38,719 bases of DNA from an archaeon (GCA_024278985.1 JAJRSC010000029.1:1-38719); one strand, 5' to 3'; counted from the first letter of the stretch, positions 1 through 38,719 are shown. A program made the numbers and translations. Notes: a model not told the origin generated them from the sequence alone.

Positions 1-191
1 ACTTTAAATTTAGTTATGTCTTTATCAAACATAACATCTTTTTTAATGTCAAAGTTTTCCTCTTTATTCCCCTCTCCCCCACTACTATCATCAAACTCAT
101 TCTCATTATCTATATATTTTCCACTTAAATAGGTGTTATCCCTTAGAAGTTTGTCATGGATTTTTTTATTAGTAGTTATTTTTTTTTTAAT
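1..191 (-). CDS. chlD: Partial -1-frame continuation of the chelatase gene (ChlD-type acidic linker), runs off the window edge
   Basis: Manual translation: the -1 frame is stop-free from 191 to 1 ([63 protein letters not shown]...). The +1 frame stops within 4 codons. An acidic linker is typical between the AAA+ and vWA domains of ChlD. The vWA domain itself is not visible in this window. Confidence 0.65.
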
Positions 192-1189
192 TTATTTATT
201 GTATCCTCCAATTTTTCTTTGTCTAATTTTGGCTGTTCAAATGGTTTTCTTCTTAATCTATGAGGTAAAGCTAACTCCATGGCTTCCTTAACATCCTCTA
301 AAATAACCTCTTCTCTACCATTGTAAGCAGCTAAGGCCTTAGCAGTTCTTACAACTGTTATATCTGCTCTATGACTATGAATTCCTAACTCTATACAAAC
401 TCCAGATATTAATTCTAAGAGTTCATCACTTATTTTAACTTTTTCTAAAAGTTCTCTTGCTTTGATAATCTTCTCTCTTAATTCTTTTTGTTTCTCTTCA
501 AACTTCTTATAAAATTCTTCAGGATTTTTTTGGAATTCTTCAACTCTTTTTATTATCTCAACTCTATCCTTAACATTATTTATTCCCTCTACATCAACCA
601 TTAACCCAAATCTATCTAAAATTTGAGGTCTTAATTCACCTTCTTCTGGGTTCATTGTTCCAACTAATATAAATCTTGATGGGTGCTTAACTTTAATCCC
701 TTCTCTCTCTACAATATTCCAACCTGATGCAGCTACATCTAAAAGAATATCTACAATATGGTCATCTAATAAATTAACTTCATCAATATATAGAATATTT
801 CTATTTGCCTCTGCTAAAATTCCTGGTTCTAAAGCTTTTATACCTTCTTTTATTGCCTTTTCAATATCTAGAGTACCTACAACTCTATCCTCAGTAGCTC
901 CAATTGGTAAATTTACAACTTTCATTTTCTTTTTAATTATTTTTAGTTCTCCTTTCTCCTTTTTTTCTTTACATATATCACATAATTCATCTGGAGAACA
1001 GTTAAATGGGCAGTCAGTTACTTCTATCTCTGGAAGTAAATCAGCTAAAGCTCTTACAGTTGTAGATTTTGCTGTTCCTTTCTCTCCTCTTATTAGAACT
1101 CCTCCAATTTTTGGATTAATTGCATTTAAAATTAAAGCTTTTTTCATTTTTTCCTGTCCAACTATTGCAGTAAATGGATATATAATCAT
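176..1189 (-). CDS. chlI: Class I chelatase AAA+ ATPase subunit (ChlI/BchI-like; probably serves cobaltochelatase)
   Basis: [10 protein letters not shown]-terminus, Walker [59 protein letters not shown] at 1189 preferred over 1195 from SD spacing (GAGGGA). Confidence 0.92.
179..188 (-). other. A10 slippery run, candidate -1 frameshift or transcriptional slippage site
   Basis: Minus strand reads TTA AAA AAA AAA TAA. The -1 frame has a stop at 194-192 just upstream, so any shift is confined to this run. Confidence 0.7.
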
Positions 1190-1216
1190 AATCATCCCTC
1201 TAAAATACCTCTAAAG

Positions 1217-1273
1217 ATAATTATTAATATTTTAAGTATTAAATAATATTATTACTAATAATTATTAATATTT
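1217..1273. repeat. Exact 16-bp direct repeat in the divergent chlI / ABC ATPase promoter region
   Basis: ATAATTATTAATATTT at 1217-1232 and 1258-1273. It is purely A/T, so significance is limited. Confidence 0.5.
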
Positions 1274-1290
1274 ATGGGTGTAGAATAAGT

Positions 1291-2418
1291 ATGTTAAAAA
1301 CCAAAGACTTAGGTGTAGGATATAAAGAGATTGTTGTAGACAATATTAATTTGGAAATTAAAAAAGGGGAAATATTGGCTATACTTGGTCCAAATGGTGT
1401 TGGAAAATCAACACTTTTAAAAACATTATGTTCTTTTTTATCTCCTTTAAAAGGAGTTGTATATTTAGAATCTCAAATTCTTCATAATATAAAACCTTCA
1501 GAACTTGCTAAAAAATTGGCTGTTGTATTAACAGAAAGAGTAAATCCAGGAAATTTAACAGGATTTGATATAATTGCAATAGGAAGACATCCATACACTG
1601 ATTTATTTGGAAGATTATCAGAGAGAGATATTGAAGTTATAGAAGAATCTGCTAAGGCTGTTAATGCACTTCATCTTTTAGATAAAAAATTTTTTGAAAT
1701 GAGTGATGGAGAAAGACAAAAAATAATGATTGCAAGGGCATTAGCTCAAGAACCAGAAATTTTAATTTTAGATGAACCAACATCATTTTTAGATGCCAAG
1801 CATAAAATAGAATTAACTCTTTTATTAAGAAAGTTAGCCACTGAAAAAAATTTGGCAATAGTTGTAACACTACATGATATTGAATTAGCTTTGAGAGTAG
1901 CTGATAAATTGGCTTTAATAAAGGATAAAAAAATTATTGCATATGGTTATCCAGAGGATATTTTAAATAAAGATACTGTTAATTATTTATATGATGTTAC
2001 TTCAGCCAATTTTAGTAGAGAGATTGGATATTTTGAACTGATTAATAAATCAAAGAGAGAAATAAAAATTTTTGTTATTTGTGGTGCTGGGACTGGAGCT
2101 GGATTATTAAGATATTTAGTAAAAAATGGATATAAAATTTATTGTGGTATCTTACACGAGAATGATTTTGATTATATTGTAGCAAAAACTATGGAAATAG
2201 AAATAATCAAAGAAAAAGCATTTTCTCAAATATCAAAGGAAAATATTGAAAAAGCAAAAAATATTATTGATGAATGTGATTATATAATATATACTGAGTT
2301 TCCTGTTGGAGAAATTAATAAAGAAAATTTATATTTAATTGACTACTCAATAAATAAAAATAAAAAAGTTATTAAATACCAATCAGTTCAAGATTTAAAA
2401 TCCACTCATAAAATTTAA
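1291..2418 (+). CDS. ABC transporter ATP-binding protein, cobalamin/Fe-siderophore type, with C-terminal extension
   Basis: Walker A GPNGVGKS, signature variant MSDGERQK, Walker B ILILDEPT, H-loop TLHD, then about 120 extra residues starting IFVICGAGTG. Confidence 0.88.
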   Translation: MLKTKDLGVGYKEIVVDNINLEIKKGEILAILGPNGVGKSTLLKTLCSFLSPLKGVVYLESQILHNIKPSELAKKLAVVLTERVNPGNLTGFDIIAIGRHPYTDLFGRLSERDIEVIEESAKAVNALHLLDKKFFEMSDGERQKIMIARALAQEPEILILDEPTSFLDAKHKIELTLLLRKLATEKNLAIVVTLHDIELALRVADKLALIKDKKIIAYGYPEDILNKDTVNYLYDVTSANFSREIGYFELINKSKREIKIFVICGAGTGAGLLRYLVKNGYKIYCGILHENDFDYIVAKTMEIEIIKEKAFSQISKENIEKAKNIIDECDYIIYTEFPVGEINKENLYLIDYSINKNKKVIKYQSVQDLKSTHKI

Positions 2419-2497
2419 TGTTTATATAAAATAATATATTAATGTTGTCTAAAGGGATATTTAAATTTTTTTATATATTTAAATTTAATTTTATAAT

Positions 2498-3550
2498 TTA
2501 ATATTTTTTCTTATATTCTCTAAATTTTTCCCAATTTAATTTTGGTTTTAGTCCTAACTCTTCAATTTTTTCAACTACATCATCTAAATTGGCAGTTTTT
2601 GGATTTCCTACACCTTTTATATTATGAGGATAATTTTTTGGAATTACTGTGGCTATATTACTTGCTCCTGCTAAGAGAGAAAATTGTATAAGTTCTGGCA
2701 TTATTGTAGGAGAGAGAGATGTTATTCTTATATTTGGAAATATTAATCTTGTTATTGCTATAGTTTTTGCCTGTTCAATAGATGAACATCTTTTAACATG
2801 TTCCATTGGTGTATCTTTATAAGGGTTAAATCCCATTATTGGAACTTCTCCAATATCAAAATTATTTTTTAAATAAAAAAGATGATTAACTCTATCCTCA
2901 TAACTCTCTCCAATTCCTATTAATAGCCCAGAAGATAATTCTATGCCATATTTATTAACTAATTTGCATACTCTTATCCTATCTTCTAACTCTTCTCCAG
3001 GCTTTAATTTTTTAAATAAACTTTCATTTATTGTTTCTAAATTACAACAGATAGTATCAACATTTAGATTTTTAAGATTTTTTATATTGTCCTCACTAAG
3101 AAGAGAACCAACATTTATTAAAACTTCTAAATTAAAATTTTCTTTAATTATTTTTGTAGCCCTTATACTATCTTCTCCACTACATCCAGAACAGCTGACT
3201 CTTTTTATTCCACTTTCTTCTATAGCTTTTCCTGCTTTAAATATCTCTTCATCTTTTAGTTTAAATGGTTTATAATATCCTTCTCTTGATGTCCCAGCTG
3301 CAAAACCACAATATAAACATTTTGGGTTTATTGGGCAAATATTTGAGATATGAATAGTTGAAGTAATTTCAATTTCCTTTTTAAAGTAATCTCTAACTTC
3401 TGATGCAATATTAAAAAGTTTTAACAAATCTCTCCAATTATCTATTTTAAATAATTTTAATGCTTCTTCTTCATCAATAAGCCCTGTTTTTAGAAAATAA
3501 TTATTTTCTTTACTATCTTCAAATCTTTCAATTATTGAATATATATCCAT
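2498..3550 (-). CDS. hcgA: Radical SAM protein HcgA/HmdB for FeGP cofactor ([Fe]-hydrogenase) biosynthesis
   Basis: BioB-like sequence with the non-canonical CX5CX2C motif (CPINPKCLYC) followed by GFAAGTS, diagnostic of HmdB/HcgA. Confidence 0.88.
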   Translation of the reverse strand: MDIYSIIERFEDSKENNYFLKTGLIDEEEALKLFKIDNWRDLLKLFNIASEVRDYFKKEIEITSTIHISNICPINPKCLYCGFAAGTSREGYYKPFKLKDEEIFKAGKAIEESGIKRVSCSGCSGEDSIRATKIIKENFNLEVLINVGSLLSEDNIKNLKNLNVDTICCNLETINESLFKKLKPGEELEDRIRVCKLVNKYGIELSSGLLIGIGESYEDRVNHLFYLKNNFDIGEVPIMGFNPYKDTPMEHVKRCSSIEQAKTIAITRLIFPNIRITSLSPTIMPELIQFSLLAGASNIATVIPKNYPHNIKGVGNPKTANLDDVVEKIEELGLKPKLNWEKFREYKKKY

Positions 3551-3623
3551 AATTAATCACTAACTTTTATTTTAGCCAAAAAATATTTTATCTACTTATG
3601 AAATTAATATATGTTATGTCATA

Positions 3624-3655
3624 CACTTAATAAAACTTTCACATAATAAAACTTT
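3624..3655 (+). repeat. 16-nt tandem duplication in the mch leader
   Basis: CACTTAATAAAACTTT (3624-3639) and CACATAATAAAACTTT (3640-3655), 15/16 identical, directly before SD GGTGA (3656-3660). Confidence 0.75.
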
Positions 3656-3667
3656 GGTGAATTAAAT

Positions 3668-4633
3668 ATGTTAAGTGTTAATGAAAAGGCCTATAAAATT
3701 GTTGAAGAAATGATAAAAAATAAAGAAGAATTAAAAATAGATGTTATAAAATTAGAGAATGGTGCAACAGTTTTAGATTGTGGAGTTAATGTAGAAGGTA
3801 GTTGGGAAGCTGGAAAATTATTTACTAAAATATGTTTAGGAGGATTGGCAGAAGTCTCTATTTCTCCATCTCCATATGAAGCTATTCCATTACCATATGT
3901 TAAAGTTAAAACCTCTCATCCTGCTATCTCAACACTTGGCTCACAAAAAGCTGGGTGGGTTGTTAAAGTAGGAAAATACTTTGCAATGGGTTCTGGTCCA
4001 GCAAGAGCCTTAGCTAAAAAACCTAAAAAGACATATGAAGAAATAGATTATGAAGACAACTATGATAAAGCTATTTTATGTTTAGAGGCTTCAAAATTAC
4101 CAAATGAGGAAGTAGCTGAATATGTTGCTAAGGAGTGTAATGTTGATGTTGAAAATGTTTATCTTTTAGTAGCTCCAACAGCTTCATTAGTAGGTGCTAT
4201 ACAAATTAGTGGTAGAGTTGTAGAAAATGGAACTTATAAAATGATTGAAGTTTTAGAGTTTGATGTTAAGAAAGTAAAATATGCCTCTGGATTAGCTCCA
4301 ATAGCTCCAATAGTTGGAGATGACTTTACAATGATGGGAGTCACAAATGATATGGTTTTATATGCTGGAGTAACCCAATACTATATAAAAGCTGATGACA
4401 ATGATGATTTAGAAAGTTTAACTAAAGCTTTACCATCTTCTGCTTCTAAAGATTATGGTAAGCCATTCTTAGAGGTATTTAAAGCAGCTGACTATGACTT
4501 TTATAAAATAGATAAAGGAATGTTTGCCCCAGCTGTTGTAGTAGTAAATAATATTAAAAATGGTAAGATATACAAAGCTGGAAAGGTAAATATAGATATT
4601 ATTAAAAAATCTATTGGATTAGTTGAATTCTAA
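3668..4633 (+). CDS. mch: Methenyltetrahydromethanopterin cyclohydrolase
   Basis: MLSVNEKA start, [51 protein letters not shown]. Confidence 0.96.
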
Positions 4634-4634
4634 T

Positions 4635-4660
4635 TCTTCTCACCTCTTTTTTTACTTTTT
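4635..4660 (+). terminator. T-rich archaeal terminator-like tract after mch
   Basis: TCTTCTCACCTCTTTTTTTACTTTTT immediately after the stop codon. Confidence 0.5.
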
Positions 4661-4670
4661 AGGGATTAAT

Positions 4671-5747
4671 ATGCTAATTAAGGGAAAGTTTCTTTATGGT
4701 GAAGATTATAAGATTGTAGAAGGTACTTTAATAGTTGAAGATAATGAAATTAAAGGATTTAGTAATGAAAAGGAGGATATTAAAATTAATGGCTTAATAA
4801 TTCCTGGAATAATAAATGCACATACACATATAGCAGATAGTTCTATAAGAGATATAGGGATAAATAAGAGTTTGGATGATTTAGTTAAACCTCCAAATGG
4901 TTTAAAGCATAGATATTTAAAAGATTGTAGTAGAGAGATATTAAAAGAGGGTATTAAATTTGGATTAAATGAATTGGAAGAGTTTGGAGTTAGGTACTTT
5001 TGTGATTTTAGAGAAAATGGAATAAGTGGTGTTAAATTACTAAAAGAATGTTTAAATGGAAGTAAAGTTAAATGTATCCTTCTTGGAAGACCTAATAATA
5101 AAGTAGAAACTGAGGAAATATTAAAAATTTCTGATGGAATAAATTTAAGTGGAGCCAATGAGTATAGTGATGATTTTTTAAAAGATGTATTTAGAATATA
5201 TAAAAAATTTAAGAATAAACTTTTTGGAATACATGTTGCTGAACATATTGGAGCAGTTGAATATTCTTTAAAAAAATATAATCAGACAGAATTAGAGAGA
5301 TTACTTAATTTGAAAGTAAAACCCTCTTTTATAGTTCATGGAGTTCATTTAAAAGATAATGATATTTATTTACTTGAAAAGTATAATATACCAGTTGTTT
5401 TATGTGTAAGAGCAAATCTTTATTTAAATGTTGGTATTCCAAATATAGAGAAATTAAAAGATTTAGTTTTAGGATTAGGAACTGATAATTTTATGATAAA
5501 TTCACCATCTATTTTTAGAGAAATGGAGTTTATATATAGGCTGTATCATCTTGAACCAAAAGAAATATTAAAAATGGCTACTCTTAACAATGCAAAAATA
5601 TTAAATCTTAAAAATGTTGGATTAATTGAGGAAGGATATAAACCTGTATTTACTGTTATAAATAATAATGTTTTTTTATTCTCTAAAAATATAGTTGCTT
5701 CAATATTAAGAGTTGAAAAAGGAGATATACTTAATATAACAATTTAA
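4671..5747 (+). CDS. Amidohydrolase/deaminase superfamily metal-dependent hydrolase
   Basis: PGIINAHTH, HVAE, HGVH and GLGTD metal motifs. ATG at 4671 after AGGGA; the ORF-track N-terminal extension is probably spurious. Confidence 0.85.
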   Translation: MLIKGKFLYGEDYKIVEGTLIVEDNEIKGFSNEKEDIKINGLIIPGIINAHTHIADSSIRDIGINKSLDDLVKPPNGLKHRYLKDCSREILKEGIKFGLNELEEFGVRYFCDFRENGISGVKLLKECLNGSKVKCILLGRPNNKVETEEILKISDGINLSGANEYSDDFLKDVFRIYKKFKNKLFGIHVAEHIGAVEYSLKKYNQTELERLLNLKVKPSFIVHGVHLKDNDIYLLEKYNIPVVLCVRANLYLNVGIPNIEKLKDLVLGLGTDNFMINSPSIFREMEFIYRLYHLEPKEILKMATLNNAKILNLKNVGLIEEGYKPVFTVINNNVFLFSKNIVASILRVEKGDILNITI

Positions 5748-5759
5748 TGGGGTGGAAAT

Positions 5760-6818
5760 TTGAAATTACATGAATATGAAGCAAAAGAAATTTTTAAAGA
5801 GTATGGAATCCCGGTTCCAAAGAGTTTTTTATTAAAAAAAGGTGAAATAAAAGATATAGATGGAGATGTTGTTTTAAAAGCACAGGTTTTAGTTGGAGGT
5901 AGAGGAAAGGCCGGAGGAATTATATTTGCAAACAAAGATAATTTTAAGGAAAAAGTTGAAGAACTATTTAACAAAGAAATAAAAGGAGAAAAAGTTGAGA
6001 AAATTTTAGTAGAAGAAAAATTACCTATTAAAAAAGAGTATTATTTAGCAATAACTATAGATAGATTAAGTAAAAAGCCAGTTATTATATTCTCAACAGA
6101 GGGAGGGGTGGATATTGAAGAATTTCCTGATGAGAAGATAGTTAAGTATTATGTTGATATTAAAAAACCATTCTTACCATATATTGGTAGAGAAATAGCC
6201 AAAGATATGAATGTTGATGTAAGAATAGGAGATATTATATATAAATTATATAAAATCTTCAAAGATTTAGATGCTACTCTTGTAGAAATAAATCCTCTTG
6301 TTATTACTGAAAATAACCAAATTTATGCTGCTGATGCTGTTATTATATTAGATGATGATGCTAACTTTAGGCATAATTATAAAAAATTTGAAGATTATAA
6401 AGAAGTTAAGCCATACTCCTATGTTGAGTTAGATGGAGACATTGCAGTTATTGGTAATGGGGCAGGATTAACTCTTGCTACAATGGATTTAATATACAAC
6501 TTAGGAAAAAAACCAGCATGTTTTTTAGATGTTGGTGGAGGGGCAAATAGAGAAGTTATAAAAGATGCACTAAGAACAGTTCTTAAAAATAAAAATGTTA
6601 AAGGAATATTTATTAATATATTAGGGGGAATTACTAAATGTGATGAAGTTGCTAAGGGAATTGTTGAGATTTTAAAAGAAAATCCAAATATTAAGTTTGT
6701 TGTAAGATTAACAGGGACTAATGAAGAGGAGGGTTGGAAAATTTTAGAGGAGAATAATATCCCTTACTTCTTAGATATGCAAGAAGCTGGAAAAAAGATA
6801 GTTAAGTTGGTAGAATGA
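5760..6818 (+). CDS. sucC: Succinyl-CoA synthetase beta subunit
   Basis: MKLHEYEAK, KAQVLVGGRGKAGG, EINPL, GNGAGLTLATMD, NILGGITKCD, RLTGTN. TTG start. Confidence 0.93.
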   Translation: MKLHEYEAKEIFKEYGIPVPKSFLLKKGEIKDIDGDVVLKAQVLVGGRGKAGGIIFANKDNFKEKVEELFNKEIKGEKVEKILVEEKLPIKKEYYLAITIDRLSKKPVIIFSTEGGVDIEEFPDEKIVKYYVDIKKPFLPYIGREIAKDMNVDVRIGDIIYKLYKIFKDLDATLVEINPLVITENNQIYAADAVIILDDDANFRHNYKKFEDYKEVKPYSYVELDGDIAVIGNGAGLTLATMDLIYNLGKKPACFLDVGGGANREVIKDALRTVLKNKNVKGIFINILGGITKCDEVAKGIVEILKENPNIKFVVRLTGTNEEEGWKILEENNIPYFLDMQEAGKKIVKLVE

Positions 6819-7723
6819 TGCTTGTAACAGGAGGAGCAGGATTTATTGGAAGTCATATAGTTGATAGATTAATTAATGATGGCTATGAGGTTATAGTTTT
6901 AGATAATCTAACAACAGGAAATATAAAAAATGTTAATCCAAAGGCAAAATTTATAAATTGTGATGTTAGAGACAACTTAGAAGATAAAATAAATTTTAAA
7001 GATGTTGAAGTAATTTTTCATCAGGCAGCTCAAATAAATGTACGAGTCTCTGTAGATAATCCCATATATGATGCTAATATAAATGTATTAGGAACTATAA
7101 ATATTTTGAATCTTATGAGAAAGTATGATATACAAAAAATAATTTTTGCATCCTCTGGAGGAGCAGTTTATGGTGAGCCAGAATATCTACCTGTTGATGA
7201 AAATCATAAAATTTCTCCATTATCTCCATATGGATTAAGTAAGTATGCTGGGGAGGAGTATATTAAATTGTATAATAGGTTATATAACATAGAGTATTGT
7301 ATACTAAGATATTCCAATGTTTATGGTGAAAGACAAGACCCAAGGGGAGAGGCAGGGGTTATTAGTATATTTATAGAGAGAATCATAAACAATAAAAGAC
7401 CTGTCATATTTGGAGATGGAAATCAAACAAGAGATTTTATATATGTTGGAGATGTTGTAGATGCAAATATTTTAGCAATGAATTGGAAAAATGAAATTGT
7501 TAATATTGGAACAGGAAAAGAGACAACTATTAATGAACTTTATAATATTATTAGTAGAGAACTAAACTTTAAAGATAAACCTATTTATGATAAACCAAGA
7601 GAAGGAGAAGTTTATAGGATATATCTTAACATAGATAAAGCAAAATCTTTGGGCTGGCAACCAAAAACAACTCTTCAAGAAGGTATAAAAAGAGTAATTA
7701 ATTGGTTTAAAAATGAATATTAA
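6815..7723 (+). CDS. galE: UDP-glucose 4-epimerase-like NAD-dependent epimerase
   Basis: VTGGAGFIGSH, YGLSK (YxxxK), LRYSNVYGERQDP, GDGNQTRDF. Confidence 0.85.
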   Translation: MMLVTGGAGFIGSHIVDRLINDGYEVIVLDNLTTGNIKNVNPKAKFINCDVRDNLEDKINFKDVEVIFHQAAQINVRVSVDNPIYDANINVLGTINILNLMRKYDIQKIIFASSGGAVYGEPEYLPVDENHKISPLSPYGLSKYAGEEYIKLYNRLYNIEYCILRYSNVYGERQDPRGEAGVISIFIERIINNKRPVIFGDGNQTRDFIYVGDVVDANILAMNWKNEIVNIGTGKETTINELYNIISRELNFKDKPIYDKPREGEVYRIYLNIDKAKSLGWQPKTTLQEGIKRVINWFKNEY

Positions 7724-7775
7724 GCTATATTTCATCCCTACAATAAAATTAATAAATATTCTTATATTTCACTGA

Positions 7776-7791
7776 CCAAAAGATTTATATA
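7776..7791 (+). promoter_or_regulatory. BRE + TATA promoter of tuf
   Basis: CCAAAAGA followed by TTTATATA (7784-7791), about 90 nt upstream of the ATG. Confidence 0.7.
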
Positions 7792-7881
7792 CTCTTCATA
7801 ATTATAAATAGAAAGCACTAAATTAAATAACATAAAATATGTATTCTTATTCATAAAAAATAAACTAATTTGGTGAAAAAT

Positions 7882-9168
7882 ATGGCAAAGCAAAAACCAG
7901 TATTAAACGTAGCATTTATTGGACACGTAGATGCTGGAAAATCTACAACTGTTGGAAGATTATTATACGATAGTGGAGCAATTGACCCACAGTTATTAGA
8001 AAAATTAAAAAGAGAAGCTCAAGAAAGAGGTAAAGCAGGATTCGAATTTGCTTATGTTATGGATAACTTAAAAGAAGAAAGAGAAAGAGGAGTTACAATA
8101 GACGTTGCACACAAAAAATTCGAAACTAAAAAATATGAAGTTACTATCGTTGACTGTCCAGGACACAGAGACTTTATTAAAAACATGATTACTGGAGCAT
8201 CACAAGCAGATGCTGCTATATTAGTTGTTGACGTTAACGACGCTAAAACAGGAATCCAACCACAAACAAGAGAACACATGTTCTTAGCAAGAACATTAGG
8301 AATTAAACAAATTGCTGTTTGTATAAACAAAATGGATACAGTCAATTACAGCCAAGAAGAATATGAAAAAATGAAAAAAATGTTATCTGAACAATTATTA
8401 AGAGTCTTAGGTTATAACCCAGACCAAATTGACTTTATTCCAACTGCATCATTAAAAGGAGACAACGTTGTTAAAAGATCAGAAAATATGCCATGGTACA
8501 AAGGTCCAACATTAGTCGAAGCAATTGACAAATTCCAACCACCAGAAAAACCAGTTAACTTACCATTAAGAATACCAATTCAAGATGTCTATTCAATTAC
8601 TGGAGTTGGTACTGTCCCAGTTGGAAGAGTAGAAACTGGTATTTTAAGACCTGGAGATAAAGTTGTCTTTGAACCTGCAGGAGTTAGTGGAGAAGTTAAA
8701 TCTATTGAAATGCACCATGAACAAATACCACAAGCAGAACCAGGAGACAATATTGGATTTAACGTAAGAGGTGTAAGTAAGAAGGATATCAAAAGAGGAG
8801 ACGTTTGTGGACATCCAGACAATCCACCAACAGTTGCAGAAGAATTTACTGCTCAGTTAGTTATCTTACAACACCCAACTGCTATAACTGTCGGTTATAC
8901 CCCAGTATTCCACGCACACACAGCACAAGTTGCATGTACATTTATAGAATTATTAAAGAAATTAGACCCAAGAACTGGGCAAGTAATTGAAGAAAACCCA
9001 CAATTCTTAAAAACTGGAGATGCTGCAGTAGTTAGAATAAAACCAACCAAACCAATGGTTATAGAAAATGTTAGAGAAATTCCACAATTAGGAAGATTCG
9101 CAGTTAGAGATATGGGAATGACTATAGCTGCAGGAATGGCTATAGATGTCAAAGCTAAAAATAAATAA
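7882..9168 (+). CDS. tuf: Translation elongation factor EF-1 alpha
   Basis: [42 protein letters not shown] at 7882 after GGTGA. Codon usage is rich in C-ending high-expression codons. Confidence 0.99.
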
Positions 9169-9169
9169 A

Positions 9170-9191
9170 TCCTTTTTCTTTAATTTTTTTT
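9170..9191 (+). terminator. T-rich terminator-like tract between tuf and rps10
   Basis: TCCTTTTTCTTTAATTTTTTTT after the tuf stop. Confidence 0.5.
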
Positions 9192-9241
9192 AAATTTTAT
9201 AGTTATAGGTTCAAATATTTAATAACATGATGGTGATTAAG

Positions 9242-9544
9242 ATGAGAAAGGTTAAAATAAAATTAACAAGTACCGACCATAAAGTTTTAGATGAACTATG
9301 TAATCAAATAAAAGAGATTGCAGAAAAGACAGGAGTAGATATTTCTGGACCTATTCCACTACCAACTAAAAAATTAAGAGTAACAGTAAGAAGAAGTCCA
9401 GACGGAGAAGGTTCTTCAACATTTGACAGATATACATTAACTATCCATAAAAGATTAATCTATATTGATGCTGATGAGAGAGCATTAAGACATATAACAA
9501 GAATAAGAATTCCTGATGGAGTAGAAATTGAGATAAAGGTCTAA
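9242..9544 (+). CDS. rps10: 30S ribosomal protein S10 (uS10)
   Basis: [22 protein letters not shown]. Follows tuf. ATG at 9242 after GGTGA. Confidence 0.97.
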
Positions 9545-9576
9545 TTTTGAAATGTTAATTTTGCATAAGTTATTAA

Positions 9577-9607
9577 AGTTGTGGTCTGAAAAATGAGGAC
9601 CACAACT
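9577..9607 (+). other. Perfect 10-bp inverted repeat/hairpin with a K-loop-like cap
   Basis: AGTTGTGGTC (9577-9586), loop TGAAAAATGAG, GACCACAACT (9598-9607). An outer AAGTTA/TAACTT pairing is possible, followed by T7. Confidence 0.75.
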
Positions 9608-10694
9608 AATTAACTTTTTTTCCTATACCAATAAATATTTTATTTGCTCCTATTTTATCCCCATGTTGAGATATTATTTCAATATTTTCCTTTTTAGCAA
9701 GTTCTTCAACTCTCTTTCTTCCAGTATCTTTACTTTTCTCTCCAAAGGATATAATTATAATATTATCTCCAACTTCTTTAAATCCTAAAATAGGTTTTTT
9801 TATTTTTTTATACAAATCATTTTTATCTTTTAAATGCTCAACAACCATTTTAGCATCCTCAATAAAAGGGAAATCTTTAATATATCCAATAAATTTATCT
9901 ATGTTACTATCTCTTTCTTGACCATATTTTTTTAGATTTATTTTAAAGTAATTTAATTTTCCTTCTTGATATTCTCTTATAACAGACTCTGCTGCTCTTT
10001 CTACATCAGGAAGTCCTCCTTTTTTATAGTATCCTCTTTTCTTAGCAATTTCCTTTAAAATAGATTCATCAATTTCTTTATAATCAATATTATAATATTC
10101 TTTAATTCTTGAACTATCAAAGTTATTTATTCTTTCCAAGATTTTTATAGCTGGGGATATTAAAGAATCTGCTTTTTCTAATCTTAATGCTCCTGAAATA
10201 ATTAAATCATCTTCATTTTTCATCTCCAACACTCCTGGAGTATCAAGAAGTTTAATTTTTTTTGTTAATTTTATCCACTGCTCTCCCTTTGTTAAACCAG
10301 CAATATTTCCAGTTAGAGCACTTCTTTTTCCAGTTAGTGCATTAATTATTGATGACTTTCCTACATTTGGATAACCAACAACTCCAACCTTCCCCTCTCC
10401 ACCAATAAGTTCTTTAATTTTATCTCTTAAAATTTTTGTTCCCAATCTTCTTTTAGCAGAAACAAAAACAGTATTCTCCCCTAAAATTGATTTCCATTTT
10501 TCAAGTATTTCTTTAGGTACTAAATCTGCCTTATTTAAAACATAAATTAATTTCTTTCCTTTTGATTTTACTTTTTCTTCTAATTCTTTGTTTCTTGTTA
10601 ATTCTGGGTCTCTTGCATCTAAAACCAATAATATTAAATCACATTCATCAATAACCTTATCAACTATCTTTTTGACTGGTACTCTTTTTCTCAT
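9606..10694 (-). CDS. Circularly permuted GTPase, RbgA/YlqF/YawG family (ribosome biogenesis)
   Basis: LDARDP, then G4 NKAD and G5 SAK before G1 GYPNVGKSS and G3 DTPG. Confidence 0.92.
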   Translation of the reverse strand: MRKRVPVKKIVDKVIDECDLILLVLDARDPELTRNKELEEKVKSKGKKLIYVLNKADLVPKEILEKWKSILGENTVFVSAKRRLGTKILRDKIKELIGGEGKVGVVGYPNVGKSSIINALTGKRSALTGNIAGLTKGEQWIKLTKKIKLLDTPGVLEMKNEDDLIISGALRLEKADSLISPAIKILERINNFDSSRIKEYYNIDYKEIDESILKEIAKKRGYYKKGGLPDVERAAESVIREYQEGKLNYFKINLKKYGQERDSNIDKFIGYIKDFPFIEDAKMVVEHLKDKNDLYKKIKKPILGFKEVGDNIIIISFGEKSKDTGRKRVEELAKKENIEIISQHGDKIGANKIFIGIGKKVN

Positions 10695-10767
10695 AGTAAT
10701 CCCTAAATATTTAATAGTATATCAAGAATATTTTATAATCAAAATTATTTTTAAATGTGTGTTAGTT

Positions 10768-11439
10768 ATGCATAAACAGAGATTTTGTTTAGATACAAGT
10801 GCCTTTACAGAGCCATCAGTAAGGAAAGCATTAGGATATGAATCTATAACAGATTTAACTAATAGAATTATGGATTTAATTGCTGAGGCAAGAGTTAAAT
10901 TAAATATATCTTGCCATATCCCATATCCAAGTGTATATAATGAACTTATTGGATTTTTAGAAAATGAAGGATGTCCAAGAGAGGTTATAATAAAAGTAGA
11001 TACTTGGCTTGTAAAAAAAACCCCTAATAGGTATGAGATTAAACTCCCAGCAGAAATATTTTATGATTATATAAAAGATTTAAGAGAGAGGATTAATAAA
11101 GGTTTAAGAATTGGAGAGGAATATATTACAAAAACTGCAGATATGGTTTATGAACATATAAAAAAGAACCCTGATATAAATAAAAGAGAACTATTAAATA
11201 GTATCCTTTCTAAAACAATAAATAATTTTAGAAATAAATATAGAAGTGCTTTAAGAGTTGGAACATTAGATAGTGCTCCAGATTTAGATGTTTTATTATT
11301 GGCTAAAGAGTTAGATGCTGCTGTTGTAGCAAGTGATGGGGGTATAGAAAAATGGGCTCAAAGATTAGGGTTAAGATTTGTTAATGCTTCAGATTTTCCT
11401 TTTATGCTTGAAGAATATTTAAAACACTCAAAACAGTGA
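10768..11439 (+). CDS. Protein-only RNase P (HARP, Aq_880/UPF0278 PIN-like family)
   Basis: RFCLDTS N-terminus, KTPNRYE, RINKGLRIGE, RNKYRSALRVGTLDSAPDLD, ASDGGI. ATG at 10768; the upstream ORF extension overlaps the GTPase antisense and is probably spurious. Confidence 0.88.
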   Translation: MHKQRFCLDTSAFTEPSVRKALGYESITDLTNRIMDLIAEARVKLNISCHIPYPSVYNELIGFLENEGCPREVIIKVDTWLVKKTPNRYEIKLPAEIFYDYIKDLRERINKGLRIGEEYITKTADMVYEHIKKNPDINKRELLNSILSKTINNFRNKYRSALRVGTLDSAPDLDVLLLAKELDAAVVASDGGIEKWAQRLGLRFVNASDFPFMLEEYLKHSKQ

Positions 11440-11443
11440 GAAT

Positions 11444-11821
11444 ATGACTCTACTACTAATAAGAGGAGACAGTTATGAAAAATTAAAAAATGCTCTTGCA
11501 GATGTTGATAGACATGCAGAACTAACTATAATAGGTAAGCCAAAAATTATAGTTCCTGAGGCAGCAGATGAAATATTAGAGCATATCTTGGGAGAAGTTA
11601 AAAAACCTTGTAAAACTGCATGTATAGCAAAAATAGCAGAAAAAGCACCTAAAGCAATAGACAGAATAAGAAAAATTCATCCTCCAGCCCATATTGTTGT
11701 TATTAGTGAGAGATATGGAGATATATACTATCAGCTATTAAAAGATTTTACAAGACTTCCAGTTTTGAGAGGATATTATAAATCAAAAAAGAAAAAAAAG
11801 AATAAGTATCTCTCAAAATAA
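11444..11821 (+). CDS. Conserved archaeal protein, DUF356-like
   Basis: LLIRGDSYEK, NALADVDRHA, RIRKIHPPAHIVVIS, Lys-rich tail. Confidence 0.75.
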   Translation: MTLLLIRGDSYEKLKNALADVDRHAELTIIGKPKIIVPEAADEILEHILGEVKKPCKTACIAKIAEKAPKAIDRIRKIHPPAHIVVISERYGDIYYQLLKDFTRLPVLRGYYKSKKKKKNKYLSK

Positions 11822-11839
11822 CTCTATTAGGGGATTTTT

Positions 11840-12343
11840 ATGGACAAACCTATTCTAATAGATATTAAAGAAAGAAAACATAATTTAATAGACTTAGGTG
11901 AAAAAAAATTAAGAGATTTATATAATCTTAGAGTAAAAATGGAAATAATTAGAGATATTGGTGATGATAAAAAACTTGAAGAATTAGAGGAGAAAGAGTT
12001 AGATTTAGTTTATGATTTAAATAAAATAGATTTAGGAATTAAAACCCTCGAAGCTGCTGAGTATATTATAGAAAATAACATATTTGGAAAATACTGGGAA
12101 AAAATAGAGGAATCATTGGATACTGATAAATTGTTAGAAATATTTATAAAAAATGGATTAAATATAAAAAAATCTTGCTTAGAGTTGTATAATATGTTTA
12201 ATATTAATGATAAATCTATTTTAAAAAAAATTGAAAAATTGCCTGATGAAGAAAAATGTATGGGAGAATGTGACAATAAAATAACTGAAAATATTATTGA
12301 GAGATTAAAATCATTAAAAAATAAGCTAATGAAAGGTGAATAA
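11840..12343 (+). CDS. Hypothetical protein (acidic, helical/coiled-coil-like)
   Basis: 167-codon ORF with SD GGGGA and normal codon usage, overlapping the ileS SD. No recognisable motif. Confidence 0.7.
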   Translation: MDKPILIDIKERKHNLIDLGEKKLRDLYNLRVKMEIIRDIGDDKKLEELEEKELDLVYDLNKIDLGIKTLEAAEYIIENNIFGKYWEKIEESLDTDKLLEIFIKNGLNIKKSCLELYNMFNINDKSILKKIEKLPDEEKCMGECDNKITENIIERLKSLKNKLMKGE

Positions 12344-12347
12344 TGAC

Positions 12348-15300
12348 ATGGAAAGAGTAAAAAAAGTTAATTTTAGAGAATTAGATAAGAAAATAAAAGA
12401 ATTTTGGAAAAATAATAGAATTTATGAAAAAGTTAAAGAAAAAAATAAAGATAATAAAGAGTTTTATTTTGTTGATGGACCTCCATATTGTTCTGGGTCT
12501 ATACACTTAGGAACTGCCTGGAATAAAATAATTAAAGATACTTATTTAAGATTTAAAAGAATGCAGGGGTATAATGTATTAGATAAAGCTGGTTGGGACA
12601 TGCATGGCCTACCAATAGAGGTTAAAGTTGAGAAGGAACTGAACATAAAAACAAAAAAAGATATTGAAAAAATAGGAGTTGATAAATTTATAGAAAAATG
12701 TAAAGAGTTTGCTTTAAAACATAAGGAAATTATGGAAAATCAATTTAAAAATTTAGGTGTTTGGTTAGATTGGGACAATGCATATATGCCAATAACTAAG
12801 GAATATATGGAAACTGGTTGGTGGAGTTTAAAAGTAGCTCATGAGAAAGGACTATTAAAAAAAGACTTAAGAGTTGTCTATTGGTGTCCAAGGTGTGAAA
12901 CAGCTTTAGCTGAGCATGAAGTTAGGGGAGAGTACAAAGAAGTTGAAGACCCCTCTTTATATGTAAAATTTAAGTTAAAAGATGAGGATGCATATATAGT
13001 CATTTGGACAACTACTCCTTGGACATTGGTGGCAAACTTAGCAGTTGCAGTGCATCCAGATTATGATTATTGTTATGTTGAAGTTGAAAAAGAAAATAAA
13101 GAAGTTTGGATAATTGCTGAGAAATTAGTAGAAGATGTTTTAAAAAAGGCAAAAATTAAAAAATATAAAATCATAAAAAAAGTTAAAGGTAAAGAATTAG
13201 AAGGTAAGAGATATATTCATCCACTATTGGAAGAAGTTGAAAGACAAAAAGAGTTTGCTAAAGTTGCCCATTACATTGTTTTAGGAGAACATGTTACATT
13301 ATAAGGAGGTACTGGATTAGTTCATACAGCTCCAGGTCATGGAGAGGAAGATTTTGAAGTGGCTAAAAAGTATAATCTCCCTATTTATTGTCCAATTGAT
13401 GACCAAGGAAAATATACAGAGGGTAAGTGGAGAGGTATTTTTGTTAAAGATGCTGATGATTTAATTGTTAAGACATTAGAAGAAAAAGGTCTATTGGTTA
13501 ATTATGGTAGAATTAAGCATAGTTATCCTCACTGTTGGAGATGTAAAACACCTTTGTTATTTAGAGCAACAGAACAGTGGTTTTTAATTATCTCAAAAAT
13601 TAAGGATGAAATTATAGAGCAGGCAAAAACTGTTACATGGATTCCTGAATGGATTGAAACAAGATATATAAATGGTGTTAAGTTTGTTGGAGATTGGAAT
13701 ATAAGTAGGCAAAGATATTGGGGAATCCCTCTACCAGTATGGGTTTGTAAAAAGTGTGGAAAGTATATTGTTGTTGGAAGTGTTGAAGAACTTAAAGAGA
13801 GGGCTGTTGAAAATATTGAATTGGAGGATTTACATAAACCATATGTTGATAAAGTTAAGTTAAGATGTGAATGTTCTGGAATTATGGAAAGAGTTCCAGA
13901 TGTTTTAGATGTTTGGTTTGACTCTGGATTGGCACCATATGCATCAATAAATTCAAAAACATTAAAGAAAGCTGATTTTATTACTGAAGGACATGACCAA
14001 GTTACAAAATGGTTTTACTCTCAACATGCGCTCTCTGCTATAGTCTTTGGAGATGTGCCTTATAAGAAGTGTCTTACTCATGGCTTTACTTTGGATGAGA
14101 AAGGAGACAAGATGAGTAAAAGTTTGGGGAATATAGTTAGTCCTGATGATGTTGTTGAGAAATATGGGGCTGATATATTAAGGTTTTATTTACTATCTGC
14201 AAATAAGGTTTGGGAGGATTTAAGATTTGTATGGAGTGAAGTTGATGATGTATTAAGTCTATTTAATACCTTATGGAATGCCTATATGTTTGCAGTTAAT
14301 TATATGGTTTTAGATAATTTTCAACCAAATGATGATTATTTCAAATATCTAAGAGAAGAGGATAAGTGGATAATAAGTAGAGTTAATTCTTTAGCAAAAA
14401 AAGCAATTAAAAGTTTAGAAATTCCTCATTTCCATACTTATACATGGTCAATTAAAGACTTTATATTAAATGATTTGAGTAGGTGGTATATAAGATTAAT
14501 AAGGGATAGAACTTGGAAAGAAGGAGAAGATAGTGATAAGTTTGCTGTCTATCAAACACTATACTATACATTATTAAAATTGTCTAAAATTATTGCCCCA
14601 ATAGCACCATACACTGCTGAAGCAATATATCAAAATCTAAAAACTAAGGATTTGGAAGAAAGTATTTTTATGTATAATATTGATGTTGATGAGGAATTAA
14701 TAGATACTGAACTTGAAAAAGATATGGAAATTGTTAGAGATATTGTTGATGCCATTTATAGAGGAAGAGATAAGATAAAATATACATTAAGATATCCATT
14801 AAAAGAGATTGTAATATCTGGAAATGAAGAAGTAAAAAAGGCTGTTGATAGATTTGAGGAAATTATTAAAGAGCAGGGAAATGTTAAGATTATTAAATTT
14901 GGAGAAGTAGGAAACTATAAAATAAAGCCAAATTATAGAGAGTTGGGTAAGAGATACAAAAGTGAAGTTCCTAAAGTTGTTGAGATATTAAATAAAGTAG
15001 ATGCCAAAGAATTAATTAATGAACTAAATGAGAAAGGTAAGGCTATTATTGAGGGTTATGAGATTTTACCAAGTTATATAGATGTTAAAATTGAATTACC
15101 TGAAAATATTTCTGGAGTTGAATTTAGCAAAGGAACAGTATATATTAATGCTAAAATTGAAGAAGATTTAATAAAAGAGGGATTAATGAGAGAAGTTATT
15201 AGAAGAATACAGGCAATGAGAAAAGATTTAGATTTAGATATTGAAGAAAAAATAAAGGTTAAGGTTGAAGGAATTGACTTAAATGGATTTGAAAAAATTA

Positions 15301-15419
15301 TTGAGAGAGAAGTTAGAGGAACATTTGAGGATATTGAAGGAGAATATATAAAAGATTGGGAAATTAAAACTCCTGATGGAAGAAAATATAATATAAAAAT
15401 AAGAATTGAAAGAGCTTAA
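12348..15419 (+). CDS. ileS: Isoleucine--tRNA ligase, interrupted by one in-frame TAA at 13302-13304
   Basis: DGPPY, HLGT (HIGH-like), GWDMHGLP, WTTTPWTL, then TL*GGTGLVHTAPGHG in the same frame, CWRCKTP, WNISRQRYWG, KMSKS. Both ORF-track pieces share one frame. ATG at 12348 after GGTGA. Confidence 0.95.
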
Positions 15420-15459
15420 ATATTATTTTATACTTATTTTTTATTTTTGGGGGAATAAT

Positions 15460-17340
15460 ATGTCAAACATAAAAAAAATTATTTTGGAAAAATTAAATAT
15501 CAGTGAAGAGGAACTTAATAAACTAATAAAAGAAAAAAAAGAAGAGTATGGTGGAATTGTAACTGATGAGGCTATTTTAAGAATTATTGCTAATGAATAT
15601 AATATAGATATTGATGATGAACTTGGAGAATTCTTAATTAAAGATATTAGAGAAGGACAAATAAATGTTGAGATTATTGGAGTTGTTAAAGATGTTTCTG
15701 AGATAAAAACATTTAAGAGAAAAGATGGAAGTGAAGGAAAATATAGGAAGGTTGTTATAGCAGATAAATCTGGGGAAATAGTTATAACCTTATGGGATGA
15801 GTTAGCTGAAAAAGATATAAAAGTAGGAGATATTTTAAAAATTAGAAAAGCAAAATCAAGAATTTGGAGAGATAAAATAGAATTATCTTCTGGAAAAGAT
15901 ACATCAATAAGAATTTTAGAATCTACAAAAAAGGAACTTCCTGAAGTTAAGGAAATTTATAAGATTAATGAACTTGAACCTGGAATTACTGCTACAATTG
16001 AAGGTGTTGTTAAATCTTCCCTTCCACCAAAAGAAACAAAAAAAGATAACAAAACTGTTAAATTTAGGTCTTTTATTTTAGAAGATGAAACTGGTAGTAT
16101 AAGGGTAGTTTTATGGGATGAGTTGGCTGAGAAAGATATAAAAGTAGGGGATAAGGTTAGAGTTAGAGGATATATTAGAAGAAATTACTATTTTAAAGAT
16201 TCCTTAGAATGCACTGCCAATAATGTAGAAATTATAGAAAGAGGTGAAATAAAAAAGGCTCCTATTATAAAAATTAGTGAGTTGGATGATTATGAAAGTT
16301 ATGAGTTGGTTAGTGTAGAAGGAACTATAAAAGTTATTGGTGGAAAAAGATATATTAATATTGATGGAGAAAAAAGAAGCCTACAAGAGATTATTTTAAA
16401 TGATGGTAGTGATGATATTATAATATCATTTTGGGGGTTTAAAAAGGCACTTTTAGAAGGATTAAAAGAGGGAGATGTAGTAAGAATATACAATTTAAGA
16501 ATTAGTAAATATATAGACAAAGAAGGAAATTTAAGAATAAATTTAGTAGCAACCCAAGAAACAGAAATAGAAAAGATAGGAGAGACAGATTATAAATTAA
16601 AGTTTTATAAAATTGGAGAAATATTAGAGAATCCATATATTGAAGATATTAATATTATAGGAGTTGTTACTGAGGACTTTGGTGTTAATGAAGTCATTAT
16701 AAATGATAAAATAAGGAAGGTAAGAAATATTATTTTAGAAGATGAAACTGGAAGAATAAAATTAAGTTTATGGGATGAGTTAGCTGAAAGTGATATTAAA
16801 GAAGGGGATACTTTAGGAATATTACATGCAAATGCTAGAATTAGAGATAATTTTGTTGATTTATCATTAGGTAGATTTGGGAGAATAGAAAAAGTAGATA
16901 TAAAAATATTCCCAAGAAAATTTATAGCTGATTTAAAAGATAATGAAATTGTAGAGATTAGAGGAACTATTGTAAAAATACTTTCTGGTCCAGTAATTAA
17001 AATTTGTCCAAGTTGTAAAAAAAGAGTTGAAGATATTTGTGAGGAGTGTGGAGTTGAAGGGGTTGATAGATTATCAATATCCTTTATATTAGATGATGGA
17101 ACAGATACAATATTATGTAAAGCATATGATAAAAAAGTAGAAAAAATATTAAAAAATGAAAAAGAAAATATTTATTTAAAATCTTTTGAAGAAATTGAAA
17201 AGGAATTATTAGGAGAAGAGATTATTTTATTAGGATATGTTAAAGTAGATGAAGAAAAAATTTTTTATGTAAAAGGAGTCTATCCTTTTAACATTGATAA
17301 AGAAATAAAGATTCTTAAAGATGGATATAATGATATTTAA
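15460..17340 (+). CDS. rpa: Replication protein A (multi-OB-fold ssDNA-binding protein with C4 zinc finger)
   Basis: Repeated D(E/K)(T/S)G-x-I-x-x-x-LWD OB-fold motifs and CPSC...CEEC near the C-terminus. ATG at 15460. Confidence 0.9.
   Translation: MSNIKKIILEKLNISEEELNKLIKEKKEEYGGIVTDEAILRIIANEYNIDIDDELGEFLIKDIREGQINVEIIGVVKDVSEIKTFKRKDGSEGKYRKVVIADKSGEIVITLWDELAEKDIKVGDILKIRKAKSRIWRDKIELSSGKDTSIRILESTKKELPEVKEIYKINELEPGITATIEGVVKSSLPPKETKKDNKTVKFRSFILEDETGSIRVVLWDELAEKDIKVGDKVRVRGYIRRNYYFKDSLECTANNVEIIERGEIKKAPIIKISELDDYESYELVSVEGTIKVIGGKRYINIDGEKRSLQEIILNDGSDDIIISFWGFKKALLEGLKEGDVVRIYNLRISKYIDKEGNLRINLVATQETEIEKIGETDYKLKFYKIGEILENPYIEDINIIGVVTEDFGVNEVIINDKIRKVRNIILEDETGRIKLSLWDELAESDIKEGDTLGILHANARIRDNFVDLSLGRFGRIEKVDIKIFPRKFIADLKDNEIVEIRGTIVKILSGPVIKICPSCKKRVEDICEECGVEGVDRLSISFILDDGTDTILCKAYDKKVEKILKNEKENIYLKSFEEIEKELLGEEIILLGYVKVDEEKIFYVKGVYPFNIDKEIKILKDGYNDI
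15790..16810 (+). repeat. Three 43-nt intragenic repeats in rpa
   Basis: Copies at 15790-15832, 16111-16153 (40/43 to copy 1) and 16768-16810 (38/43 to copy 1). Also an exact 22-mer at 16073-16094 and 16730-16751. Confidence 0.85.
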
Positions 17341-17689
17341 GAATTATGAAGAGTATAAAAAAAAGATTTCTGAAATTAAAGAAAAATTAAAAGGTAAATA
17401 TGGTTGTATCTTAACATTATCTGGATATGTAAGAGAATATAATTTAAAAGAAGGTAAGAAAATACCAACAACAAAGTTAGTTATTGATAAGAAAGTAATT
17501 GATAAAATTAAACATCTCTCCAATATAGCAAAAGAAAAATATGGGGTTTTGGAAGTTATTATTTTCCATAATTATGGAGAGTTAAAAGTTGGTGAGCAAA
17601 TAACAGAGATTACTATTTTCTCAGCTCATAGATATGAGGCAATGGATGCTCTAAACTTTATTATCAATGAAATTAAAAAATATCATTAA
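17330..17689 (+). CDS. moaE: Molybdopterin synthase catalytic subunit (short MoaE)
   Basis: [34 protein letters not shown]. An alternative start exists at 17321. Confidence 0.75.
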
Positions 17690-17712
17690 ATCTAATTTTT
17701 GGTGAGAGTCAT

Positions 17713-19089
17713 ATGTCTAGGCCAGAGGAGATAATAGAAACCATAAAAATGATAAAGTTAGAAAAATTAGATTTAAGAACTGTAACTTTAGGAATTTCAT
17801 TAATTGACTGTTCTACTGATGATTTAGATAAGCTAAAAGAGAATATATACAACAAGATAGTCAGCTCTGCCGAGAATTTAGTTAATGTTTGTAAAAAAGT
17901 TGAAGAAAAGTATGGAGTTCCTATAGTTAATAAAAGAATTGCTATAACTCCAATATCTTTAATTATTGGAGGAGCAATAAAAGATTTATCTAAAAAAGAG
18001 AAAATTCAGGCATGTGTAGAGATAGGGAAAGTTTTAGATAAAGCAGCTAAAAAGGTTGGTGTTGATTTTTTAGGAGGTTATACTTCTTTAGTTCATAAAG
18101 ATGCAACAGAAACAGATAAGGCTGTTATAGATTCAATTCCTTATATGATGGAAAAAACTGAAAGAGTTTGCTCTTCTGTAAATGTTGCTTCAACAAAAAC
18201 TGGAATTAATATGAATGCTATTAAAAAAATGGGTAAAATAATAAAAGAAACTGCTTATAAAACAGAAAATGCTATTGGTTGTGCTAAGTTAGTAGTTTTT
18301 GCAAATGCTCCTGAAGATAATCCTTTTATGGCTGGAGCTTTTCATGGAGTTGGAGAAGGAGATAAAGCAATAAATATAGGTATCTCAGGACCTGGAGTTG
18401 TCAGAGCAGTAGTTGAAAAATTAAATGATGCAGATTTAGGAACATTGTCAAATGAAATAAAAAAAACAGCTTTTAAAATAACAAGAATTGGAGAATTAAT
18501 AGGTAGAGAAGTATCTAAAGAATTAGGGGTTAAATTTGGGATTGTTGATTTATCTTTAGCACCAACACCTGCAAGAGGGGACAGTGTTGCTAATATCTTA
18601 GAGGCAATGGGTTTAGAAAAATGTGGAACACATGGTTCAACTGCTGCCTTAGCTTTATTAAATGATGCTGTCAAAAAAGGAGGTGCTATGGCTACCTCAT
18701 ATGTTGGAGGTTTAAGTGGAGCATTTATTCCTGTAAGTGAAGATTCTGGAATGGTTGAGGCTGTAAAAGCAGGTGCATTAAGTTTAGAAAAATTGGAGGC
18801 AATGACTTGCGTATGTTCTGTTGGTATTGACATGGTTGCAGTTCCAGGAGATACTCCTGATTATACGATATCTGCTATTATAGCTGATGAGATGGCAATA
18901 GGGGTTATTAACAATAAAACAACTGCTGTAAGAATTATTCCAATTCCTGGGGCTAAAGAAGGAGATGAGATAGATTATGGTGGATTACTAGGAAAAGCTG
19001 TTGTTATGAAAGTAAATAAATATTCTCCTGAAAAGTTTATTAAAAGAGGTGGAAGAATTCCAGCCCCAATTCAAGGGCTAACTAATTAA
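17713..19089 (+). CDS. UPF0210/DUF711 PFL-like family protein
   Basis: [59 protein letters not shown]. Confidence 0.88.
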
Positions 19090-19102
19090 ATTCGTGATAT
19101 TT

Positions 19103-20455
19103 ATGGATTTAGAAGGATACATAAGATTATGTTTAAGAAAAAATATTCCTGAAAAAAAAATTATAGAGGAAGGATTTAAAAGAGTTATTGAAATAAAGGA
19201 AGTAGATGAAAAATTTGCTAAAAAATTTATTCATGCAATTTTAGAGGAAGTTAAAATATCTGAAAAATATAAAGAGATTGAGGATAAAACATTAAAAAAT
19301 CTTTTGGAATATCCAAAATCAGAGGTAAAAATGGGTGAGTTTGGAGTTGGAAGTAGAGGAGAAGGGGATTTTTTTGTACATAGAGAGATAGGTAGGATAA
19401 TAAAATCTACAAATATTAAAGCAGAGGTTTCTGCAGATGAACAAGATGATGCAGGAGTTGTTAAAGTAGATAATGCTAAATATATAGTTTCAGCAATAGA
19501 TGGAACACATTCAAGATTGAGTGAATTTCCTTTTTTAGCAGGGTTTCATGTTAGTAAAGCTGCTTTAAGGGATGTTTTTGTAATGGGTGCTGAAGGTGTA
19601 GCTTTAATTAGTGATATACATTTAGCTGATGATGGAGATATAGGAAAGATTTTTGATTTTACTGCTGGAATATGTGCTGTTTCTGAGATGGTTAATATTC
19701 CACTTATTGGAGGTAGTACTTTAAGAATTGGAGGAGATATGGTAATTGGAGACAGGATGGTTTCAGCAGTTGGGGCAATAGGAGTTATAAGAGATGGAAA
19801 ACCAACAGCAAGAAGAGAGGCAAAAGAAGGAGATATAATATTAATGACAGTAGGCTCTGGTGGAGGAACTATAACAACAACAGCCATATACCATGGATTT
19901 TTTGATGTTATTTATGAAACATTAAATGTAGATTTTATTTTAGATTGTCAAAAATTAATTAGAGAAAATTTAATAGATAAAGTTCATACAATGACAGATA
20001 TAACTAATGGAGGATTAAGAGGAGATGCTTATGAAATATCTAAAACAGCAGGAGTTTCTTTAGTTTTTTATAAAGATAAAGTTTATAAAACTATAAATAA
20101 AAAAGTTCTAAAAATGTTAGAAACATTAAATATAGACCCTCTTGGGATTTCAACAGGCTCATTAATGATTATATGTAATGAAGATGTTGCAGAAGAGATT
20201 AAAAAGGTTATTGATGTTATTGAAGTTGGATATGTTGAAAAAGGAAATGAAAGCTATCTAATAGATAATAATAAAAAAATTCCTTTAAAACCAATGTTTA
20301 GGGAGTCTGCATATACTCCAGTTAAAAAAGTTGTTGATGAACTAAAACCTAAAAATATTGATGAGATGAAAGAAAAAATAAAAAAAGCATGTGATAAAGC
20401 TATTGAAAAAAAGGATTTTGTTGTTAAATTATTAAAAAATAAGATTAAAAATTAA
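19103..20455 (+). CDS. AIR synthase (PurM/HypE/ThiL fold)-related protein conserved in methanogens
   Basis: MDLEGY start, GVGSRGEGDF, DDAG, DGTHSRLS, RDVFVMGA, TDITNGGLRGD. Confidence 0.8.
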   Translation: MDLEGYIRLCLRKNIPEKKIIEEGFKRVIEIKEVDEKFAKKFIHAILEEVKISEKYKEIEDKTLKNLLEYPKSEVKMGEFGVGSRGEGDFFVHREIGRIIKSTNIKAEVSADEQDDAGVVKVDNAKYIVSAIDGTHSRLSEFPFLAGFHVSKAALRDVFVMGAEGVALISDIHLADDGDIGKIFDFTAGICAVSEMVNIPLIGGSTLRIGGDMVIGDRMVSAVGAIGVIRDGKPTARREAKEGDIILMTVGSGGGTITTTAIYHGFFDVIYETLNVDFILDCQKLIRENLIDKVHTMTDITNGGLRGDAYEISKTAGVSLVFYKDKVYKTINKKVLKMLETLNIDPLGISTGSLMIICNEDVAEEIKKVIDVIEVGYVEKGNESYLIDNNKKIPLKPMFRESAYTPVKKVVDELKPKNIDEMKEKIKKACDKAIEKKDFVVKLLKNKIKN

Positions 20456-21735
20456 TTAACTGTTATATTTGCCCCTAAACTTTTCATTACTTCTACAAAA
20501 TTAGGAAAAGATATTTTAACAGAACTTTCATCATCTATAACTGTCTCACCTTCTGCTTTTAATCCTGCAACTGTAAAGGCCATAACTAACCTATGGTCAT
20601 GGTAGGTATTTAATTTAGCTCCTTTTAATTTTTTAACACCTCTAATAATTAATCCATCTTTTTTTTCTTCTATATCTGCACCCATTTTTTTTAGTTCTGT
20701 ATAACAGGCTTTTAATCTATCACTTTCTTTATATCTAACATGCTCAGCATTATATATTCTAGTTGTTCCTTCAGCAAAACAGCCTAATACTGCTAAAGTT
20801 GGAACTAAATCAGGAATATCCTTAGCATCAATATCAATTCCATTTAAGTTATATTCTCCTTCCACTATTATTCTATCTTTTTTAACTTTAATATCAGCCC
20901 CCATTTCTTTAACTAAATCTATAAATCTTTTATCTCCCTGCTTAGAATCAGCATATAAATTTAATATTTCTATTTTTGAGTTAATTAAAATCCCCGCCGC
21001 TATAATATAAGAAGCAGAAGAATAATCTCCTTCAACTGTATAATTTATTGGTCTGTATTTTTGATTTCCATATACAATAAAAGAATTATCTTCATATTCT
21101 ATATTAATATCAAATTTTTTAAGAATATCAAGTGTTATATCTACATAAGGCTTTGATTTTAATGGTGTCGTTAATTTTAAAGTTGTATCTTCATCATTAA
21201 ATGGTAGAAGCATTAATAAAGAGGTTATAAATTGAGAGCTTACATCTCCTCTTATTTTTACTAAATTTCCCCTCAACTTTCCACTTTCTACAATAATTGG
21301 AGCAGTACCATCAAGTTTTGAGGAAAATGCATTTATATTTAACTGTTTTAATGCATCTAACAATGGTTGCATAGGTCTTTTTCTTATAGAACTATCTCCT
21401 GTTAGAATAGAGAAACCTTTAGGTATTTGGGAAGAAATGGAAGTTAAAATTCTTAAAGTTGTTCCACTATTCCCAACATTTATTATATTTTCAGGAGTTT
21501 TTAAATCTCCTCCAAAAACTTCCCATAAATCATTTTTTAGAGATAAATTAATTTTAGCTCCTAACATTCTACATCCATAGACAGATGATAAACAATCCTT
21601 TCCCCAAAGTGGAGAATATATTATTGATTTTCCCTCTGCCAAACTTGCCCCAATAACTGCTCTATGTGTGTATGATTTAGATGGGGGTGATTTAACTCTA
21701 CCCTCTAAGTGTTCAGTTTTTTTAACTATAAGCAT
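20452..21735 (-). CDS. aroA: 3-phosphoshikimate 1-carboxyvinyltransferase (EPSP synthase)
   Basis: PPSKSYTHRA, GNSGTTLR, RKRPM, SSQFIT, EGDYSSA, RYKESDR, DHRLVMAF. Confidence 0.96.
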   Translation of the reverse strand: MLIVKKTEHLEGRVKSPPSKSYTHRAVIGASLAEGKSIIYSPLWGKDCLSSVYGCRMLGAKINLSLKNDLWEVFGGDLKTPENIINVGNSGTTLRILTSISSQIPKGFSILTGDSSIRKRPMQPLLDALKQLNINAFSSKLDGTAPIIVESGKLRGNLVKIRGDVSSQFITSLLMLLPFNDEDTTLKLTTPLKSKPYVDITLDILKKFDINIEYEDNSFIVYGNQKYRPINYTVEGDYSSASYIIAAGILINSKIEILNLYADSKQGDKRFIDLVKEMGADIKVKKDRIIVEGEYNLNGIDIDAKDIPDLVPTLAVLGCFAEGTTRIYNAEHVRYKESDRLKACYTELKKMGADIEEKKDGLIIRGVKKLKGAKLNTYHDHRLVMAFTVAGLKAEGETVIDDESSVKISFPNFVEVMKSLGANITVN

Positions 21736-22271
21736 GCCTTCACCTTTTTTAAAATTTCTTTATGTGTTTCATAAACATCCTTATCTGTTGTATCAATTAC
21801 AATAAAATTATATCTTTTAGATAGTTCTAAATATTTTTTCTGGATTTTTTCTAAAAAATCTCTTTTTTCAAAGATATCACTACTTTTTAATCTTTTTAAT
21901 GCAATATCAATATCTACAACTAACAAAATAGTTATATCTGGCATTATTATGCCTTTATTTATATTTAATATATATTCCTCATCAACATCTAAACCTTGAT
22001 ATGCTAAAGATGAAAAGATATATCTATCACAAACTACTCCTCTTTTAAGATTTTTTCTAATTATCTTGTTATGTTCAAATCTATCTGCTGCAAAAAGTAA
22101 AGTTAATGTTTTACTGTCTACTTTATACTTTCCTTTTAAAATTTGTCTTATAAGGTTTCCAACAATACCATCAGTTGGTTCATAAGTCCAAAAATAGTTT
22201 AACTTTTTAGCTAATAACTTTGACTGAGTAGTTTTTCCTGACCCATCTATTCCCTCAAAGGCTATAAACAT
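21726..22271 (-). CDS. tmk: Thymidylate kinase
   Basis: FEGIDGSGKTTQ, LFAADR, CDRYIFSSLAYQG. Confidence 0.95.
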   Translation of the reverse strand: MFIAFEGIDGSGKTTQSKLLAKKLNYFWTYEPTDGIVGNLIRQILKGKYKVDSKTLTLLFAADRFEHNKIIRKNLKRGVVCDRYIFSSLAYQGLDVDEEYILNINKGIIMPDITILLVVDIDIALKRLKSSDIFEKRDFLEKIQKKYLELSKRYNFIVIDTTDKDVYETHKEILKKVKACL

Positions 22272-23126
22272 TTAATTCTCCTTTTTAAATTTTTCTTTAA
22301 CTTTAACAACCACTACAGGAGTGTGCTCCAACTTTTCCAATATTTCCTCAGTTATTATATATGTGTTAAATTTTTCATAAACTTCATTCATATTTTTTAT
22401 AGTTTTATGAACTCTATCACTAATAAATGCTATTCTTATTAATTTTTTTATATCTTTTTCATCTCCAGCCAATGCTAATGGAGTGCATCCAATAAATCCA
22501 CCTAATTTTAATTTTTCAGCAATTTTTCCCAATATAAAACCAAAAACTCCCAAGCAATGTATTCCCTCAATAGCATAAGGAAGAGCTGTAACATAAAAAT
22601 TTAAAACTTTGTATGTTGCATCAGTATCAGCAACCATAACATTAACATCCACATTAAAAACTTTTCTTATCTCATCTCTTAAATTTTTAGCCCATATATA
22701 TGGATTCTTTGGTAAGAGGGATGCATAAGTTCCTGGAACATTTGTTAAATCAACCCCTCCCTCAGCATAAGGCTTTAAGGCATATATAAATCCTACCTCT
22801 CTAATAACAACCTCCTTATGTTTTAGAGTTTCTCTTTTAGGAAGATTTTTTAAATTTTTTAATTTTTCTTCTTTAACACCTATTAATTTCCCAAAATAAG
22901 GCCAAAAATATTTTGATAAATAATAAGATACATATGCTAAAATTGAGGGATTATATTTTTCTTCATCTACCAATCTACCCTCAACTGTAGAAATCATTTT
23001 TTCACTTAAAACTATAAAATCCCCATCTTCAAGCTTAATATTACTTTTTTTTATAGCTTCAATAATTATAGGTATTGGATTTTCCCCTTTCTTTATATAT
23101 TTTGTTCTTATAGGATATGCTCTCAT
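22272..23126 (-). CDS. CofE-like (F420-0:gamma-glutamyl ligase family) protein of uncertain function
   Basis: PIRTKYI, DGDFIVLSEKMIS, GGVDLTNVP, VMVADTD, TPVVVV. The start could instead be 23141. Confidence 0.72.
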   Translation of the reverse strand: MRAYPIRTKYIKKGENPIPIIIEAIKKSNIKLEDGDFIVLSEKMISTVEGRLVDEEKYNPSILAYVSYYLSKYFWPYFGKLIGVKEEKLKNLKNLPKRETLKHKEVVIREVGFIYALKPYAEGGVDLTNVPGTYASLLPKNPYIWAKNLRDEIRKVFNVDVNVMVADTDATYKVLNFYVTALPYAIEGIHCLGVFGFILGKIAEKLKLGGFIGCTPLALAGDEKDIKKLIRIAFISDRVHKTIKNMNEVYEKFNTYIITEEILEKLEHTPVVVVKVKEKFKKEN

Positions 23127-23197
23127 AATTTCCCTAAACATTAGAAAGATATATAATATTTAAGGTTATTATTATAATTGTAATTAAAAATTTTTGA

Positions 23198-24064
<867 letters not shown>

Positions 24065-24085
24065 AATTATTTTTAGGAATAAAAT

Positions 24086-24874
24086 ATGATAATAACTATT
24101 GCTTCAGGAAAGGGTGGTGTTGGAAAAACCACGACAACAGCATCCTTAGCTGTGGCATTGGCAAAATTAAATAAAAAGGTTTTAGTCATAGATGGAGACA
24201 TATCTATGGCTAATTTAGGAATTTTATTTAATATGGATAAAAAAAAGCCATCCTTACATGAAGTATTATCTGGAGAATGTAATAATGTTTTTGATGCAAT
24301 TTATAAACATAAAACAGGAGTTTATGTTTTACCAACAAGTTTATCTTTGGATGGTTATAAAAAGTCAGATATTGATTTATTTCCTGATATTATAAATGAA
24401 GTTGCTGATAATTTTGATTATGTTATTATAGATGCTCCAGCAGGGTTAAATAGAGAGATGGCTACACACTTAGCTGTGGCTGATAAACTTCTCTTAGTAG
24501 TTACTCCTGAAATGTTTTCAATTGTTGATGCTGTAAGATTAAAAGAATCTGCAGAAATGGCAGGAACCCCTTTATTAGGAGTTGTTTTAAATAGAGTTGG
24601 AAGAGATTTTGGAGAATTAAGGAAGGATGAAATTGAATTTTTAATTAAGGGTAAGGTATTGGTTGAAATTCCTGAAGATGAAAATATTAGACATGCAGCT
24701 TTAAAAAAGATGACTGTTTTAGAATATAAAAATAATTCTCCTGCTTCAATAGCATATTTAAAATTGGCATCAATAATATCAGGAGTTCCTATAGATATTC
24801 CTGTTAAAAATATTAATATTGAAAAAAAAGAGAGTTTTTTAGATAAAATAAAAAAATTATTAAGATTTAGATGA
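24086..24874 (+). CDS. minD: MinD/ParA family ATPase (archaeal MinD)
   Basis: Deviant Walker A SGKGGVGKTT, DGDISMANL, IDAPAG, C-terminal amphipathic FLDKIKKLL. Confidence 0.88.
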   Translation: MIITIASGKGGVGKTTTTASLAVALAKLNKKVLVIDGDISMANLGILFNMDKKKPSLHEVLSGECNNVFDAIYKHKTGVYVLPTSLSLDGYKKSDIDLFPDIINEVADNFDYVIIDAPAGLNREMATHLAVADKLLLVVTPEMFSIVDAVRLKESAEMAGTPLLGVVLNRVGRDFGELRKDEIEFLIKGKVLVEIPEDENIRHAALKKMTVLEYKNNSPASIAYLKLASIISGVPIDIPVKNINIEKKESFLDKIKKLLRFR

Positions 24875-25648
24875 TATTGGGATATTTGTAATTATTACCA
24901 TTGTGTCATTATATAATTCTATTTTGGTATAATTTGCAACAGTTGAATTTTTTAGTTTTAATAAAGTATAGTTATAAGCATATCTCGCTATACTTTTGTT
25001 ATTGAATATTATAATGCTTTTACTATAAAGATTTTTAGATATATTAACACCATTAAGAAATGCTAAAACTTTTATAGTTTTATTACTTATGTTAAGTTCT
25101 CTTTCATCAACATATCCATTAAACATTTGATACCAATTATCTGAATATTTTAATAATTTTTTTCTTAGTGAATCTAACTTAGTGTTATTAAAGGAATCTA
25201 TTGCTTTTTTAATTCCTTCCAAGTTATTTGATATGATAAGATATCCATTATATACTGTTAAATATGTCCCATTGTTGGAATATATATCTACACCTTTGTA
25301 GTTATCTACTTTAGGCATATTAAAAATGATATCTTTATTAACTGAATATATTATAACATAGATTTTGTTATCTTTAAAAGATATTACATAATCTATATTA
25401 CTCTGATTAATTCCCATTTTATATACAGGGGATAAAATACTATTTAAAATCATTGGATTTTTAATACTATTTATTTGAGTATATCCAAACTCTTTAAAAT
25501 TTTCTGACATTTTTAAAACTTTTTCAACATTTACATTATTTTGATAATGTAAAACAACTTTATTGTTTTCTTTATTATATTCTTGATTGTTTATACAACC
25601 AGAAACCATTATTAAAATCCCAACTAAAAAAATTAACAACTTTCTCAT
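24860..25648 (-). CDS. Hypothetical lipoprotein, Asn-rich
   Basis: MRK + hydrophobic stretch + lipobox-like VSGC, and 11 N-x-S/T sequons. Its 3' end overlaps the convergent minD by 15 nt. Confidence 0.78.
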   Translation of the reverse strand: MRKLLIFLVGILIMVSGCINNQEYNKENNKVVLHYQNNVNVEKVLKMSENFKEFGYTQINSIKNPMILNSILSPVYKMGINQSNIDYVISFKDNKIYVIIYSVNKDIIFNMPKVDNYKGVDIYSNNGTYLTVYNGYLIISNNLEGIKKAIDSFNNTKLDSLRKKLLKYSDNWYQMFNGYVDERELNISNKTIKVLAFLNGVNISKNLYSKSIIIFNNKSIARYAYNYTLLKLKNSTVANYTKIELYNDTMVIITNIPISSKS

Positions 25649-25686
25649 ACAATTTCACCAATATATTTAAATGTTTAAATATAGTT

Positions 25687-25714
25687 AAAATAAAAAAATA
25701 AAAAAGTTAAAAGG
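25687..25714 (-). terminator. T-rich terminator after the S-layer gene
   Basis: Minus strand CCTTTTAACTTTTTTATTTTTTTATTTT right after the stop. Confidence 0.55.
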
Positions 25715-25716
25715 AA

Positions 25717-27393
25717 TTATAAGTTTTTAATTAACGCTAAAGCGGCTTCTCTTGTTTTTTCTCTATCTCCACCAGCTACAACTATAACATCGTGTCCATT
25801 AGCAACTCCTTTTATTAATGCGATTGTTGCAGGACTTGTATTGTTTAATTGTAATTTACCCATATCAACTAACTCTTTTGTTAATTTATTCGCTACTGGA
25901 CCTCCTACTAAGACTAAGTTTTTATCTGCTTTATCTAAACTACCTATTTCGGTATCTAACTTAGCGATTGGTGCTGTTAATGTGACTGGGGTAATAGATT
26001 CGGCACAGATTTTATTTAAGGTTATATCTGCGTTTAATACTGAAACTGTTTGACCAACATCTACTTTTGCATCTTTTGTTACATCAGAATATACATAGAC
26101 TTTATAAGTATCTGTACCAATTTTATCATCTACTTTAAATTTAAAGTAATCATCTACTGCTGAGAATGTATCTCCTTTACTACCAAGTTTATTGTCATCA
26201 TTTGTTGGATCAGTATCGTCTACTAATGCAATACCACAAATTATTCCATCACCAGTTTTATATACTTTATATCCATCATAAGTAGTACTTTGAATATCAG
26301 TATCTTTTGAAATTTTTATTTCATCTGGACTACTTTGAACTACTGCATATATTTTATAATCTCCTTCATACTTGTCTCCTAAATGTAATGTTTTTATATT
26401 GTTTACTAAATATACATCAGCATATCCTGTAGTCTGTGCTACATTTTTATATGCATTTACTACAACTACACCAACTGAGTTTCCAACAACTACTAACGGA
26501 TCTGTATTACTTACAGTATCAAATTTTTCAGCAATAACTTTACCATCTTTTAAGATTTGAACATCTACTTTTGCTGTACCGCCAGATGTAGGTTCTAATA
26601 CGGCTTTTATTTTAGCTTCATATCCATTTCCTAAATCGTATGATTCTCCTTCACTTAAGACTCCATTATATACTAATTTACCTAATAATATATCATCATT
26701 ATCAGTATCCAATTTAACAATTATATATGGCTGACCTAAGAAAGGTATTTCTAATCCTGGAATTAATGCTGTATCAGATGTATCTAAAGCTCCATCTTTG
26801 GTTATTACTGATGCATATCCTACTAAATCAACTCCAAGTTCATAACTTTCATTTTTTAATACATAAAATCCTAACTCAATTCCATCGTCATCATTTTCGT
26901 ATGTTGTACTTTTTAAGTCTACATCATCAATTTTAACTAATGTTGATAATGTTCTAGTTACCCCATAAGTATTAGTAGTATTATATGTAGTACTACCATA
27001 TACAATTGTAGAAATTGGGTAATCTCCATCGTCTGGAGATACTGCATAATAGAATGTATTATTTGCTGATGTATTAAATTCTACTTTACTAGCATCTGCT
27101 GAGACATGAACTTTTAAATCTGCACTTCCTGTAGTAAGCTCACTTTCTTTATAACATAAGGATCCTATTTTTGCAGCGATGTCAGCAGCTGAAACGACAT
27201 CCATAGTTGAAGGGACGTTAGCACCAACAACAACGTAACAGTTTGGTTGTCCATCTTTAACTAATTCATCTTTTAATTCTTTGTAGTCTGTGAAACCGAT
27301 TTTTTCAACTGCTGAAACTCCTGATGCTAAAGCTGTTGCTACCATTGCTCCTCCTATCATTAAACTTCCGATTTTCTTTAAACTCATTGCCAT
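25717..27393 (-). CDS. S-layer protein (Methanococcales type)
   Basis: Signal peptide MAMSLKKIG...GGAMVATALASGV, MDVVSAADIAAKIGSLCY, C-terminal LVLVGGPVANKLT and VVAGGDREKTREAA. Confidence 0.93.
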   Translation of the reverse strand: MAMSLKKIGSLMIGGAMVATALASGVSAVEKIGFTDYKELKDELVKDGQPNCYVVVGANVPSTMDVVSAADIAAKIGSLCYKESELTTGSADLKVHVSADASKVEFNTSANNTFYYAVSPDDGDYPISTIVYGSTTYNTTNTYGVTRTLSTLVKIDDVDLKSTTYENDDDGIELGFYVLKNESYELGVDLVGYASVITKDGALDTSDTALIPGLEIPFLGQPYIIVKLDTDNDDILLGKLVYNGVLSEGESYDLGNGYEAKIKAVLEPTSGGTAKVDVQILKDGKVIAEKFDTVSNTDPLVVVGNSVGVVVVNAYKNVAQTTGYADVYLVNNIKTLHLGDKYEGDYKIYAVVQSSPDEIKISKDTDIQSTTYDGYKVYKTGDGIICGIALVDDTDPTNDDNKLGSKGDTFSAVDDYFKFKVDDKIGTDTYKVYVYSDVTKDAKVDVGQTVSVLNADITLNKICAESITPVTLTAPIAKLDTEIGSLDKADKNLVLVGGPVANKLTKELVDMGKLQLNNTSPATIALIKGVANGHDVIVVAGGDREKTREAALALIKNL

Positions 27394-27452
27394 ATCTTTT
27401 CACCTAATTTTTTTATTTCTTATTTGACACTAATATTATACCCAAAAACCCA

Positions 27453-27467
27453 TATATATACCTTACG
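27453..27467 (-). promoter_or_regulatory. BRE + TATA promoter of the S-layer gene
   Basis: Minus strand CGTAAGG-TATATATA, 60 nt upstream of the ATG. SD AGGTGA at 27405-27400. Confidence 0.6.
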
Positions 27468-27706
27468 ATAAGAAAAAGTTTTAACAATATTCTCAGAGCA
27501 AAGTAAAAATTTTTATCTAATAAAAATAAGAATTGAGCATAATTTAAACTTTATTTTAGAAATAAAAAAGTTACAAAAATTTAAAACTTTTAAAAAGACA
27601 TTTTACAGTATATAAATAAATTACTATATTTAAGTTTATAATATAAAAATTGACAATAAAATTAAAATAAAATATAAAAGAAATTTAGAAGTGAGGTGAT
27701 AATATT

Positions 27707-28081
27707 ATGAGATTAACTGGAAAAATGAAAAAAATTTTAAGAGCTAAAGCTCATCATTTGGAGCCAGTTGTTTGGGTTGGAAAAGAAGGAAGTGATAAAG
27801 TAGTTAAAGAAGTGGATAGGCAATTAAAAGCAAGAGGATTAATAAAAGTTAAATTAAGAAAAACAGCATTAATGTATGAAGATAAAAATAAAATTGCTGA
27901 AAAGTTAGCAAAAGAAACAGATTCTGAAGTTGTTAGTGTTATAGGTCATGTTATTACACTATTTAGACCAAGAGAAGGATGGAAAAGATATTTATCAAAA
28001 AAACCAAAAAAAGTTAAAAAAGATGAAAAAATTGTTAAATTATTTGAAAGATTTAAAAAAGAAATTGAGAAGAAAAAATAA
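27707..28081 (+). CDS. YhbY/CRM-domain RNA-binding protein
   Basis: LTGKMKKILRAKAHHLEPVVWVGKEG, LIKVK, VIGHVITLFR, basic tail. Confidence 0.9.
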   Translation: MRLTGKMKKILRAKAHHLEPVVWVGKEGSDKVVKEVDRQLKARGLIKVKLRKTALMYEDKNKIAEKLAKETDSEVVSVIGHVITLFRPREGWKRYLSKKPKKVKKDEKIVKLFERFKKEIEKKK

Positions 28082-28092
28082 TGTGATATACT

Positions 28093-29007
28093 ATGAAAAA
28101 AATTTATATTATTATTTTAATTGGATTTATTATTGCTGTTGGAATAGTTGGATTGTTAGCTTTAGCTGCTACTGGTTTTGATTTTGGTCAGCCAAAAATT
28201 GCTAAAGTATATCTTTGTGGTCCAATATATTTTGATTACTCTGAAGATACAGGATTATTTCCAACAGAAAAAAGAGATGCCAGATATTATATAAATTTAT
28301 TTGATAAATTAGAAAAAGATAACTCTGTTAAGGGAGTTTTAATAATTGTTGATTCTCCAGGAGGAGAAGTTATTGCAAGTGAAAAACTTGCAAGAAAAAT
28401 TAAAGAACTTTCAGAAAAAAAGCCAGTAGTTGCATATATAGAAACTATTGGAGCATCAGGAGCATATATGGCAATTGCTCCATCTGAATATATAGTTGCT
28501 GAAAGACATGCAATAGTTGGAAGTATTGGAGTTAGAATGGATATAGTTCATTATTATAAATTAATGGAGAAGTTAGGGATAAATGTTACAACAATAAAAG
28601 CTGGAAAATATAAAGATATTGGTTCTCCATACAGACCTCTAACTCCAGAAGAAAAGAAATATTTAGAGCATATAATAAATGAAACATATTTATATTTTGT
28701 CGAATGGGTTGCTGAAAATAGACATTTATCTATAAACTATACTCTAAAAATAGCAGATGGTAAAATATACACTGGAGAAGATGCTAAAAAAGTTGGATTA
28801 GTTGATGCTGTAGGGACTGAAGAAGATGCTTTAAAAAAGTTAGAAACTCTTGCAAATGTAACAAATCCAAAAATTGAAGAATATGGATTAAATGAAGGTT
28901 ATGGATTGTTTGGGATATTATATAAGGGGCTATACTATTTAGGATATGGAATTGGTGAAGGGTTGGGAGAAATATTTATTAAAACAAATGAAAAGGTTTT
29001 CTATTAA
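28093..29007 (+). CDS. sppA: Signal peptide peptidase SppA (S49)
   Basis: N-terminal TM segment, DSPGG, GASGAY, GSIGV, AGKYKDIGSP, DGKIYTGEDA. Confidence 0.92.
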   Translation: MKKIYIIILIGFIIAVGIVGLLALAATGFDFGQPKIAKVYLCGPIYFDYSEDTGLFPTEKRDARYYINLFDKLEKDNSVKGVLIIVDSPGGEVIASEKLARKIKELSEKKPVVAYIETIGASGAYMAIAPSEYIVAERHAIVGSIGVRMDIVHYYKLMEKLGINVTTIKAGKYKDIGSPYRPLTPEEKKYLEHIINETYLYFVEWVAENRHLSINYTLKIADGKIYTGEDAKKVGLVDAVGTEEDALKKLETLANVTNPKIEEYGLNEGYGLFGILYKGLYYLGYGIGEGLGEIFIKTNEKVFY

Positions 29008-29028
29008 AATATATGATTTGGTGACTTA

Positions 29029-30313
<1,285 letters not shown>

Positions 30314-30323
30314 ACAAGTTAAA

Positions 30324-30412
30324 TGGCGCAGGGGCTGGGATTTGAACCCAGGCGGGGCGAAGCCCCACTGGATCTCAAGTCCAGCGCCTTAGCCGGGCTT
30401 GGCTACCCCTGC
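30324..30412 (-). tRNA. tRNA-Ser(TGA), CCA encoded
   Basis: GCAGGGG/CCCCTGC acceptor stem, G73, anticodon arm CTGGA-CTTGAGA-TCCAG, long variable arm GGGGCTTCGCCCC, T-loop TTCAAAT. 10-nt spacer to tRNA-Ala. Confidence 0.95.
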
Positions 30413-30448
30413 TCCTAAAAGAGCATATATTAAATATATTAGATAAAG

Positions 30449-30463
30449 TATATAAAATTTTCG
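30449..30463 (-). promoter_or_regulatory. BRE + TATA promoter of the tRNA-Ser/tRNA-Ala pair
   Basis: Minus strand CGAAAAT-TTTATATA, 36 nt upstream of tRNA-Ser. Confidence 0.75.
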
Positions 30464-30517
30464 CTCTATAATTAATAATGGATTGTTTTAAATTGCTAAA
30501 CTATAATAAGTGATAAT

Positions 30518-31543
30518 ATGAAAGTATCTGTTTATGGGGCTGGAAATCAAGAGTTATATGTTAAAAAACTAAAATTACATAAAAAATTTGGAGGAGAACC
30601 TCCATTTGGTGGAGCAAGAATAGCAATGGAATTAGCAAGTGCAGGGCATGATGTAGTATTAGCTGAACCAAATAGAAATGTTATGGATGATGATTTATGG
30701 AAAAAAGTTGAAAATTCTGGAGTTAAAGTTGTTGATGATGATATTGAAGGGGCTAAACATGGAGAAATACATATATTATTTACCCCTTTTGGAAAATTAA
30801 CAATTAATATTGCCAATAATATTATCAAATATGTTCCAAAAGATTCTGTTATTTGTAATACATGTACTATATCCCCAAGGATTCTATATTATAATTTAGA
30901 AAAAATTTTAAGATTTGATAGAAAAGATGTGGGAATATCTTCATTTCATCCAGCAGGAGTTCCAGGAACTTTAAAACATAAACATTATGTTATTACACAT
31001 AAAACTTTAAATAATACTGAATTAGCCACAGAAGAACAGGTAAATAAGTTGGTAGAACTTGCTGAAAGTTGTAAAAAAAAGGCATATATAGTTCCTGCAG
31101 AACTTGTTTCTCCTATTGCAGATATGGGTGTTTTAGTTACTTCTATGGCTCTTGTAGGAATATTAAGTTACTATACTGTTGGAAGAAGAGTTATTAATGC
31201 TCCTAAGAGAATGATAGAGAGACAAATAATTGCAAGTTTGGAAACATTGTCAGCAATTATTGAAACTTCAGGAGTTGAGGGATTATTAAAGGTTATAGAT
31301 AGAGATTTAGTAATAAAAAGTGCTGAATCAATGTTTTTATTAAAAGAACAAAAAAATTTAAAATTAGCATTAAATATTTTGAATAACTTAAACATTGAAG
31401 AGGAACTATATAAAAATGCAAAAATAAATGAAACTACACCTGTTTCATCACAAAAATTAATAAAAGAACTTAAAAAAATGTTAGGAGAAAAAAGTGCTGA
31501 AGGAATTATTAAGAGAGCTTTTAGAAAATTATATGAATATTAG
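30518..31543 (+). CDS. H2-forming methylene-H4MPT dehydrogenase-related protein (HmdII/HmdIII type)
   Basis: MKVSVYGAGNQELY, FGGEPPFGG, CNTCT, SSFHPAGVPGT, IADMG. Confidence 0.88.
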   Translation: MKVSVYGAGNQELYVKKLKLHKKFGGEPPFGGARIAMELASAGHDVVLAEPNRNVMDDDLWKKVENSGVKVVDDDIEGAKHGEIHILFTPFGKLTINIANNIIKYVPKDSVICNTCTISPRILYYNLEKILRFDRKDVGISSFHPAGVPGTLKHKHYVITHKTLNNTELATEEQVNKLVELAESCKKKAYIVPAELVSPIADMGVLVTSMALVGILSYYTVGRRVINAPKRMIERQIIASLETLSAIIETSGVEGLLKVIDRDLVIKSAESMFLLKEQKNLKLALNILNNLNIEEELYKNAKINETTPVSSQKLIKELKKMLGEKSAEGIIKRAFRKLYEY

Positions 31544-31674
31544 AAAATTATTATGTAATAAATATTTATTTTATTTTTATACTTATAATAAATAGAGAGT
31601 ATTAATTTTAAATTTTTTACATTAAAACAACTTATTTTAAATAATTTCTACTGATCAAAAAAAGAGGGTAGAAT

Positions 31675-32715
31675 ATGGTGACATATAAAGATGCTGGAGT
31701 AGATATAGAAAAGGAAGATAAAATTATTAAATCACTAATTTCCCAAATAAAATTTAAAAGAAATGACTATAAACCAAGTTTTTTAGGTCATTATGCTGGA
31801 GCTGTTGAATTTGGAGATTACTATTTAGTTTTATCTACTGATGGGGTAGGTAGTAAAATGATTGTTGCTGAGATGGCTAATAAATTTGACACTGTTGCTA
31901 TTGATATGATTGCTATGAATGTTAATGATGCTATATGTATTGGAGCAGAACCTATTGCATTAGTTGATTATTTAGCTGTTGGATATATAACAGAAGAAAT
32001 AGCAAAACAGATAGGTTATGGTTTAAATAAAGGGGCTGAGGAAGCAAATATAAATATTCTTGGTGGGGAAACTGCCACATTGCCAGATATGATTAAAGGG
32101 ATAGACCTAGCTGGAACTGTTTTAGCAATAGTAAAAAAAGATGAAGTAATAACTGGAGAAAAAATAGAAGAAGGAGATGTTATAGTTGGTTTAAGAAGTT
32201 CAGGAATACATAGTAATGGGTTAAGTTTAGCAAGAAAAGTTTTTTTTGACATAGCAAAATTAAAGTTAGAGGATAAGTTATCATATGGTAAAACTGTTAA
32301 AGAAGAGCTTTTAACTCCAACGAGAATTTATGTTAAACCTGTTTTAGAGATGATTAAAAATGTTAATGTTAAAGGATTAGCTCATATAACAGGAGGAAGT
32401 TTTAGAAAATTAAGAAGATTAAAAAATATGGTTTATTATATTGATAATTTTCCAGAGCCATTACCAATATTTAAAGAAATTCAAAGATTAGGAAATGTTC
32501 CAGATGATGAAATGTTTAGAACCTTTAATATGGGAATAGGTTTTTGTGTTATTGTTGATGAAAAAGATGCCCCTAAAATAATGGATATTGCCAAAAAATA
32601 CAATATAGAGAGTTATATTATTGGAAAGGTTTATAATAAGTTAGATATTGATGGTAAGGAGTATAAAGATTGCTCTATAGTAAAATATAAAGATAAATTA
32701 ATAGTTTTAAAGTGA
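31675..32715 (+). CDS. purM: Phosphoribosylformylglycinamidine cyclo-ligase
   Basis: TYKDAGVDI, TDGVGSK, GGETA, SSGIHSNGLSL, AHITGG, RTFNMGIG. Confidence 0.97.
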   Translation: MVTYKDAGVDIEKEDKIIKSLISQIKFKRNDYKPSFLGHYAGAVEFGDYYLVLSTDGVGSKMIVAEMANKFDTVAIDMIAMNVNDAICIGAEPIALVDYLAVGYITEEIAKQIGYGLNKGAEEANINILGGETATLPDMIKGIDLAGTVLAIVKKDEVITGEKIEEGDVIVGLRSSGIHSNGLSLARKVFFDIAKLKLEDKLSYGKTVKEELLTPTRIYVKPVLEMIKNVNVKGLAHITGGSFRKLRRLKNMVYYIDNFPEPLPIFKEIQRLGNVPDDEMFRTFNMGIGFCVIVDEKDAPKIMDIAKKYNIESYIIGKVYNKLDIDGKEYKDCSIVKYKDKLIVLK

Positions 32716-32720
32716 TAGGA

Positions 32721-34088
32721 ATGTGTGGAATTTTTGGGATATATTCCTATGAAAAAGAAAATGTCACAAAAAAAATATATTATGGATTATTTGCTTTACA
32801 ACACAGGGGTCAAGAAGGTGCAGGAATTGCAGTAAGTGATGGGAAAGGTATAAACTTCTATAAAAACATTGGATTAGTCACAGAAGTTTTTAAAAAAGAT
32901 ATTTTACAAAATTTATTTGGGTATATTGGAATTGGTCATGTTAGATATTCAACAACAGGAATAAAATCTGTTGAAAATTGCCAGCCATTTGTTGTTAAAA
33001 GTTCTCTTGGACAGATAGCAATAGCCCATAATGGAGATATATTAAACTCTGAAGAGTTAAGGTTAGAGTTAGAAAAGAAGGGTCATATATTTACCTCAAC
33101 AACAGATTCAGAAATCATAGCCCAACTCTTAATTAGAGAGATTATAAAAACAAATGATAGGATTGAAGCTATTAAAAATGTATTAAATAAGTTAGTTGGA
33201 GCATATTCATTATTAATTTTGTTTGAAGATTGTTTAATAGCTGTTAGAGATGAACATGGATTTAAACCATTGTGTATTGGAGAGGATGGGGAAAATATTT
33301 ATATTTCTTCAGAAGACTGTGCTTTAACAACCTTAGATGTTTCCTTTTTAAGGGATGTTAAACCAGGGGAAATAGTAGTTATAAATAATGATGGAATGGA
33401 GAGTTATACTTTTAAAAAGAAAAATAAAGTATCTACCTGTATGTTTGAGTATATTTACTTTGCCCGTCCAGATTCTACAATAGATGGAATTAGTGTATAT
33501 AAAGTTAGGAAAGAAGTAGGGAGAAGATTAGCTAAAGAGCACCCTGTAGAAGCAGATATTATATCCCCAATTCCTGACTCAGGAAATGCCTTTGCTATTG
33601 GATACTCAGAGGAGTCAAAAATACCCTATTATGAAGCACTAATAAAGAATAAATATACAGGAAGAACTTTTATTTTACCATCTCAAAATGAGAGAGAATT
33701 AGCTGTTAGATTAAAACTATCTCCTGTTAGGAGTTTGTTAGAGAATAAAAGAGTAGTTTTAGTAGATGATAGTATAGTAAGAGGAACTACATCAAAAAGA
33801 ATAGTAAATATGGTTAAGAAAGTTGGAGCTAAAGAAGTTCATTTAAGAGTTGGATGTCCAAAAATAATATCTCCATGTTATTATGGTATTGATATGGCTA
33901 CTAAGGAGGAGCTAATTGCACATAAAAAATGTATTATGGAAATTGCTAAAATTATAGGAGTTGAATCCTTAGGATATATATCAATTGAAGGACTTTTAAA
34001 GGCAATAGGTAGGAAAGACTTATGTTTAGCCTGCCTAACAGGAGAGTATCCAACAGATATAAACTTTATAAAGGTTCAAAATAGATAA
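32721..34088 (+). CDS. purF: Amidophosphoribosyltransferase
   Basis: Ntn N-terminus MCGIFG (ATG 32721), LQHRGQEGAG, GHVRYST, VDDSIVRGTT, Fe-S cysteines CMFE/PCYYG/CLAC. Confidence 0.97.
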   Translation: MCGIFGIYSYEKENVTKKIYYGLFALQHRGQEGAGIAVSDGKGINFYKNIGLVTEVFKKDILQNLFGYIGIGHVRYSTTGIKSVENCQPFVVKSSLGQIAIAHNGDILNSEELRLELEKKGHIFTSTTDSEIIAQLLIREIIKTNDRIEAIKNVLNKLVGAYSLLILFEDCLIAVRDEHGFKPLCIGEDGENIYISSEDCALTTLDVSFLRDVKPGEIVVINNDGMESYTFKKKNKVSTCMFEYIYFARPDSTIDGISVYKVRKEVGRRLAKEHPVEADIISPIPDSGNAFAIGYSEESKIPYYEALIKNKYTGRTFILPSQNERELAVRLKLSPVRSLLENKRVVLVDDSIVRGTTSKRIVNMVKKVGAKEVHLRVGCPKIISPCYYGIDMATKEELIAHKKCIMEIAKIIGVESLGYISIEGLLKAIGRKDLCLACLTGEYPTDINFIKVQNR

Positions 34089-34096
34089 ATAATAAT

Positions 34097-35131
34097 TTGG
34101 TGACCTTTATAGACACTGTAAAAAAGATAGTTGTAACTTTGTTATTTGCATTTATTTTAATTATTTCATATGCTTATGCAATATCAATTATAGAACATGT
34201 AGACTTTTTTACAGCATTATATTTTAGTGTTATAACTATAACTACCACAGGTTATGGTGATTTTACACCAAAAACTTTTTTGGGAAGAACAATAACAATT
34301 CTCTATTTATTTATTGGTGTTGGAATAATAATGTATCTTTTTTCTTTAATTGCTGAGTTTATTGTGGAAGGGCAATTTAGTGAGTTGATTAGGATGAAAA
34401 AAATGGAAGATAGGTTAAAAAATTTAAAAGACCATTATATTATTTGTGGATATGGAAAGATGGGAAAAGTCATAGGTAAAAAATTTTTAGAGGAAGGGAT
34501 TAAATTTGTGGCAGTAGATATGAATGAATGTTTATTAAAAGAAGAATTTGAAAAATATCCTGATAAATTTTTATATGTTGTTGGAGATGCTAAAAAGGAA
34601 GATATTCTAAAGAAGGCTCAAATAGAAAAAGCAAAATGTTTATTAGCAACACTACCAACAGATTCAGACAATGTATTCTTAGTTTTAACTGCAAGAGAAT
34701 TAAATCCATCTATTATGATAATTGCTAAGGCAAATGAAAAGGAGACAATAAAAAAATTAAAAATTGCTGGGGCTAATAAAGTAGTATCTCCTTATTTATT
34801 AGGAGGCTTAAGAATGGCATTAATATCAACAAAAACCAGTATTTTAGACTTTTTAAGGTCTTTTTTAAATATTGCAAAAAATGAATATGGAGAGGATATA
34901 GTAGTTGAAAAATTTAAAATTAAAGAAAATTCAATAATGGCAAATAAAACCATTAAAAATTTAGATATTAGAAGGAGGTCAGGAGTAACAATTATAGGGG
35001 TTAAAAGAAATGATAAAATGTTTATTAACCCATACCCTGAGTTTGTATTAAAGCCAGGAGATATAATATATGTGTTAGGTACTAAAGATACTGTTGAGAT
35101 ATTTAGAAAATATTTTATTGATTTTGATTAA
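34097..35131 (+). CDS. Two-TM potassium channel with RCK (TrkA-N/TrkA-C) domains
   Basis: Selectivity filter TTTGYGD, RCK motif HYIICGYGKMG, TrkA-C IIGVKR...NP. TTG/GTG start uncertain. Confidence 0.92.
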   Translation: MVTFIDTVKKIVVTLLFAFILIISYAYAISIIEHVDFFTALYFSVITITTTGYGDFTPKTFLGRTITILYLFIGVGIIMYLFSLIAEFIVEGQFSELIRMKKMEDRLKNLKDHYIICGYGKMGKVIGKKFLEEGIKFVAVDMNECLLKEEFEKYPDKFLYVVGDAKKEDILKKAQIEKAKCLLATLPTDSDNVFLVLTARELNPSIMIIAKANEKETIKKLKIAGANKVVSPYLLGGLRMALISTKTSILDFLRSFLNIAKNEYGEDIVVEKFKIKENSIMANKTIKNLDIRRRSGVTIIGVKRNDKMFINPYPEFVLKPGDIIYVLGTKDTVEIFRKYFIDFD

Positions 35132-35191
35132 TATTTAGTATTTATGTTTGGTATTTTATTGTTATATAATATTTAATAATAAGGAGATACT

Positions 35192-35929
35192 ATGATTAGA
35201 GTAGTAGTTGATAACCATACTTATACCTCTCTTTATGCTGAACATGGTTTATCTATTTTAGTAGATAATGGGAAGAGAATACTATTTGATACTGGGAAGA
35301 GCAAAATTATTTTAAAAAACTTAAAATTATTAGATGAACTGGAAACTTTTGATTATGTTGTTTTATCTCATGGTCATTATGATCACTGTAACGGATTAAA
35401 ATATATTAAAGAACTTGCTGATAATATAATAGTACATAAAGATGCATTAATAAATAGGTACTATAAAAATAGATACATTGGTATAGATAAAGAAGTAAAA
35501 AATCTCTTAAAAGATGCTATTTTTATTGAAGATGAATATAAGATATCTAAGGATATTATTGTTTTTAAGAGTGATAGAAAACATTTTTATGAAATAGATG
35601 ATTTTAGAGATGAAAATAATAATCTTGACATTGTTAAAGATGAGATTTCTTTATATTACAAAGAATATTTATTTGTAGGATGTTCCCATTCTGGGATAGT
35701 TAATATTATTGAAACATGTAAAGATTTAAATAAAAATATTAAAGGAGTTATTGGAGGATTTCATTTAATTAATTCCACAGATAAGTATATAGATTATGTT
35801 TATAATTACTTATCTAAGCAAAGTTTTTGGTTTAGTCCTTTACATTGTACAGGATTTTATGCATTATCTAAATTATCTAATTTAAATAACTTTATTTATG
35901 GATATGCAGGGAAAAATTATGAAATGTGA
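35192..35929 (+). CDS. Metallo-beta-lactamase fold hydrolase
   Basis: AEHGLS, LFDTG, SHGHYDH (HxHxDH), GCSHSG, GGFHL, HCTG. Confidence 0.88.
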   Translation: MIRVVVDNHTYTSLYAEHGLSILVDNGKRILFDTGKSKIILKNLKLLDELETFDYVVLSHGHYDHCNGLKYIKELADNIIVHKDALINRYYKNRYIGIDKEVKNLLKDAIFIEDEYKISKDIIVFKSDRKHFYEIDDFRDENNNLDIVKDEISLYYKEYLFVGCSHSGIVNIIETCKDLNKNIKGVIGGFHLINSTDKYIDYVYNYLSKQSFWFSPLHCTGFYALSKLSNLNNFIYGYAGKNYEM

Positions 35930-36566
35930 ATTTTGTGGAAAAGAAGGAAAAGCATATCTTTTTGGAAAAGTTATATGTGACAGTAAGGAATGTTTAGAAA
36001 AAGCCAAAAAATCTGCAATGTCAAGACATAAAAACCTAATTGTTGCAGTTGGTTCAACAAATCCTGTTAAAATTGAAGGTACAAGAGAAGCATTTGAAAA
36101 AGTTTTAGGATTTTATGATGTTTTAGGTGTAGATGTAGATAGTAAAGTATCATCCCATCCTGTTGGATTAGAAGAAACATTTAAAGGAGCATTAAATAGA
36201 GCAAAAGAAGCATATAAAAAAATAAGTTGTATCTATTCAGTTGGTATTGAGGCAGGAATGATTAAAGTAGGAAATAAATATTTAGATGTCCATATTGCAG
36301 TAGTGTATGATGGAAAAGATATAACTATAGGGCTATCTCAAGGTTTTGAGTATCCAAAAATAGCAGTTAAAAGAATTTTATTAGGAGAAGAAGGAGGAAA
36401 AATAGCTGAAGAACTTTCAAATATTAAAGATATTGGAAAAAAATCAGGTTTTATAGGATATTTAACTGATGAAAATATAACAAGGAAAGATTTATGTAGA
36501 GAAAGTGTAATAATGGCATTAATTCCAAGAATGAGAAAAAACATGTCTTTATATTTTGAGGGGTAA
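35919..36566 (+). CDS. yjjX: Inosine/xanthosine triphosphatase (YjjX family) with N-terminal Cys4 extension
   Basis: VAVGSTNPVK, GALNRA, VGIEAG, GFIGYLT...TR. N-terminus MKCEFC...CDSKEC. Confidence 0.82.
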   Translation: MKCEFCGKEGKAYLFGKVICDSKECLEKAKKSAMSRHKNLIVAVGSTNPVKIEGTREAFEKVLGFYDVLGVDVDSKVSSHPVGLEETFKGALNRAKEAYKKISCIYSVGIEAGMIKVGNKYLDVHIAVVYDGKDITIGLSQGFEYPKIAVKRILLGEEGGKIAEELSNIKDIGKKSGFIGYLTDENITRKDLCRESVIMALIPRMRKNMSLYFEG

Positions 36567-36568
36567 AT

Positions 36569-36937
36569 ATGAAAAATATTATTTTTGTTGGTCTGGGTGG
36601 ATTTTTAGGGGCTGTATTAAGATTTTATCTTTCAAGTCTTTTCTTTAAATTTCCCTATAGGTCTTTAATAGTTAATTTAATTGGTAGTTTTATTTTAGGA
36701 TTTTCTATATATATTTCTGAATATTTTCCAATTCCTTCAGAATATAAATATTTTGTAATTGCTGGATTTTGTGGAGCATTAACAACATTTTCCACATTTT
36801 CATTTGAAACATTTGAATTTATAGAATATTCTCAATATCTTAATGCTATTTTAAATATTATTTTAAATGTTATAGGTTGTTTAATTATGATATATTTGGG
36901 TAGGGCATCAGCTTTATTTTTATCCAAGGTGATTTAA
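36569..36937 (+). CDS. crcB: Fluoride efflux channel Fluc/CrcB
   Basis: GGFLGAVLRF, VNLIGSF, GFCGALTTFSTFSFE; four hydrophobic segments. Confidence 0.92.
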   Translation: MKNIIFVGLGGFLGAVLRFYLSSLFFKFPYRSLIVNLIGSFILGFSIYISEYFPIPSEYKYFVIAGFCGALTTFSTFSFETFEFIEYSQYLNAILNIILNVIGCLIMIYLGRASALFLSKVI

Positions 36938-37942
36938 ATGGATGTTGGAATTGTAGGAGCTACAGGATATACTGGCTTAGAACTTTTAAGATTGTTGGCA
37001 AATCATCCAGAAGTGGAGGTTAAATATATTACTTCAAGAAGAGAAAAAGGAAAACATTTATTTAAAGTTCATCCATCTTTAAAAGGAGTTAGAAAATATG
37101 AAAATTTATATTTTAGTGAGGATGTTGGTGATGTTGATTTAGTTTTTACAGCTACCCCACATGGAACATCTATGAACATAGTTCCCAAATTTTTAGAGAG
37201 AGGAATTAAAGTTATAGACTTGAGTGGAGACTATAGATTTGAAGATTTAGAAATTTATGAGAAATATTATAAAATAAAGCATGTTGGATTACCAGATGTA
37301 AATATTACCTATGGTCTCCCAGAATTAAACAGAAAAAACATAAAAAAAGCAGATTTGGTAGCTAATCCTGGATGTTTCCCTACAGGGGCAATATTAGCCT
37401 TAGCTCCAGCAGTTAAAAAGAATTTAATAGACAAAAAAATAATTATAGATTCTAAAACAGGAGTAAGTGGAGCAGGAGCAAATCCAACAGAAACTACTCA
37501 TTTTCCAAATGTAAATGAAAATATAACCCCATATAAAATAACAACACACAGGCATCAGCCAGAGATAGAAAAAGAGCTTAAAAAGTTAGGAGATGTAAAA
37601 ATATATTTTACTCCTCATTTAGCTCCAATAACAAGGGGAATTTTAACAACATGCCACACATTTTTAGAAGAAAACATTTCTAAGGAAGAAATTGAAAAAA
37701 TATATATGGACTTTTATAAAAATGAGGTATTTATTAGATTTATAGATATTCCAAAATTAACCTATGTAAGAGGAACAAATTTCTGTGATATTGGTTTTGA
37801 AATTGGGGATGATAGATTAGTTATTATTTCAGCAATTGACAACTTAGTAAAAGGAGCAAGTGGCCAAGCAATTCAAAATATGAATATTATGTTTGGATAT
37901 GATGAAACATTAGGTTTAACAAATTATGGAGTTCATCCATAA
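36938..37942 (+). CDS. argC: N-acetyl-gamma-glutamyl-phosphate reductase
   Basis: [50 protein letters not shown]. Confidence 0.97.
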
Positions 37943-37981
37943 CTAAATTTTTGAAGATAAGACCAAAAATTACTCAATAAA

Positions 37982-37997
37982 CCGAAAAGTATAAATA
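37982..37997 (+). promoter_or_regulatory. BRE + TATA promoter of the histone gene
   Basis: CCGAAAAG-TATAAATA, about 47 nt upstream of the ATG. SD GAGGTGA precedes the ATG. Confidence 0.7.
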
Positions 37998-38044
37998 ATA
38001 TTTGGAAAAATAAAAAATAATTAGTAAATTTTAGAGGTGAAAGG

Positions 38045-38248
38045 ATGGCAGAGCTCCCAGTTGCTCCATTTGAAAGAATCCTTAAAAAGGCAGGTGCTGA
38101 GAGAGTTATCAGAGCAGCAGCAGAATATTTAGCAGAAGCAATTGAAGAGATAGCTTTAGAAATAGCAAAAGAAGCAGTTGAATTAGCAAAACATGCAAAA
38201 AGAAAAACAGTTAAAGTTGAAGATATTAAATTAGCCTTGAAAAAATAA
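38045..38248 (+). CDS. Archaeal histone (HMfA/HMfB family)
   Basis: [21 protein letters not shown]..., [17 protein letters not shown]. Confidence 0.97.
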
Positions 38249-38268
38249 TTTCTTTTTTAATCTTTTTT
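38249..38268 (+). terminator. T-rich terminator after the histone gene
   Basis: TTTCTTTTTTAATCTTTTTT directly after TAA. Confidence 0.6.
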
Positions 38269-38318
38269 ATACTTTAGTTATATATTTAAAATTATTTCTT
38301 TTTTGAGGTGCTTATTTT

Positions 38319-38719
38319 ATGGGTATAGAGAAATTAATAGAGTTAGCTAAAGAAATTAGAGATGAAAATCTTAGAGAGAAGGTTATTAATTTTATAAAAA
38401 ATCCTAAAGCTACACATCCAGAAATTAAAGAAACTGGTGTTAGTTTAGAAGAATCACCTGCAAGTATAAACTGGCATCATAGATATAGAGGAGGACTAAT
38501 TGAGCATACTGTAGCAGTTACAAAGTTAGCAATGAAAATGGCTAATGTTTTTGAAGATGTTTATGGGGTAAAAATAAATAAGGACTATGTGATAGCTGGA
38601 GCTTTACTCCATGATATTATGAAACCATATAATTATGTAAAAACAGAGGAAGGTTTTGACCATTATGATTTATTCAACTTAGACCATCTAACTCTTGCAG
38701 TTGCTGAACTATATAAAAG
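38319..38719 (+). CDS. mptB: HD-domain phosphodiesterase, probably dihydroneopterin 2',3'-cyclic phosphate phosphodiesterase (3'-truncated by the window)
   Basis: Not in the ORF track. Manual translation gives MGIEKLIELAKEIRDENLREKV...SPASINWHHRYRGGLIEHT...AGALLHDIMKP, open to the window end. SD GAGGTG. Confidence 0.8.
   Translation, partial: MGIEKLIELAKEIRDENLREKVINFIKNPKATHPEIKETGVSLEESPASINWHHRYRGGLIEHTVAVTKLAMKMANVFEDVYGVKINKDYVIAGALLHDIMKPYNYVKTEEGFDHYDLFNLDHLTLAVAELYK

Follow-up and report, generated by a model that had tools for sequence, protein, structure and literature searches.

The closest described counterpart of the locus analysed here is the frameshifted chelatase gene fs-chlD, on which the primary paper is reportedly one by Antonov in Mol Biol Evol (2020). 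Genes of this kind were described as a recoding cluster by Antonov et al. 2013 (PMC3711429), who named Methanocaldococcus and Methanococcus, pointed out that RefSeq carried such loci as two adjacent genes and recorded, in E. coli reporters, shifted product at 63% with 11 A's, 40% with 9 A's and 10% with 7 A's, together with some internal initiation in some clusters. A 2016 review of recoding (PMC5009743) repeats the case, and Kuznetsov et al. 2022 (PMC9227772) list Methanocaldococcus fervens as obtaining the small and the medium subunit from one fs-chlD gene. In the sections that treat the case, both of the latter sources term it ribosomal frameshifting, and in a 2021 review on recoding in archaea the archaeal case still figures as 'suggested'.

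Further points of comparison come from Mg-chelatase, from CobNST and from dnaX. In Mg-chelatase, the I subunit (ChlI/BchI) and the D subunit (ChlD/BchD) are the products of two genes, and D has a diverged AAA+ module of its own. In the aerobic cobaltochelatase CobNST (bioRxiv 10.64898/2026.10.09.757910), an AAA+ ring and a vWA adaptor, CobS and CobT, drive CobN and are likewise encoded by separate genes; a two-tiered motor architecture has been described for both ChlI/ChlD and CobS/CobT. The dnaX gene yields tau and gamma, two near-stoichiometric products of one AAA+ gene that have the N-terminal ATPase in common and differ in their C-termini, by slippage on an A-run that is ribosomal (-1, at A_AAA_AAG) in E. 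coli and transcriptional (on A9, at about 50%) in Thermus thermophilus.

We analysed a stretch of archaeal DNA of 38,719 nucleotides (GCA_024278985.1 JAJRSC010000029.1:1-38719), referred to as a whole as the window, whose left edge is an end of contig C1 in an assembly of 30 contigs and 1.107 Mb (85.8% complete). A preliminary description had proposed that an AAA+ ORF near its left edge contains a programmed -1 frameshift site from which both a ChlI-size and a ChlD-size chelatase subunit are made. We conclude that the locus is very probably one recoded fs-chlD gene with a ChlI-size and a ChlD/BchD-type product (Table 1). Standard decoding of 1195..179 would stop at the TAA beside an A10 run and give a 339-aa ATPase of the ChlI type, while a sizeable share of decoding events would shift by -1 within a 13-nt overlap filled by the A10. 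The shifted product, of about 643 aa, would start with the same AAA+ module and go on through an acidic linker to a MIDAS-bearing vWA (integrin-I) domain, the make-up of a ChlD/BchD-type protein, and the two products would form an I/D motor driving a CobN-type large subunit.

This organization resembles that of the fs-chlD cluster (PMC3711429, PMC9227772) in its ChlI-like AAA+ module in frame 0, its linker and vWA domain in frame -1, its poly-A slip site and its clade. Moreover, the A11 and A9 cassettes that were assayed in the reporters are identical over 77 nt to the junctions of two genomes of the same genus, L017 (A11) and L016 (A9). Because same-genus orthologues are the published and assayed examples, the frameshifted chelatase arrangement is already known for sister species, and the earlier verdict, that the phenomenon had been described and the window holds a new case of it, was accurate. 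With two assayed cassettes from this very genus, its documentation is in fact better than the preliminary description suggested. To the published recoding family the window adds one orthologue with a run of intermediate length (A10) and a stop that abuts the run: the same-genus relatives differ in mostly having A9 and, in 10/15, in having their stop four codons later, after CAT GAT GAA A. The linker is also shorter than in the relatives (308 versus 308-327 codons), and the C-terminus lies about 18 residues short of the one common to them.

Table 1. Frames, stops and candidate signals at the chelatase locus, numbered from the first letter of the window.
Feature	Position	Strand	Basis or remark
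Zero-frame ORF, predicted ChlI-size AAA+ chelatase subunit, 339 aa	179..1195	-	ORF listing; family and structure matches
A10 homopolymer, putative slip site, zero frame TT[A AAA AAA AAA]	179..188	-	A10 in both haplotypes
Zero-frame stop TAA, immediately 3' of the A10	176..178	-	Sequence read
Stop (TAA) after which the -1 frame is open	192..194	-	Sequence read; overlap of 13 nt at this locus (L003)
Start of the -1 frame (63 codons): Lys tract, then acidic Asn/Asp/Glu-rich linker	1..191	-	Runs on into contig C4
Sole ATG of the -1 frame in the window	30..32	-	Not a conserved start
GGAGG within the ORF, 16 nt 5' of the A10	205..209	-	Probably not a stimulator

The 339-codon AAA+ ORF ends with TTA AAA AAA AAA TAA on the minus strand. 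Since the -1 frame opens only after its last stop and the zero frame closes at its own, a change between them is confined to 13 nt (191-179), the stretch that the A10 fills. Sequence reading bore out the coordinates that had been given for the run and the stop behind it, for the -1 frame, which stays open over 63 codons up to the window edge, for the single in-frame ATG and for an A7 run (161-167, minus strand) 3' of the A10; the +1 frame, which had been said to close at once, is shut after three codons. In this genome of 27.5% GC, A/T homopolymers number 4,145 at length 6, 1,741 at length 7, 444 at length 8, 46 at length 9, 3 at length 10 and 1 at length 11, and a count on the sense strand, within ORFs of 150 codons or more (about 921 kb together), gave 27 runs of at least nine A's, 2 A10 runs among them. 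An A10 at the junction is more than is expected by chance in such a genome. The A7 was considered as a signal and dismissed as ordinary, being one of the 1,741 A/T runs of its length. The run also offers a heptamer of the X_XXY_YYZ form in the zero frame, A_AAA_AAA here and A_AAA_AAC in relatives.

Beyond the window edge the -1 frame was followed on contig C4, in which positions 1-312 are the reverse complement of window positions 1-312 at 99% identity, with 3 SNPs. The frame occupies C4:122-1045 (308 codons in total) and reaches, with no stop ahead of it, a vWA domain (Pfam VWA_2, E=4.4e-10) whose MIDAS sequence is DASGS; a vWA domain with a DxSxS MIDAS is what the preliminary description had predicted to lie past the edge. 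As the link between the separate contigs C1 and C4 consists only of the 312-nt overlap with its 3 SNPs, the two halves may be from two strains. Both overlapping copies have A10, a genomic run length that is given by two assembled haplotypes of one assembly, and a pattern scan of metagenome contigs (from which records of the same genome or of very near ones may be missing) for the junction with an A-run of any length from 7 to 15 returned 0 matches.

The two frames match complementary parts of one protein family. The zero-frame product was assigned to Pfam AAA_lid_2, AAA_5 and Mg_chelatase, scored 455.1 bits against the BchI-ChlI family TIGR02030 and matched the ChlI structure 8osf over residues 4-321 (E=1.5e-114). 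Its ATPase motif segments, including RPQILDRFG, have aligned counterparts in ChlI 8osf; we take these motifs to be Walker A (GxxGxGKS/T), Walker B (hhhhDE) and the arginine-finger region (RPQxLDRF). Judged by this alignment, the motifs of the I module are intact. In the NCBIfam model TIGR02442 ('putative cobaltochelatase', 641 positions), the zero frame covers positions 1-332 with 520.6 bits and the -1 frame positions 362-640 with 246.1 bits (E=6.8e-73); the two sum to 766.7 bits, a total of two separate partial scores, versus a whole-protein cut-off of 779.45, and the length of the model is close to that of the predicted shifted product. Similarly, a profile built from -1 products matched the integrin-I domain of BchD (2x31, E=5.9e-16). 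The likeness to Mg-chelatase (8osf, 6l8d, 1g8p, 2x31) hence comprises the AAA+ module, the BchD integrin-I match and the MIDAS residues, whereas the two predicted products of the window, unlike ChlI and ChlD, would have one identical AAA+ module. CobS and CobT, which share with the predicted pair the principle of an AAA+ ring and a vWA adaptor, belong to another subfamily; the window protein scores as the TIGR02442/ChlI-ChlD type and not as CobS/CobT.

The two-frame arrangement is widely conserved. The vWA frame was found in 16/16 other species-level genomes of the genus, at 57-66% identity, and 15 of these loci provided both halves for a comparison of junctions, L006 being dropped as it is cut by a contig end. 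In 15/15 the frames overlap by 13-31 nt with a poly-A run inside the overlap; the run is A9 in 13/15, A11 in one (L017) and A14 in one (L007), and the vWA frame stands in the -1 relation to the AAA+ frame in 14/15 and in the +1 relation in the A14 locus L007. Among 13 loci of a sister family, 10 have the -1 arrangement, eight with A9 and two, both from genomes of genus g2, with only A6 (TCA AAA AAC TAG, heptamer A_AAA_AAC), and 3/13 are in-frame fusions, of which L031 and L033 still carry an A9 run. Across the genus and the sister family, 23/25 other frameshifted loci have a run of at least 9 A's, and the zero-frame phase of the run is kept (NNA AAA AAA AAC in the A9 loci). By contrast, 78 of the 80 best related loci outside the class are single-frame fusions. 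At all 26 frameshifted loci together, 2,991 codons lie past the AAA+ stop and ahead of the first in-frame ATG of the vWA frame; this frame has 0 stops in them, versus 135 and 636 for the two others. Among 29 sequences there is no variation at the MIDAS residues D149, S151, S153, T217 and D249, nor at G74, G84, Y86 and D98, which lie 5' of the first ATG of most relatives. By these measures, coding constraint acts on the -1 frame from the slip site onwards.

No cis element besides the A-run is apparent. The 120 nt 3' of the run fold no better than shuffled sequences (z=0.39), and for the first 60 nt 3' of the run in 16 sequences of the genus the MFE is 0 to -7.1 kcal/mol (z -1.42 to +1.37); these folds were computed with 37 C parameters, and folds as weak as these would be weaker still at hyperthermophilic temperatures. 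The GGAGG that had been pointed out upstream of the run does lie where it was placed, but a role as a stimulator did not hold up: we reject it on the basis of a SNP between the haplotypes, the motif reading GGATG on C4, and the 30 nt 5' of the relatives' overlaps contain no equivalent.

The A-run could be slippery for either of two machines. Slippage of tRNA-Lys by -1 on the ribosome, at A_AAA_AAA beside UAA, is a serious contender, to which we give a little less than an even chance, and the same holds for its pure form, programmed frameshifting in which Lys-tRNAs, helped by a slow UAA that occupies the A site, re-pair on the heptamer of an mRNA of templated length. In its favor, the conserved zero-frame phase always offers the classical heptamer, the two g2 genomes manage with a bare A_AAA_AAC, and the published descriptions have adopted the ribosomal term. 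Against it stand the lack of a downstream stimulatory structure, here and in the 16 sequences of the genus, the conservation of at least nine A's where seven would suffice, and the A14 relative, whose +1 relation a -1 ribosomal shift cannot serve. Moreover, the reporter assays, as set out in PMC3711429, do not separate the mechanisms, and that source allows poly-A sites to work in transcription or translation, citing the Thermus dnaX run.

We lean slightly towards RNA polymerase as the machine that contributes more, by slippage that adds one A and turns A10 into A11 in some of the mRNAs; the two kinds of slippage are not mutually exclusive. The lean is based on the same absence of a downstream structure, on the retention of runs of at least nine where a heptamer would do for a ribosome, on the +1 relation of the A14 locus and on the fall of A/T run counts by about 10-fold from length 8 to length 9 in the genome, a drop of the kind that Baranov et al. 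2005 used as a criterion for slippage-prone length. Conversely, the A6 of the two g2 genomes is too short for usual polymerase slippage and counts against it. In a narrow literature search we came across no account of programmed transcriptional slippage in a gene of a cellular archaeon.

Whichever machine slips, the level of shifting may be gauged from the published assays. The run lengths of the orthologous cassettes (A9 with 40% and A11 with 63%, in E. coli reporters) bracket the A10, which we would expect to shift at a similar level of about 40-60%. Comparable shifting of the A10 would supply I and D in roughly equal amounts (about 1:1), as for a two-tiered motor. Such an output recalls dnaX, with the differences that slippage leads to the shorter product there and to the longer one here, and that the families are unrelated beyond the AAA+ fold. 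The polarity of dnaX would apply to the fused sister-family genes L031 and L033, in which the retained A9 would, on slipping, give the short subunit instead, a flipped default. A6 in one genus, A9, A10 and A11 with the -1 relation, A14 with the +1 relation and fusions that keep A9 are hints that run length could be an evolvable dial for the I:D ratio in a hyperthermophile-type lineage whose frame change is mainly the work of the archaeal RNA polymerase, an idea that we put forward tentatively, with the chances rather on the side of its being wrong.

Comparison of the sequences also bears on explanations that dispense with recoding. Very improbable among these is that chlI and a vWA-only protein are two independent genes, the second starting at the ATG of Table 1 or by re-initiation after the chlI stop. 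This would accord with the annotation of such loci in RefSeq, with the internal initiation seen in some of the 2013 clusters (PMC3711429) and with an in-frame ATG at codon 54 of the -1 frame. However, on the C4 copy no ATG, GTG or TTG precedes that codon, and reading the sequence 5' of the ATG revealed no Shine-Dalgarno-like motif at the usual distance, as the preliminary description had already remarked in denying it a good one. In same-genus relatives the first in-frame ATG falls within codons 74-153, frequently at the MIDAS strand, so that the Met of the window is not a conserved start. Likewise, the TIGR02442 match opens at residue 28 of the frame, 26 residues ahead of that Met, and neither the stop-free codons before the first ATGs nor the four invariant residues encoded upstream of them is what an independent downstream gene would leave. 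No conserved independent start for the downstream ORF was thus found.

Still less probable is a homopolymer error in assembly or sequencing that conceals a plain in-frame fusion with A11 or A8. Homopolymers are error-prone, the assembly is fragmented and incomplete, and in-frame fusions prevail among the best related loci outside the class and recur in the sister family. Yet two haplotypes that differ by 3 SNPs both have A10, the -1 relation is found in 14/15 same-genus genomes, most of which are in 1-3 contigs, and the zero-frame stop adjoins the run, as expected if the short product is selected. DNA-level phase variation (A10 for I only, A11 for the fusion) or decay of the gene with the D part as a pseudogene remnant can be dismissed with similar assurance, as run length does differ between species (A9, A10, A11 and A14) and long A-runs are described as slippery for DNA polymerase too, but both haplotypes have A10, the -1 frame is intact with catalytic residues invariant across 29 sequences, the frame relation is fixed in 14/15 species, and this is the sole D-type gene in an assembly with two CobN genes. 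On the strength of the sequences compared, the junction is very probably a genuine recoding site and not an error or a boundary between two independent genes; the vWA domain in the -1 frame, the conserved run and the stop-free codons before the first ATG support the reading first proposed for it. The locus should accordingly be annotated neither as 'chlI plus hypothetical vWA protein' nor as a pseudogene.

The genomic context fits a role of the predicted products as a chelatase motor. In the assembly (85.8% complete) we found no other gene of the ChlI or ChlD type, which leaves the recoded gene as the one visible source for the two motor subunits. A CobN large subunit is encoded 3.7 kb downstream on the same strand (C4:4754-8374; NF004643, 2302.5 bits, cut-off 1926), and a second CobN lies on contig C18 (TIGR02257, 1055.2 bits, cut-off 822.05). 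The earlier proposal that the enzyme is probably a cobaltochelatase stands only as far as the curated family name goes, both CobN genes passing the NCBIfam cut-offs; we use 'cobaltochelatase' here as that name for the predicted motor and large subunits and not as a statement on the substrate. A methanogen-type archaeon would have no reason to make chlorophyll, and strict anaerobes possess small chelatases of their own for B12 and F430. For methanogens, a possible insertion of nickel by CobN-type chelatases was proposed by Kaster et al. 2011, and a 2025 study found a CobN1 that is made only when nickel is limiting. Two general questions lie behind the locus: which machine, ribosome or RNA polymerase, slips in the archaeon itself, and what role class I chelatases have in strict anaerobes. 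Lastly, the AAA+ product of the window carries a segment with four Cys residues that cyanobacterial ChlI does not have.

Two fused genes of the sister family retain the A-run at which the frameshifted loci are joined. Both L031 (G027) and L033 (G024) encode the AAA+ and vWA parts in a single frame, of 652 and 701 codons respectively, and each keeps an A9 (1527-1535 and 1398-1406 of the respective oriented locus) in unchanged codon phase; in the third fused gene of this family, L032, the A-run has been lost. Set against L034, a frameshifted locus of its own genus, L033 seems to carry a 1-nt insertion directly 3' of the run. A -1 slip in L031 or L033 would lead to termination 8 or 2 codons later, respectively, yielding a ChlI-size product, and the default and shifted products would therefore be swapped relative to the frameshifted loci, as in dnaX. 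No separate chlI was found in the genomes of L031 and L033.

Two further junction variants occur among the relatives that retain separate frames. In L036 and L037, two sister-family loci of genus g2, the junction (TCA AAA AAC TAG) holds only six A's, a shorter run than at all other frameshifted loci of the class, and forms the minimal A_AAA_AAC heptamer; the -1 relation is kept, with a frame overlap of 16 nt. The same-genus relative L007 (G003:C1) carries A14 (locus 1508-1521) in place of A9, and its vWA frame lies at +1 rather than -1 of the AAA+ frame. Synthesis of the long product from L007 would need an mRNA that has lost one A or gained two, or else a +1 or -2 ribosomal shift. Alternatively, the A14 and the +1 frame could stem from an error in the homopolymer or from a mutation that arose recently in the strain; the source genome is near-complete and consists of 2 contigs.

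Within the genome under study (G000), the chelatase gene is divided between the window and contig C4, which carries the rest of the vWA frame. The terminal 312 nt of the two contigs (window 1-312 and C4:1-312) are common to both, in opposite orientation, and differ by 3 SNPs, one of which changes GGAGG in the window to GGATG in C4 (Glu to Asp) and the other two of which replace R by K and I by R within the linker. The assembly evidently broke inside the gene because of strain heterogeneity. On C4 the -1 product ends in FGFKYYKI (stop at C4:1046-1048) and lacks about 18 C-terminal residues, with the consensus xELSKDKILDICKxL, that are present in all 8 aligned same-genus relatives.

Elsewhere in the genome, only one other sense-strand A10 lies within a long ORF (C28, about 14537, + strand). 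That ORF, crudely delimited, has 328 codons, with the run roughly 27 codons in; the true start may be downstream of the run. There is a single A/T run of 11.

Features of the AAA+ module and of the neighbouring genes
Feature	Location	Strand	Remarks
Four-Cys segment	window about 1012-971	-	residues 62-75 of the AAA+ ORF, 14 residues
DUF1894 gene (E=8.1e-28) and DUF1890 gene (E=1.7e-39)	G000:C4:1062-1822 (L024)	that of the recoded gene	directly downstream of the recoded gene
ABC-transporter ATPase	window 1291-2418	+	C-terminal extension of about 135 residues

The AAA+ module contains a four-Cys segment at a position where cyanobacterial ChlI, by alignment, has no Cys. All 28 of the 28 class loci share a CxxxC..CxxC motif, as do 35 of the 78 fused homologues from distant relatives; the 43 that lack it include every Streptomyces, Kitasatospora and Streptosporangium record. 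The segment may serve as a metal or redox site in this branch of the family.

Divergent from the chelatase gene is an ABC-transporter ATPase gene, which among NCBIfam models scores best against 'corrinoid ABC transporter ATPase' (202.9 bits, far under the cut-off of 537). On the other side lie the DUF1894 and DUF1890 genes, whose function is unknown. Next on C4 come MarC and UPF0146 genes, and then, after a block on the opposite strand (DUF7411, dsDNA-binding, ribosomal S19e), CobN.
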